Source: Candidatus Moranbacteria bacterium UBA2282 (GTDB taxonomy: Bacteria; Patescibacteriota; Minisyncoccia; Moranbacterales; UBA2206). From it: a DNA stretch of 64,000 nt. Below the pieces are notes generated by a model. The model was not told the origin of the DNA. It made no database searches and worked only from the letters and a program-made list of their open reading frames with translations. Positions 1-64,000 of this stretch are shown one piece after another; the first letter of the stretch is position 1; every line of letters begins with the position of its first letter. The position numbers and the translations under genes were made by a program. The stretch covers positions 83 through 64,082 of the forward strand of contig DDWQ01000019.1 in NCBI GenBank assembly GCA_002345745.1. The letters are read 5' to 3'.

Positions 1-61
1 TTTTCCATATATTTGTATATAATTTTTGATAACCTTATTATACCATATTCCAGAAGTCTGT

Positions 62-133
62 CTATTTTTCACGGCTTTGGCTAAATTTAGTACCAACAAC
101 AGAATTTATTCTATATCCAACAGCAATTAACAT
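62..133 (-). pseudogene. RhuM-family gene remnant (23-codon fragment) downstream of an intact RhuM-type promoter
   Basis: Minus-strand ATG at 131-133 reads MLIAVGYRINSVVGTKFSQSREK*. The IAVGYRINS stretch matches the conserved core (DAIIAVGYRVNS) of the two RhuM genes in this window. The promoter and 5'UTR are near-identical to those of the RhuM-Doc gene. Confidence 0.4.
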
Positions 134-176
134 ATCCAAATTATAGATATCAATATATTAATTTAATTTATTATAA

Positions 177-209
177 TGATATTATATCACTATAATAGTT
201 TGCTGTCCA
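177..209 (-). promoter_or_regulatory. sigma70-like promoter TGGACA-17-TATAAT (minus strand) with palindrome TGATAT-T-ATATCA overlapping the -10
   Basis: rc(204-209)=TGGACA and rc(181-186)=TATAAT with a 17-nt spacer. About 85% identical to the promoter upstream of the RhuM-Doc gene at 37189-37221. Confidence 0.45.
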
Positions 210-312
210 CTCATCGCCATGTGCACAACTTTCTGCATTACTAAGTGCCAAATCGCGATCTAGCCGTTAAAAAATAACATCGTAAACAGAGGCAGAATTT
301 CTCTCTTTACGT

Positions 313-1959
313 CTAAATCCCACTAACCTCCTCTGTGCTTTCGAGAATAATTTGTTTGTTTTTAAATATTTTTTTAGTCAAAGAATTTTTGAAAAGAAAA
401 AATTCTTCTAATTTGAGCAAATGACTGATCGTGATAAAAATTGCACCGCCTATTACCAAAGAAATAGTTAGTTGTGCAAACACTCCTAGAAAAGTATCTA
501 GATTAACAACCATAGCAACTAAATATTTAGTGGCTTGGATTCCCAATCCAGCCAAAAATGAAGCTGTCACAATTTTCGTCAGTGAGCGAATAATATTTTT
601 ATCATCTAGATTTTCAAAGCGTGTTCGCAAAAAGAAAAGCAAAAGAAACATCTGCACAATATTAGCCAATGAAAAAGCAATGGCTAAACTAAGAATTTGA
701 AAGCGTCCAATCAATAATATAACCGCCAAAATATTAACTGCTTCAACGACAATAGCAATATAGAAAGGTGTTTTAGTGTCTTGCAAAGCATAGAATGAAC
801 GTGCCAACAGTTGCACGGCACTTTGTGCAAACAAACTAAAAGCGAGAATTCCCAAACATTGAAAAGTTAAAATTGTATCCTCCCAATCGAATTTTCCTGA
901 TCCCAAAATTACACGCACAATCTGTGCCCGCAGCACAATCATAAACACACTTAGTGGAATGACAAAAAATAAAATTTGCCGGAAAGTTTCTGAAAATGAT
1001 TTTATAAATTCTTCTTTCTGATCCTTGATTGCAAGTGCGGCTAAGGTTGGGAAAACTGCAATGGAAAAAGAAATGCCAAATAAACTAAGTGGCACACTAG
1101 CTAGATTTTGAGAAAAACTAAACACAGCCAGACTACCTGCGGCTAAAGTTGAAGCAAAAATCGTAATTACCATAAGATTAAGCTGATTGATTCCGATGCC
1201 AGCCATTCTCGGCAACATCAAGGTAAAAACTTTACGCACATTTTTATTATTCCAATCTGATAAAAAAGTCCACTGATGCTGATAGCCTAATTTACGCACA
1301 GTAAAATATTGCAAAAGCATATGCATCGTGGCTCCGAAAACAACGCCCCAAGCCAAACCGATTGGTCCAAAAAATTCAACAAACACCGAGATACCTATAA
1401 TAATTCCAATATTATATAATAATGGTGCAATGGAATAGACTAAAAAATGTTTCATAGAGGTCAGTACACCGCCCATAATACCACTGATACCCAAAAATAT
1501 TGGACTAAGAAACATTATACGCGTAAACATAACAACGCTGTCAATTTTTTCTGGAGAAAATCCAGGAGTAATGAGTTTCATTAAGAATGGCGCAAAAATT
1601 GCACATATCAGTGAAACAATAATAATAAAAAATATAGCCAGATTCATAATGCCATTGGTTAATTTCCAGGCTTCATCATTGTTGTCTCGGCTACGCAAAC
1701 CAGTAAAGACTGGGATGAAAGCAGCACTCATCGCACCTAAAATTAACAAATTGTAAATCAAATCTGGGATGCGAAAAGCTGCATAATAAACATCCAACGT
1801 ATCACCCGCTCCAAATGTCGAAGCAAGCATTCGGTCACGTACAAGACCAAGCAGATTACTCAAAATCCCTGCGATAGTAATCACGAAGGCTGCCGAAATA
1901 ACCGACTCCGTCGGACGAGAATTCATTATAAAGTTATTCTTCAAAATTTTTTTAATCAT
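313..1959 (-). CDS. murJ: lipid II flippase MurJ/MviN (MOP superfamily)
   Basis: 548 aa, multi-TM, N-terminal motif GLVRDRMLASTFGAGDTLDVYYAAFRIPDLIYNLL typical of MurJ. Confidence 0.8.
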   Translation of the reverse strand: MIKKILKNNFIMNSRPTESVISAAFVITIAGILSNLLGLVRDRMLASTFGAGDTLDVYYAAFRIPDLIYNLLILGAMSAAFIPVFTGLRSRDNNDEAWKLTNGIMNLAIFFIIIVSLICAIFAPFLMKLITPGFSPEKIDSVVMFTRIMFLSPIFLGISGIMGGVLTSMKHFLVYSIAPLLYNIGIIIGISVFVEFFGPIGLAWGVVFGATMHMLLQYFTVRKLGYQHQWTFLSDWNNKNVRKVFTLMLPRMAGIGINQLNLMVITIFASTLAAGSLAVFSFSQNLASVPLSLFGISFSIAVFPTLAALAIKDQKEEFIKSFSETFRQILFFVIPLSVFMIVLRAQIVRVILGSGKFDWEDTILTFQCLGILAFSLFAQSAVQLLARSFYALQDTKTPFYIAIVVEAVNILAVILLIGRFQILSLAIAFSLANIVQMFLLLFFLRTRFENLDDKNIIRSLTKIVTASFLAGLGIQATKYLVAMVVNLDTFLGVFAQLTISLVIGGAIFITISHLLKLEEFFLFKNSLTKKIFKNKQIILESTEEVSGI

Positions 1960-1980
1960 TTACCCCTATCTAATAAAAAA

Positions 1981-4560
1981 TTATTCTTTTATAAACGCCG
2001 CGCCTGCAAATTTATCTGTTTTCAAATCAGTTTCTTTTTTGATGGAATTGCCCGTGCGAACTGCATCCTCCGGATAATTCCAAACTGTTTTATAGTTTTC
2101 GGGATACATAATTTCAGAAACAAATACACTACCCACGCTGCCAGATTGTTTTTGCGCTAATAATGAATAACTATCTGCCGCCGTTTTATCAGTGGAATTG
2201 GTAAAAATTTTAAATGGCAGTAAATATTTGTAAGTCACTTGAACTGTTTCCTGCGGACTGACATAAACCCAGTTAGCAAAAACTGTCTTATCTGAATCAT
2301 CATAAATTCGAGTACCGCTTTCTTCATCAATTACTATAGAATCTTCTTCTGTTTGAACTTGTGCATCATGTTTAAATCCCAGCACATTATAATCTAATGG
2401 CGGAGAATTAAATTCTCTAGTCTGTCCAGAAGCTGAAATCAAAGTTGAACCTTTTGGCACATAGACGCGCATATAGTCAGAATTAACTTTGTTCCACCAT
2501 TCCTTATCCAAATTACCTCCATTATGATGACGGGTTATAGTCACCGTGTCAATCACAGAACCATCTGTTTGAATTTCCGCCTTATGGGAAATTTTTTCAT
2601 CTACCACGCCATCCGTCTTATATCCATTAATATTAGTATTAATAACACTCAAATAATCTTTTTGCGTATTCAGAATCTCTCCTGACCAGCCAGCTTGCGA
2701 TAATATTTTTTCAATCTCATAGTTTTTCGAATAAATCAAAATTTGCTTTTCATTCAAACTTTGCACTAAAACGCTCATAGTCTGTGCCATATCAGCAAAA
2801 TTTTTCGTAGTGAAAATCTTATCGAGAATTTTCGGAGCCAAGTCAGCCAAAATCTGTTTTGGCTGGTTCAGTTCTTTGTCATAATCAACTTCAACTTCAT
2901 ACTGAATTTTTTCAATAAAATTATTCGCATCCACAGTCACATCATATTCTGGCATTTCAATCGGTCCAGTCACTTCCAAAAGTTTTTGCATCACATTCGG
3001 AGTCATAGTGATCACGCCATCCACAGTTGGTCCGCCAGTTTTTTCAAAAAACCAACTTGCCTTTTCAGCCGATTTTGGAAAATCTGGAAACCAATTACTA
3101 TCATGCAAGCTCCAAGCCGCCGAAATTTTTTGAATTGGAGTTGGTGGCACAACTTTTGCTCTAAGCTGTCCATCTGGATTGAAAATACCATCAATAAAAA
3201 ACTTGCGAATATTGCCATTAGAAATATCCATTAATCCATAAGTTCCAATAAATCCGCCTGTGGCTCGCATCTCCTGATTATTTTGGAATAAAAATAAATA
3301 TTTTCTCGGACCATTGCCACCCAAAACATCTGTAAAAATTTTACTATTATCTAGAAAACTCGCAATAAAATAGCGAATACTTGGTAATTTACTTTTCAAT
3401 TCTACAAATTGAACTCGTTGCTGCTGGGGAATATCTGAGACGTTAACCTTATCCAAATTGTTTTGTAAATCATCAACTAAAATTAAAATTTCTTTTAAAT
3501 TACTATCCGTGTCCTGAAATATTTTTAAAAATGAGACTGATTCATTATTTTGTTCTAGCGGATTTTTTATCTCATTAGCCAATTGCATAATTTCACCTGC
3601 TAAAACCCCAATTCGAGCGATATCCTTTCCTGATTGAGAAATATAATAACCAGAAGAAATTTTTGATAAATATGGTATGAACTGCGATGTTTCAACTAAA
3701 ATTTTTCCCAGACTATCAATATCAGTGGAAATTTCTCCAAATTTATCATAAGCTTCATTAAATTCAAATTTAGATTTTTCAAAATTCTTACCAACAATAT
3801 CTGCCTGAGCCAGAGCCAAATTAGCATAAGCACTCTTTCCTGTGCCTAAAACAGAATCTTTGATCTTGAGACCTTTATTAAAAAATCCTACACTAAAAAT
3901 AACAACAAAAATAACTATCGCAATACTAGAAAAAGAGAAGGCAAATTGCTTGTAATTAGAAACTACAAATATATCTGCTAATGTAAATCCATTCTGCTTT
4001 TTGTATTCAGCAACTTCTTCAAAAAAATTATCCTGCGTCACTTCACTATCTATGTCATGTTTCTGACTGAACTCAACATTTATATTCTGTACATTTTGCA
4101 CGTGAATCGTATTTTTCCGAACAATTGGCTCAGCTGGTACAATAATTCTGTCTTTTTTTACGATTGGCGTAGTAGCTACACGCACAACTGGCACGCTGTC
4201 AGAACGGAAAGTTTCTCCAAACTGATAAATCATTGTCGCTTGATCACTTTTCCGATATACCTGCGGTCGTGTAATAGCTCGTTTTTGATTATTACTCTTT
4301 ACAATATCATGAAAAAATTTATTTTTATTTTCACAAAGTACAGTAACTTTTCTCTCGGGCTTGCTAACTTTTTCGAATTGTAGAACTTGCCCACTTTTTT
4401 TAATTCTTTCCAAATCTAAATCACCAGCTTCATTAACCGGTTTTACATCAAACATCTGTGAAATTATTTTGTTTCTATTTTTATTTATCATAAATTGTTT
4501 GTGTTTCTTGTGCCATTTTTTTCCAGCTATATTTTTTTGCTTGCTCATATCCTCGCACAA
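1981..4560 (-). CDS. large membrane-anchored extracellular protein, DUF4012-like (assignment tentative)
   Basis: 859 aa, one N-proximal TM (IAIVIFVVIFSVGFF) and a GGFIGTYG motif region. It sits inside the glycosyltransferase cluster. The N-terminus overlaps the upstream GT stop by 80 nt, so the true start is probably a later Met (M24 or M36). Confidence 0.4.
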   Translation of the reverse strand: MCEDMSKQKNIAGKKWHKKHKQFMINKNRNKIISQMFDVKPVNEAGDLDLERIKKSGQVLQFEKVSKPERKVTVLCENKNKFFHDIVKSNNQKRAITRPQVYRKSDQATMIYQFGETFRSDSVPVVRVATTPIVKKDRIIVPAEPIVRKNTIHVQNVQNINVEFSQKHDIDSEVTQDNFFEEVAEYKKQNGFTLADIFVVSNYKQFAFSFSSIAIVIFVVIFSVGFFNKGLKIKDSVLGTGKSAYANLALAQADIVGKNFEKSKFEFNEAYDKFGEISTDIDSLGKILVETSQFIPYLSKISSGYYISQSGKDIARIGVLAGEIMQLANEIKNPLEQNNESVSFLKIFQDTDSNLKEILILVDDLQNNLDKVNVSDIPQQQRVQFVELKSKLPSIRYFIASFLDNSKIFTDVLGGNGPRKYLFLFQNNQEMRATGGFIGTYGLMDISNGNIRKFFIDGIFNPDGQLRAKVVPPTPIQKISAAWSLHDSNWFPDFPKSAEKASWFFEKTGGPTVDGVITMTPNVMQKLLEVTGPIEMPEYDVTVDANNFIEKIQYEVEVDYDKELNQPKQILADLAPKILDKIFTTKNFADMAQTMSVLVQSLNEKQILIYSKNYEIEKILSQAGWSGEILNTQKDYLSVINTNINGYKTDGVVDEKISHKAEIQTDGSVIDTVTITRHHNGGNLDKEWWNKVNSDYMRVYVPKGSTLISASGQTREFNSPPLDYNVLGFKHDAQVQTEEDSIVIDEESGTRIYDDSDKTVFANWVYVSPQETVQVTYKYLLPFKIFTNSTDKTAADSYSLLAQKQSGSVGSVFVSEIMYPENYKTVWNYPEDAVRTGNSIKKETDLKTDKFAGAAFIKE

Positions 4561-5605
4561 TCAAATCTTGACGTAACTCCTTGTCTTCGATTATCTTTTC
4601 TATCGCTTCAACAATCGAGTCAATATTTTTTCCATCAAAGAAATAGGCACTCTCACCTAAAATTTCCCGCATACAAGGATGATCAGAAGAAATGACTGGC
4701 ACACCTTTACTCATTGCTTCCAATGGCGGTAATCCAAAGCCTTCATACAGCGATGGAAAGATATTGGCAATTGATTGATGGAAAAGAACATCCAGCGTGT
4801 GATCAGAAATGTCCGACAAAAGGATGATGTTTCTAATCTGCTTATCCAAGATCAATTTATGCAATCGGTCATAAAAATAATCTCGTTTGCCAACTAGCAC
4901 CAGTTGCAACTCTGGTGAAGCTTGCAAAACTTGTGCAAAAGCCAGCACCAGTCTCTCCAAATTTTTGTGTGGATAGGCATTGCCGACATAGATCAGATAC
5001 GGTTTAATTATACCATACTTCTGCAAAATTTCTTGTGCATTTTTTGCACTGAACATACAATAATCTTCCGCCGACTCATAGGTCACAAAAATCTTTTTTT
5101 CTATCGCCCCTCCGTAATTTTCTATAATATCTTTTTTACTAAATTGCGAAATGGTGATAATGTCTCTTGCCCGCATGACAGCTAATTTGATTGCCATACG
5201 ATAGGCTAGAAATTTTATACGATACAATATCGGATGAAGTGTGCTACTGTGTACAGTCGGAAAATGCAATAATGTTAGATCATGAATCGTCACCACAAAT
5301 TTTCTACAATACATTATCGGCACGTTGAAATGTGGAAAATGCACTAAATCCAATTTATATTTATACAAAATCCAGGGGAAATAGATTTGTTCCGCCAAAG
5401 TATACCACTGATAGTCTGCCAAAACTTTCTGAAAATTCGGATTTTTCGGTTGATATTCATCGAAATTATCTTTTTTCAAAAACACAAAATATTGATTGCC
5501 ATCAGAAATGGCAACCTTTTCCAAATTCTCCACTAATTTTTGCGTATAACGCCCCAAGCCCTTCTGTTTAATCCCAAAAAAGCGGGCATCGATTCCAATT
5601 CTCAT
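4481..5605 (-). CDS. glycosyltransferase family 4 (GT-B)
   Basis: EGFGLPPLEAMSKGVPVISSD motif (E-x7-E GT4 signature), 374 aa. Confidence 0.8.
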   Translation of the reverse strand: MRIGIDARFFGIKQKGLGRYTQKLVENLEKVAISDGNQYFVFLKKDNFDEYQPKNPNFQKVLADYQWYTLAEQIYFPWILYKYKLDLVHFPHFNVPIMYCRKFVVTIHDLTLLHFPTVHSSTLHPILYRIKFLAYRMAIKLAVMRARDIITISQFSKKDIIENYGGAIEKKIFVTYESAEDYCMFSAKNAQEILQKYGIIKPYLIYVGNAYPHKNLERLVLAFAQVLQASPELQLVLVGKRDYFYDRLHKLILDKQIRNIILLSDISDHTLDVLFHQSIANIFPSLYEGFGLPPLEAMSKGVPVISSDHPCMREILGESAYFFDGKNIDSIVEAIEKIIEDKELRQDLIVRGYEQAKKYSWKKMAQETQTIYDK

Positions 5606-5681
5606 ATCATAATTATACCACTAAAATGCCAAAAAAAGTAAAACAAAAAAACCAGCGTTTTTAGAACTGGTTTTTTCAATT

Positions 5682-7436
5682 TTACCAACCGCCTCCTCCT
5701 CCACCGCCACCGCCTCCACCTGACCCACCAAAACCGCCACTACCCGAGCTAGAGGGTGCAGATGTGTTGGCTGCGATACTTGCCGAAAGATTGCTAATTG
5801 TGTCTGAAAAACTATCCACATTAAATGTGCCTACATTTCCAACATACCAAGCTGGAATATATGAAGAATAAAATTCCTGCCCATATACTTCTTGCATACG
5901 TTTGGCCCATAATTCCGTCATATCAAACACAATTGCATAGGGCAAAAATTTTTCAAAAATATTTTCTTTTTCATAAAACTCCGCCCGATCCTTGTCGACT
6001 GTTTCCATAAAAAGTTTAAAGCCTGCAACTTGCCAATTCATTTCAGCTCCGGCTGGCGTGCGTTTGGGCATAACAAAGCTAAACAACAACAAAAATATAG
6101 CAGATACCAAAAAACTCAAGGACAAAAAACCCAAAGCGTCAATAGACATGAAAAAAGGTATCATCATAATTCCAGCTACCACTCGAAAGGAATTCTTGAA
6201 ATACAATCCTGAAAAAACAACCAATCCCTTGTTCTGCAAAAGATCTTTGGTTGCATCTTTAATCCCAGGAATATGCGCATAGAAAGTTTTTTTCAAGTCT
6301 GAAAGATTCATTGTTTTAGCTCCTTCAAAAATATGACTCAGAATTTTCTTTTGCACAAGATTAAGCGCTTGCTCTGCTTCTTGATTTTCTTTTCTAATAA
6401 ATTTATAATCTTTTGAATCAATCAAAAACAAAAGTTTCTCGTGTGTTTCTTCGATAGTTATTAGCCCTTTGGTTGCTAGAAAAATAATTTCAGCCGTGAT
6501 CAATTTATTATCAAAGCCTCCACTTTTTTCAAGCATTCCCAATTCAATTGGTGAAAGATTGCCGGGAACTTCATATTCAGGAATAATGGTTTTATCCATT
6601 CGCGGATCTTTGCCATATTTCAACCACAATTGAAAACAAACAATTAGGGTTACTATTGGCACCAACAGAAAAAAATATTTGCCATATTTTTCCCAGAAAG
6701 TTAGTTGATATGGCATGATGATGTTTTTTGGAAAAATAATTGAAGCAGTTATCCCCTGACGCATATCAATCATTTTTGTGGATTCAAATTCCAACACATT
6801 AGACGCCTTCCAACGATAGATTGCCAAATCATTGCTCTTTGAACCAAGCGCGCCGGTATAATAATCCACGGTGGCATTCTGACTATTCACTGCTTCTGGA
6901 AAAGTGATTTCCGCTCGGAAATGATCAATCTGTAGATCCCAAAAATTACCATTCAAATTCCAATATAGCTCATCAAATTTCGGATTATCAAAACGCATCA
7001 CATTTCTGACCCTATAATGAATCTTATAGGTATGCACGCCATTCACCGTGACTTTTGGGTTTCCAATTTGCCAAGTCACTGTGTCAGTGTCCTTCTTTTC
7101 TGCATACTGAATTGCTTGTCCACTTTGATCTGTGATGTTCACAAGCTCAACCGGCATTGCCACTTTTATATTTCCTACCATAGCTGAAGTTGGCAAGATT
7201 CGAAAAATCCCATGCTTGCCGACTGCATTTCCGCAATCAGCTACAATAGTTTCATTGATATCAAGTGTTGAATTAGTGTTCACTACAATTTGCGAAGTGA
7301 AATCCTGGATATACCAATCAATCACATTTGTCCTAGCCTGCGAAACATTTGGCAACAAAAACATTCCCACTAAAAAAATTCCAACCCCGACTATCCCAAA
7401 ATATTTTGTGCTAATCTTTTTTGTGATTTCGGTCAT
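5682..7436 (-). CDS. DUF2207-like membrane protein with C-terminal poly-Gly tail
   Basis: N-terminal signal/TM, large extracytoplasmic domain, TM segments, then a C-terminus SSSGSGGFGGSGGGGGGGGGGGW, a glycine-rich tail typical of the DUF2207 family. Confidence 0.55.
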   Translation of the reverse strand: MTEITKKISTKYFGIVGVGIFLVGMFLLPNVSQARTNVIDWYIQDFTSQIVVNTNSTLDINETIVADCGNAVGKHGIFRILPTSAMVGNIKVAMPVELVNITDQSGQAIQYAEKKDTDTVTWQIGNPKVTVNGVHTYKIHYRVRNVMRFDNPKFDELYWNLNGNFWDLQIDHFRAEITFPEAVNSQNATVDYYTGALGSKSNDLAIYRWKASNVLEFESTKMIDMRQGITASIIFPKNIIMPYQLTFWEKYGKYFFLLVPIVTLIVCFQLWLKYGKDPRMDKTIIPEYEVPGNLSPIELGMLEKSGGFDNKLITAEIIFLATKGLITIEETHEKLLFLIDSKDYKFIRKENQEAEQALNLVQKKILSHIFEGAKTMNLSDLKKTFYAHIPGIKDATKDLLQNKGLVVFSGLYFKNSFRVVAGIMMIPFFMSIDALGFLSLSFLVSAIFLLLFSFVMPKRTPAGAEMNWQVAGFKLFMETVDKDRAEFYEKENIFEKFLPYAIVFDMTELWAKRMQEVYGQEFYSSYIPAWYVGNVGTFNVDSFSDTISNLSASIAANTSAPSSSGSGGFGGSGGGGGGGGGGGW

Positions 7437-7554
7437 ATATTTTAAATATGCAACAAATTAAAAAATATTTACTTCCTATTTTTTATTCAATTTGGGTGGA
7501 TTTATTATTCTCCAAAATCCGTTTTCGTAAAGAAAAAATAAGCCTAACTTTGGC

Positions 7555-8580
7555 CTATTTTTTCTTCTTTTCCATCTCTAAAATTTTCTGCACCTCTCGA
7601 TCAAAGTCAGATTCTATTGGTTGATTTTTATTAAATTCAGCATATTCGCGAAGAGCTTTCTTTTCCGCCTGCACATGAGAAACATTACCCAATCCAATTA
7701 ATATTTTATATTCGTTAAAACTTAGAAATTTATTTACACTTTCAGCAAACTCTGCCATGGTAAATGTTTGCCTATTTTCAATCAAGTTTTCAATGTAATC
7801 AAAAAATCCAGAAATATTCCGTTCCAATTTTTTAATTTCTTTTTCAGATAAATAATTTTTAGCAATAGCTACATCGGTTGCCAAAATTCTTCCTCTTGGA
7901 CTATTTTTCCAAGAGGTTAGCCCCATAAATGGTTTGTTTCTATCTGCCTTGTTAATTATTATCTCAGCTGCAGTTTTTCCCGTGATAGCAAAATGAAATT
8001 TATTTTGCACAGTCGCAAAAAAATCTTTAGTAGTTTTTGAATTTGGGTCATAATCAATACTGCACTCAGAAAAGATATCTGTAATCTGCAAATAAATCCT
8101 TCGCTCACTCGCACGAATAGAGCGGATTCTTTCCAATAATTCTCGGAAATAATCCTTGCCAAATACCCTCTCACCTTGTTTCAACATTTCATCATTCATA
8201 GCAAAACCTTTTATGATGTATTCTTTTAGCACTTGAGTTGCCCACATACGAAATTGCGTCGCTCGAGCAGAATTCACTCGATATCCAACAGAAATGATTG
8301 CGTCGAGATTATAAAATTCAATCTCCCGAGAAACAGCCCTATTTCCTTCTTTTTGAACTATTCGAATTTTTCGAATAGTTGCTTTTTCGCTTAATTCTCG
8401 ACTTCCAAAGATCTCCTTGAGATGATAATTTATTGTATTGATCTCCACGCCGAAAAGCTCTGCCATCATTTTCTGGGTCAACCAAAGAGTTTCATCTTCT
8501 AAAAAAACTTCCAATTTTACATCTCCAATTGGAGTGGTGTAAAGAATAAATTTAGATAATTCTGATGATTTTTTTTGCAT
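7555..8580 (-). CDS. RhuM-family protein (virulence protein RhuM-like)
   Basis: YNLDAIISVGYRVNSARATQFRMWATQVLKEY, the conserved RhuM core. 341 aa. No Fic/Doc motif is present. Confidence 0.75.
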   Translation of the reverse strand: MQKKSSELSKFILYTTPIGDVKLEVFLEDETLWLTQKMMAELFGVEINTINYHLKEIFGSRELSEKATIRKIRIVQKEGNRAVSREIEFYNLDAIISVGYRVNSARATQFRMWATQVLKEYIIKGFAMNDEMLKQGERVFGKDYFRELLERIRSIRASERRIYLQITDIFSECSIDYDPNSKTTKDFFATVQNKFHFAITGKTAAEIIINKADRNKPFMGLTSWKNSPRGRILATDVAIAKNYLSEKEIKKLERNISGFFDYIENLIENRQTFTMAEFAESVNKFLSFNEYKILIGLGNVSHVQAEKKALREYAEFNKNQPIESDFDREVQKILEMEKKKK

Positions 8581-8602
8581 AAATTTTATTCTAGTCTACT
8601 AT

Positions 8603-8637
8603 ACTGATAGTATATCAGTATAAACATTTTTTGTCTA
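8603..8637 (-). promoter_or_regulatory. promoter TAGACA-17-TATACT with 7-bp-arm palindrome ACTGATA-GTA-TATCAGT overlapping the -10
   Basis: rc(8632-8637)=TAGACA and rc(8609-8614)=TATACT with a 17-nt spacer. A perfect inverted repeat at 8603-8619 overlaps the -10, about 28 nt upstream of the RhuM ATG. Confidence 0.45.
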
Positions 8638-8672
8638 TCTTTTGACCTGCACGCAAATCATTTAGTTTCAGA

Positions 8673-9836
8673 TTACAATTTATTCACAATCTTCAAAAAA
8701 TCTTCCGCTGGTTTTATCCAGGTGAATTTTTTCGCTTGGATTAGTCCGCGTGCAATTAATTTTTCACGCAGTTCTGGACTGGTTAAAATTTCCTGCATAG
8801 CCTGAGAGATTTCAGCTGGTTTGTCGGGATCAATCATAATAGTCGCATCGCCTACCACTTCTGGCAAAGAGGAATTGTTAGAAGTGATGACAGGCACGCC
8901 ACACGCCATCGCTTCCAAGGGCGGCAAACCAAAACCTTCAAAGCAAGAAGGATAAACAAAAAGTGAGGCTAAATTTAAAACAAATTCCTTATCCTCTTCA
9001 GAAACAAAATTAATCACCACAATGTCTTTTTTGTAATCTGAGATTGCAATTTCGGCAAATATTTTTTCACTCAGCCAACCATCTGCACCGGCAATCACTA
9101 ATTTATATTTTACAATTTCATTTTGACCCGAAGAAAGTGCCTCCTTTTGTAATTGCGCATACGCCTGAACAATCGTGGAAATGTTTTTACGCGGTTCAAT
9201 CGTGCCCAGATAGAGAATAAATTTATAGGGCAAATTATATTTTTCCTTAACTCTAATCAAATTGGCATCATTCCTATCCACAATGTGAAATTTTTCTGCC
9301 AAACCGTTATGACTAACAGTTATTTTGTTCGGATTTATTTTATACAAATTAACAATATCCTGACTAGTCGACTGCGAAATTGCAATAATTTTATTCGAAT
9401 GATGACAAATTTTTCTCGGATTAATAAATGTGTGCCACAATCGCCTAACCCAAGAAAATGTTTCCGGATAGCGCTCGAAAGATAAATCGTGAATTGTAGA
9501 AACAAGTTTTACGTTTTTGCTGACACCGCCGAAGATTATATTAGGCATAAAGAAAATATCAGTTCCGCCAATCAGTTTATCGATCTTGGGCCAGTTCAGG
9601 TACCAAAATAATAAATTTAAAATCTTGTTGGGAAAATTAAATTTTTTCAAGCGGACATTTGGATATTTTTTCAACCAAGAAAAATCAACCTCGGATGAAC
9701 GAAATGAATTAAAAAAAAGAATGAACTCATCTCGCGTATCAAGCATGAATATATTGTCCAAAAGATTGAGCGTATATTCTTCCACTCCCGTTCGCCGACC
9801 TTCTGCTAGACATCTGATATCAATTCCAATTTTCAT
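8673..9836 (-). CDS. glycosyltransferase family 4
   Basis: EGFGLPPLEAMACGVPVITSNNSSLPEVVGD motif, 387 aa. Confidence 0.8.
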   Translation of the reverse strand: MKIGIDIRCLAEGRRTGVEEYTLNLLDNIFMLDTRDEFILFFNSFRSSEVDFSWLKKYPNVRLKKFNFPNKILNLLFWYLNWPKIDKLIGGTDIFFMPNIIFGGVSKNVKLVSTIHDLSFERYPETFSWVRRLWHTFINPRKICHHSNKIIAISQSTSQDIVNLYKINPNKITVSHNGLAEKFHIVDRNDANLIRVKEKYNLPYKFILYLGTIEPRKNISTIVQAYAQLQKEALSSGQNEIVKYKLVIAGADGWLSEKIFAEIAISDYKKDIVVINFVSEEDKEFVLNLASLFVYPSCFEGFGLPPLEAMACGVPVITSNNSSLPEVVGDATIMIDPDKPAEISQAMQEILTSPELREKLIARGLIQAKKFTWIKPAEDFLKIVNKL

Positions 9837-9849
9837 AATTAATTTATAA

Positions 9850-10458
9850 TTATTTCAAGTAATGTTTGATTAGCACAATCCAAAATCCCAAAAACATTCC
9901 CATAGCCAATGAAGCCAACAGAAGAATAGTTGGGCTAACCTTGTCTTGAATAATTACTGGACTTTGTGCCACCACCTCAAACCAAGTAACTTCATTTTGA
10001 TTTTTATTTAAGGCTTCCGTATTTTTTGAAATTATTTCTAGAACTGCATCAGAAATTTTTTTAGCAGATCTCTCATTGCTAGCAGAAAAAGAAACTGCCA
10101 CAATCTGCGAAGAAAGTTTTTCCGCTACAAAAACATTTGATAACTTTCGCAAACTTAAATGAGTGGCATCAACATTAGCTTTTGCTAATATGTCTGCTGC
10201 TGTTCGAGGATTTTTTAGCCATTCTACTACTGTCTCAGCAAATTTTTCATCCGCTTGCAAACGATAGAAATCGTCATAGCGATAATCCGTTGTTTCTTTT
10301 TGTGAACCAATTCGCGTAATGTTCAAAGCCAACGACGCTGAATACGACACTGGCTTAAAAGTAAAGTAGGCAAAAGTCCCAAGAACAACAATCACAACTA
10401 CGAACGCAAATAATTTAAAATTGTCTTTAAATATTTTTAGATATTCTTTTAGCTCCAT
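9850..10458 (-). CDS. Wzz-like polysaccharide chain-length determinant (short form)
   Basis: 202 aa with N- and C-terminal TM helices flanking a periplasmic-type domain. Positioned between glycosyltransferases. Assignment is by architecture and is weak. Confidence 0.45.
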   Translation of the reverse strand: MELKEYLKIFKDNFKLFAFVVVIVVLGTFAYFTFKPVSYSASLALNITRIGSQKETTDYRYDDFYRLQADEKFAETVVEWLKNPRTAADILAKANVDATHLSLRKLSNVFVAEKLSSQIVAVSFSASNERSAKKISDAVLEIISKNTEALNKNQNEVTWFEVVAQSPVIIQDKVSPTILLLASLAMGMFLGFWIVLIKHYLK

Positions 10459-10496
10459 AAATATTAAAATTAGTTAGTTACCCAATCTAAAAATGC

Positions 10497-11597
10497 TTAT
10501 TTACCCTTAAAAGCATTATACTGTGTATCTATATATTCCTTTATTTTAGCCTTAAACACGCTTTTGTCAAACTTTTTGGCCTTTTCTCGGATATATACTG
10601 GATCATAATCGGCATAATCAAATTTTCCAACCGCTTCAGCAATAGCTTGTGCAGTCTGTTCTTCAAAAAAAACACCTGTTTTCCCCTCTTCCATATGTTC
10701 TGGGATGTCTCCGCCACGATAGGCAATTATTGGTCGACCAGATGCCATAGCTTCAATTGCCACCAAACCAAAATCTTCTTCTTGTGAAAATAGGAAGGCT
10801 CGGCATTTTGAATAATATTCAGCTAGCTCATCGTCAGAAACACGCCCTAAAAATTCAATGTTTTTTCCAGCCATTTCCTTTAATCTCTTATCTTCTGGAC
10901 CTCTTCCAATCACTTTTAATTTTAGGCCTATCTGGTTAAATGCTTCAATTACAATATCAAACTTTTTATATGCCATAAACCTTCCAACCAACAAAAAATA
11001 ATCTCCGCATTTTTCACTGGTATGAAATCGATCAACATCAATCGGAGGGTGAATAACTAGAGAATCTCGTTTGTAATATTTTTTTATTCTCCGGGCAACG
11101 AAATTAGAATTGGCGATAATTTTGTCTGGCCTGTCAGCACTGACCCTGTCCCAAATACGGATATAATTCATAGCGAAAGGCACCAATTTTTTGATAAAAA
11201 TAGGCAAATCAAAATCACTAGTATACTTTTGACAATCATCCCAAGCAAACCGCATCGGAGTATGCATATAACAAATATGCAGGGTTTCCGGAGTAGTAAT
11301 GATGCCTTTGGCAAAACTGGATGAATCAGACAGCACGATATCATAGTTGGAAAAATCAAACTGTTCAATTGCCATTGGCATAAATTGGGGAAAAACCCGG
11401 TGCTTTTTTCGAGAAAAAGGAATGTTTTGCAAAAAAGATGTTTTTATGTTTTTTCCTTCAAACATTCCATGCATCAAATTTTTGTCATAAACCAAAGTAT
11501 AAATTGAAGCACGTGGAAAAAGTTCCGTAAAACACTCCAGAACCTTTTCTGCTCCTCCAACTTGAACCAAATAATCGTGAACTAGAGCTATTTTCAT
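10497..11597 (-). CDS. glycosyltransferase family 4
   Basis: MKIALVHDYLVQVGGAEKV N-terminus and EEDFGLVAIEAMASGRPIIAY motif. Confidence 0.8.
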   Translation of the reverse strand: MKIALVHDYLVQVGGAEKVLECFTELFPRASIYTLVYDKNLMHGMFEGKNIKTSFLQNIPFSRKKHRVFPQFMPMAIEQFDFSNYDIVLSDSSSFAKGIITTPETLHICYMHTPMRFAWDDCQKYTSDFDLPIFIKKLVPFAMNYIRIWDRVSADRPDKIIANSNFVARRIKKYYKRDSLVIHPPIDVDRFHTSEKCGDYFLLVGRFMAYKKFDIVIEAFNQIGLKLKVIGRGPEDKRLKEMAGKNIEFLGRVSDDELAEYYSKCRAFLFSQEEDFGLVAIEAMASGRPIIAYRGGDIPEHMEEGKTGVFFEEQTAQAIAEAVGKFDYADYDPVYIREKAKKFDKSVFKAKIKEYIDTQYNAFKGK

Positions 11598-11719
11598 AAT
11601 CTTATCTTTCCCCTATTTTACCTCTTTTTCTCGATTTGGACAAACATAATCATAAAAACAAAAAAGGTCAGCCCTACTGCTAACCAAATTTTAATATGAA
11701 CATTAAATAAAATAATTTT

Positions 11720-13147
11720 TTACAAATTCCGCCTTTTACGAAACAAAACCCCGACTGTTTTCAAACAAATCTGAACATCGAGCCACAACGACCAGTTTTC
11801 AATGTAATATAAATCCAATTTATATTCGTGCTCAAAGTCTAAATCAGAGCGACCTGAAACTTGCGCCATACCAGTCACTCCTGGCTTGATAGTTAGCAGG
11901 CGTCGATGATAGTCCATATATTTTTCGACTTCTCGATGCTGATGCGGACGTGGTCCGACTAAACTCATTGATCCAAAAAGAACATTAAAAAATTGTGGCA
12001 ATTCATCAATTGAATATTTTTCAATAAATGTTCCGACGTGTGTTTTTCGTGGGTCATTTATAATTTTATACAATGGACCTTTTCTGACACTTTGTGTTTC
12101 TATTAATTCTCTCTCTACTTTAATAGCCTCTTCTAATTTCGGATTTTCATTCGTCACGCAACAATCCCATTTCATATAGCGGAATTTATATACGAAAAAA
12201 CTTTTACCATCATTACCAACTCTTTCATTTTTATAAATAATTGGTCCACGACTTTCCAACCAGATAGCAATAGCTGTCACAAACATTATCGGCAAGGTTA
12301 TAATAATCCCCACAATAGATGCCGCAATATCAAAAACTCTTTTCAAAATTCTTCCCCAGCCATCCAGTGGTGTGTGTCGGACTTCAATTATTGGCTCGCC
12401 GTTCAAAACACCCACTTCATATTTAGAAGCTTGCAGAGTAGTCGGCATATATTTATACGTGATATTATTCAACGCACAATAATCAATTAACTTTTCCTGC
12501 TCATCATCCGTGATGGATGGCTCACATAAGATTATTTCATCGATGCCTTTTTCTTGACGAATAGTTTTAATTACCTTCAAATGTGCTGTCTCGATTTGAT
12601 CAATAATTTTATATCCAAGATCTTTATTCTGCTTAATAAGCTTCACCATCGTATCCATCTTTCCATTGCGACCAATGAGCAGAACGCGATGCACACCAAT
12701 GCCCTTTGTTCGTAAGAGCCATTTTTGTAGCGATTGCAAAGCATAGCGACCAATTGCTACATAAAAAACCGCGATCATCCAAGCAGCTAGAATTATAAAC
12801 CTAGACGAAAACCATTCTCGCTTTAAAAATATCGCCATAATTACGATGACTAAACCTATAGAAGTTGCACTAAAAATTTTTACAGCTTCTTTCCAAAATT
12901 TTCTTGTTACGCGAATATCATACAAGCCTTCCATCGCATAAATTAAAATAAAAAAAGGAGTGGAAAATAGCACCATTCTTATATATTCATTAAAATGAAC
13001 GTTATGAAATTCTAGGGAAGTTAATTGGAACAATTCCATTATCTCAGGTAATTCACGAATAACAAAAGCAGTGACAGCCGCAAGAACTATCATTAGAAAA
13101 TCAACTGGTATTTGCACAGCGCTAAAAAAAAGTTCTGATCGTTTCAT
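11720..13147 (-). CDS. undecaprenyl-phosphate sugar phosphotransferase (WbaP/CpsE-type initiating transferase)
   Basis: 475 aa, N-terminal TM block and C-terminal bacterial sugar-transferase domain (RPHQHREVEKY...KPGVTGMAQVSGR...YIENWSLWLD). Confidence 0.8.
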   Translation of the reverse strand: MKRSELFFSAVQIPVDFLMIVLAAVTAFVIRELPEIMELFQLTSLEFHNVHFNEYIRMVLFSTPFFILIYAMEGLYDIRVTRKFWKEAVKIFSATSIGLVIVIMAIFLKREWFSSRFIILAAWMIAVFYVAIGRYALQSLQKWLLRTKGIGVHRVLLIGRNGKMDTMVKLIKQNKDLGYKIIDQIETAHLKVIKTIRQEKGIDEIILCEPSITDDEQEKLIDYCALNNITYKYMPTTLQASKYEVGVLNGEPIIEVRHTPLDGWGRILKRVFDIAASIVGIIITLPIMFVTAIAIWLESRGPIIYKNERVGNDGKSFFVYKFRYMKWDCCVTNENPKLEEAIKVERELIETQSVRKGPLYKIINDPRKTHVGTFIEKYSIDELPQFFNVLFGSMSLVGPRPHQHREVEKYMDYHRRLLTIKPGVTGMAQVSGRSDLDFEHEYKLDLYYIENWSLWLDVQICLKTVGVLFRKRRNL

Positions 13148-13179
13148 AAAATATCAATGTTATTGAATCTAAAATTTTC

Positions 13180-13591
13180 AAGGTAAATCTGTAAGCCGGA
13201 TTCTGTTAAAAATAATCATTTATCTGGGCTTATTGTTACCAATAAGCTCTTGCAGTACCCACCAATACGAAGCACTGAAAACACCAATTTACTGTTTTCA
13301 CTGCTTCGCATTGGCGTACGACCTTGCATCTAAGTAAGGATTTAGCCGTTTCACCCCCAATATTACTATCGGGGCTCACCCCGAAGGGTGCTTTGATATT
13401 TTCACATCAAAGCGTCTCTGCTCGCACCTCGTAGGTCACCCTAGACGGGCGTTACCCGCTACCGATCCCCGCACTAACTTTGCATAGCACCTATGGTGCT
13501 TAGGCCGAAGGCCGATGCAAAGTTAGTGCGGGGCTGATGTCCGGACTTTCCTCCCTTCACAAAAGCGAAGAGCGATTATTCAATTTACCTT
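13180..13591 (-). ncRNA. rnpB: RNase P RNA (bacterial type A), rnpB
   Basis: No ORF is listed here. The minus strand contains the hallmarks GGGAGGAAAGUCCGG (P4 5' strand), GCGGGUAACGCCCG (P8), GGGGGUGAAACGG, AGAUAAAUGAUUA (J18/2-like) and ACAGAAUCCGGCUUA (P4 3' strand). A P1 closure pairs AAGGUAAAU with AUUUACCUU. Confidence 0.85.
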
Positions 13592-13701
13592 GAAAATACT
13601 AAATTCAATTATTAAAAAACCTTCTTATATAGCCTTACTATAATAGTAAATTTATGGCCTTTTGTCAAGTTCTAAGACCATAAAAAACCTTACTTAAGCC
13701 A

Positions 13702-16386
13702 CTAAAAATGCTTAATGCTCTTTTGTAACTCTTTCTGAATTTTCACTTTCTCTTTATATTCTTCTATCCTGCTTTTTGTCGCTTCAATAATCTCTTCTGG
13801 TGCTCCAGCCACAAAATTCTTATTTTTCAACATCCCCTCATTTTTAACAATCAGGTTTTCCAAATTTTTAACTTCTTTATCTATCGCAATTAACTCTTTT
13901 TCCACATCAATTGATTTGGAAATATTGAGTTGCAAGGTTCGGTTTCTAGTCGCGACTTGAATCATTTTTTCTTTCATACCTTTGCCAATTTCAATGTTAA
14001 CTCGAGCTAATTTCTCAATGATTTCTTTTTCTATTTTTTCGTTTCCATAAGCTTCAATTAAATCAATTGGGTCAATATGATAGCTAGCTCGAATGTTGCG
14101 AACTTTAGCAATCAATTCTTGCAAATCAGCAAAACTATTTTGAACTTTAGCATCAATAAATTTCTTTTCACTTTTTGGCCATTGTGCCATCATGAGCAAC
14201 TTGGACACTGGGTGTCCAAGGACACTCAGTGTCCTCTCATTCATAACTTGATAAATTTCTTCTGTCACGAACGGCGTAAATGGGTGCCACAGTTTTAAAA
14301 TCTTATCTAGAACATAACCCAAAACTTTTGTGTTTTTTTCAAGCTTATTAACTTCAAGGTACCATGACGCAAAACTATCCCATGTAAACTTGCGCAATGC
14401 ATCCTGAGCTAGGGAGATATTTTTATCTTTCAGAAAATCTGTGACTTTTTTATTCACGCCCTCTAACTCAGAAACAATCCACTTGTCAGACAAAGTTTTC
14501 AAATCATTCTTGCTAATTTTTTCCACTAAAACAAAGTCTTTATCTGATTGTTCACAATACCGAAAAATATTCCACAATTTAGTTACGAAATTGCGAAAGC
14601 TTTCTACTTTCTCTTCATACAAGCGTGAATCTTGCCCAGGAGCGATGTCCATCACCAGACTCAAACGCAAGGCATCCGCACCATATTTTTCAATTGTTTC
14701 TAATGGATCAATCCCATTGCCACGCGATTTGGAAAACTTATGACCCTCCTTATCTCGCACTAACCCGGTGAAATATAAATTTTTAAATGGAACTTTGCCA
14801 GTGCGATAAGCACCCATCATCAGCATTCTAGTCGCCCAAAAAGGCAAAATATCCCTGCCCATTACCATCATATCGGTTGGATAAAAATTTTTGAAATCTT
14901 TTCCCTTTGGTAAACCTAATGTCGTATACGGCCATTGACTTGAAGAAAACCAAGTATCAAAAGTGTTTTCATCTTGGATCCAACCCTTGCCTTTCGGCGC
15001 AGTGAGTCCAACATAAATTTCTTGATTTTCATTAGCTTTTGACTTTTGACTTTCGGCTTTCGGCTTCTCTCGATACCATACTGGAAATTGCGGGCCCCAC
15101 CAAATTTGTCGTGAGATACACCAATCATGCAAATTAGAAATCCAATTGATAATAATTTTTTTAAAATTTTCTGGATAGATTTCGACTTTACCTGATTTAA
15201 TCATCTCTAGTGTTTTTTTCTTAAGAGAATATTTTTCCGCATCAACTGACACAAACCATTGATTGGAAATCAGTGGTTCAATGACGGTTTTACATCTTTC
15301 ACAAACAGAAACATTATTTGTGATGGGTTCTTCCTTTTCAAATAAATCTAATTTTTGCAAGTCAGCAATTATTTTTTCTCGCGCTTCTAGAACTCCCATA
15401 CCAGCATATTCTCCGCCATTAATTGTGATTTCTGCTTTCTCGTCAATTACAAAAATCTCTTCTAGTTTGTGATCTTTACCAATTTGCCAATCCAAAGGAT
15501 CGTGTGCTGGTGTAATTTTCACCGCGCCCGTTCCGAAATCCATAGCAATCCGTCGATCAGCAATCACGGGGATTTCCCTGTTCTGCAATGGCAAAATTAG
15601 GTTTTGACCGATAAAACTCAAAAATCGTTTATCTTTTGGATTGACCGCCACGGCCGTGTCGCCCAGCATCGTTTCTGGACGCGTCGTTGCTACCACGACA
15701 AACTCCTTGGAATCTTTAACTGGATATTTGATATAATATAACTTGCCATTTTTTTCTTGATGTTCAACTTCCACGTCGGATAAGGCGGTCGCACAGCGTG
15801 AACACCAATTGATAATCCGATTACCTTTGTACACCAAACCATCTTTATACATTTTAACAAAAGTCTCCAGTGCTATTTTCAGACTATCTGGATCCAGTGT
15901 AAATTTTTCTCGCGACCAATCAGCACTAATGCCAATTTTTTTTTCTTGGGAACGCATATAATTGGAACGACCAATGCAAAAATCATAGCAATCTTTATAG
16001 AATTTTTCTCGTCCAATTTTATCGCGAGTTATGCCTTGTTCTTCTTTTATTTTTCGCTCATACACCACTTGTGTTTGAATTCCGGCGTGATCTTTACCCG
16101 GTAAAAGCAAAACTTTTTTGCCTTGCATACGCTCGAAACGTCCGAAAATGTCCATCACTGTGTAGCCACTGGCATGCCCCAAATGAAGTTCTCCATTAGC
16201 ATTCGGCGGCGGCAAAATATTGCAATATTTTCCTTGCCTACCGGCAGGCAGGTTCGTTGCCTTAATATTATCTGGATTAAAAAATCCACTCTCTTCCCAG
16301 AGCTTATAAATCTCAGCTTCGCGTTCTTTGAAATTATACTGCTTTGAAATTTCTCGCATAACTATTTTAATTATTTTTACCATCAA
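13702..16386 (-). CDS. valS: valine--tRNA ligase
   Basis: 894 aa class I aaRS with HLGH and KFSKS motifs, editing domain and C-terminal coiled coil. Confidence 0.9.
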   Translation of the reverse strand: MMVKIIKIVMREISKQYNFKEREAEIYKLWEESGFFNPDNIKATNLPAGRQGKYCNILPPPNANGELHLGHASGYTVMDIFGRFERMQGKKVLLLPGKDHAGIQTQVVYERKIKEEQGITRDKIGREKFYKDCYDFCIGRSNYMRSQEKKIGISADWSREKFTLDPDSLKIALETFVKMYKDGLVYKGNRIINWCSRCATALSDVEVEHQEKNGKLYYIKYPVKDSKEFVVVATTRPETMLGDTAVAVNPKDKRFLSFIGQNLILPLQNREIPVIADRRIAMDFGTGAVKITPAHDPLDWQIGKDHKLEEIFVIDEKAEITINGGEYAGMGVLEAREKIIADLQKLDLFEKEEPITNNVSVCERCKTVIEPLISNQWFVSVDAEKYSLKKKTLEMIKSGKVEIYPENFKKIIINWISNLHDWCISRQIWWGPQFPVWYREKPKAESQKSKANENQEIYVGLTAPKGKGWIQDENTFDTWFSSSQWPYTTLGLPKGKDFKNFYPTDMMVMGRDILPFWATRMLMMGAYRTGKVPFKNLYFTGLVRDKEGHKFSKSRGNGIDPLETIEKYGADALRLSLVMDIAPGQDSRLYEEKVESFRNFVTKLWNIFRYCEQSDKDFVLVEKISKNDLKTLSDKWIVSELEGVNKKVTDFLKDKNISLAQDALRKFTWDSFASWYLEVNKLEKNTKVLGYVLDKILKLWHPFTPFVTEEIYQVMNERTLSVLGHPVSKLLMMAQWPKSEKKFIDAKVQNSFADLQELIAKVRNIRASYHIDPIDLIEAYGNEKIEKEIIEKLARVNIEIGKGMKEKMIQVATRNRTLQLNISKSIDVEKELIAIDKEVKNLENLIVKNEGMLKNKNFVAGAPEEIIEATKSRIEEYKEKVKIQKELQKSIKHF

Positions 16387-16437
16387 TCCATCAACTTCTA
16401 TGCCTTCTAATGTTCAGCCTGAATTTCCACTTCTAAC

Positions 16438-17577
16438 TTATCGAAGTAGTGCATCTAATTCCTTCTCGGTTTTTGTGCGGATTTCTGCTTGTATTTTATT
16501 AATTTCTTCGTTAGTTAGAGTTCTCTCGGATGAACGATAAACAATACGAAATGTGTAGCTTTTCTTATCCACACCAAACTTTTCCTCATTTTCATATTCA
16601 TCCAAAAGTTTTACCTCCTCGATTAGATTTTCCGCATAATCTCGAACAATTTCATAATAATTATTGAGGCTCACATCTTTATTTATGATAAATGAAATGT
16701 CTCTAATAGTCGCGGGAAATTTACTAACCTCTTTGAATTTACTATTGATATCTTTAAATTGGCTGGTGATTCTCTCATCAGTCGACCAAAGAATTCTAAT
16801 ATCTGGTATTTCCATTTTTATCATCGCCAATCTCTCGCCAAAGCCAAAAGCCCAACCATTATAAACTTCGGGATCTAGACCAAAATTTTTCATAACAACC
16901 GGATTAACTAGTCCAGCACCATTAACCTCCATCCAATCTCCATTAAACATAATATCCATCTCTAAGCTCTCGACTGTATACGGAAAAGTGTCTTCCAAAA
17001 ATTTATATTCAATATCCGGTCCGAAAATCCCCTTCGCTAAATCAATCTGAACGTCTTTCAAATCTTGTTGAGTAATGATTTTTTTATCTTTTTTACAAAT
17101 GAATAGACCGTCAATTTGATGAAAAGCGGGAAAATGATGCCTGTCTATTTCATCTTTTCTATAAACAATTCCGGGAGCCAAAGCTTTAATTTCTCCTTCC
17201 TCTTCCAATTTTTTCAGAACCTCTGCATCTTTTAAATAAAAAGACCAAAAAGCTGTCATCTGCGTTCGCAAAATATGGATATCATCCAAATAATATGTAT
17301 CAGTTTCTCCTCGACTTGGATGATCTTTTGGCGCATTCAGAAGATCAAAACATTGATCGACAGTTACAACTTTTGGAAATTCAACAATATCAAAACCGTC
17401 AAACCGTTGCAAATTAATTATTTGATCAAATAAAATTTTCACCGGCGAATGCTCTTTTTTTGTAAGGTCTGGCAAAGCCAAAAGTCTTTTTATGCGCTCA
17501 GCTTTTATATCACTCCGTTTATTCAACTCTTCTATTAATGTTTTTTCGTCCGGATCCTCAATAATAATTTTTCTCAT
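16438..17577 (-). CDS. pheS: phenylalanine--tRNA ligase alpha subunit fused to a C-terminal PheT-type FDX-ACB anticodon-binding domain
   Basis: PheS class II motifs are present (IVYRKDEIDRHHFPAFHQIDGLF and GWAFGFGERLAMI). The C-terminal ~80 aa FPATIRDISFIINKDV...YTFRIVYRSSERTLTNEEINKIQAEI matches the C-terminal FDX-ACB domain of PheT and mitochondrial PheRS. Confidence 0.75.
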   Translation of the reverse strand: MRKIIIEDPDEKTLIEELNKRSDIKAERIKRLLALPDLTKKEHSPVKILFDQIINLQRFDGFDIVEFPKVVTVDQCFDLLNAPKDHPSRGETDTYYLDDIHILRTQMTAFWSFYLKDAEVLKKLEEEGEIKALAPGIVYRKDEIDRHHFPAFHQIDGLFICKKDKKIITQQDLKDVQIDLAKGIFGPDIEYKFLEDTFPYTVESLEMDIMFNGDWMEVNGAGLVNPVVMKNFGLDPEVYNGWAFGFGERLAMIKMEIPDIRILWSTDERITSQFKDINSKFKEVSKFPATIRDISFIINKDVSLNNYYEIVRDYAENLIEEVKLLDEYENEEKFGVDKKSYTFRIVYRSSERTLTNEEINKIQAEIRTKTEKELDALLR

Positions 17578-17606
17578 AATTTTATCAATTATTTATTTGA
17601 ACTAGG

Positions 17607-17759
17607 CTCTGTAACAAAATAACTTGTGCAGTTCGTGCTCAGATTTGCGTCAGATTTGTTTTAAAAAATTTGAGAATGTATCGAGATACTTTGAGGATTT
17701 TTTTAAACAAAGATGATGTGAAGATGAGTGCGAAATGTATGAGCTATTTTGTTACAGAG
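17607..17759. repeat. 15-bp perfect inverted repeats (CTCTGTAACAAAATA / TATTTTGTTACAGAG) bounding a 153-bp intergenic segment
   Basis: The repeats are at 17607-17621 and 17745-17759. The right repeat overlaps the last codons and stop of the tRNA-binding gene. The interior contains a CAGATTTG direct repeat. Confidence 0.5.
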
Positions 17760-18207
17760 ACTTGATATATTTTGCAAATTCCATTCCAATTTCAGCTTTT
17801 TCATCTAAAATAAAAATTCCTGAATGATCTTCGCCTATCCCCAATTCATCTTTAGCGCACAACATCCCAAAAGATTTCTCTCCGCGAATCTCCGCTTCTT
17901 TGATTTCCATCCCATTTGGCATTTTCGTGCCAACGAGCGCAACTGGAACTTTTTGTCCAACTGCGATATTCGGAGCACCGCAAACAATCTGAAGTTTCCT
18001 TCCGACTGCCCCCTCTCCTCTCTGAGGAGAGGGCTGGGGTGAGGTTTCTCCGATATCTACGATTGCAATTTGCAATCTATCAGCATTTGGATGTTTTGCA
18101 ATTTCCAAAATCTTCCCCACCACCACGCCAGCAAACGCCTGGTTTTGTTTTTCTGAAGCTACTTTTATGCCTAAAATATTTTTTAACCAACTATAAATAT
18201 ATTTCAT
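17752..18207 (-). CDS. stand-alone tRNA-binding protein resembling the PheT N-terminal domains (B1 plus OB-fold tRNA-binding domain)
   Basis: MKYIYSWLKN...AGVVVGKILEIAKHPNADRLQIAIVDIGE...LQIVCGAPNIAVGQKVPVAL...KIRGEKSFGMLC aligns with the first ~150 aa of bacterial PheT. It carries a GC-rich in-frame insert (TSPQPSPQRGEGAVG). Confidence 0.65.
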   Translation of the reverse strand: MKYIYSWLKNILGIKVASEKQNQAFAGVVVGKILEIAKHPNADRLQIAIVDIGETSPQPSPQRGEGAVGRKLQIVCGAPNIAVGQKVPVALVGTKMPNGMEIKEAEIRGEKSFGMLCAKDELGIGEDHSGIFILDEKAEIGMEFAKYIKSL

Positions 18208-18219
18208 ATAGGGATACTA

Positions 18220-19404
18220 TTAAAATTTAATTTTTGCAAATCCAAATTTTCCAACTTTGCAAACAGCGCCATCATCAGCTGCGGTTAAAATCCTTTGCCA
18301 ATCACCTTCACGTTTGCCATTGATTTCCAAACCACCTTGTTCAATTTTTCTTCTCGCCTCACCGTTGCTTTTAGCTAAATTGGCCAAGACAAGAAATTCA
18401 ACTATTTTTATTTCATCTTTATTTACCTTAACCTCCTTTACCTCCTCAGGTATTTCCTTGTTCGAAATTGTTTTCACAAAATATTCTTTGGCTTTTTCCG
18501 CTGCCTCTTCGCCGTGATAAATTTTCACAATTTCTTGCGCCAAAACTATCTTTGCATCACGCGGGTTTTCTAATTGCAAGAGTTTTTTAATTTCTTCTAC
18601 AGAGATTCTGGTACAATGAATCAAATATTCGTTAAGCAAAGAATCCGGAACACTCATAATCTTTCCAAACATAGTGTTTGAATCATCCGTAAGATTAATG
18701 GTATTCCCCCAACTTGAACTCATCTTTCTGCCATCTGTTCCGGAAATAATATTTGTCATCAAAATATCTTGTTGTTTTTGTCCAAATTTTTCCTGCAAGA
18801 CTCTACCAGCCAACAGATTAAACCGCTGATCCTGTCCACCCAATTCGACATCCGCTTGCAATTCCACACTGTCATAACCTTGCATCAACGGATACAAAAC
18901 TTCTCGCAATGAAACTCTCTTGCCAGCATCCAATCTTTTTTTAATATTATCCCTTGAAATAAATTCATGCAAAGAAAAACAATCCGCATGTTCGCCAATT
19001 TCGCGATAACCCAATTTATTTAGCCAATCTGCATTATATACGATTTCAATCTTATCCATATCCAAAATTTTCCCAGCTTGCTGTGCATAAGCCTGCATAT
19101 TTTTTTCTACCATTTCCTGAGTCAACATCGGCCTTTCCGAATCCTTATCTGAAGTATCCCCAATTACCCCGGTGGCATTTCCAACCAAAAGAATAATGTG
19201 ATGTCCTAAATCTTGCAGATCTTTCAATTTCAAAAGTAAAACCGCCCGGCCAATATGTATATTTGGACTAGTTGGATCCATGCCAAACTTTATTCTCAGC
19301 TTTTCACCAGAAAGAAGTTTTTTTCTTAAATTTTCTTTATTGATAACCTCAGCAACGCCTCGGCTCAAAATCTCATCTATTCGATTTTCTAAGTTTTTAT
19401 CCAT
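18220..19404 (-). CDS. tyrS: tyrosine--tRNA ligase
   Basis: 394 aa class I aaRS with a HIGH-type motif (PNIHIGR), KMSSS and a C-terminal S4 domain. Confidence 0.85.
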   Translation of the reverse strand: MDKNLENRIDEILSRGVAEVINKENLRKKLLSGEKLRIKFGMDPTSPNIHIGRAVLLLKLKDLQDLGHHIILLVGNATGVIGDTSDKDSERPMLTQEMVEKNMQAYAQQAGKILDMDKIEIVYNADWLNKLGYREIGEHADCFSLHEFISRDNIKKRLDAGKRVSLREVLYPLMQGYDSVELQADVELGGQDQRFNLLAGRVLQEKFGQKQQDILMTNIISGTDGRKMSSSWGNTINLTDDSNTMFGKIMSVPDSLLNEYLIHCTRISVEEIKKLLQLENPRDAKIVLAQEIVKIYHGEEAAEKAKEYFVKTISNKEIPEEVKEVKVNKDEIKIVEFLVLANLAKSNGEARRKIEQGGLEINGKREGDWQRILTAADDGAVCKVGKFGFAKIKF

Positions 19405-19508
19405 ATAGGAATAATACCAGTCTTAAAGCTTTTTTGCAATATGTGTATAATTTCTGCAAAAAACAAAACCATCCGCGCAAACGAATGGTTTTATATCAAA
19501 AAGTTTGA

Positions 19509-20525
19509 TTATTTAGCCAATTCTTGATCAATAGCTGTCTGCAAATCCACCACACTTACTACGCCTTTTTTCAATTGACTGTTTATAAAAATAGCTGGAG
19601 TGCCAGAGAGACCAAAATTCATTGCTTCGCTCTTATCAGCATCAATAACTGATTGGTATTGCTTTGAATCTAGGCATTTATTAAATTTAGCAGTATCCAA
19701 ACCGAGTGTTCTGGCATAATCTTTGAATTTTTGCGTACCAACTAATTTCCCCCAACTGTCTTGTGTAGCATATAACTTATCACCATATTCCCAAAATTTA
19801 TCTTGTTCTTGTGCGCAGGATGATGCCAACGCGGCATTATTTGCTTGTGGATGACTGTCTATTGGAAAATGTTTATAGGCAAATAATGTTTTATCTCCAT
19901 AAGTTTTCATAGTATCACGTAGCGTTCTCCAAAATATATTACAATACGGGCACTGAAAATCAGAAAACACGACAACTTTTGTGTTTGTATTGGCATTTCC
20001 AAAAGTCGCATTAGTCTCTTTGACTTCTGGAGTTTCTAAATATTTTCCCGGCTCCAATCCCAATTCCTGCGCTTTCAAAATATAGGACTCCTCTTTTTGT
20101 TCAAACAAAATATTTGCTTGGGTATAAAAATCAGTTTCTATTAATTTATTATCAAAGATAAAAGCTGGTAGAGTTTTTATGCCAAATTGACTAATCAACT
20201 GTTTTCCTTCTGGACTGTCAAAATTAATTTTTTCCGTGGAAATTGTTGGCAAAACTCGACGAAACCAAACAAGCACTTCTGATGAATCACAATCTACACA
20301 ACTATCATCATTGATAACCTTAACATTCACCGCAGGTTCGCTATAAGCGACCCAGGTCTTTCCATTAGCTGCAAAGATGTCAGATTTACTTAGATTTTTT
20401 ACAGAAAAACCTCCGCCACGAATGACTTGTGCCACATCGACAAAAAGACTACCAATAAAAAGACCTCCCAAAAGAATTGCGATCGAGACTAGGTTTTTTA
20501 TTTTTTTATCATTTATTGATTCCAT
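19509..20525 (-). CDS. DsbA-family thioredoxin-fold protein (membrane-anchored, duplicated thioredoxin-like domains)
   Basis: N-terminal TM. The C-terminal domain has a CPYC active site (FSDFQCPYCNIF). The N-terminal domain is degenerate, with CVDC. Confidence 0.65.
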   Translation of the reverse strand: MESINDKKIKNLVSIAILLGGLFIGSLFVDVAQVIRGGGFSVKNLSKSDIFAANGKTWVAYSEPAVNVKVINDDSCVDCDSSEVLVWFRRVLPTISTEKINFDSPEGKQLISQFGIKTLPAFIFDNKLIETDFYTQANILFEQKEESYILKAQELGLEPGKYLETPEVKETNATFGNANTNTKVVVFSDFQCPYCNIFWRTLRDTMKTYGDKTLFAYKHFPIDSHPQANNAALASSCAQEQDKFWEYGDKLYATQDSWGKLVGTQKFKDYARTLGLDTAKFNKCLDSKQYQSVIDADKSEAMNFGLSGTPAIFINSQLKKGVVSVVDLQTAIDQELAK

Positions 20526-20551
20526 AATTTTTATTAAACCTATTTATTTAA

Positions 20552-20932
20552 TTAATTCTCACTGCCGTTAGTTGGTATAATATCATTCTGCTCCTGATTT
20601 TTATCTTCCTCCGATTTAGCGTCTTGCACGCTTTTTTTAATAACTTCTACTTGCAAATTATTAATATCAAAATCTTGATTAGCCGATTTCATTTGATAAT
20701 CATCAAAGCCAATGGCTATTCTTTTCACTGCTTCTGTTTTTATCGCAACACCAACTAAAATACCCAAAATAAAAAGCAACACAAATTCAACATATTTATC
20801 CATTTTTTTATTCTGACTGTGCTTATCCTGCAAAACATCAGATTCAACCGACTCAATTTCTGCAAGTTTTTCAATTTCTTCTGTTTCAGCATTTTTAATT
20901 AAATTTTCTTCATCCCTTGTTTCATCATTCAT
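20552..20932 (-). CDS. small acidic single-TM membrane protein, unknown function
   Basis: 126 aa, one TM (FVLLFILGILVGVAI), acidic termini. Confidence 0.4.
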   Translation of the reverse strand: MNDETRDEENLIKNAETEEIEKLAEIESVESDVLQDKHSQNKKMDKYVEFVLLFILGILVGVAIKTEAVKRIAIGFDDYQMKSANQDFDINNLQVEVIKKSVQDAKSEEDKNQEQNDIIPTNGSEN

Positions 20933-21046
20933 ATTATTTAGCGCTAAATTTTATCGACTGTATAATAAGCAAAGATTAGCACAAACAAAAAATCATAACA
21001 ACTTGTGCTATGATTAATTATATTGCATAATAATCCTGCTCTGACA

Positions 21047-22297
21047 TTATTCTTTGCGCAAAGCATCCATCGGCGTCATTCGGGAAGCTTTGCGGGCCGG
21101 ATAGATTCCAAATCCCATTCCGGTTAAAACAGAAAAACCGATGCCCAAAAAGACGGCATAAGGAGAGATCCCAAGCTCCACCATATAACCTGCTCGCAAT
21201 GCTAATTTAGAGGCAAAATAGATTAAGATCGCCCCTAAAATAATACCCACAATTCCGCCTAAGATAGTAATGAAGATCGATTCGAATAAAAATTGCTTCA
21301 AGATGCTGGAATTTTTTGCGCCCACCGCTTTGCGCAGACCGATTTCCGGTGTCCTCTCCACCACTGAAACATACATCACATTCATGATGCCCACGCCACC
21401 CACAACAAGAGAAATTGAGGTGAGTGCGATGAGAAGAAGATTAACCACTAGAAAAACATCATCCAGCATTGTTGTGAATTCCTCGATGGAGGCCACCACG
21501 AAATCATCGTCGTTTGGATCTGTGATGTCATGGCGGTCCCGCATAATATCTCTCGCCTGCACCATCGTAAGCTCTGCTAATTTTTTATCTTCAAACTTGA
21601 AAATAGAAGACTGGACATAATCGATGCCAGCAATCTTTTTTTGGAATGTCTCGATCGGCACATAAATTAAATCATCAAAATTGAAAAACGCCATCGAACC
21701 CCTTTCTTCAAGATAACCAATCACCCGATAGTTCACGCCTTTGATCCTGATGTTTTTCCCCACTGGATCTTCATCTTTAAAAAGGTTTTCTTTGACTTGG
21801 CTTCCCAAAACCACTACCTGACTCAAACTCTTATCCTCATCTTGCGTATAACCAAAACCGTCAGCAAATTTGATTTGTTGATCAATGTCAAAAATTCCAG
21901 ACGAAGCCGCATAAATCATAGTCTGTTTGGTTTCTGAGCCATAACTCGTAACAGCCTGTCCGATACTCGCCGCATACCAACCAGAGACATTCGGCAATTC
22001 ACCAACTTCTTCTAGGTCACCGATCTTAAGGGTTGTTATAGAACCACTCGTTGCGCCTTGCACATTCTCTGAGGACATTTGCTTGGCTTGCGGAACCTTC
22101 ACTTCAATTTGAAATATGTCCGTTCCGAAAGATTCAACCTGACCGACAATATAATCTTTTACTCCAAACCCCAAAGAAAGAACCAGCACAACGGATACCA
22201 CTCCAATCACAATTCCCAAGACTGACAAAACAGTCCTGGCTATATTGGAGCGCAGATTATTGAGAGCTAATTTAATTGAAATTAATATTTCATGCAT
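21047..22297 (-). CDS. ABC transporter permease, FtsX/MacB-like
   Basis: 416 aa with an N-terminal TM, a MacB-like periplasmic core domain and a C-terminal FtsX 3-TM domain. Confidence 0.8.
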   Translation of the reverse strand: MHEILISIKLALNNLRSNIARTVLSVLGIVIGVVSVVLVLSLGFGVKDYIVGQVESFGTDIFQIEVKVPQAKQMSSENVQGATSGSITTLKIGDLEEVGELPNVSGWYAASIGQAVTSYGSETKQTMIYAASSGIFDIDQQIKFADGFGYTQDEDKSLSQVVVLGSQVKENLFKDEDPVGKNIRIKGVNYRVIGYLEERGSMAFFNFDDLIYVPIETFQKKIAGIDYVQSSIFKFEDKKLAELTMVQARDIMRDRHDITDPNDDDFVVASIEEFTTMLDDVFLVVNLLLIALTSISLVVGGVGIMNVMYVSVVERTPEIGLRKAVGAKNSSILKQFLFESIFITILGGIVGIILGAILIYFASKLALRAGYMVELGISPYAVFLGIGFSVLTGMGFGIYPARKASRMTPMDALRKE

Positions 22298-22306
22298 AAA
22301 AATTTA

Positions 22307-22460
22307 TTCATATCTTAATGCTTCCATTGGACTTATACGCGAAGCTTTGCGAGCAGGCCCGCCTGCATCGCATAAGCTATTTATTAATTAGTACTTTCTT
22401 TTTTAGTTTCATTATTCATATCTTAATGCTTCCATTGGACTTATATGCGAAGCTTTGCGG
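22307..22460. repeat. direct duplication (~45 bp, period 108 bp) of the 3' end of the upstream permease gene
   Basis: TTCATATCTTAATGCTTCCATTGGACTTATA(C/T)GCGAAGCTTTGCG occurs at 22307-22351 and at 22415-22460. The second copy encodes the C-terminal residues (RKASRISPMEALRYE) of permease 22412..23662. Confidence 0.7.
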
Positions 22461-23662
22461 GCAGGATATAATCCAAAAATCAAACCTATCAGAATGGAAA
22501 CTGTCGTAGCTACCGCGATCGACTGCCAGGAAACGATAAATTCCCAATCATAACCAAAACCTTTGATCACAACAAGAGAAATAATAAGGGCAATTAAAAT
22601 TCCTAAAATTATCCCAATGATTCCCCCAATCAAGGTTATTGTCACTGATTCAATTAGAAATTGAGACATAATAGCTGTATTTTTTGCTCCCACCGCTTTA
22701 CGCAAGCCCACTTCTCTGATCCGTTGATTAACAGAAATAAGCATAATATTCATAATGCCCACCCCTCCGACCAAAAGCGAAATCGATCCGACTGCCAACA
22801 AAAAATATTTCAAAACGTTTGTTACATTAGTGATGGTTTTGAGAGCCGAGGCAATGTCACGCACTGAAAAATCGTCATCTTTCGGATTATCGATATCGTG
22901 CCGCTCTCTAAGAGTTGTTGCCATGTCTTCTTTGGTCTTGGAAATATCATCGATATTACCAACTTTTACACGTAAAAATGAAAGATGATTAATGCCTAAA
23001 ACAATTTTTTGTGCAGCCTTAAGCGGAATGATTACTGAATCATCTGGACTGGCCATTCCAAAACCAGAACTACCTTTCCTTTTCAAAATCCCCACTACGG
23101 TGAAATTTTCATTCTTGATTTCGATTTTTTTCCCAAGCGCATTGTCCGTCCCAAAAAGCTCTTCCTTAGTATCAGCCCCAATTACCGCAATCCGAGAAAG
23201 ACTAGCATCATCTTCAGAAGAAAAAAACCTACCTTCTTCTATCTCGACATTTTCCACATTGATATAATCATGTGTGACACCCATGATTGTATGTGCATAA
23301 TCATTATCTTGATACGAAACAGTCCGCGTCCCTTGGGCATAGGCCGCCCCAGTTTCCACACTGGGCACATTTTTCTTATCCATGAGCGCCAAGAAATCAT
23401 CATACGTCAAAGTTGTAATGATAATTCCCAGCGCCTGTGCCGGTGGACCATCCTCATCTGAGGCTCCTGGCAAAACTCCAATTAGATTTGAGCCTACGCC
23501 GGAAATCTGATCCAAAATGAGCGTCTGAGCCGAACCACCGATAGCCATAATCAAAATCACTGAACCCACTCCGATCATGATTCCAAGAACCGTCAAAAAC
23601 GAGCGAAATTTATTCGCCATCAAATTGCGATATGAAATTCTCACTGGATCCATTACTCGCAT
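22412..23662 (-). CDS. ABC transporter permease, FtsX/MacB-like (paralog)
   Basis: 416 aa, the same architecture as 21047..22297. Confidence 0.8.
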   Translation of the reverse strand: MRVMDPVRISYRNLMANKFRSFLTVLGIMIGVGSVILIMAIGGSAQTLILDQISGVGSNLIGVLPGASDEDGPPAQALGIIITTLTYDDFLALMDKKNVPSVETGAAYAQGTRTVSYQDNDYAHTIMGVTHDYINVENVEIEEGRFFSSEDDASLSRIAVIGADTKEELFGTDNALGKKIEIKNENFTVVGILKRKGSSGFGMASPDDSVIIPLKAAQKIVLGINHLSFLRVKVGNIDDISKTKEDMATTLRERHDIDNPKDDDFSVRDIASALKTITNVTNVLKYFLLAVGSISLLVGGVGIMNIMLISVNQRIREVGLRKAVGAKNTAIMSQFLIESVTITLIGGIIGIILGILIALIISLVVIKGFGYDWEFIVSWQSIAVATTVSILIGLIFGLYPARKASHISPMEALRYE

Positions 23663-23732
23663 AATCCGTATAAATTACTAATCCTCAAAGGAGCTAAGCT
23701 CCTTTTGAAGCTCCTTTTGAAGCTCCTTTTTA

Positions 23733-24383
23733 CTATTCCTCTAATAAATATTTAGCTGTTTCTTTCTTCTCTTTTAAATATAATGCATTATTCTTTAAAA
23801 ATTCCCCGTATTGCCCAATATTATTGTTAAATTGTACCATAATAGATTCTTTATTGCACAGCGTTCCAGCTCTTTTTCCTAAATAATCCAGTAAACTAGA
23901 ATATTCCCAATCTTCTGCTCTATAACCATGAATAAAATTATTTTTGTTTACATAAGCAGAGAGATATAGTAAATATTCATTTGAATTAATATATATTGAT
24001 TTAAACGGCCCCTGAAAAAGTGACCCTGAGCGTTTGTATTTTTTGTTGAAATAATTTGTGTAACCAGTACCAATTTTGTGCATAAAAGTTTTTACGCCAT
24101 TTGTTCTCAATTGTTTCAGTATAATATGATAGTGATTTGGATTTATACAATAGCAAACTATTTCCACTAAATTATCCAGTTTCACAGAGGTGGAGCTAAG
24201 CTCTTTTAAGGAGCTTAGCTCCTTTTCAAACATCCGTTGTTCATAAGTTGAATCATCATTAAATTCGCGCATGCTATTTAAAAATCGAATATAATCTTCC
24301 TCATCCAAAAACACCTCTCGCTTGTCTACTCCGCGATTATAAATATGATAAAATTCTTCGTTTTTAAATTCTGTTTTTCGCAT
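23733..24383 (-). CDS. IS200-like / REP-associated tyrosine transposase (Y1, HuH family)
   Basis: FYHIYNRGVDKREVFLDEEDYIRFL...CYCINPNHYHIIL (HuH motif)...GYTNYFNKKYKRSGSLFQGPFKSIYINSNEYLLYLSAYVNKNN (catalytic Tyr region)...EDWEYSS. It is collinear with RAYT/IS200 TnpA families, with a ~30 aa insert. Confidence 0.8.
   Translation of the reverse strand: MRKTEFKNEEFYHIYNRGVDKREVFLDEEDYIRFLNSMREFNDDSTYEQRMFEKELSSLKELSSTSVKLDNLVEIVCYCINPNHYHIILKQLRTNGVKTFMHKIGTGYTNYFNKKYKRSGSLFQGPFKSIYINSNEYLLYLSAYVNKNNFIHGYRAEDWEYSSLLDYLGKRAGTLCNKESIMVQFNNNIGQYGEFLKNNALYLKEKKETAKYLLEE
24191..24230. repeat. REP-like palindrome pair (GGAGCTAAGCTC ... GGAGCTTAGCTCC) embedded in-frame in the transposase ORF
   Basis: The same motif as at the element ends. 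It encodes KELSSLKELSS inside the transposase. Confidence 0.6.
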
Positions 24384-24416
24384 ACTCTGACAAAAGAAAC
24401 TTTTTTAGGTCCTTTT

Positions 24417-25343
24417 TCACAATGAATTAATAAAATTATCCTGTTCTTGAATGTTTTCATCTAATTCCCCTATTTTGCGAAATACTCCCTCGCCGAAAGT
24501 GCGATCAATTAACTTTCCAATAGAAATTATGTTTCCAGTCATCATTGCTTTTGAAAACATTTCAAAAATATCTTCCCTATTCCTGAAATCTTCTTTGTTT
24601 TGCTCAAATAATTTATCAATTAAAATACTTAATATTTTTCTTCCTATTGTATTTGTAAAACTCTCAATATTTATCTTGTTCGATCCATCTTCCATCTTGG
24701 CATAAATCGTATCACTGTTGAAAAGATATTTTCCATCATTCGTCATAGCATTTAGATGTTTTTTTATTATTTCATTTGTTTCTTTTATTTCAGCTGAAAA
24801 TAATGGATTATTAGCTACTTTTGCAAGAATACTCCTTGTCATTTCTTCCGTAACCGCTTCATTTAAAATTCTGAAGCGCAATCCCTTTCCATTTCGCATG
24901 CTAACGGTTAACCCAACCCTATATTCATCAGCACTGCCATCATCTAGAATTTGTAGGGCATTATAAGATTTAAAATGCAACATTTCATGCACTACTTTTT
25001 TCATAAAAACAATGCTGGCAGCCTGTTCTTGTAGAGCAACAGATTGTGCCATTGAAACATAAATTGCACTTGCTTTTTTTGGCCACTCATTCTTTTTCAC
25101 AATGTGAATATTTTTTGATGGTATATTAAATAAATCTAAGTCGTACTTTTGTCTAATTTCATTTGTAAGCCTATTTGCAAGTTCAATAATTTGCAACTCC
25201 TTTGGAGTTTTTTCTCTTTCTTTGCCAATTAATTCTTGAAATTCTTGATTGTTAAACTGCCATTCTTTTTCCTTAATAATTTCATTTTTTTTATTTTCAT
25301 TTGCTTTTCCAACAACCCGCTCAAAAGAAGTAAATTTTTCCAT
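24417..25343 (-). CDS. hypothetical protein with HExxH (zinc-metallopeptidase-like) motif
   Basis: 308 aa with a VVHEMLHF motif and no TM. Co-located with the transposase between the palindrome clusters. Confidence 0.4.
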   Translation of the reverse strand: MEKFTSFERVVGKANENKKNEIIKEKEWQFNNQEFQELIGKEREKTPKELQIIELANRLTNEIRQKYDLDLFNIPSKNIHIVKKNEWPKKASAIYVSMAQSVALQEQAASIVFMKKVVHEMLHFKSYNALQILDDGSADEYRVGLTVSMRNGKGLRFRILNEAVTEEMTRSILAKVANNPLFSAEIKETNEIIKKHLNAMTNDGKYLFNSDTIYAKMEDGSNKINIESFTNTIGRKILSILIDKLFEQNKEDFRNREDIFEMFSKAMMTGNIISIGKLIDRTFGEGVFRKIGELDENIQEQDNFINSL

Positions 25344-25452
25344 ATTTATAAATATTTTTACTCATATATCTTAAATTTTATTTTCCACACATCTTATAAG
25401 AAGTCAAAAGGAGCTTCAAAAGGAGCTAAGCTCCTTTTTCTAGCTCCTTTTT

Positions 25453-26181
25453 CTATTTTAGCAGTTCACCGTCTGTCGCAAAACGGCGGGTCTGGATTAT
25501 TTCGTCAGAAACAATAGCACCGTCTTTCATGCGAATGATGCGCTTGCCATGCTCAGCTGTGAAAGTTTCATGAGTTACTAAAATAATTGTCTTGCCAGCA
25601 TCATTCAAGTCCTGCAAAATTTTCATCACTTGCGTGCCGGACTTGGAATCCAAGTTGCCAGTCGGTTCGTCAGCGAATATAACACTTGGATCGTTGACCA
25701 GTGCACGCGCAATCGCTACGCGCTGCCTCTCACCACCCGAGAGTTGATTAGAAAAATAGTCCTTGCGATGCTCCATACCCACACTGCGCAAAGCTTCAAG
25801 AACTTTTTTAGAGTTGTCATTGGAAAGTTCCTTGTCATAGAGAAGTGGCAATTCCACATTTTCAAAAACCGTGGTGCGTGGCAACAGATTGAAAGTCTGA
25901 AAAACAAATCCCACTTTTTTGTTGCGAATCTCCGCCAATTCATCATCAGAAAAATCTTTCGTATTTTCTCCTTCCAAAAGATATTCTCCGTCACTTAACC
26001 GATCCAAAAATCCCAACATTTGCATTAGAGTTGATTTTCCAGAACCGGACGGCCCCATGATGGAAACAAATTCACCTTCTCCTACAGAGAAAGAGACACC
26101 GCAAACCGCCTGAGTGAAAACTCCCTCATTCTCATAAGTTTTGCACAAATTTCTGACTTCAATCAATGTTGACAAATTCAT
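25453..26181 (-). CDS. ABC transporter ATP-binding protein (MacB/LolD-type)
   Basis: Walker [10 protein letters not shown], signature [15 protein letters not shown], Walker [13 protein letters not shown]. Confidence 0.9.
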
Positions 26182-26210
26182 AAAAATAGAGTATAATATA
26201 AAACTGTGCT

Positions 26211-27218
26211 TTATTTTTTCTCAGAAGAGAAAACAATTATTTCTTGTCCCTCAGAAAGCCCGCTTTTCACCTCAATCATTCCTCCATCGCCTGCAAGCTC
26301 GGTTTCCACATAAATTTTTTCAGTGAAAGAAGTTTTTCCGTCAGTCTTCAAAATTTCCACATATTTTTTCCCATCTTCCTGTTTGACTGCCCGGCGGGAA
26401 ATCATAAGTACATCATCTTTTTCAGCAGTCAAAACATCCACATCAGAACTCATCCCAATCTTAAGACGCTGATCATTTGAATCCATCTTCAGTTTGACCT
26501 TGTAATAGACCACGTCCTGAATCACATTTGAAGCGGGGTATATCTCCACTACTTGGGCCTTGAAAATATCTTGGTCTGTCAAAGAATCAAAAACAACCTC
26601 GGCAGACTGTCCCAACCGGACACTAGCAATATCCACTTCTGGGACATTTGATTCGATCACAAGATTTTCCGGATCAGCCACAGTCACAATTGATGAACCA
26701 GCTGAAATCATTTCTCCAACACTGGCATTCTTCGCAATTACTATTCCAGCTATCGGAGAATAAACAGATGTTTCTCCCATCTGACGCAAGATTCCGTCCA
26801 ATGAAGCTTCATATTTTTTAATAAGCACTCGCTGTGCATCCCGTTGATCAAGAGTGATTGTATCTTTTTTATCCATCATATCGCTCAAATTTTTCTTCTG
26901 AATCTTAATATCTGCCTCAGCTTGACGCAATTGTTCATACAGAACACCTTTGTCGATTGTCGCAATTAATTGTCCTGCCTCTACCTTGTCACCAATATCC
27001 ACCTTGAGCACAGTGATTCTGCCCGAAGACTTGAAAGCCACCTCAGCCATTTCGTCAGACTTAAATTCACCCGTCACTGAAACAGTTTGCGCCAATCTTC
27101 CTTTGGTCACTTTTTCCATGACATAGGGACTCGCTTCTTCTTTTTGGAAATACTTATAGCCTCCAAAAGCCATTGCAATTATAATAACAAGCCAGATTAA
27201 TTTTTTTTTATATTTCAT
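26211..27218 (-). CDS. HlyD/MacA-family periplasmic adaptor (membrane fusion protein)
   Basis: 335 aa with an N-terminal TM, a biotinyl/lipoyl-like barrel (VKSGLSEGQEIIV) and coiled-coil region. Confidence 0.75.
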   Translation of the reverse strand: MKYKKKLIWLVIIIAMAFGGYKYFQKEEASPYVMEKVTKGRLAQTVSVTGEFKSDEMAEVAFKSSGRITVLKVDIGDKVEAGQLIATIDKGVLYEQLRQAEADIKIQKKNLSDMMDKKDTITLDQRDAQRVLIKKYEASLDGILRQMGETSVYSPIAGIVIAKNASVGEMISAGSSIVTVADPENLVIESNVPEVDIASVRLGQSAEVVFDSLTDQDIFKAQVVEIYPASNVIQDVVYYKVKLKMDSNDQRLKIGMSSDVDVLTAEKDDVLMISRRAVKQEDGKKYVEILKTDGKTSFTEKIYVETELAGDGGMIEVKSGLSEGQEIIVFSSEKK

Positions 27219-27247
27219 ATTTTTTACTACCGATTTAGTTTTTTAAG

Positions 27248-27670
27248 TTAAAATAATTTACATTGTTCATTATCCAACGCCTCATTGACTAGTGCGTCCG
27301 CCACTTTATTTTTCTCACGAAAGACATGAGAAAATTCCACGGTCTTGAAATCCAACATTAAATTCCAAATTTCAATAAAAAACCGTTGGATTCTTTCATC
27401 GTTTAGTTTATATTCGTGATTCAATTGTTTCACTACTAACTCACTGTCCAGATAACACTGAATTTTTGACTGCTTAGATTTTTTGCCTAAGAGTTGTTTC
27501 AGTTTTTTTAGGCCAAAAATCAGCGCCATATATTCAGCTTCATTATTGGTTTTGATACCGATACACTCACCATATTTCTTGCCGAGTGTTTCCACATAGA
27601 CACCAATACCAGCCGGACCAGGATTGCCTCTTGACCCACCATCAGTATACATTACAATTTTTTCATCCAT
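27248..27670 (-). CDS. rnhA: ribonuclease HI
   Basis: 140 aa, MYTDGGSRGNPGPAGIGV...NNEAEYMALI...D...ADALVN catalytic pattern. Confidence 0.8.
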   Translation of the reverse strand: MDEKIVMYTDGGSRGNPGPAGIGVYVETLGKKYGECIGIKTNNEAEYMALIFGLKKLKQLLGKKSKQSKIQCYLDSELVVKQLNHEYKLNDERIQRFFIEIWNLMLDFKTVEFSHVFREKNKVADALVNEALDNEQCKLF

Positions 27671-27679
27671 ATCTTTAGT

Positions 27680-37805: not shown

Positions 37806-38843
37806 TTATGATTTCAAAGCTTCAATCCCGGGCATAGAATTGCCGACCACATAATCTAGCATAGCGCCACCACCAGTTGAAACAAAGGAAATTGCGTCTA
37901 GGGCATTATTTTTTTCCAAAATTTCAATGGTTTCCCCCCCACCCACCAAAACAAAAGCACCACTAGCAATCACAGCCTCCAGAATTTCATTAGAACTTTT
38001 AGCATATTTTTCATCTTCAAATTTTCCTGTTGGTCCATTCCAGGTGATCATTTTGGCGGTGGCAATAATTGTTTTAAATTTTTCTACAGTCTTTGGTCCA
38101 ATATCTAGGTGCTCACCCACGAAATCAATCGGCAAAATAACCTTGTCGGAAAATTCCAAATTTTCATCCAGTGCTTCATTAGCAATTTTTCCACCAACCA
38201 ACACATAGTCATATTTTTCCTCAAAAAATTTAATCACTGGCAATTTAGTTTCAATCTTGGCACCACCAATAATCGCCACCGCTGGATGAACTGGATGATC
38301 TTTGATAATGGTCATTTCATGAATTTCTTCCAAAAGTCGAAAGCCAGCACAGCTAGGCAAAATTTTCGCCACACCTGTCACGGACGCCTGATTTCTGTGA
38401 CTCACACTAAAAGCATCATTCACAAATATATCAAAATTTTCCGCCAAAAGTTTCGCAAATTCTGAATCATTTGACTCATCGCCATCATGAAAACGCACAT
38501 TTTCCAAAAGCAATGCGCCACCTTGCAAATTGTTTATAGCCGTGACAACTTTTTCACCCACACAATCCGAAACAAATTCCAAATTGGTTGCCAGAATTTC
38601 TTTGGCATCAGAAACAATTTGTTGTAATGAAAATTCTGAACTGGCAACGCCATCTGGTCGTCCAAAATGTGAAATCATCGCCACTTGGCAATTCTTATTT
38701 AATAAATAATCCAATGTTTCTTTGGCGGCTGCAATTTTGAAAGACTCTTTGACTTTGCCGTTCTCTACTGCCACATTAAAATCCACTCTCAGCAATACTT
38801 TTTTACCCGCCAACTCCATATCTTGAATTCTTTTGATATCCAT
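37806..38843 (-). CDS. pgk: phosphoglycerate kinase
   Basis: VLLRVDFNV N-terminal motif and hinge/C-domain glycine motifs. 345 aa, which is short for PGK. Confidence 0.8.
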   Translation of the reverse strand: MDIKRIQDMELAGKKVLLRVDFNVAVENGKVKESFKIAAAKETLDYLLNKNCQVAMISHFGRPDGVASSEFSLQQIVSDAKEILATNLEFVSDCVGEKVVTAINNLQGGALLLENVRFHDGDESNDSEFAKLLAENFDIFVNDAFSVSHRNQASVTGVAKILPSCAGFRLLEEIHEMTIIKDHPVHPAVAIIGGAKIETKLPVIKFFEEKYDYVLVGGKIANEALDENLEFSDKVILPIDFVGEHLDIGPKTVEKFKTIIATAKMITWNGPTGKFEDEKYAKSSNEILEAVIASGAFVLVGGGETIEILEKNNALDAISFVSTGGGAMLDYVVGNSMPGIEALKS

Positions 38844-38894
38844 ATTCTTTAAATTATATTAAAACTTACCTTTCCTATTTTATCATATCTCAGC

Positions 38895-38926
38895 AAAAAT
38901 CGGAATATCCTCCGATAATTTTTTTT
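38895..38926. terminator. hairpin ATCGGA-ATATCC-TCCGAT flanked by an A-run and T-run
   Basis: 6-bp stem, followed by AATTTTTTTT on the plus strand and TTTTTGC on the minus strand. It closes the unexplained non-coding region just upstream of pgk. Confidence 0.5.
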
Positions 38927-38929
38927 GCA

Positions 38930-39430
38930 TACACAGTGCTAATTTTTCTTAACAGAAAAATACAGTTTGTCCATTTTCTTTGACAGCAAAGAAAGTGGAC
39001 GAAAAGAAACTGCCGGCGCCGGCTTGTGCTGTCTAAATTTCTAGCTTACTCGCTAAAATTCTTAGGGCGGTCATAACGGGGTAAGAATTTCTTAACGCTC
39101 ATGCGCTGAAATTTAGAAACGCACTATCGCCAAGGCGCGGAATTTTTTTAGCGTTTAAAAACTTATCACGCACTAGCGGAATACCAAGGTACAAATTGAA
39201 ACTTATGAACGTTAAGAAATTTCCTACTAACAATCTTTTTTAGCATTTTCGGGAATTTTAGTGAATAAGTTGTCCGCCTCGGATCGACGAGTGGTTGTCT
39301 CCACGAGTCGAGACGGGAAAATTTGTCTTGGTATGTAGCCGTGCGGCCTTTTTCTTTTTTGCCACTTTTCTTTTGGGAAAAGAAAAATGGCGTAGTGAGT
39401 TTTTTCTGAAAGAAAAAACTAGCACTGTAA
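38930..39430. ncRNA. unassigned structured non-coding region (candidate large ncRNA; identity unknown)
   Basis: About 500 bp with no credible ORF (only a 103-aa + strand ORF with poor composition). GC-rich patches alternate with AT runs and there are many hairpins (14-bp stem 38969-39000, GCCGGCGCCGGC, AACGCT...AGCGTT). A 9-bp long-range complement joins 38933-38941 to 39420-39428. Confidence 0.3.
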
Positions 39431-39462
39431 ATATAAGAAAACTGAAATTCTATTTTGAAAAA

Positions 39463-40572
39463 TTAAAAATTACCCCTGCCCATTCCCAATATTGCGATAA
39501 TCACACCAATCATAGCTGTCACCATCGTAAAAATCCAAGCACGCATCGTAACTTTAGTTTCTGGCCATCCCAACGCCTCAAAATGATGATGAATAGGTGC
39601 CGCTAAAAAAACTTTTCGCTTAAAATATTTTTTTGAAGTCAATTGAATAATAACTGAACCTGATTCTATGATGTAAATAAACACAATAATAAACAAGGCT
39701 AGCACCGAGTTAGTAAGCATCGCCACCACACCTAGCGTTGTTCCAAGTGCGACTGCCCCCGTATCACCCATAATAAATCTGGCTGGATAGATATTAAACC
39801 ATAAAAACGCTAGGAGTGCTCCAGCAATGGCTGCACAAAATGCTGCCAAATCCATTTTATTATGGAAAAAAGATATCAAGGCAAATGAACTGAAAGCAAT
39901 TGAAAGTATCCCGCCATTCAAACCGTCTAGTCCATCAGTTTCATTGGACGAAATGGCTGCAAAAAGAATAACGAAAATAAACAAAGGCATGTACCACCAG
40001 CCAATTTCGAAATTGCCCATAGCGGGAACATGAATAATATTCCAATTCAATTTAAAGTAGAACCACCAAGCACCCAAAATTGCAATCAAAATTAGCCAAC
40101 CAAATCGCATTAAAAAACGCATTCCGCCACCCTTATTCGTTCCGCAGCCCTTAATGCTCATCCAATCATCAAAAAGTCCTAGAATTCCAGCTGTCACTAA
40201 AGTAAATAATGGCAACCAAGTTTGACTTCGGCTTAAAAAATCCAAACGTGCGATAAAGTTTATATTTGTCCAAACAGCTATAACTGGGAAAAGATAATGA
40301 GAAAGGAAAATCATAATCAAAACCACACCCCAGACAAGCATTCCGCCCATTGTTGGCGTTCCACTTTTATGCTTATGCAATTCACTGACAAAAGTAAGTT
40401 TTTCACCATCAACTGAATTTTTCTTAATCTTGATGCCAATTTTATATTTATATAAAAAATGCGTCATTACTGGTGCCAGAAGAAAAGCCACAACAAAAGC
40501 AACAAACCCCGTTATTAAAACTTTCAAGATATCCACCACGATTGGAATTTGTTGTATTTGTGCAAAACCCAT
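39463..40572 (-). CDS. mraY: phospho-N-acetylmuramoyl-pentapeptide transferase
   Basis: 369 aa polytopic membrane protein with conserved MraY/WecA family loops (DD...DG, HHH region). Confidence 0.8.
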   Translation of the reverse strand: MGFAQIQQIPIVVDILKVLITGFVAFVVAFLLAPVMTHFLYKYKIGIKIKKNSVDGEKLTFVSELHKHKSGTPTMGGMLVWGVVLIMIFLSHYLFPVIAVWTNINFIARLDFLSRSQTWLPLFTLVTAGILGLFDDWMSIKGCGTNKGGGMRFLMRFGWLILIAILGAWWFYFKLNWNIIHVPAMGNFEIGWWYMPLFIFVILFAAISSNETDGLDGLNGGILSIAFSSFALISFFHNKMDLAAFCAAIAGALLAFLWFNIYPARFIMGDTGAVALGTTLGVVAMLTNSVLALFIIVFIYIIESGSVIIQLTSKKYFKRKVFLAAPIHHHFEALGWPETKVTMRAWIFTMVTAMIGVIIAILGMGRGNF

Positions 40573-40593
40573 AAAATATATTTTATTGAATTA

Positions 40594-41640
40594 TTATTGC
40601 CATTTATAATTATCAAAAGTCCAACTCACGAGTGCTCGCATATCATCCCAGCGCTGTTCATCATTCAAAATAACTGCAATCACTCTATGTTCACCAGTCG
40701 AATTTTCCGCACCTGTCATTAACGATTTTCCAGCTAATGGTGTGAAACCAGTCTTGCCACCAATACAGTTAGGCAATGTAGTCAACAGCATATCAGTATT
40801 TTTCAATTCATGCATATATTTTCCATCGGTTGAATAAAATTTTCCATCTGGAATTTTCATAATATTCCAAATGGTGTCATATTTCAAAGAATAGGCCGCA
40901 ATTCTTGCGAGATCATAGGCACTTGAGTAGCATTGGTCTTCCTCTCCATCTATTTCTAACCCCGACGGTGTACAAAAATGAGTGTCTTTAAGCCCCATAT
41001 CTTTAGCTTTTTCATTCATCATTTCAACAAATTTTTTCGGATTACCGCCAATATGTGTGGCTAGAGCAGTAGCAGCATCATTAGCGCTATTCATAAGCAT
41101 TGCTTTCATCAAATCAATAGCTCGAACTTTTTCACCAACATACATCCGATTGCCATTACAAAAAACGCTTGTCGGGCAGCCAACAACTGTACCAACTATA
41201 TTCAAATCCTCCGCAGTTAAAACAACATCTTCTTCCAAATTCTTAATATTTTCCATCGCCAAAATAGCTGTCATCATTTTTGTCAGTGATGCAATTTGCG
41301 TTCGTTTGCGACCATCATCATAATGGATTATTGTTCCCGTATCAACATCAATTACTACCGAGGAACTAGCCCAAATTTTAAGATCAGCTACATTTTCCTT
41401 ACGTGTTGGAATCAGACCTGAAGCCATTGCGGAATCAATTGGAAAGATGCTATAGCCACTAATATTTTTTGCCTCAAAAGAATCAGTGCTTTCTGTTTTC
41501 GGGAACCCACAACTATCTGCTCGGCAAGCAGATTCCGTCGCAACTATGTCGTTATTACTGGGAATATTACTAGCAATATTGCCATACAACCAAAACGGCG
41601 CAAAAGGTATTATTAGAAATGTGATGATTAAGTTTAACAT
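40594..41640 (-). CDS. D-alanyl-D-alanine carboxypeptidase (S11 peptidase, PBP5-like)
   Basis: Signal/TM, SxxK motif ASLTKMMT, then SxN and KTG-like motifs. Confidence 0.7.
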   Translation of the reverse strand: MLNLIITFLIIPFAPFWLYGNIASNIPSNNDIVATESACRADSCGFPKTESTDSFEAKNISGYSIFPIDSAMASGLIPTRKENVADLKIWASSSVVIDVDTGTIIHYDDGRKRTQIASLTKMMTAILAMENIKNLEEDVVLTAEDLNIVGTVVGCPTSVFCNGNRMYVGEKVRAIDLMKAMLMNSANDAATALATHIGGNPKKFVEMMNEKAKDMGLKDTHFCTPSGLEIDGEEDQCYSSAYDLARIAAYSLKYDTIWNIMKIPDGKFYSTDGKYMHELKNTDMLLTTLPNCIGGKTGFTPLAGKSLMTGAENSTGEHRVIAVILNDEQRWDDMRALVSWTFDNYKWQ

Positions 41641-41660
41641 AAAAAAATCTTAAAAAAAAT

Positions 41661-42218
41661 TTACATTTGTGGCTGTTCACCTATAATACTATCAATTCTA
41701 GCATCATTAGAAAGTGTTTCATAGTCTGGCAATTTATCAATACTTTCTATCCCTAATTTCTTTAAAAATTCAAATGAAACTCTATACAAATAACCTCGAT
41801 TATCTTTCGGATTGTCAATTCGCTCTAAAAGTCCACGCATTGTCAAAGACCGAACAGTATAGCTACAATTAACTCCACGAATTGCTTCAATTTCAACTCG
41901 AGTGATCGGACCACGATACGCAATAATTGCCAGCACCTCTAAACCAGCCCGACTAAGATTTTCTTGAATTTCACTTTTCACCAGCTTATCGACAATCTGT
42001 GCATTTTCTGGATCAGTCGCCATCTGGACATTTTGTTCTTTTTTCAAAATCACAAGTCCTCGCTTATTTGCAGTATATTCATTTTGCAAAACCATAATCG
42101 CGTTTTCAATTTCTGCGACTGAAACTTCAACCACTTTGGATATTTTTGTCAGACTAATTGGCTCACCACTAACAAATAAGATGCTTTCAATTGCTGATTT
42201 TAATTTTTCTTGATCCAT
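41661..42218 (-). CDS. scpB: segregation and condensation protein B
   Basis: ESILFVSGEPISL winged-helix N-terminus, 185 aa, adjacent to scpA. Confidence 0.8.
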   Translation of the reverse strand: MDQEKLKSAIESILFVSGEPISLTKISKVVEVSVAEIENAIMVLQNEYTANKRGLVILKKEQNVQMATDPENAQIVDKLVKSEIQENLSRAGLEVLAIIAYRGPITRVEIEAIRGVNCSYTVRSLTMRGLLERIDNPKDNRGYLYRVSFEFLKKLGIESIDKLPDYETLSNDARIDSIIGEQPQM

Positions 42219-42259
42219 AATGATTAATTTTTTAATTTTATAATTTTTGTAATTTCTTG

Positions 42260-42973
42260 CTATTCCCTTGATTTTTTAACACTCAATTTTATCTCTTGGA
42301 ATAATTCACCCTGCTCAACATTCACAATTCGTTGCTTGACCATTTCCAGCATTGCCAAGAAAGACAAAATGATATCAATTTTATTTTCAGCGTTTCCCGT
42401 CAGCTCAGTAAATGACATTTCCACTCTTTGACGCAAGGTATTTTGCAAATCATTTATTTTTTCTTCCAGCGTAATAATTTCTTCCACTGTCTCCTCATCC
42501 AATTTTTCAATAACTGGAATATCATCCAATACAAACTGGAAATATTTTTTTAAATCATAGACATTCAAATCTGCTGGAGGATAGAACAATGCTTGCACTC
42601 CGATATAGCCAGCCCTTGAATAACTAATTTTACCAGACTGCGTTATTTGTCCTAAAATAATTGATGCCTCTTTGAATTTTTTATATTCTTCTAATTGCTG
42701 GGCTAAATCCTTAATTTCTTCCTCCTCTTCTTCTGTAAATTGTAAAAGTGGCAAAAGTGCCCGTGATTTAATCAAAATTAACTTAGCGGCCACTGCTAGA
42801 AATTCTGCCAAATTTCCTAACCTGATATTATCATTTCCTTTGATATGCTCCAGATATTGCTCAGCTACATGTGCCAAACTCAATTCTGTAATATTAAGCT
42901 TTTCTTTCTCAATCAATTCAAGCAACAGATCCATCGGACCCTCAAATTTCTCTATTTTTACATTATATGTCAT
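42260..42973 (-). CDS. scpA: segregation and condensation protein A
   Basis: KFEGPMDLLLELIEKEKLNITELSLAHVAEQYLE N-terminal kleisin motif. Confidence 0.8.
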   Translation of the reverse strand: MTYNVKIEKFEGPMDLLLELIEKEKLNITELSLAHVAEQYLEHIKGNDNIRLGNLAEFLAVAAKLILIKSRALLPLLQFTEEEEEEIKDLAQQLEEYKKFKEASIILGQITQSGKISYSRAGYIGVQALFYPPADLNVYDLKKYFQFVLDDIPVIEKLDEETVEEIITLEEKINDLQNTLRQRVEMSFTELTGNAENKIDIILSFLAMLEMVKQRIVNVEQGELFQEIKLSVKKSRE

Positions 42974-43090
42974 AATTCAAATTTTGTTAGACCTCTCTAT
43001 TACTCCTAGTTTATTTTTTTCCACTTTTTATATAATATCATTTATTGTTATTTTTTTCAAATGAAAAAAACGATTCCTATGCTCAGAATC

Positions 43091-44287
43091 TTAGGCACCA
43101 ATTTCTTTTTCACTCTTATTATCCACCAATTTCGAAGCTGGATAGAGAGCCGAAAGAACTATAATCCCTGTTAAAACAAAGGCAAATTTGATAGGTAGAA
43201 AGAAAAGTATAAATGATGAAAAGGTGGTAGCAGCGATGTAAGCCACTGGCAAGGAAGTTCGGAAGAAATTAATGATGTCTACATCAAAAGCATCTACTTT
43301 TTTGAAGAAATAGGAATCTCGCAAAATCTCTATCAAAGCTGCGCCAATTCTAGTAGCAAATAATACAACTGCCCAAATAACAACACTACCAGAACCAATA
43401 AAATAAATTGCAATAGTTGAAATTGCCATAATCAAAATCGCAAAAATTAAAAACTCTTTTTCACCAAATTTTTTATCAGCTAGAATGCCCATAGGATATT
43501 GCAACAAAACAAACGGTGCCAGCATAATAGTGAAAATCAAACCAATACTTTCCCAGGAATATCCCAAGTCACGTAAATAGATTGGAGTGTAGATTGTCAT
43601 TAGCGCATAGAAAAATTCCAACACAAAAGAAACATAATAAATTCGTAGAATATCTTTTTTTGCCAAAACTTTTTTAAATACATCCAAAATTTTTAATTTT
43701 TGTTCAAATTTATGATTGATATTTCTAAAACCAATAATTCCAAAAATAAACACAAAGCAATTAAAAATCAAAGAGAATATAAAAATTCCGTCAAATCCAA
43801 TCTTGTCTAAAATATATGTTGAAGCAAATGGTCCAAACCAAAATCCAGCATTGAGAATCATCAAATGTAATCCACGGATCCGACCGGATTTATTATCCAC
43901 CGAAAAACTCTCCACAATCACGTCCAATGCCACCCATTCAATGTGGCTTATAATGATAAAGAGCATTAAAAGCAAGACACCGGTCATTGATGGATTAGTA
44001 AAGGTCAAAAGCGTTAAAATAATAACATTCGACAATACAGAAAAATAAAATACATTAGCTTTACCAAACAGTCGTACCAACTTATGTAAGTTCAATAAAA
44101 TTACCAAAAAAACCAAATATGAAACACCATAAAAAATTCCGACGCTTTCCGTGCCAGTCGCCAACTTAAAATACGAGGACATTACATAAATTGATACAGC
44201 TTGAGAAAAACCAATCAAAAAAGTCACAAAGCCTGATAGCAACAATCTATTCTCATCTAAATTTTCTTGGTGTTTAGCTATTACCAT
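43091..44287 (-). CDS. MFS transporter
   Basis: 398 aa, 12 predicted TM helices. Confidence 0.6.
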   Translation of the reverse strand: MVIAKHQENLDENRLLLSGFVTFLIGFSQAVSIYVMSSYFKLATGTESVGIFYGVSYLVFLVILLNLHKLVRLFGKANVFYFSVLSNVIILTLLTFTNPSMTGVLLLMLFIIISHIEWVALDVIVESFSVDNKSGRIRGLHLMILNAGFWFGPFASTYILDKIGFDGIFIFSLIFNCFVFIFGIIGFRNINHKFEQKLKILDVFKKVLAKKDILRIYYVSFVLEFFYALMTIYTPIYLRDLGYSWESIGLIFTIMLAPFVLLQYPMGILADKKFGEKEFLIFAILIMAISTIAIYFIGSGSVVIWAVVLFATRIGAALIEILRDSYFFKKVDAFDVDIINFFRTSLPVAYIAATTFSSFILFFLPIKFAFVLTGIIVLSALYPASKLVDNKSEKEIGA

Positions 44288-44428
44288 TGTTTATTTTTAG
44301 GATTTAATTTTCGCTGACTATCCGCTCGACACTCGAACACTTAGTGTCTCGCATTCTTGATTCCTGTTGGACACCTAGTGTTGTCTTACCTAGCTGGTGG
44401 ACTGTTCACAGTAAATACAAGTAAACTA

Positions 44429-45748
44429 CTATGGCGTCAATCGCTTTACATCCCTTGGAAATAAAATTGCTTCTTTAATAGTTCCCAAGCCAAGTATTTT
44501 CTGCACGATTCGCTCAGAACCAAGTCCCCAACCACCATGTGGTGGAATACCGTATTTGAAAATATCCAAATAATGCTTAAAATCGTCAGGATTTAATTTA
44601 TGCTTTTTCATACTAGCAATCAATTGATTGTAATCATTAATTCGCTGACCACCACTGGCGATTTCTACGCCCATAAATAACAAGTCAAAGGTTTCTGTAT
44701 ATTGCGGATCAGCGCTTGGCATAGAATAGAATGGACGAATGCTGGTTGGATAGTGCGTCAAAAATACAAAATCACAATTATTATTTTTCTTAACCCATTC
44801 ACAAATCATTCGCTCCCCTTCGGCATCAATATCCACCGTCTCCATTTTTTTGCCATATTCTTTATCTAAAATTTCCAACGCTTCTGTTAATTTCATTCTA
44901 GGAATTTTTTCTACTGGTAAAATCTGCGCGTTATATTTTTCCAAATCAGATTGACAATTTTCTGCTATTTTTGACATAACAAAAGCCATAGTTTTTTCCA
45001 GTTGATTCATCACATCCTCAAAACTTTCGATAAAAGCCATTTCAGCGTCTAACCCTATATATTCATTGACATGCCGTGTGGTATAGTGAGGTTCAGCTCG
45101 AAAAACAGAACCAACCTCAAACACTCTTTCAAAAACACCTGTCATAGCTTGTTTATAGAACTGTGGGCTTTGTGCTAGATAGGCATCTTGTTCAAAATAT
45201 TTAATTTTGAAAAAATTTGCTCCACCTTCCGTAGCTGCATTTAAAATTTTTGGGGTTTTTATTTCTACAAAACTATCTTTGTTCATAGTTTCAGCGTATG
45301 AGCGCAAAAGCTCCGCATAAATCCTGAAAATTGACTTTATTTTATCATTACGAAGTGCAATAGTTCGATTATCCAAAAGTGTATCTAAATTTAAATTTAG
45401 ATCTTGGGCAGCGATATCAATTGGCAGTTCAGCTTCTGGTTTGGAAATAACTACTAATTTTTCTACCTCAATTTCCACGCCTCCAGTCGCCACACCTTCT
45501 TTAATCGCTCCACCTGGGCGAGCCTTTACTAATCCTTCTATCTCAATCACAAATTCATTGCGAATGTCTTTAGCAATTTTATGAGCTTCTTCTTTGTCAG
45601 GAATAATCACCATTTGGATTATGCCAGATCTGTCACGCAAATCAATAAAAATAAGCTTGCCATGATCACGACGAATATTGACCCATCCTTGCAATTTTAC
45701 AATTTGACCAATTAAACTTGGCACATCACCAATCAATGTCCTTTCCAT
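44429..45748 (-). CDS. aspartate--tRNA ligase (archaeal/type-2-like, possibly non-discriminating) or asparagine--tRNA ligase
   Basis: 439 aa class IIb aaRS with an N-terminal OB fold, FRAEPHYTTRHVNEY motif 2 and GGWGLGSERI motif 3. Confidence 0.75.
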   Translation of the reverse strand: MERTLIGDVPSLIGQIVKLQGWVNIRRDHGKLIFIDLRDRSGIIQMVIIPDKEEAHKIAKDIRNEFVIEIEGLVKARPGGAIKEGVATGGVEIEVEKLVVISKPEAELPIDIAAQDLNLNLDTLLDNRTIALRNDKIKSIFRIYAELLRSYAETMNKDSFVEIKTPKILNAATEGGANFFKIKYFEQDAYLAQSPQFYKQAMTGVFERVFEVGSVFRAEPHYTTRHVNEYIGLDAEMAFIESFEDVMNQLEKTMAFVMSKIAENCQSDLEKYNAQILPVEKIPRMKLTEALEILDKEYGKKMETVDIDAEGERMICEWVKKNNNCDFVFLTHYPTSIRPFYSMPSADPQYTETFDLLFMGVEIASGGQRINDYNQLIASMKKHKLNPDDFKHYLDIFKYGIPPHGGWGLGSERIVQKILGLGTIKEAILFPRDVKRLTP

Positions 45749-45819
45749 ATGTTCAAAATAGACTTCTTGCGTAATAGATTGCGCAAGAGGTCTGTTATAT
45801 TTTTATTTATAAATCCAAA

Positions 45820-46629
45820 CTATTCCCCTAATATTCTTCTAACTTCATCACTCAACTCCCTAGGCGTAATTTTAGTTTTAACGAAAAAGCTTTCTACGCC
45901 CATTTTTTTAACTCTTTTTGCAACATCATTTTCAACTGAAGCTGATAGAACTATGATTGGGACATTTTTAGTCGTCTTTTCTAGTTTAAGTTTTCCAATC
46001 ATCTCTTCCCCCGTCATTGCTGGCATAATCATATCAATAATAAACAAATCGTAACGATTGCGAAGTGCCTCTTTAATTCCCCAAGCCCCATTACCCGCCG
46101 AATCAACAGCATAGCCATCTTGCTTTAATTTTTCACCAAACATTTCAATAAAAATTTCTTCATCTTCAATAATTAAAATCTTTTTTTTATTGGTACTATC
46201 ACCATCAGCACTATCTTTAGTTTGTGAGTTAGCCTTTGCTTCGTTTTTTTGTTGCTCTTGGAATTGACTTGCAAGTCTTTTAACCTCACTAACTAATTCA
46301 CTTGGATTATAATCAGATTTTGCCACAAAACCATTAGCACCTAGATTAATAGCTTTGTCACGATCCTCTTTTTGACTTAAATTGCTTGTCACAATTATTT
46401 TTATTTTAGAATCAAATTCTCCGCTTCGCAATCGTTCGATTAACTGAAATCCATCCATTTTTGGCATAATCAAATCAGTCATAATAATGTCTACTTTTTC
46501 TCTTTTTGCCACTTCCAGAGCTTGATCTCCAGAGGATACTGAATATACCTCAAAATCAGAATCTGAAAACTTTTTATTATAAATATCAGATATCATCTGA
46601 TCATCTTCTACTATAACAATTTTAACCAT
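45820..46629 (-). CDS. tandem receiver-domain response regulator (REC-REC)
   Basis: Two REC domains (IVIVEDDQ...D...MPKMDGF and ILIIEDEE...D...MPAMTGEE) with no output domain. Confidence 0.7.
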   Translation of the reverse strand: MVKIVIVEDDQMISDIYNKKFSDSDFEVYSVSSGDQALEVAKREKVDIIMTDLIMPKMDGFQLIERLRSGEFDSKIKIIVTSNLSQKEDRDKAINLGANGFVAKSDYNPSELVSEVKRLASQFQEQQKNEAKANSQTKDSADGDSTNKKKILIIEDEEIFIEMFGEKLKQDGYAVDSAGNGAWGIKEALRNRYDLFIIDMIMPAMTGEEMIGKLKLEKTTKNVPIIVLSASVENDVAKRVKKMGVESFFVKTKITPRELSDEVRRILGE

Positions 46630-46688
46630 AAAAACTTAGTATAAAAAAATAATTACCTGCTTTAAAGTATACCGTCAATTCAATAATT

Positions 46689-47546
46689 TTACAAATTTTT
46701 AATGCGTGAAATCACGTCCGCGATAATCCAATCTGGAGTTGAAGCTCCAGCAGTCACAGCTACCGTCTCAAGTCCTGAAAACCATGAACTATCCAAATCA
46801 CCTGCTCGCTCAATAAAAATAGTCTTGGGGTTAACATTGCTGGAAATTTCAAACAATCGATTTGAGTTAGCACTGTCTGGCGAACCGATAACAATCACAG
46901 CATTGTTATCACGAGCTATTTTTTTTATTTCATCTTGCCGCTCTTCAGTTGCTAAACAAATTGTATCCAAATTTTCCACGTTTGTATATTTATTTTGCAG
47001 ATATTCTCCCACTTCTTTCACAAAATCTTTACTCTGAGTGGTTTGGGAAAGAATTGCAATTTTTACATCGTCTTTTATATCAAAATTATGCAAATCCACA
47101 TGATTAGAAATAATCGCCGCTTTTCCTCCACCCCACTCAAAAATGCTTTTCACTTCTTTATGATCCTTGTCCCCAATCAACACGATGAAATAACCGCGTT
47201 TAAGATAGACTTGTGCCAACCGTTGCACCTTGATCACGCGCGGACAAGTAGTGTCTATAATATCAATATTTTTTTCTTTAGCAATCGCATAAATTTTTGG
47301 TCCTACGCCATGTGCTGTTATGATTAGCGTGCCTATTTCACCATCTTTTGCGTCCAGAAAAGTTTGCATATCAATCTTACGAATGCCTTTTTCTTCAATT
47401 CTAGCTACCACATCCTGATTATGCACCAAAGAACCCAACACATAAATTGGTTTTTTTATTTTTTCAAACTTAATATCGCTAACCCTCTCAAATGCCCTCC
47501 GCACGCCGTCGCAAAATCCCGCAAATTGACTGAGTGTTATTTTCAT
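46689..47546 (-). CDS. ispH: 4-hydroxy-3-methylbut-2-enyl diphosphate reductase
   Basis: FAGFCDGVRRA N-terminus, conserved Cys, 285 aa. Confidence 0.8.
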   Translation of the reverse strand: MKITLSQFAGFCDGVRRAFERVSDIKFEKIKKPIYVLGSLVHNQDVVARIEEKGIRKIDMQTFLDAKDGEIGTLIITAHGVGPKIYAIAKEKNIDIIDTTCPRVIKVQRLAQVYLKRGYFIVLIGDKDHKEVKSIFEWGGGKAAIISNHVDLHNFDIKDDVKIAILSQTTQSKDFVKEVGEYLQNKYTNVENLDTICLATEERQDEIKKIARDNNAVIVIGSPDSANSNRLFEISSNVNPKTIFIERAGDLDSSWFSGLETVAVTAGASTPDWIIADVISRIKNL

Positions 47547-47566
47547 AAAATTATTTTATTTATTTC

Positions 47567-49357
47567 TTAATCCACCTCCCCCATTTGTTGCAATTGCAAT
47601 AATTTTTGATATAGTCCGCCATCAGATTTGGCTAGTTCGTGATGACTGCCGGATTCGATGACACGACCTTTTTCCAAGACGATAATTTTATCCGCCTTGC
47701 GAATGGTGCTCAAGCGATGGGCAATCAGAATGACCGTGCGATTTTTGCAAATTTTATCCATAGCATCTTGAATGAGACGCTCACTTTGTGAATCCAAATT
47801 ACTCGTGGCTTCATCAAAAATCAAAATTTTCGGATTGGCCAAGATGGCCCGTGCAATACCAATTCGTTGTCTTTGCCCGCCAGACAGCTTAATTCCGCGC
47901 TCGCCAACCATTGTATTGTAGCCCTCTCTTAGTTGCAAAATAAATTCTTCGGCATTAGCAATGCGTGCGGCGGCAATGACTTCATCCTTGCTCGCACTAG
48001 GTTTAGCATAGGCAATATTTTCTCTAACGCTTAAATCAAAAATCTCAACTTCCTGTGGCACAATGGCAATAAATTTGCGGAAAGAATACAAATCATATTC
48101 GCGCAAATCCTTGCCGTCTAGTAAAATTTGGCCTTTACTAGGATCGTAGTGTCGGTAGATCATACGCACCACCGTTGTTTTTCCACCACCTGACGGACCG
48201 ACCAATGCAGTTACACAATCAGAGTTAATTTTAAAAGTCGCATCATCCAGCGCACGATTATTGCTGTCTTTATAATAGAAAGACAAGTTTTTAAATTCAA
48301 ATTGTCCGTTAATATTTTTTGGCTTTAATCCCTTGGGATTATTTTTAATTTCTGATTCTTCAGTTGATAGCAAATACAATCTTTCCACTGCTTCGCTTGA
48401 TTCCATAATACGATCATACAATCGTGAGATGCGAAAAAGAGAAATTAGACCTTTTTCAGAAATAGTAAAAACAAATACCAAGCTTCCAATAGTAATTTGA
48501 TTGTTAACTACCAAATAAATTCCAAACAACAACACAAAACCACGACCCAAATCAATCACTAAATTTCGAGCTAAATTATATTTCAGAATTCTGCGATATT
48601 CTTCAATAATACTATTTTTAATATTTTCCGTCGTACGAAAAAATTGATTATATTCTCGCAATTCCTGCACAAATGATTTAACTGTGTTGATATTAATAAT
48701 TGATTGCGTCATTATGCTTGATGCAACTTCTTGCTCGTCATAGCGTTTTTTGCGAAAAGGAAAAATCATTGCATTAACTCGCAAAGTCAGAAAAACAAAA
48801 ATTGGAACAAAAACAATAATAATCACACCAAAATGCCAATCAATAACAAACAGTGCAATCGTCGTAAAAATAATCTGAAAAATTGTCGGAGCAACTTCCC
48901 AAAAAAAATTACCAAATAAATTATCAATCTTATCAATACCCCTGCTTATTTTAATTATTTTACTGCCCGTGTTTTCTTTTTCGTGATAGCCTAGACTCAA
49001 AAAAACCATTTTTTTATGTGCATTGCTGGCTAGATACGCAATAATATCCATTAAGATACGGATGAGTTTTCTATCGCGAAAATAGTCGAAAACTGAAATA
49101 AATTGATTTACAGCAAACACTGCAAATATCAACACTACAACAGATATTAATTGCTTTGCATCGAAATTAGTTATTTTATCAATAACTAATTTCAACATAT
49201 ATGGACCAACTAAACTAACCACCTCTATTGCCATCGTTAATATCAGCAACTTTATAATTTGCGTTTGACTTGGCTCTAGAAGCTTCCAAAGACGTATCCA
49301 AAAACGCGTCAGATCTATTCCAGATTTATCTATATTTTTCTTGTTTTCTCTTTGCAT
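47567..49357 (-). CDS. ABC transporter permease/ATP-binding protein (type I exporter, MsbA-like)
   Basis: 6-TM domain followed by an NBD (GPSGGGKTT, LSGGQRQRIGIARA, ILIFDEATS). Confidence 0.85.
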   Translation of the reverse strand: MQRENKKNIDKSGIDLTRFWIRLWKLLEPSQTQIIKLLILTMAIEVVSLVGPYMLKLVIDKITNFDAKQLISVVVLIFAVFAVNQFISVFDYFRDRKLIRILMDIIAYLASNAHKKMVFLSLGYHEKENTGSKIIKISRGIDKIDNLFGNFFWEVAPTIFQIIFTTIALFVIDWHFGVIIIVFVPIFVFLTLRVNAMIFPFRKKRYDEQEVASSIMTQSIININTVKSFVQELREYNQFFRTTENIKNSIIEEYRRILKYNLARNLVIDLGRGFVLLFGIYLVVNNQITIGSLVFVFTISEKGLISLFRISRLYDRIMESSEAVERLYLLSTEESEIKNNPKGLKPKNINGQFEFKNLSFYYKDSNNRALDDATFKINSDCVTALVGPSGGGKTTVVRMIYRHYDPSKGQILLDGKDLREYDLYSFRKFIAIVPQEVEIFDLSVRENIAYAKPSASKDEVIAAARIANAEEFILQLREGYNTMVGERGIKLSGGQRQRIGIARAILANPKILIFDEATSNLDSQSERLIQDAMDKICKNRTVILIAHRLSTIRKADKIIVLEKGRVIESGSHHELAKSDGGLYQKLLQLQQMGEVD

Positions 49358-49377
49358 ATATTTTTACAAAAACAATT

Positions 49378-49401
49378 ATCGCCCCGTTTTAGCGGAGCGA
49401 T
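49378..49401 (-). terminator. hairpin ATCGCCCCG-TTTTA-GCGGAGCGAT with a downstream T-run on the minus strand
   Basis: Lies directly after the proS stop. The minus strand reads ...GCGAUAAUUGUUUUUG. Confidence 0.5.
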
Positions 49402-49415
49402 ATATCTTCCCCTTA

Positions 49416-50684
49416 CTATTTGTTCTGAAAATATTTAACTATTTCTGAGCTTTCTAAAGATACATATTCCACGACCCCACTTTTTCTATTTTTAATTTCC
49501 ACTTGCGAATCACGTGTATTTTTTTCACTTACCACTAGTTGATAGGGCATCCCCATCAAATCCGCATCGGCGAATTTCACGCCCGCATTTGCATCTCGAT
49601 CATCGAACAACACTTCCATGCCCGCTATTGTCAATGCATCATAAATTTCTTGCGCTTTTTCGTTTTGATTTAGACTCAAAAGATGAATTCGAAAAGGTGC
49701 CACTGCTTCTGGCCAAATTATACCTTTGTCATCATGATGCTCTTCTACTATTGTGCCCATCAACCTTGAGATGCCTATTCCATAACAGCCCATAAAAACA
49801 AGTTGGCTTTCACCTTTTTCATTTTTATATTTCAAGTTGAATGGCTCAGAAAACTTATGTCCGAGCGAGAATATATTTCCAACCTCAATAGCTTTCTTCT
49901 CAATTAGTGTATTTTTATTTAGACCAAGATCTTCCAAGACCTCATCTGTATAAACTTCTTTGTTAACAGCTATTCCTTTCTCCTCATCAATATAAATTAT
50001 ATCTTCTCCTGCTTCACTGATGGTTTGAAATTCATGAGAATATTTTGAAAAAGATCCACCGGAAGCAAAGGTCATAAAAGTTTTCTCACCCAAGCCAACC
50101 CTATCAAAAACATTTTTGTAAGCAACCTTGGCTTTCTCATAATATTCATTATGTTGTGCCTCATCTTTGGAAAAAGAATATAACGCTTTCCAAAAAAATT
50201 CTTTGCCTCGCATAATTCCTGATTTCGCCCTAGCTTCATTTCGAAAAACAGTCCTAATATCATATGCATAGATAGGTAAGTCTTTGTACGATGATATAAA
50301 ATTAGTCATCATATTAGCCATCGGTTCTTCATGCGTAAAGGCAAGGGAAAGCTCGGTTCCGTTTTTCAATTTCGTCTTGAACCAATTGTCAACCATATCA
50401 TCACTCCATCTATCAGTTTTTTTCCAAACCTCCTGTCTTTGCAAAGCCGTTGATTGCATCTCTACTCCACCAGTCTTATCCATCTCGTCTCGAACAATAT
50501 TAGCGATCTTATTTATCACTTTCAAGCCTAGAGGCAAAATCGCATACACTCCAGCCATTTCTTTATAGATAAACCCCGCCCGAATCAAAAGCTGAGCATT
50601 AACACTCACCTCATCTTTCAAAGCATCTTTTTGCGTTTTCGTAAATAATTGTGATTGTTTCATAAATTTGCTTAGATCGCGCAT
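49416..50684 (-). CDS. proS: proline--tRNA ligase (short form lacking the INS editing domain)
   Basis: 422 aa class IIa aaRS with an N-terminus like bacterial ProRS (SQLF..T.K....E.SVNAQLLIRAGFI) and a C-terminal anticodon-binding domain. Confidence 0.75.
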   Translation of the reverse strand: MRDLSKFMKQSQLFTKTQKDALKDEVSVNAQLLIRAGFIYKEMAGVYAILPLGLKVINKIANIVRDEMDKTGGVEMQSTALQRQEVWKKTDRWSDDMVDNWFKTKLKNGTELSLAFTHEEPMANMMTNFISSYKDLPIYAYDIRTVFRNEARAKSGIMRGKEFFWKALYSFSKDEAQHNEYYEKAKVAYKNVFDRVGLGEKTFMTFASGGSFSKYSHEFQTISEAGEDIIYIDEEKGIAVNKEVYTDEVLEDLGLNKNTLIEKKAIEVGNIFSLGHKFSEPFNLKYKNEKGESQLVFMGCYGIGISRLMGTIVEEHHDDKGIIWPEAVAPFRIHLLSLNQNEKAQEIYDALTIAGMEVLFDDRDANAGVKFADADLMGMPYQLVVSEKNTRDSQVEIKNRKSGVVEYVSLESSEIVKYFQNK

Positions 50685-50791
50685 TCACTTCCCTAGCGAA
50701 TTTACGAAATTTTATAATCTTATTTTACTATATTATCGCCATTTTGCCAAGTTTTGTGAAAATTCTTTCTTTTTACTCATACTCATACTTG

Positions 50792-51544
50792 CTATAAATA
50801 AAATCTAGTGCCAAAATTTTCTTTATTGGAAACTGCCCGCAGAATGAATTTTTTTTGATTTGCTGACACTAAATGCGTTTGTATTCCAGCTTGCGTCAAT
50901 TCAGCCAACGCCAGAATTTTGGTACGCATACCATCAGATCCGTGACCCAGAGTGCTACCGCCTCTAGCGCATTGCAAAACTTTTTCAATCTCAGAAACCT
51001 TGATGTGATGCATCACTTGACCATTAAAATCTAGAAAACCCAATTTATCAAAACCGATAATTGCCACGTCCGCCCCCACCAAAAAACACATTAGTTTGAA
51101 AAGCCGATCGTTATCCGCACAATATTCCAGAGCATTAATTTCCTCCGAATCAATCACATCATTAGCATTAATAATTGGAATCACGTCTGCTAAAAACGCT
51201 TCTTGCATAATTTTTTTCGTCAAACAAGTTTTCTGGCTCGCCACATCGACTAATTGCTCATCTGTCAGCAACATTTGTGCACAATCTATTCCAAATTTTT
51301 CCAAGGCCAAACGGTATTCGTTTATAATCCGAATTTGCCCGACTGCTGAACGTAGGTTATTAGAACGCTCACGCATCTGGTCACTGGCAATTGCTCCAGA
51401 AGTCACAATGAAAACTCCCGCACCAGAAGTGACAAGTGTTGCAATCTGCTCGCAAACCGACCTAATCAATTGGCGATTGATTTTTCCATCAACAACCAAC
51501 ACAGCTGAGCCTAGTTTGATGCCAATAATTTTTTTCTTTTCCAT
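50792..51544 (-). CDS. proB: glutamate 5-kinase-like amino-acid kinase (no PUA domain)
   Basis: IIGIKLGSAVL...VTSGAIA...IINANDVI... is collinear with the ProB kinase domain. 250 aa. Confidence 0.6.
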   Translation of the reverse strand: MEKKKIIGIKLGSAVLVVDGKINRQLIRSVCEQIATLVTSGAGVFIVTSGAIASDQMRERSNNLRSAVGQIRIINEYRLALEKFGIDCAQMLLTDEQLVDVASQKTCLTKKIMQEAFLADVIPIINANDVIDSEEINALEYCADNDRLFKLMCFLVGADVAIIGFDKLGFLDFNGQVMHHIKVSEIEKVLQCARGGSTLGHGSDGMRTKILALAELTQAGIQTHLVSANQKKFILRAVSNKENFGTRFYL

Positions 51545-51753
51545 AATAATTTTCTCCTTTTTAAAGTTACATTGCAGAATTAAAAAACAACCTATTCATT
51601 AGGCTGTCTCTGTCTATCTACAATTATCGCAATTTTTGCTAATTAATTCCAAACACACAAGCAGCCTAATTGTCTAGGTTGTGGGGCTGCCGGGAAATTG
51701 TAGGTGTGTTTAAAATTGTTCATATCCATACAATAACATTTTTATACTGTCTG

Positions 51754-52233
51754 TCAACTATTAATTTTCTTAGCCAATTCGGCTAATTTTTCATCATCTG
51801 CCCTTTCATAATCATGCGATGAAATATAGCCTTCGTATTTTTCAAAATATTTATCAACTTTGGATTCAATCGGCCTCCAATTTGAATCAACTGTACCATG
51901 CATTGGGAAAAGCTTAGCGTGCATATGATCGACACCATAGCCTTCAAAAATAATACCAGTACGACCGACCTCAGGAAGTTTTGCATCTAACAATTTGCCA
52001 ACTTTTTTTGTCGCTACCATCAAACCACTCAAAACATCATCAGGCAAATCAAAGGCATAACTCGGATAATGTTCTTTAGTTATCACTACTGAAAAGCCTT
52101 CCGTGTTCGGAAAAATTGAGAGGAAAGCCAAATGCGCTTCATCTTCCCAAATTTTATGACACGGAATTTCACCCGAAACAATTTTACAAAATATACAATC
52201 TGACATAACATTTTTATTTTGTAGGGGTTTCAC
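51754..52233 (-). CDS. HIT-family (histidine triad) hydrolase
   Basis: CIFCKI...HxHxH-type triad (VDHMHAKLFPMHG). Confidence 0.65.
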   Translation of the reverse strand: MKPLQNKNVMSDCIFCKIVSGEIPCHKIWEDEAHLAFLSIFPNTEGFSVVITKEHYPSYAFDLPDDVLSGLMVATKKVGKLLDAKLPEVGRTGIIFEGYGVDHMHAKLFPMHGTVDSNWRPIESKVDKYFEKYEGYISSHDYERADDEKLAELAKKINS

Positions 52234-52244
52234 CCCTACAATGT

Positions 52245-52775
52245 TTATTCCAATTCCGGCGTTGTGCTTTCGACTACTCCAATCGGACAGACGGCACTGG
52301 TTGTGCTATCACATTCTTCTTCCACAACACAAGCCTCGTCAACTGCCGGGTCACACTCTTCCTCTATTTGATTTTCTTCTGCATATACAATTGGATCATT
52401 GCAAGCAGTTGCATATTGTGCTTCTATCGCATCCTCTGCGCAAAAAGTGACACTACATTCTGGCTCATTATCACCACAAATCAAAGCATCACATTCTTCA
52501 TCATTCGGATCACACAATGGAACTCGACTAGCATTTCTTCGTACAACTTGAAAATACCAAATATCTGTTTCTGCATCACCCGTGCAAGCTTCTCCTTCCA
52601 CATCAGACTGCGGATCACATTCCCAGATAAAACATTTTTCTACATAAGGATCGCAATTAGCCTGTGCTTCAATAATGTAATCTCTTTTAACTATAATATG
52701 CCAATAAGTCACAGCGACTGATCCAACTATCAATAAAGCAACAACACTAAAAAATATTTTGGATTTTTTATCCAT
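52245..52775 (-). CDS. secreted/anchored cysteine-rich acidic protein, unknown function
   Basis: N-terminal TM/signal peptide, 18 Cys, high D/E content, locally elevated GC. Confidence 0.4.
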   Translation of the reverse strand: MDKKSKIFFSVVALLIVGSVAVTYWHIIVKRDYIIEAQANCDPYVEKCFIWECDPQSDVEGEACTGDAETDIWYFQVVRRNASRVPLCDPNDEECDALICGDNEPECSVTFCAEDAIEAQYATACNDPIVYAEENQIEEECDPAVDEACVVEEECDSTTSAVCPIGVVESTTPELE

Positions 52776-52826
52776 AATGATTTTATTTATTTTTATAATT
52801 ATTATTATAACATCTTGCCCATACTA

Positions 52827-52855
52827 TTGACAACTCCATTAAAGCTTGCTATGAT
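52827..52855 (+). promoter_or_regulatory. consensus sigma70 promoter TTGACA-17-TATGAT driving the DEAD-box helicase, with a ~120-nt 5'UTR
   Basis: TTGACA at 52827-52832, a 17-nt spacer, TATGAT at 52850-52855. The leader contains a duplicated TTAATACCTT motif and a CCTTC/GAAGG hairpin. Confidence 0.55.
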
Positions 52856-52981
52856 TGCTTTTTATGTTAATACCTTCGCATTGAAGGTTCGCTAACTTAA
52901 TACCTTTTGTATTTCGTTGCCGAACTGTGATATCTTCGTTGAGTTGAGACATAGAATTTTAATTTTTTATGTTTCAACATA

Positions 52982-54244
52982 ATGCATAACAACAGACCAA
53001 GACGAGGTCCTGCTTCGGCAGGCAAGCCCAGCTATAGTAGCAAACCAGGACAAAATTCAAGAGTTAGAACTGCCCGACCAGCCGGACAAAGGGGTTTTGG
53101 TGGCAATAGTCGACCAAAAAAAGGTGGCTTCACTGGTGCTTATATTGACCCAAAAATGTTTGTCAATAAAGCTGTTCCCGCACAACCAGAAACGGATGTG
53201 CATGTTGTAAAATCACTTTTTTCCGATCTAGCACTTAACGACTCTCTGAAACAAGCTATCACAAAGCGTGGTTATATCCACCCAACCGATATTCAAGCTA
53301 AGACTATCCCACATATTCTTTCCGGCAAAGATGTAATCGGGCTAGCTAATACTGGAACTGGCAAAACTGGCGCATTTTTATTGCCAATGATCCACAAGAT
53401 CATGCAAGATCCGAAGCAAAAATTACTAGTTGTCGTACCAACTCGTGAATTAGCTATTCAAATTCAAGAAGAATTCGTGGCATTCACCCAAGGACTCCGC
53501 ATTCAAGCAGTGGTAATTGTTGGTGGGGCTAATATTCGACCGCAAATTCAAAGACTCAGAAGCAGACATAATGTAGTTATTGGAACTCCGGGACGTTTGA
53601 AGGATTTGATTAATCGCAAAGATTTAAAATTGGAATCATTTACGAACGTCGTCCTTGATGAAGCTGATCGAATGCTTGATATGGGATTTATTGCTGATGT
53701 AAAATTATTGCTGTCACTTTTATCATCTCCAAGACAAACACTTCTATTTTCTGCTACACTGTCCAAAGAAATTGAAGCTTTGGTACAACAATTTTTGACT
53801 GACCCTGTTCGAGTTTCTATCAAATCCAGAGAAACTTCAGCCCAAGTTGATCAAGACATTGTGCGCGTTGGCAATGGTGAAGAAAAAATTGAAGTCTTGC
53901 AAAGACTTTTAATCCAAGAACATTTTCAAAAAATTCTCATTTTCACTCGCACCAAGCGTGGAGCGGAGAAATTATCCAAAGATCTATCTAAACTAAATTT
54001 CAAAGCTGAATCTATTCATGGCGACAAATCACATTATCAAAGACAAAGATCATTACAACTATTTAAGGATGGTCGTGTTGAAATCTTAGTTGCGACTGAT
54101 GTGGCTGCTCGCGGACTTGATATTCCCAATGTTAGTCATGTTATTAATTTTGACCTTCCTGGTAGTTATGAAGATTACATTCACCGCATTGGGCGAACCG
54201 GTCGTGCTGACAAAACTGGAACGGCACTGACTTTCATAAACTAA
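52982..54244 (+). CDS. DEAD-box ATP-dependent RNA helicase
   Basis: Q motif, GTGKT (motif I), DEAD (VLDEADRM), SAT and HRIGRTGR. The N-terminus is R/G-rich. Confidence 0.9.
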   Translation: MHNNRPRRGPASAGKPSYSSKPGQNSRVRTARPAGQRGFGGNSRPKKGGFTGAYIDPKMFVNKAVPAQPETDVHVVKSLFSDLALNDSLKQAITKRGYIHPTDIQAKTIPHILSGKDVIGLANTGTGKTGAFLLPMIHKIMQDPKQKLLVVVPTRELAIQIQEEFVAFTQGLRIQAVVIVGGANIRPQIQRLRSRHNVVIGTPGRLKDLINRKDLKLESFTNVVLDEADRMLDMGFIADVKLLLSLLSSPRQTLLFSATLSKEIEALVQQFLTDPVRVSIKSRETSAQVDQDIVRVGNGEEKIEVLQRLLIQEHFQKILIFTRTKRGAEKLSKDLSKLNFKAESIHGDKSHYQRQRSLQLFKDGRVEILVATDVAARGLDIPNVSHVINFDLPGSYEDYIHRIGRTGRADKTGTALTFIN

Positions 54245-54250
54245 CCACTT

Positions 54251-54276
54251 AAAAATCCGCATTAGCGGATTTTTTT
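54251..54276. terminator. bidirectional intrinsic terminator AAAAATCCGC-ATTA-GCGGATTTTTTT
   Basis: Perfect 6-bp stem between convergent genes (helicase on +, permease on -). Confidence 0.7.
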
Positions 54277-54330
54277 GACTCATTTTATTTTTCTAAATGG
54301 CAAACTACGTTAGACTTAAGATCTATTTTT

Positions 54331-55296
54331 CTAGCCCAAAATAAAATTAAAGAAATATCCAGTGAAAATAATGCCCAACCCAACAATACTGGCAAATATT
54401 ATGATTAGTTTTATTTTCATCACTTTTTTCAGAATCATAAATTCTGGAAGCGACAACGCAGTCACAGCCATCATAAAAGCTAGTGCTGTTCCCATAGCCA
54501 CACCCTTTTCAGTTAGAACACCCACTAATGGAATCACACCGGCTGCATTTGAATAGAGAGGGATGCCTATCAAAACTGCCAATGGCACAGCATACCAATT
54601 ACCACTACCAGTATATTGCACCAAAGCTTCTGTTGGAACATAGCCATGAATCCAAGCACCCAAACCAACACCAATGACAACATACAACCAAACCTTTTTT
54701 ACAATATCTAGCGTATATATTTTGGCATAACTAGCTCTTTCTTTCCAACTTAATTCTGGAAGCTTGATGTTTTTTCCAGTACCATTCCATACAAATTCTT
54801 CTACTAAATTTCTCACATCCATTTTTTCAATAACTATGCCGGAAAAAATTGCAATCAAAAGTCCGCTGACAATATATAGCAGTGCAATTTTCCAACCAAA
54901 CATTCCCAGAAGCAAAACAAGTGCCACCTCATTAATCATCGGTGAAGCTACGAGGAATGAAAAAGTGGTGCCCAGTGGCACGCCAGCTTGCACAAAACCA
55001 AGAAAAAGTGGCACCGCCGAGCAAGAACAGAAAGGTGTAATAATCCCTAAAAGTGCCGCCAGAATATTACCAATATATTTCTTCTCGTGTGACAAAATGT
55101 TCCTAATTTTCTCCGGTGGCAAAAAAGAACGAATAATTGACACCGTAAAAATGATCACAAACAAAAGCAACAAAATTTTAATTGTGTCAAAAATAAAGAA
55201 ATTAACAGCATTAGCCAGAAGCGTTTCGTGAATTATGCCAAAAATTGAATATGTCAGCCAATCGGCAAATAGTTGCACGGGATAAAATATGTTCAT
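54331..55296 (-). CDS. permease of the DUF318/ArsP-like family with a CSC motif
   Basis: 321 aa polytopic protein containing TPFCSCSAVP, as in ArsP-type organoarsenical permeases. Confidence 0.55.
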   Translation of the reverse strand: MNIFYPVQLFADWLTYSIFGIIHETLLANAVNFFIFDTIKILLLLFVIIFTVSIIRSFLPPEKIRNILSHEKKYIGNILAALLGIITPFCSCSAVPLFLGFVQAGVPLGTTFSFLVASPMINEVALVLLLGMFGWKIALLYIVSGLLIAIFSGIVIEKMDVRNLVEEFVWNGTGKNIKLPELSWKERASYAKIYTLDIVKKVWLYVVIGVGLGAWIHGYVPTEALVQYTGSGNWYAVPLAVLIGIPLYSNAAGVIPLVGVLTEKGVAMGTALAFMMAVTALSLPEFMILKKVMKIKLIIIFASIVGLGIIFTGYFFNFILG

Positions 55297-55308
55297 TATG
55301 TTTATTAC

Positions 55309-55542
55309 TTATTTTGTTAGTAATTTTTTAATCTCTTCAACTTCCAATATTCTTCCATAAGCCACAACTTCGCTACCAATCACCAACGCGGGTGTGCTCA
55401 TAATGCCATAACTCATAATCTCTTGAATTTCTGTCACTTTTTCGACTGTTGCGTCTAAATTCAATTCTTCTAGTGCTTGTTTTGTATTTTGTTCTAATCG
55501 AAGGCAATTAGGACAACCTGTACCTAGAATTTTTATGTTCAT
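55309..55542 (-). CDS. small thioredoxin-family protein (redox-active disulfide protein 2-like)
   Basis: 77 aa, CPNC active site. Commonly paired with DUF318 permeases. Confidence 0.6.
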   Translation of the reverse strand: MNIKILGTGCPNCLRLEQNTKQALEELNLDATVEKVTEIQEIMSYGIMSTPALVIGSEVVAYGRILEVEEIKKLLTK

Positions 55543-55628
55543 AATGTTTTTTATTTGATAAAAAGAGACTCAAATGAGCCTCTTTTTTAGTCAAGGAATT
55601 AGCCGTAGAATAAATTACAATTCTATTT

Positions 55629-56345
55629 TTAAAAAATTAATTTATTCAACCAACCAAATACACTGAAGCCACTTTGGTTATTAGCAAGTATAGTCTCTAT
55701 TCCCTGATTGGATTGCTCCAATACCTTAATTTGTTCAGCTAATTGTTGCTGGTCGCCTTGGTTAGAAAGTTGAGTTCGAATTTGATTGAGTTGGCGGATT
55801 TGTTCTTTGTTTTGGTCTAATGTTTTTTGAGCATCTCTAATTTCACTATAGTTAGCACCAATAAAAAATTTAACAAGTCCTCCACGACTTTGGATTTTTT
55901 CAACACTCTGTTCCAATTTTACTTGGTTCTGATTTTGGGTTTGAGCAATAACTTTAACTTGCTTTCCAACTCCTCCATCTCTATCTGCTATTTGAAGCAT
56001 AGTTTGGACTGCATTAGCCACTTGACTTCTTTTTTGTTCTGAGGGATTGGTATCTTTTCCTTTGCTGGTTTTATCCTCTCCACTATCTTGAGTCTGAACA
56101 GCATTTTGTTCTTGAGTTTGAATTTGGGTATTTTCTCCCTGATTTTTAACTGCATTTTGTTCACCAGTATTCACAACATTTCCAGCTTGAGTCCCTTGTG
56201 CTGGTGTTGTTGCTATCACCGTGTCATCTTGCGTTGCACTTGCTGGCTTACTGCCTCCTTGAGGTTGACCGTTGTTGCTTACTGCTAACGTTTGGAAAGT
56301 CATCCCGAACATTAGAAAAAAAGCGATGAGCAATGTTTTTTTCAT
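55629..56345 (-). CDS. secreted Q/N-rich coiled-coil protein, unknown function
   Basis: Signal peptide followed by a low-complexity Q/T/N-rich region. Confidence 0.4.
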   Translation of the reverse strand: MKKTLLIAFFLMFGMTFQTLAVSNNGQPQGGSKPASATQDDTVIATTPAQGTQAGNVVNTGEQNAVKNQGENTQIQTQEQNAVQTQDSGEDKTSKGKDTNPSEQKRSQVANAVQTMLQIADRDGGVGKQVKVIAQTQNQNQVKLEQSVEKIQSRGGLVKFFIGANYSEIRDAQKTLDQNKEQIRQLNQIRTQLSNQGDQQQLAEQIKVLEQSNQGIETILANNQSGFSVFGWLNKLIF

Positions 56346-56491
56346 TTTTTTATTTTAACTATTTATATTAATATTCTAGCATATAAAGTTTTAGCTTACA
56401 ACTACTCCTCTGTCAATTTTTTTTGCCAAGTCGTATATATAATCCCAAAAAACACCTGTTTACAGCGGTTTCTGTGATATAAACAAAAAAA

Positions 56492-56794
56492 CTAAAAATC
56501 AAATAAATCACCTAGCAATCCTTCCTTTTTTCGTTTTTTGCCATAACCATATCCCTGATTAGAATCGTGATCATCGTGATGATGATCATCATTATAGCTT
56601 CGCTGGTCATTCATTGGCATTCTCTGATTTCTTTCTTGAACAGGAGCAGCGCTACTGGCGGTTGATTTCTCAATTATCTTGTCTAGCTCTCCTCGGTCAA
56701 GCCATACGCCACGACATTGAGGGCAATAATCAATTTCCACTCCTTGACGCTCAGTCATTTGTAAATCCTCATTGTCACATATTGGACATTTCAT
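56492..56794 (-). CDS. zinc-ribbon (zf-TFIIB-like) domain protein
   Basis: MKCPICDN...YCPQCRGVWLDRGELDKI, 100 aa. Confidence 0.6.
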   Translation of the reverse strand: MKCPICDNEDLQMTERQGVEIDYCPQCRGVWLDRGELDKIIEKSTASSAAPVQERNQRMPMNDQRSYNDDHHHDDHDSNQGYGYGKKRKKEGLLGDLFDF

Positions 56795-56956
56795 ATATTT
56801 TTATCTTAAATAATTAACAACTTACCCTTTCATTCTACATCAACCTTTAATTTTTAGCAAAAAAACGCTATCAAAGAAACTACCCCTGTAATACAATCGC
56901 ATCTTTAATAATTTTTACACTATATCATTGCAAATAACTTCTTTCCCAATAATTTA

Positions 56957-57352
56957 TTATTTATTTAAATAAGTAATTGTCAGTTGCAAAACTGTTGCAA
57001 AAGAAACCCAAAGCAAGTATGGAATTTGAATATATGTAATCCAACGAGCATGAGGATAAATTGCAATCATTGCCCAAACAAGCGTTACAAGTACAAGCAA
57101 AATATCCACTGCGGCAAGGAGATTGTTTTTAAGTCCAAATTGCAAAGGAGTAAAAGCCAGATTAAAAATAAGATTTAGCAAAAATGGCAAAGCAACCATA
57201 AACACCACCTCCTTCTTATAAGCCATCAGAAAAACTTTTCCAAAAGATATAAAAATAAGCACATACAAAAAAGTCCAAACCGGACCAAAAAGAAAAGCTG
57301 GTGGAGACCATTCTGGCTTTATAAGTTGCGAGTACCAATTATATGTGTTCAT
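56957..57352 (-). CDS. TspO/MBR family membrane protein
   Basis: WYSQLIKPEWSPPAFLFGPVWTFLY N-terminal signature, 131 aa. Confidence 0.65.
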   Translation of the reverse strand: MNTYNWYSQLIKPEWSPPAFLFGPVWTFLYVLIFISFGKVFLMAYKKEVVFMVALPFLLNLIFNLAFTPLQFGLKNNLLAAVDILLVLVTLVWAMIAIYPHARWITYIQIPYLLWVSFATVLQLTITYLNK

Positions 57353-57469
57353 ATATTATACTAATATTATAAATCTTACTTCTTTATTCTACTCCCATTC
57401 AACGCCTCTGGCAAAAAATTAAAAACAACCCTTGAAAAAAGGTTGTTGATTATCATTAAACTTGAAAGA

Positions 57470-64000: not shown

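Follow-up and report, generated by a model that had tools for sequence, protein, structure and literature searches.

The 64-kb stretch of DNA analysed here (the window), a piece of a 143.6-kb metagenomic contig (JGI 3300040971, Ga0242423_000176), raises the question of why three RhuM-type loci inserted among housekeeping genes carry the same inverted repeat over the -10 element of their promoters, and of what might bind it. Most of the window is given over to housekeeping functions (MurJ, glycosyltransferases, several aminoacyl-tRNA synthetases, enolase, phosphoglycerate mutase and kinase, ScpA/B and RecJ), and all of its assessed ORFs except one lie on the minus strand. The RhuM assignments made for the three loci in an earlier note on this DNA proved correct. 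RhuM A (341 aa; 7555-8580, minus strand) combines an N-terminal module, modelled as a winged helix-turn-helix (wHTH), with a full RhuM domain, and matches both the PF13310 HMM (E = 4e-107) and the PADLOC model PDC-S05 (E = 9e-152) over their full length. RhuM-Doc B (328 aa; 36179-37165, minus strand) has the same N-terminal module as A, matching PF13310 positions 1-70, followed by a Fic/DOC domain (PF02661, TIGR01550), and is a full-length match to PADLOC PDC-S23 (E = 2e-107). The third locus, C (62-152, minus strand), is a remnant that has lost the first ~80 codons and everything past codon ~110, leaving residues ~81-110, YIDIYNLD-MLIAVGYRINSVVGTKFSQSREK, followed by a stop.

The RhuM family is widespread and strongly conserved, with 60-80% identity between phyla, and those of its members recovered here that carry a source name are mostly from Patescibacteria/CPR. 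RhuM has been proposed to be a toxin embedded in or associated with type I restriction-modification (R-M) loci (PMC3710099), and a single PDC-S05 gene lowered the plating of T7 and T5 on E. coli about 1000-fold, with protection covering T7, T5 and T4 (bioRxiv 10.1101/2024.09.26.614923). By their full-length PADLOC matches A and B belong with the candidate single-gene anti-phage systems PDC-S05 and PDC-S23. The PADLOC collection also includes shorter models, some stopping near aa 80 and one beginning at aa 64. Homologues with ~57% identity to A, annotated as "putative DNA-binding protein", also occur near one end of many Streptococcus satellite-phage records (e.g. MK448320.1, positions 1311-2297), consistent with carriage as defence cargo on mobile elements. 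In most genomes the family is operonic, in R-M loci or phage satellites, and has no promoter of its own; unlike most family members, the RhuM genes of the window stand alone among housekeeping genes, each with a private promoter and a putative operator. The literature that we searched describes no regulation of the RhuM family, and nothing in it links RhuM with a palindrome, hairpin or operator.

The architecture that the earlier note attributed to all three loci, namely a -35 element, a 17-nt spacer, a -10 element and an inverted repeat over the latter, is borne out in every coordinate, on the minus strand throughout. At site A the -35 TAGACA (8632-8637) lies 17 nt upstream of the -10 TATACT (8614-8609), which is extended by a TG at 8617-8616. 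Site B has a -35 TGGACA (37216-37221), a 17-nt spacer and a -10 TACAAT (37198-37193) with its TG at 37201-37200, and at site C the -35 TGGACA (209-204) is followed at the same spacing by a -10 TATAAT (186-181), likewise preceded by TG. A promoter scan of the window detected all three, each with the TG before the -10; they are of the sigma-70 type, with -35-like and -10-like hexamers 17 nt apart in intergenic DNA just upstream of a gene. The start codon, claimed to lie 28 nt downstream in both intact copies, does so at A, counting from the -10 to the ATG, and at B the distance is 27 nt. The resulting 5' leaders (~20 nt, A-rich) are devoid of a Shine-Dalgarno sequence. The extended -10 in its general form TGnTAnnnT is found upstream of 16 of the 33 window genes that have intergenic space, in several cases as TGATAnAAT. 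For the genes ending at 5605, 17577, 19404 and 59552 it ends ~1-7 nt before the annotated start, and this proximity to the start codon suggests that several window genes have leaderless mRNAs. A perfect DnaA-box consensus, TTATCCACA, is situated at 37232-37240 (minus strand), 10 nt upstream of the -35 of promoter B, and TTGTGCACA occupies the same position at site C; the match at B is possibly due to chance.

The inverted repeats are real at all three sites and longer than had been reported, with arms of 10-13 nt. At A a perfect 10-3-10 palindrome (TATACTGATA-TAC-TATCAGTATA, 8600-8622, minus strand) spans the extended -10, the discriminator and the start region. At B the repeat is 13-3-13 with 2 mismatches (TGTTATAGTGATA-CAA-TATCATCATAACA, 37181-37209, minus strand; core 37189-37201), and at C it is 13-1-13 with 1 mismatch (ATTATAGTGATAT-A-ATATCATTATAAT, 170-196, minus strand; core 177-189). 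The half-site common to the three is TTATAnTGATA, and the whole element is a 25-bp unit of 11-3-11 geometry. Its core, TGATANNNTATCA (TGATA-N3-TATCA), has exactly three matches on both strands of the 64 kb, at 177, 8605 and 37189, every one of them over the -10 of a RhuM promoter. Shuffled sequences gave a mean of 0.15 matches and a maximum of 1, none of 100 reaching 3, and thus the palindrome is both commoner than chance (3 vs 0.15) and, as would befit an operator, placed across the -10 and the expected start site. A TATAAT-like sequence is nearly self-complementary, and apparent symmetry is for this reason inflated in AT-rich promoters. The left arm of the palindrome is indeed the extended -10 itself (TGnTAnAAT), common in this genome; its continuation into TATCA is restricted in the window to the three RhuM sites, none of the other TGATAnAAT promoters extending into such a right arm, which is hence specific to RhuM promoters rather than a generic promoter feature. 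As single-stranded DNA the arms at A, B and C pair weakly (-4 to -6 kcal/mol), the fold at A having an energy of -6.2 kcal/mol (z = -3.9), matched by none of 200 shuffles. The promoter and terminator scan called no terminator at any of the three sites, and no T-run follows the palindromes. Given this weak pairing and the lack of terminator features, a double-stranded protein-binding site is the natural reading.

In a repeat search the upstream regions of A, B and C formed one 85-nt repeat family, the identities to its reference copy being 61% and 80%. The promoters of B and C had been described as about 85% identical over 45 nt, which is a fair figure: they are 80% identical over 85 nt and ~89% over the 45-nt core of the alignment by our own count, the A promoter having 66-74% identity to these two. 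The further claim that a gene was recently duplicated together with its promoter is not supported. The proteins A and B share 30% identity overall and 46% over the first 140 residues, and the coding DNA left in remnant C is 68% identical to A or to B. Since the cores of B and C are ~89% identical against 68% for the adjoining coding remnant, the non-coding block is the more constrained part. The nearest full-length relatives of A (P0001-P0004, 79% identity) lack a promoter of this kind; they follow another gene at a distance of 18-23 nt, and are operonic or cut off by the contig end. In another Patescibacteria genome (L174) a RhuM-Doc gene that follows a NUDIX gene, in synteny with B, shares a different upstream sequence with a RhuM gene close by (~1470-1500 and ~3750-3785; TTATTGTCCGATTGTAATAAACTATATGTA vs TTATCGTTCAATTGTAGTAAATTATATGTA). 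Paralogues within one genome may thus generally share control regions. Directly downstream of remnant C there is a promoter, TAGACA-16-TGGTATAAT (window 1-61; L171 11952-12494), followed by a 180-aa protein made up of about four repeats of KLAVMMKDGFE.VDKKADANLSEANKRTDEEIR that gave no significant Pfam match.

Beyond the window, the 25-bp block recurs upstream of five independent metagenomic RhuM-Doc relatives (L086, L173, L099, L101 and L116; 61-78% protein identity), always ending 23-25 nt before the ATG and constituting the best-conserved part of these promoters. An alignment of eight sites, comprising A, B and C of the window and these five, has the TG one base upstream of the -10 in all eight, and its invariant columns, TG.TA...TATCA...TA, fall inside the palindrome while the -35 varies; the core of L099 is imperfect (TGGTA). 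Both half-sites are therefore conserved in diverged relatives past what a promoter needs, with ATCA and yTATAA downstream of the -10 invariant or nearly so down to 61% protein identity. The search for the palindrome at other RhuM and Fic genes, proposed as a check in the earlier note, was otherwise mostly negative. It is missing upstream of all 80 RhuM genes taken from one-per-species GTDB genomes of bacteria and archaea, most of which are operonic and often in R-M loci, and among ~80 metagenomic RhuM-Doc loci the five relatives have it and ~70 do not. An nhmmer profile of the 36-nt core recovered no extra copies in ~0.9 Mb of loci, and a search for operator-like inverted repeats upstream of other RhuM-Doc genes returned mostly GC-rich terminators of the genes preceding them. 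The genes that do not have the palindrome include stand-alone RhuM-family genes with promoters of their own, as well as a syntenic NUDIX-RhuM-Doc relative (L174-176). An operator common to the entire RhuM family can hence be rejected. Given its absence from the 80 RhuM genes of other phyla and from ~70 other RhuM-Doc loci, the promoter palindrome is, as judged from these comparisons, a lineage-specific operator-like element.

The two further Fic genes of the window carry repeats different from the palindrome of the RhuM promoters. Upstream of one (58620-59552, minus strand) a perfect 18-bp palindrome, CAAACTTTATAAAGTTTG (59566-59583), fills the 17-nt spacer of a TTGACA/TAATAT promoter, and looks like another private operator, AAACTTTATAAAG occurring once more immediately ahead of the -35 (~59600-59612); as the -10 ends ~7 nt short of the ATG, the transcript may be leaderless. 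The other (57470-58369, minus strand) has a TTGACA-17-TATAAT promoter within 58376-58452, on either side of which ATAAATTCACTA is repeated in direct orientation, first ahead of the -35 and again past the -10. Elsewhere in the window, near-identical palindromes AAAGGAGCTAAGCTCCTTT (23687-23705 and 25418-25438) flank two genes, of which one (23733-24383) encodes an IS200-like Y1 transposase domain and the other (24417-25343) has no Pfam hit; the pair may be a REP/RAYT-like or IS200/IS605-like unit. Between tandem genes for MacB/FtsX-type permeases (21047-22297 and 22412-23662) lies an orphan stretch of 54 nt (22304-22357) that duplicates the 3' end of the second gene with 96% identity.

The earlier note took the palindrome to be a common operator and likely a repressor site. 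Such a reading remains the best one for the window and the related promoters, in that the invariant columns lie in the palindrome, the -35 varies and the right arm is missing from other TGATAnAAT promoters; its commonality, as seen above, is confined to one lineage. The palindrome would then be a repressor operator over the core of a sigma-70-type extended -10 promoter that drives stand-alone RhuM-family toxin or defence genes in one Patescibacteria sub-lineage. In this model the operator would consist of an inverted repeat of TTATAnTGATA with a 3-nt centre, the left arm doubling as the TGnTAnAAT of the promoter and the right arm covering the discriminator and the transcription start expected some 7 nt after the -10, so that a dimer occupying it would exclude RNA polymerase. 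The likeliest binder would be the RhuM proteins' own N-terminal winged helix-turn-helix, with autorepression and cross-repression among the paralogs as the predicted outcome, and the RhuM genes would be held low until triggered, like many toxin and defence genes. We infer that the operator is bound, which protein binds it and that binding represses.

The candidate binder is the sole module common to A and B. It models as a winged helix-turn-helix, and its best structural matches are pSK1 Par, the N-terminal domain of ParA, RacA, the MerR family and Xis; the winged-HTH partition and autoregulatory proteins bind DNA repeats or palindromes, and several of them are autorepressors. A Foldseek search of the PDB with the model gave no significant match, and a sequence-profile search of the PDB found nothing for this module. 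Five of the six palindrome-bearing RhuM-Doc loci have closely similar recognition helices, VQKAAISKH in L086, L173, L101 and L116 and VKKAAISKH in B of the window, the sixth (L099) having a different one; the syntenic relative L174-176, which is devoid of the palindrome, has VDKSGISRH. The association of helix type with operator is confounded by shared descent. VQKAA(I/V)SKH is also present in four loci without the palindrome (L172, L123, L133 and L154), and most RhuM-family members have a conserved wHTH yet no such palindrome. Auto- or cross-repression by the RhuM wHTH is nevertheless favoured because neither the 64-kb window nor the 10 kb adjoining it contains another recognisable gene for a regulator, and we put it forward tentatively, as a prediction with somewhat less than an even chance of being right.

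A separate trans-acting repressor encoded elsewhere, Fur/PerR-like or some other global or defence-island regulator that would co-regulate the three RhuM loci, ranks second after this and is a possibility that we consider rather less probable. The recognition helices of A and B clearly differ (INTINYHLKEIF vs KAAISKHFKKIF) while their half-sites are nearly the same (ATACTGATA vs ATAGTGATA), a combination that one common trans-acting factor fits at least as well as two self-specific repressors do, and the operator persists ahead of the dead remnant C. Against such a factor stand the lack of a regulator gene just noted, the restriction of the motif to RhuM promoters in ~74 kb of this genome, and the fact that horizontally mobile single-gene modules usually bring their control with them. 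The Fur-type version of the proposal derives from the 7-1-7 box of the Fur family in Bacillus, TGATAAT-N-ATTATCA. This box (TGATAATNATTATCA) is likewise an inverted repeat rich in A and T, of the form TGATA...TATCA, that mimics and overlaps the -10; the resemblance is best treated as a lead. The arms at the RhuM promoters are 2 bp closer, TGATA and TATCA being separated by 3 nt in all eight sites as against 5 nt in the Fur box, and we saw no Fur-family gene or metal-related target. The Fur-type 7-1-7 box was rejected on account of this misfit in geometry.

It is also conceivable, if unlikely, that RNA polymerase is the sole binder and that the block is a plain promoter, an extended -10 with its initial transcribed sequence inherited in one gene lineage, the symmetry being a by-product. 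The common TGnTAnAAT element fully explains the left arm, a second TATAAT-like hexamer lies in the right-hand flank, the element is confined to a few related genes, and matches to the promoter consensus are about as frequent in the window as in its shuffles. However, arms of 10-13 nt reach well past the -10, with A perfect and folding better than all 200 shuffles; the near-invariant ATCA and yTATAA persist to 61% protein identity while the -35 drifts; and a right arm is missing from the other TGATAnAAT promoters. Far less probable is a role at the level of nucleic-acid structure, in which an RNA stem-loop in read-through transcripts or a DNA cruciform would act as a terminator, insulator or processing site. 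Read-through is plausible given the co-directional genes, and the palindrome arms are able to pair, but the stems are weak and built of A and T only, no T-run or called terminator follows, and the left arm would be missing from any transcript of this promoter. Rfam assigns only two matches in the window, the bacterial class A RNase P RNA (13176-13591; 116 bits) and one tRNA (63235-63305), both on the minus strand, and no known RNA family thus coincides with the palindromes. The least credible candidate is a LexA (SOS) box, an idea prompted by E. coli dinD, which LexA regulates and which is related to the N-terminal region of RhuM. The E. coli LexA box is CTG-N10-CAG, which TACTG-N9-CAGTA at site A superficially resembles with a spacing one base short; the CTG and CAG are missing from B and C. 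Although the dinD (PRK11525) domain has been reported alongside RhuM within single proteins (PMC9881135), what is cited as the LexA motif of Patescibacteria is a direct repeat and not a palindrome (PMC7739468), and the window offers for comparison no SOS gene, lexA and recA included, that bears a site of this kind. We accordingly set this candidate aside on the strength of the form of the phylum motif and of sites B and C.

The arrangement proposed for the RhuM loci, with repression by the RhuM module itself, has a partial parallel in phd/doc of phage P1, an autoregulated type II toxin-antitoxin system. As in B, a Doc-type toxin gene (TIGR01550) lies behind a promoter with an inverted repeat over its core, and the unit transcribed from it also encodes a DNA-binding domain, though in RhuM this domain is putative and known from a model. 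The two differ in that phd/doc has a separate antitoxin, whereas the RhuM loci are without one and the putative DNA-binding domain is fused to the toxin; further, the DNA-binder of phd/doc is of the Phd/YefM fold and the RhuM module is a modelled winged HTH. RhuM A, unlike phd/doc, has no Doc domain. No small ORF intervenes between the promoters and the RhuM genes, the ATG following 27-28 nt after the -10, and hence no gene for a separate antitoxin is found there.

A scan for perfect inverted repeats detected a second palindrome inside the coding sequences of both intact genes, ~240 bp downstream of the promoter palindrome and within the shared N-terminal module. In A it is AACTATTCGAA-AAA-TTCGAATAGTT (8356-8380, minus strand), encoding TIRKIRIV (aa 68-75), and in B AACTGTTTCCA-AAA-TGGAAACAGTT (36944-36968, minus strand), encoding TVSKMETV (aa 67-74); both are 11-3-11, at the same codon position but of different sequence, and the codons involved (~67-75) specify the first wing strand of the modelled winged HTH. 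In 132 homologous loci, drawn from many bacterial and archaeal phyla, a palindrome occupies the corresponding position, with arms of 10-16 nt in 80 of them; overall, nearly all of ~130 homologues have kept it. These loci contain 79 distinct 25-mers, and the encoded peptide changes in step with the palindrome (RKIR, RKFR, SILE, AKNA, CAKFA, GKFP, EKIS, KEIL). When 119 of the palindromes were aligned, 95.2% of the cells were paired, as against 68% in shuffles and 17-44% with slid partners, and two-sided (compensatory) changes were seen in 10 of the 11 pairs. The third-codon positions obey the symmetry, which indicates that selection acts on the nucleic acid, and from these alignments we regard such selection on the intragenic palindrome as close to certain. 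The centre is strand-symmetric (AAA 45, TTT 30, AAT 24, ATT 19), and G-T and A-C mismatches are equally rare and explained by single transitions, G-T pairs not being favoured; on both counts the comparison leans slightly towards a role at the level of DNA rather than RNA.

No Rfam family matches the intragenic palindrome and we found no literature that mentions it; hence it appears to be undescribed so far. By inspection it bears no sequence similarity to the promoter palindrome while having the same 11-3-11 geometry, and the N-terminal winged-HTH module may be a self-contained regulatory cassette with two such palindromes. In one scenario, which we consider doubtful, the intragenic palindrome would form a functional hairpin, or would offer the module that it encodes a structure-specific binding site, and would cooperate with the promoter operator to keep the toxin silent until infection; such cooperation might proceed by looping, a roadblock or control of the mRNA. 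The function of the intragenic palindrome, and any link to the promoter site, are speculative. The parS site inside spo0J/parB provides a precedent, being a palindrome that is bound by the very protein in whose gene it is located, but the sequence of parS is conserved, whereas in the RhuM intragenic palindrome the symmetry alone persists and both the nucleotides and the encoded peptide vary. Orphan palindromes of the intragenic type (e.g. AGTTGTTGCAAAAAATGCAACAACT) also occur upstream of intact RhuM-Doc genes, at 1429-1453 in L172, where it differs from the internal palindrome of the same gene, and ~50 nt upstream of the ATG at 1555 in L134, where no internal palindrome was detected. In all likelihood they are what is left of former RhuM copies, as remnant C is, and they suggest that RhuM genes turn over often.

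Taken alone, the promoter palindrome is of modest interest, representing a routine arrangement in which a toxin or defence gene is placed under an operator overlapping the -10. Its practical value is that a defined 25-bp site and a candidate binding domain (aa ~30-90) are available for a first regulatory test in the RhuM family, and it illustrates the wiring of RhuM genes that have left R-M operons and exist singly in a reduced Patescibacteria genome. More is to be gained from the intragenic palindrome, which bacteria and archaea alike retain in the part of the gene that codes for the DNA-binding module, at a cost to the protein sequence, and which merits separate study. Should it prove to act as a cis-regulatory hairpin or as a binding site, it would offer a new handle on the control or triggering of the RhuM defence family, and would furthermore be a clear example of how the structure of a nucleic acid can constrain the evolution of a protein.

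What the first reader, a model, noticed from the sequence alone, without database searches (positions are those of the whole stretch)
23686..25460. IS200/IS605-like (RAYT-type Y1 transposase) element with REP-like palindromic ends and an HExxH cargo gene, inserted inside an ABC efflux operon
The minus-strand operon reads MacA-like adaptor (26211-27218), ABC ATPase (25453-26181), then two FtsX/MacB-like permeases (23662-21047). Between the ATPase and the permeases sit two extra minus-strand genes. One is a 216-aa HuH/Y1 transposase that is clearly collinear with REP-associated tyrosine transposases (YHIYNRG...NHYHIIL...LFQGPF...YLLYLSAYVNKNN...EDWEYSS). The other is a 308-aa protein with a VVHEMLHF motif. 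Both ends of the 1.8-kb segment carry clustered copies of one palindromic motif (AAAAGGAGCTAAGCTCCTTTT with GAAGCTCCTTTT sub-repeats) in hairpin-forming arrangement. This is the layout expected for subterminal hairpins of IS200/IS605 elements or REP/RAYT pairs. The motif is not seen elsewhere in the 64 kb. The cargo protein is not TnpB-like, so this may be an unusual element. It likely exerts polar effects on the permease genes.
Basis: partly seen in the sequence, partly recalled or inferred. Interest (0 to 1): 0.7.

Follow-up and report, generated by a model that had tools for sequence, protein, structure and literature searches.

The report
Hairpin-flanked RAYT transposase locus in Patescibacteria
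A domesticated-looking hairpin-cutting transposase gene sits with its own palindromic DNA repeats between two genes of a transporter operon. It carries two copies of that palindrome in frame inside its own coding sequence. The neighbouring "cargo" protease gene is a separate, replaceable passenger.

Summary
Two extra minus-strand genes lie between the ABC ATPase and the MacB permeases, bounded by clusters of the palindrome GGAGCTAAGCTCC, which occurs nowhere else in the 64 kb.

The 216-aa protein is a Y1/HUH transposase. Its best structural match is the E. coli REP-associated transposase. The 308-aa protein has a zincin (HExxH...E) metallopeptidase fold.

The two-gene IS200/IS605 reading is only partly right:
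- Relatives have empty sites, the transposase alone, the transposase plus other genes, or a decayed hairpin with other genes and no transposase.
- Homologues of the 308-aa gene live elsewhere without a transposase.
- The locus is therefore best described as a REPtron (RAYT plus cognate REP hairpins) of a large Patescibacteria clade, and it marks a hotspot of gene turnover.

This holds across the family: 62 of 73 relatives carry a strong palindrome in that loop, and in 53 it matches palindromes flanking the same gene while differing between lineages. Cognate hairpins also lie in frame inside other genes, including the valyl-tRNA synthetase gene in this window.

Verdict: new variant of a known kind, moderately interesting.

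The parts
25404..25454 (.). ATPase-proximal hairpin cluster. It reads TCAAAAGGAGCT x2, then the central A (full palindrome 25418-25438), then AGCTCCTTTTTCT x2. The last unit overlaps the ATPase stop codon (25453-25455) by 2 nt.
   Evidence: Sequence; repeats; ssDNA fold -17.6 kcal/mol, z -5.45. The stop codon abuts the hairpin (TAG|AAAAAGGA...) in the same way in L001 and L217.
24417..25343 (-). 308-aa zincin-like (HExxH...E) metallopeptidase-fold protein. It is a lineage-specific passenger in the slot between two hairpin copies.
24384..24416 (.). Decayed hairpin remnant between the 308-aa gene and the transposase gene (coding strand aaaaggacctaaaaaagtttcttttgtcagagtATG).
   Evidence: It aligns by eye with the intact hairpin in L004 (aaaaaggagctaagctccttttgccagaatATG) and with a similarly decayed one in L218. 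It has no stable fold.
23733..24383 (-). 216-aa Y1/HUH (RAYT-type) transposase gene.
   Evidence: PF01797 scores 30.5 bits against a cut-off of 23. NCBIfam REP_Tyr_transpos scores 29.5 bits, below its cut-off of 80. HUH H84/H86 and Y144 are invariant in the family. AF2 pLDDT 87.5. The best PDB match is 4er8, the E. coli RAYT bound to a REP hairpin, at E 2e-6, followed by IS608 and ISDra2 TnpA.
24189..24226 (.). In-frame doublet of the same palindrome inside the transposase ORF. It encodes residues 53-65 (EKELSSLKELSST).
   Evidence: Fold -13.2 kcal/mol, z -4.64. It falls in the hypervariable loop of alignment A1 and in the low-confidence stretch of the model; residues 60-67 have pLDDT below 50. 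It is conserved in the orthologues L004, L001 and L215.
23687..23732 (.). Permease-proximal hairpin cluster: palindrome 23687-23705 followed by two further AGCTCCTTTTGA half-sites.
   Evidence: Fold -10.1 kcal/mol, z -2.47.
23663..23686 (.). Residue of the ancestral ATPase-permease spacer (coding strand ..TTTGAGGATTAGTAATTTATACGGATT before the MacB ATG).
   Evidence: It resembles the spacers of the empty sites in L210 (ATTTGAGACTTACAATTTATT) and L208.
25453..26181 (-). ABC transporter ATPase, upstream flank of the insertion.
   Evidence: PF00005 at 2e-33.
22412..23662 (-). First MacB/FtsX permease, downstream flank of the insertion.
   Evidence: PF12704 plus PF02687.

Best explanation
The locus is a REPtron: a RAYT-type Y1/HUH transposase gene together with its cognate REP-like hairpins (core GGAGCTWAGCTCC with A/T-run feet). 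It belongs to a large, previously undescribed clade of such systems in Patescibacteria.

Shown: the transposase and its hairpins lodged directly after the stop codon of the ABC ATPase gene of a MacAB-like operon in an ancestor of this group. Since then they have been inherited, lost and laterally replaced at that same junction. The stretch bounded by hairpin copies next to the transposase has taken up different genes in different lineages. In this genome that gene is the 308-aa zincin-fold protein, an independent accessory gene and not a functional partner of the transposase.

Inferred from solved RAYT, IS608 and ISDra2 complexes: the enzyme binds the hairpins as folded single-stranded DNA, cleaves beside them through its HUH/Tyr site, and copies or replaces hairpin units mainly close to its own gene. 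This would keep the copies upstream of, inside and downstream of the gene identical within a lineage while they drift between lineages.

Shown: a hairpin doublet sits in frame in a structurally tolerant loop of the transposase itself. Inferred: the doublet is either a tolerated product of this cis-biased activity or a brake on the gene's own expression. Cognate hairpins also persist in frame in other genes.
For: Fold and motifs.

Hairpins specific to this locus.

Family-wide pattern of matching hairpins upstream of, inside and downstream of the gene:
- The variable-loop palindrome recurs within 150 nt of the ORF in 53 of 73 loci, and on both sides in 27.
- The longest perfect stem has median 11 in the loop against 5 in the conserved core; 51 of 73 loops reach 10 or more, against 0 of 73 cores.
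- The hairpin sequences differ between lineages.
- Paralogous transposases in one genome carry different hairpins: L018/L019, L015/L030, L021/L039 and L009/L026.

Occupancy states of the orthologous junction:
- Empty: L205, L206/207, L208/209, L210/211.
- Transposase only: L004/005, L215.
- Transposase plus AsnB-like and radical-SAM genes: L001.
- Transposase plus APH-like kinase: L218.
- Transposase plus a small membrane ORF: L042.
- Decayed hairpin plus two other genes, no transposase: L217.

Other points:
- Host tree and identities.
- Codon-level evidence for lateral replacement.
- 308-aa homologues stand alone elsewhere.
- Cognate hairpins lie inside other ORFs in 12 of 30 cases.
- An in-frame doublet lies in the ValRS gene of this window.
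Against: - Classical REPs are abundant genome-wide. Here no further copy exists in the remaining 62 kb, and whole genomes could not be scanned, so dispersal is unproven.
- The protein scores far below the NCBIfam RAYT cut-off (29.5 against 80 bits), and a profile search of PDB sequences found nothing.
- There is no GTAG guide tetranucleotide.
- No biochemical data exist for this clade, so binding and cleavage of these hairpins is inferred.
- In L218 the in-ORF doublet (GGGGACTWAGTCCCC) differs from its flanking hairpins, and L042 has no in-ORF hairpin. The matching pattern is therefore frequent but not obligatory.
Confidence: 0.75

Rival explanations
1. One reading: the whole 1.8 kb is one active IS200/IS605-type insertion sequence. 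Its subterminal hairpins bound a transposase and a non-TnpB cargo gene, and it inserted recently into the operon.
For: Y1 transposase fold. A 34-nt inverted repeat spans exactly the two genes. G+C is low. Close relatives have empty sites. The transposases of L001 and L215 are much closer to the window's than the host genes are (third-codon-position identity 72 and 66% against 52 and 48%), so the transposase-hairpin unit has moved between genomes.
Against: The 308-aa gene is absent from, or replaced at, every other occupied site, and its homologues are never next to a transposase in the three contexts examined. A decayed hairpin separates it from the transposase gene. There is one copy in 64 kb. 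Both ends carry the same palindrome rather than distinct left and right ends. There is no tnpB. The same junction is occupied by transposases of 48-91% identity, which points to long residence.
Confidence: 0.1
2. The palindromes are ordinary bidirectional intrinsic terminators or mRNA-stabilising stem-loops of the operon, unrelated to the transposase.
For: The stems carry A-runs and T-runs at their feet and lie at gene ends. Known REPs can act as terminators or attenuators (PMC3337134, PMC3733652).
Against: The consensus terminator scan does not call them. The same 13-mer also occurs twice inside the transposase ORF and nowhere else among the many gene ends of the 64 kb. Across 53 of 73 loci the hairpin sequence tracks the individual transposase gene.
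Confidence: 0.03
3. The transposase and its hairpins act as a gene-capture platform. Circular or single-stranded DNA carrying one hairpin is joined at the resident hairpin by the Y1 enzyme, which builds hairpin-bounded cassettes in a way loosely comparable to integron attC recombination.
For: At least five different gene contents lie at one junction, each bounded by hairpin copies or remnants. In L001 the two-gene block is flanked by a direct repeat of the whole 20-nt hairpin AAAAGGAGCTAAGCTCCTTG. In W, L001 and L217 the stop codon abuts the hairpin in the same way, TAG|AAAAAGGA....
Against: In other family loci the segments between hairpin copies include housekeeping genes such as adenylate kinase and Obg, as expected from simple local spread of hairpins into intergenic spaces. 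No cassette was seen at two different hairpin sites. Ordinary illegitimate or homologous recombination at palindromes would give the same picture.
Confidence: 0.2

Closest known systems
REPtrons: REP-associated tyrosine transposases (RAYT / TnpA-REP) with flanking REP or REPIN sequences (E. coli YafM, PDB 4er8; Pseudomonas RAYT-REPIN systems)
   Same: Y1/HUH fold, with 4er8 as the best structural match. The gene is low-copy and flanked on both sides by short palindromes, often as inverted doublets. Each paralogue has its own hairpin family. Inheritance is mostly vertical with occasional loss.
   Different: - The hosts are Patescibacteria, with no GTAG tag.
- The score is far below the NCBIfam RAYT cut-off.
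- No evidence of high genomic copy number in this window.
- Hairpin doublets lie in frame inside the transposase ORF in most members. I found no report of this in the RAYT/REP papers read.
- Many cognate copies lie inside other ORFs.
IS200/IS605 family insertion sequences (IS608, ISDra2)
   Same: Same catalytic fold and HUH/Tyr motifs. Hairpins are the recognised DNA. The transposase coding strand is the G-rich strand; I take that to be the lagging-strand template, which would match the known orientation bias, though nearly all genes here share that strand.
   Different: Single copy. Both ends carry the same palindrome. No tnpB. Long residence at one chromosomal junction. The passenger gene is not constant.
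TIRtrons / TIRYTs (tyrosine transposase genes flanked by long terminal inverted repeats; PMC3733652)
   Same: In this genome the hairpin and half-site clusters make a 34-nt inverted repeat around the block.
   Different: The inverted repeat is built from REP-type palindromes and 12-nt half-site repeats. Their number and orientation differ between the orthologues W, L004 and L001, so it is not a fixed terminal repeat.
Rickettsia palindromic elements (RPEs) and intragenic REPs
   Same: Palindromic repeats are tolerated in frame inside functional protein genes. Here these include the transposase gene, ValRS in this window and 12 of 30 nearby cognate copies. Intragenic REPs are reported for GTAG and CGTC families (PMC3733652).
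   Different: The units are much shorter (13-25 nt, or doublets of 30-50 nt). They come with an identifiable cognate transposase, whose own gene is a regular host.

Membership tests
Y1/HUH transposase superfamily (Pfam PF01797) | Profile match above the curated threshold | tested here: met
   30.5 bits against a cut-off of 23.
Y1/HUH transposase superfamily (Pfam PF01797) | HUH motif and catalytic tyrosine on the expected fold | tested here: met
   NHYH (H84, H86) and Y144 are invariant in 33 relatives. The AF2 model matches 4er8, IS608 and ISDra2 transposases.
RAYT / REPtron | Gene flanked on both sides by copies of one short palindrome (REP), often as inverted doublets | tested here: met
RAYT / REPtron | Specific pairing of each transposase with its own REP family | tested here: met
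   Hairpins differ between lineages and between paralogues of one genome.
RAYT / REPtron | Low copy number and mainly vertical inheritance | tested here: met
   One copy in 64 kb. The same junction is occupied across hosts with 72-95% ATPase identity. Two cases of lateral replacement are inferred.
RAYT / REPtron | Cognate REPs dispersed in many copies over the genome | tested here: inconclusive
   No copies in the other 62 kb. The 17-mer occurs on more than 120 metagenome contigs, mostly without a transposase; palindrome extension beyond the searched 17-mer is enriched (two or more extra pairs in 32% against 7% expected). No whole genome could be scanned.
RAYT / REPtron | NCBIfam equivalog NF047646 score above its cut-off | tested here: not met
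   29.5 bits against a cut-off of 80. This is a distant clade.
RAYT / REPtron (GTAG type) | GTAG tetranucleotide at the foot of the hairpin | tested here: not met
   The feet are A/T runs here, and ACTTGG...CCAAGT in many relatives.
IS200/IS605 insertion sequence | Several identical copies, or copies at different sites | tested here: not met
   Single copy in the window. All close relatives sit at the same junction.
IS200/IS605 insertion sequence | Distinct left-end and right-end subterminal hairpins, with a fixed gene content between them | tested here: not met
   The same palindrome is at both ends. The content between hairpins varies.
IS200/IS605 insertion sequence | Binding and cleavage of the end hairpins by the transposase | not testable with these tools
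   Needs biochemistry.
Zincin metallopeptidases (308-aa protein) | HExxH helix plus a third metal ligand on the zincin fold | tested here: met

The most novel reading that the evidence does not exclude
Patescibacteria harbour a large clade of RAYT/REP systems whose hairpins routinely live in frame inside protein-coding genes, including essential ones and the transposase gene itself. In this reading the intragenic copy in the transposase gene is functional, serving as an autoregulatory or master copy that keeps enzyme and substrate co-evolving. The hairpin sites would also act as site-specific platforms where genes are captured and exchanged inside operons.
Probability: 0.25. Interest if true: 0.8.

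Novelty: new variant of a known kind. Interest (0 to 1): 0.6.

Why it matters
RAYT/REP systems have been studied mostly in Proteobacteria, as extragenic repeats. Here the same kind of system appears in ultra-small Patescibacteria genomes, with three unusual properties:
- Most members carry their own target palindrome in frame inside the transposase gene.
- Cognate palindromes persist in frame in other genes, including valyl-tRNA synthetase.
- One hairpin-marked junction inside a conserved operon shows at least six different gene contents among close relatives.

This offers a tractable natural system for asking how a Y1 enzyme and its DNA substrate co-evolve, how repeats survive in genomes with almost no intergenic space, and whether REP sites promote gene gain and loss.

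Tried and rejected
- Generic terminator reading: the scan does not call the palindromes, and they track the transposase.
- Known RNA families: nothing above noise in 23000-26000.
- Defence-system or phage assignment of either protein: none in PADLOC and nothing meaningful in PHROGs.
- A weak SinI restriction-enzyme Pfam hit of the 308-aa protein (18 bits, below its cut-off of 22) was ignored, because the confident model has a zincin fold.
- PDB sequence-profile search with the transposase family found nothing. Only fold comparison linked it to 4er8.
- Hairpins around the 308-aa homologue in L003: none related.
- The idea that segments between hairpins are always accessory cassettes was weakened by housekeeping genes in such segments.
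- Strictly vertical inheritance was rejected for L001 and L215 by codon-level comparison.
- Single 17-mer hits in the metagenome scan cannot individually be told from chance. Only doublets and the enrichment of extended palindromes were used.
Full report
**1. What is in the sequence**

On the minus strand the order is as follows:
- HlyD-like adaptor, 26211-27218
- ABC ATPase, 25453-26181
- a 308-aa ORF, 24417-25343
- a 216-aa ORF, 23733-24383
- two MacB/FtsX permeases, 22412-23662 and 21047-22297

The palindrome GGAGCTAAGCTCC (up to one mismatch) occurs at 23690, 24192, 24210 and 25422 and nowhere else in the 64 kb. That is 7 strand matches against 0.01 expected. The half-site AGCTCCTTTT occurs 8 times against 0.24 expected.

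The two outer sites are clusters of a full palindrome plus 12-nt half-site repeats. Together they make a 34-nt inverted repeat that is 97% complementary. As single-stranded DNA they fold at -17.6 kcal/mol (z -5.45) and -10.1 kcal/mol (z -2.47). G+C drops from 0.38-0.46 in the flanks to 0.28-0.33 inside.

They encode residues 53-65, EKELSSLKELSST.

**2. The two proteins**

The 216-aa protein:
- It passes Pfam Y1_Tnp (30.5 bits against 23) but is far below the NCBIfam RAYT cut-off (29.5 against 80).
- Its HUH histidines (H84, H86) and Y144 are invariant among 33 relatives.
- An AlphaFold model (pLDDT 87.5) matches best the E. coli REP-associated tyrosine transposase bound to a REP hairpin (4er8, E 2e-6, TM 0.71 normalised to the target). 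IS608 and ISDra2 TnpA follow.
- The stretch encoded by the palindrome doublet (residues 53-65) overlaps the low-confidence part of the model, where residues 60-67 have pLDDT below 50.

The 308-aa protein:
- It has no Pfam, NCBIfam, PADLOC or PHROG family.
- E120, H123 and E162 are invariant and H119 is nearly so. It is a zincin-fold protein of unknown substrate.

Both families come from Patescibacteria, by the source names and record titles, mostly Moranbacteria-like.

**3. The orthologous junction in relatives**

Contigs with the same synteny (CoA ligase, RecJ, RNase H, HlyD, ATPase ... MacB, MacB, small ORF, DsbA) show many states of the ATPase|MacB junction:
- Empty and tight (TAA-T-ATG): L205 and L206/207. 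Their ATPases are 93% and 92% identical to the window's.
- Empty with an 18-21-nt spacer: L208/209 (ATPase 86-87%) and L210/211 (82%).
- Hairpin, transposase, hairpin: L004/005 (transposase 91%) and L215/216 (88%).
- Hairpin, AsnB-like gene, radical-SAM gene, hairpin, transposase, hairpin: L001/002.
- Decayed hairpin, transposase (70%), hairpin, APH-like kinase, hairpin remnant: L218-220.
- Small membrane ORF, hairpin doublet, transposase (48%), hairpin doublet: L042.
- Decayed hairpin at the same stop-codon junction, then a His-phosphatase-like gene and a 337-aa gene, with no transposase: L217.

In the window, the spacer between the 308-aa gene and the transposase gene (24384-24416) is a decayed copy of the hairpin that stands directly upstream of the transposase in L004. 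In L001 the two-gene block is bounded by a direct repeat of the complete 20-nt hairpin.

Homologues of the 308-aa gene at 57-69% identity stand alone in unrelated neighbourhoods with no transposase nearby. L003 has it next to Fic and type I restriction-modification genes, L212 next to a TrmB regulator, and L214 next to Bro-N and patatin genes. The 308-aa gene is therefore a passenger of the slot and not part of a fixed element.

**4. History of the locus**

A neighbour-joining tree of ATPase plus MacB gives ((L205,L206),(L004,W)), then L001, then L208, then L210. L217, which keeps only a hairpin remnant, is closest to the empty L206. The empty tight junctions are therefore most simply losses.

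Identity to the window's genes:

| Locus | Transposase | ATPase |
|---|---|---|
| L004 | 91% | 95% |
| L218 | 70% | 79% |
| L042 | 48% | 72% |
| L001 | 87% | 82% |
| L215 | 88% | 75% |

The first three pairs are compatible with vertical descent of a faster-evolving gene. L001 and L215 are too similar to the window's transposase for that. Third-codon-position identity is 72% and 66% for the transposase against 52% and 48% for the ATPase.

I infer long residence at this junction, with losses and at least two lateral replacements. Whether those went through site-specific insertion or through recombination is open.

**5. The family-wide feature**

A scan of GTDB genomes found at least 584 relatives. 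Nearly all are in Patescibacteria assemblies by record title (a few carry other labels), and some genomes have two. Results for 73 loci:
- The region between the conserved MREFN and LVEI.CYC.NPNHYH blocks contains a perfect hairpin stem of median length 11. Stems reach 7 or more in 62 loci and 10 or more in 51.
- An equally long stretch of the conserved core of the same genes has median 5 and never reaches 10.
- In 53 of 73 loci the palindrome in the loop is also present within 150 nt of the ORF, and on both sides in 27.
- The usual positions are about -35, +180 and +10 to +30 relative to the gene.
- About eleven loci have a further copy in a second variable loop, around nucleotide 450-510.
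- Many intragenic copies are inverted doublets with perfect stems of up to 26 bp.

The sequence differs from lineage to lineage. Examples are GGACACCCAGTGTCC, GGCTCTAAGAGCC, GGAAGTCCGACTTCC and GGGAGCCGAGCTCCC. Near relatives change all their copies together: L066 has GGGAGCTCAGCTCCC three times and L067 has GGGAGCTTAGCTCCC four times. Paralogues in one genome carry different hairpins. Loci without a palindrome have the shortest loops.

This is the specific pairing of enzyme and repeat that defines RAYT/REP systems, plus a copy inside the gene. I found no mention of such an intragenic copy in the RAYT/REP literature I could read, nor any description of these systems in Patescibacteria.

**6. 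Hairpins inside other genes**
- Of 30 cognate hairpin copies lying more than 200 nt from their transposase on the same contig, 12 are deep inside long ORFs.
- The 17-mer AAGGAGCTWAGCTCCTT occurs on more than 120 metagenome contigs, mostly of low G+C. Only 2 of the 80 contigs listed and examined carry a transposase.
- 45 of 102 sites on those contigs are deep inside long ORFs, mostly in the KELSS frame, and several are doublets.
- The palindromes extend beyond the searched 17-mer far more often than chance: two or more extra pairs in 32% against 7% expected. Single hits may still be chance.
- In the window itself, a doublet of another hairpin family (CTTGGACACTGGGTGTCCAAG plus GGACACTCAGTGTCC, 14199-14234) lies in frame in valyl-tRNA synthetase. 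There the T. thermophilus enzyme has a 10-residue gap. Its peptide LGHPVSK is the one found in the variable loop of transposase relatives P0133 and P0207.

**7. Mechanism**

Shown:
- the fold and catalytic motifs;
- the co-varying hairpins around and inside the gene;
- the variable gene content between hairpin copies;
- loss, with hairpin decay where the transposase is gone (L217).

Inferred from the solved RAYT, IS608 and ISDra2 complexes:
- The enzyme recognises the folded hairpin in single-stranded DNA and cuts next to it.
- It copies or replaces hairpin units, preferentially near its own gene.
- That activity homogenises the local copies.

The intragenic doublet is either a tolerated by-product in a permissive surface loop or a stem-loop that limits expression of the gene. 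I cannot decide between these. The half-site repeats differ in number and orientation between W, L004 and L001, which shows continuing small-scale turnover.

**8. Verdict**

The assignment to RAYT-type Y1 transposases with REP-like hairpins is supported. The idea of a two-gene IS200/IS605-like element with a cargo gene is not supported.

The locus is a REPtron of a new Patescibacteria clade, sitting at a gene-turnover hotspot. The unreported feature is that the transposase gene, and other genes, carry the hairpins in frame.

Noticed in passing
window 14199-14234 (inside the ORF 13702-16386, minus strand): A doublet of a different hairpin family (CTTGGACACTGGGTGTCCAAG plus GGACACTCAGTGTCC) lies in frame in valyl-tRNA synthetase and encodes ..ERTLSVLGHPVSK... 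T. thermophilus ValRS (1gax) has a 10-residue gap exactly there. These are the only two copies in the window, and no cognate transposase is present.
   Followed up: partly
window 18011-18033: A perfect 10-bp G+C-rich palindrome, CCCTCTCCTCTCTGAGGAGAGGG, lies inside a minus-strand reading frame open for about 155 codons and encodes ..DIGETSPQPSPQRGEGAV.. just after an HPNADRL motif. It may be another in-frame palindrome insertion.
   Followed up: no
window 8356-8380 and 36944-36968: Two different perfect 11-bp palindromes (AACTATTCGAATTTTTCGAATAGTT and AACTGTTTCCATTTTGGAAACAGTT) lie in similar peptide contexts (..ATIRKIRIVQKEGNR.. and ..ATVSKMETVQIEGNR..) of two minus-strand ORFs that appear to be paralogues. 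The palindrome is kept although the sequence differs. Unexplained.
   Followed up: no
L087 403-446, L094 2028-2067, L095 1824-1873 (metagenome contigs): Doublets of AAGGAGCTWAGCTCCTT lie deep inside long ORFs, for example KELSSFNDDEQKELSS. A doublet cannot be a chance match, so this hairpin family also lives in frame in other genes.
   Followed up: partly
L218 5140-5260 and its gene boundaries: The transposase at the same junction (70% identity) carries an in-ORF doublet GGGGACTAAGTCCCC / GGGGACTTAGTCCCC. This is a compensatory variant of GGAGCTAAGCTCC. Its flanking hairpins are still of the GGAGCT type and partly decayed.
   Followed up: no
L217 6651-6680: A relative without the transposase keeps a decayed hairpin (AAAAAGGAACCTAGCTCCTTTGAAG) abutting the ATPase stop codon as in the window, followed by two unrelated genes. 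This is consistent with decay of the repeat after loss of the enzyme.
   Followed up: partly
window 25453-25455 and the orthologous junctions: The ATPase stop codon is TAG wherever the hairpin abuts it (W, L001, L217). It is TAA in all empty sites and where the hairpin stands 9-12 nt away (L004, L215). This may be a footprint of the insertion.
   Followed up: no
window 25380-25407 (minus strand): A promoter-like match, TTGACT-16 nt-GAAAAT, overlaps the inner edge of the hairpin cluster about 37 nt upstream of the 308-aa gene. It is a consensus match only.
   Followed up: no

Follow-up and report, generated by a model that had tools for sequence, protein, structure and literature searches.

The REP/BIME sequences and REPIN doublets of enterobacteria are extragenic, dispersed and non-coding repeats that frequently occupy gene 3' ends in inverted pairs; in transcripts, they form hairpins that can terminate transcription or stabilise the mRNA. 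REPs, about 35 nt long and with a GTAG-type head, number in the hundreds and are linked to a RAYT transposase. The Correia elements (CREE) of Neisseria, 100-155 bp in length, are non-coding, intergenic and co-transcribed; characteristic are terminal inverted repeats together with a TA duplication and an IHF site, and both full and internally deleted forms exist. Correia elements and bacterial MITEs can carry promoter or terminator activity. The BOX elements of Streptococcus pneumoniae, finally, consist of modular intergenic hairpin boxes in varying combinations, with stable predicted RNA structures and more than 100 copies per genome. The genomes of CPR bacteria (Patescibacteria) are tiny and tightly packed, and their non-coding elements are, to our knowledge, almost entirely unstudied.

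In the stretch of 64,000 nt analysed here (the window), an earlier note had pointed to an unexplained, highly structured region of about 600 bp without ORFs between pgk and mraY. We can state with high confidence what this region is: an insertion made up of two units of a dispersed family with a covarying fold, and neither a tmRNA nor a member of any Rfam family. The reading as a whole, in which two convergent, diverged units of a mobile intergenic repeat have been inserted and are co-transcribed as a terminator, goes further, and we consider it somewhat probable.

Two convergent units in the spacer between mraY and pgk

The interval 38844-39462 (619 nt) separates two ORFs of the minus strand, the upstream gene mraY (39463-40572) and the downstream gene pgk (37806-38843), for which the Pfam matches PF00953 and PF00162, respectively, are recorded on an identical contig. 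Within the gap there are short ORFs of at most 55 aa that are not conserved between copies of the element (on the minus strand, these include ORFs of 55 and 44 aa), and one ORF of 103 aa extends antisense into mraY. A Pfam search with all gap ORFs of at least 20 aa gave no credible match: the only one, with the 103-aa ORF, reached 15.4 bits at a cut-off of 27. The claim that no other ORF-free interval except rnpB is larger is roughly correct; a gap of similar size (56346-56956) contains an ORF of 100 aa. Folding of the whole region gave z = -7.3 for the plus and z = -15.8 for the minus strand (20 shuffles each). The ORF list and the shuffle-tested folding bear out a highly structured gap with no credible ORF.

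The gap is not one RNA of 600 nt. Iterated nhmmer searches and the covariance model R1 identified two full units on opposite strands that converge and nearly abut. The region aligns in patches to its own reverse complement, and it resembles one giant hairpin because it consists of two diverged, convergent copies of a unit of about 230 nt. The extreme fold score of the whole region has the same origin, as the inverted copies turn it into a long imperfect palindrome. When folded alone, unit A has z = -5.1 and unit B z = -5.7, and in both cases none of 200 shuffles folds as well. The suggestion of another large ncRNA therefore holds in part: the region does belong to a conserved, structured and covarying family outside Rfam, but it contains two copies of a dispersed repeat of about 230 nt rather than a single RNA gene of about 600 nt.

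In each unit, a 5' box (ACAGYGCTA) is followed by the A/U-rich hairpins P1 and P2, an A-rich linker, a GC box and an irregular hairpin of about 150 nt (P3'-P3-P4-P5) with a GC-rich base and then a U-run. Unit A, the conserved copy, occupies 39152-39436 on the minus strand (R1: 241.6 bits, E ~1e-54; nhmmer: 39428-39163) and starts 35 nt past the stop codon of mraY, in the same direction as this gene. On the minus strand, it comprises the 5' box ACAGTGCTAG (39428-39419), P1 (39420-39398), P2 (39391-39361), the A-rich linker with the GC box (39360-39338), P3 (39334-39320 / 39197-39181), and a degenerate 3' hairpin with a T-run (39181-39157). Unit B, the diverged copy, lies on the plus strand at 38925-39154 (R1: 172.8 bits, E ~1e-38; nhmmer: 38933-39147). 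Its parts, all on the plus strand, are the 5' box ACAGTGCTAA (38933-38942), the hairpins P1 (38942-38961) and P2 (38969-39000), a GC palindrome (39012-39023), the long hairpin with P3 (39026-39041 / 39108-39124) and P5 (39055-39064 / 39082-39090), and a 3' GC stem with a T-run (39128-39149).

Several of these parts had been noticed before: the 14-bp stem is present in P2 of unit B (38969-38982 / 38987-39000), the palindrome GCCGGCGCCGGC is the GC palindrome of the same unit, and the 9-nt long-range complement of ACAGTGCTA (38933-38941) and TAGCACTGT (39420-39428) forms the two ends of the A/B pair. These ends are inverted repeats that match at 9/9 positions at the tips, and their arms of 41 nt show 76% complementarity. 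The AACGCTC...AGCGTTT sequence is also found, but its pairing plays no part in the family-wide structure.

Next to the units, the hairpin ATCGGAATATCCTCCGAT (38899-38916) is located between an A-run and a T-run (38892-38926). In a terminator scan, which scores both strands, it looks like a terminator on either of them, in agreement with the bidirectional terminator described earlier. This hairpin lies outside the repeat family and is common to the window and to the L002/L116 genome. In the contigs L109 and L108, the scan detects a GC stem and a T-run at the sense 3' end of the units themselves; the local 3' hairpins of the window's own units are degenerate, and only the non-family hairpin is flagged there. 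Direct reading of the minus strand upstream of pgk also revealed an extended -10-like box, TGATAAAAT (38877-38885), which is kept as TGATAAAAT in L002/L116.

A dispersed family with a covarying fold

On a plain MAFFT alignment of 13 units, RNAalifold recovered the long-range helix P3, and 11 pairs are kept through double changes. When 17 units were aligned to R1, 87.9% of the cells were paired and 39 of the 66 pairs had changes on both sides; none of 500 shuffles matched these values. In a control in which the partners were slid by 1-3 columns, pairing was 36-57%, with 4-13 double-change pairs. Eight helices are backed by compensatory changes in this alignment, which was fitted to R1 and in which the variation comes mainly from three lineages (A, B and C). 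G-U pairs exceed A-C mismatches only slightly (40 versus 29), and the minimum free energies of the sense and antisense strands are similar; these measures favour neither strand and fit folded RNA as well as folded single-stranded DNA. The conservation and covariation in related genomes that the earlier note had proposed to look for are found.

The most constrained part is a core of 47 nt, CGCCATTTTTCTTTTCCCAAAAGAAAAGTGGCAAAAAAGAAAAAGGC (39346-39392, minus strand), which according to the column conservation is invariant in 10 distinct A-type copies. The flanking and housekeeping genes of the genomes that carry these copies share only about 72-80% DNA identity. The core hints at a protein or RNA partner. 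Read in antisense, it contains TTGCCA-N18-AAAAAT, an outward-facing match to a promoter.

A metagenome scan with the 20-mer AGCCGTGCGGCCTTTTTCTT, which is common to the window and L002, returned 57 loci, among them about 22 contigs with true homologues. The remaining loci (L061, L064, L065, L067 and about 30 more) carry an unrelated, well-conserved coding gene of organisms with a higher GC content and share the 20-mer by chance. The units are found in at least nine gene contexts, next to mraY, recR, trpS, PGM/PMM, rplU, DHH, nfo-like, uvrD, ABC ATPase and infB genes. In most contexts, the unit starts 2-60 nt past the stop codon and in the direction of the gene, and solo units occur in both orientations relative to the neighbouring genes. 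Long A+B pairs are present in the window, L108, L069 and L105, and solo A units in L085/L094/L109, L108, L066, L106 and L112; L108 and L084 have two element sites per contig. In addition, there is a short form of about 290-310 bp in which the 5' parts of A and B are joined and both ends are kept. It occurs with one identical internal junction at three loci at least, the recR, the trpS and the L088 locus.

The A copies cluster by genome and not by locus: identity reaches 98% between the copies at two loci of one sample and 93% between unit A of the window and the copy in L112, but only 76% between unit A of the window and that of L105, which occupies the same locus in another genome. An empty site was also detected: where L066 has a solo unit, the window has a spacer of 29 nt (26182-26210). 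The genes on its two sides are an efflux-adaptor-like one and one for an ABC ATPase; in the orthologous spacer of L066, the solo unit upstream of the ABC ATPase gene is accompanied by about 70 nt of promoter-like A/T-rich DNA. Among 117 loci, the end pattern was present only in copies of the family, and neither a transposase nor a parent element with such ends was seen. Plasmid, phage and viral collections contained no match to the family, and six viral matches to a 17-mer are due to chance. The literature that we searched held nothing relevant to it. We conclude that the unit belongs to a previously undescribed family of dispersed repeats in a narrow group of the Moraniibacteriota (CPR).

The family has no counterpart among known RNAs. 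In the 64-kb window, ARAGORN identified neither a tmRNA nor a tag peptide, tRNA-Trp being its only find, and RNase P and tRNA-Trp were the only Rfam families that reached their gathering thresholds; in the gap itself, no family did so. A cmscan of the region at E<=10 listed 24 matches, none of them to tmRNA or another large-ncRNA family; they are fragments of 14-27 bits, far below the gathering scores. The best of these sub-threshold families, ARRPOF, wcaG, RsaF and RAGATH-19, scored 24-27 bits as compared to gathering scores of 42-127 bits. They have A/U-rich hairpins in common with the region and cover only fragments of it, and we treat them as chance matches. With the homologous loci L084, L085, L108, L109 and L111, nothing reached gathering.

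Some units carry additional hairpins. At the P3/P4 junction of unit A in the window, there is a GC-rich palindromic hairpin insert (39273-39318) that is absent from all other copies and is present only in the window and in the identical contig L052. GC-rich mini-hairpins in the A/T-rich units, such as TCCGCCGCGGCGGA and CCTGCCTGCCGGCAGGCAGG, are seen at this position, in L108 (3256-3270) and in L069 (~14660-14685), and the short forms in L063 and L111 carry them as well. They are inserted only at loops or junctions and may represent a second kind of small mobile palindrome. In L111 (~2865-2925), an extra hairpin CCAAAAGAAAA...TTTTCTTTTGG, whose loop contains the box ACAGAGTG, adjoins a short-form copy, and hairpins of the type AAAAGAAAA/TTTTCTTTT seem to recur as a building block in these genomes.

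The Logan assemblies of SRR1313259 and SRR1313261 break inside the element (L053 1-139, L054 1-139 and L119 1827-1913): L053 and L054 start at the 3' arm of the P2 hairpin of unit B, and L119 stops 87 nt beyond the end of mraY. As far as L053 and L054 extend into the spacer, they do not differ from the window. We have set aside the idea that these contig breaks indicate many copies, as they fall in palindromic hairpins of otherwise identical sequence.

Insertion at the mraY-pgk locus and its possible explanations

A genome scan with Pgk yielded 51 loci, nearly all from MAGs of Moraniibacteriota or Parcubacteria, and in 34 of them pgk is immediately preceded by mraY. The spacer between the two genes measures 17-33 nt in the nearest relatives (L047, L001 and L003) as compared to 619 nt in the window, and the ~600 bp are therefore an insertion. 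MraY/Pgk identity places the window with L047 and the L105/L116 (= L002) genome with L001 and L003; among these five, only the window and L105/L116 have the element. This distribution requires either two or more gains or two or more losses. The window and the 50 other Moraniibacteriota pgk loci contain no further copies except in L002. Matches of the covariance model with 15-25 bits were judged spurious, and the one at 25413-25531 is an ordinary terminator.

The insertion is bracketed by a direct repeat of 13 nt (repeat family D6) in which 12 of 13 positions match at a spacing of 604 nt. One copy (38858-38870) reads GGTAAGTTTTAAT on the minus strand and the other (39462-39474) GGTAATTTTTAAT, the latter being the last codons and the stop codon of mraY. 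The 604-bp segment flanked by the two copies includes 49 and 20 nt of DNA that do not belong to the family. Over a longer stretch, the pgk-side flank weakly resembles the 3' end of mraY; 17 of 500 shuffles score as high. A clean target-site duplication directly at the ends of the units was not found here, and the other copies inspected showed no clear repeat.

The mraY-pgk spacer is a hot spot for insertions. L020 has an unrelated palindrome of 203 nt (3798-4000), and L007 (3226-4000) and L029 (2584-4000) have whole extra ORFs. A different element with the inverted ends GTTAACGCATTAACGAGTTAACGAATT / AACTCGTTAATCCGTTAACTCGTTAA occupies the spacer in other Moraniibacteriota (L040 3482-4000 and L031 3802-4000); in L040 there is a small ORF between the ends, and the element in L031 has no ORF and thus looks like a MITE-like derivative. 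The long spacers of other relatives contain unrelated inserts and not this repeat family. Just downstream of pgk, a gene encoding a RhuM/Fic-domain protein (36179-37165, between the NUDIX gene and enolase) looks accessory amid a stretch of housekeeping genes.

How did the element come to this place? A purely DNA-level transposon, either a MITE/foldback or a palindrome-associated element of the IS200/IS605 type, could account for many of the observations: a transposase encoded elsewhere would recognise the hairpins in single-stranded DNA, and any effects on RNA would be incidental. This fits with the inverted repeats at the ends of the pair (9/9 at the tips, 76% over 41 nt), with deletion derivatives that have spread in their own right with both ends retained, with the filled and empty sites and the grouping of the copies by genome, and also with a fold that is equally good on both strands and with the lack of a conserved promoter. 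However, no transposase or autonomous relative was seen among the 117 loci and there is no clear target-site duplication. Moreover, the internal helices P3-P5, which are distant from the ends, are kept by compensatory changes, and we know of no MITEs that normally show such conservation. Finally, the U-runs after GC stems and the position just past stop codons point to a role at the RNA level. An element that acts only as DNA is thus rather unlikely.

Two explanations start from the RNA. The units might be genes for trans-acting sibling small RNAs of about 230 nt that are transcribed from the 5' box to their own terminator, and the core would then serve as the binding surface for a conserved protein or a target RNA. 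The invariance of the core in 10 A copies in spite of ~72-80% DNA identity of the housekeeping genes and the covarying multi-helix fold would be expected from such RNAs; the consensus units end in a terminator-like hairpin with a U-run, the homology begins at a fixed box, and some copies have -10-like hexamers just upstream of it. Yet no conserved promoter was found upstream of the units, and their flanks vary from copy to copy. Some copies start only 2-8 nt past the upstream stop codon or have lost the 5' box and P1, and these have no room for the promoter of a small RNA gene. Moreover, truncated, deleted or degenerate copies such as those of the B type are common, and sister genomes do without the element, which makes small RNA genes unlikely. 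It is tempting to speculate that the units are instead copies of a transcript-bounded structured RNA, since the homology runs from a fixed start box to the U-run of a terminator and no promoter is conserved. Such a SINE-like or hairpin-guided element, in bacteria with very small genomes, would move via an RNA or a single-stranded DNA hairpin intermediate, its core would be a recognition site for a protein, and the copies would be portable, invertible terminator/promoter insulators. As one claim with all its parts, this is quite improbable.

The A/B pair might also be an invertible switch: by flipping, it would change which of the outward promoter-like cores (TTGCCA-N18-AAAAAT) faces pgk. Indeed, the window has mraY > A > < B, pgk, the arrangement in L105 and L002/L116 is mraY > B > < A, pgk, and the hairpin and the TGATAAAAT box on the pgk side keep their orientation in spite of the opposite pairs. 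Directly observed are unit B next to mraY in L105 and unit A next to pgk in L002/L116; L105 and L116 were joined on the basis of an overlap of 87 nt inside a repeat. However, the two orientations were found only between species and not within one population, and L052, an independent contig, matches the window exactly and has the pair in the same orientation. None of the genes near the pair (encoding ScpB, Peptidase_S11, MraY, PGK, NUDIX, RhuM/Fic and enolase) is a recombinase or invertase gene, the terminator-like hairpin at 38899-38916 stands between the pair and pgk, and the solo units and the many other loci do not fit. A switch is therefore very unlikely.

A decayed protein-coding gene, for which the minus-strand ORFs of 55 and 44 aa could speak, is barely conceivable: the ORFs that lie wholly inside the gap have no Pfam match and that of the 103-aa antisense ORF is below the cut-off, no protein homology was detected, the small ORFs change frame or lose start or stop codons between aligned copies, and the conservation tracks base pairs in helices rather than codons. 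An ORF of 12-20 aa that is formed by the P4 helix (CTTATG...CATAAG) is non-coding, as its start or stop codon is gone in several copies.

A divergent or permuted tmRNA, which had been considered because 39301-39350 loosely resembles the 5' region of tmRNA, or another known large ncRNA can be discarded, since ARAGORN and Rfam detect none in this region or, in the case of Rfam, in the homologous loci, the resembling patch overlaps the lineage-specific insert at 39273-39318, and the element exists in several copies of which the nearest relatives have none at this locus. What the element and tmRNA (RF00023, RF01849-RF01851) have in common is the size class and this short, loose resemblance in sequence; the tRNA-like domain and the tag reading frame are lacking.

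Proposed role and relation to known elements

The best reading of the element remains that of a REP/Correia-like mobile intergenic repeat that serves as a terminator and 3'-end structure. It would spread as non-autonomous mobile DNA, with the terminal ~100 nt needed in cis, and would land in short spacers at gene 3' ends. There, it would be co-transcribed from the upstream gene, in this case mraY, and the folded units would stop transcription and cap the 3' end of the mRNA. Since an A-run precedes the long hairpin of the unit and a U-run follows it, termination may be possible from either direction. The pgk gene would be uncoupled from mraY and read from the promoter-like box TGATAAAAT, which would provide it with a promoter of its own after the insertion. 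Judged from its features, the element is probably a portable transcription stop.

The mobility of the repeat is in agreement with the filled and empty sites, the presence at several loci, the deletion forms at no fewer than three of them and the grouping of the copies by genome. Against a mobile repeat speak the lack of a clean target-site duplication and of a transposase among the 117 loci. The role as a terminator is suggested by the GC stem and T-run at the sense 3' ends of units in L109 and L108 and by the usual position 2-60 nt past a stop codon in the direction of the gene; it has to be weighed against the 47-nt core, whose invariant sequence implies more constraint than a simple terminator needs, against the degenerate 3' hairpins of the window copies, and against the solo units in both orientations. 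We therefore propose the mechanism that combines terminator and mobile repeat tentatively, as a serious candidate that falls a little short of being probable.

The family would be a new case of a non-coding element in CPR bacteria, with structure, covariation and no Rfam entry. It splits tight gene pairs such as mraY-pgk and therefore probably rewires transcription units. Moreover, its palindromes fragment CPR assemblies, which bears on the quality of metagenome-assembled genomes. The alignment and the model R1 can be used to search metatranscriptomes.

Among the systems described so far, the REP/BIME sequences share with the element the extragenic, dispersed and non-coding nature and the arrangement as inverted pairs at gene 3' ends. 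In contrast to their short palindromes (~20-40 nt) with a head, the unit found here has about 230 nt and several helices, eight of which covary, a 47-nt invariant core, and a low copy density (one pair in 64 kb), and no RAYT was seen. With Correia elements and MITEs, it shares terminal inverted repeats, the non-coding, intergenic nature and the occurrence of full and internally deleted forms. Like MITEs, it is present at multiple unrelated loci and has internal deletions that keep the ends. In contrast to Correia elements, a clear duplication is lacking, the role of inverted "ends" is taken by whole units of about 230 nt that are also found alone, and the internal helices are kept by compensatory change. 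The BOX elements are likewise modular and intergenic, but they have different modules and no sequence relationship to the family. By analogy, the element thus appears to resemble REP/BIME, Correia and BOX elements in kind, and it seems to differ from them in the size of its unit, its fold, its core and its copy density.
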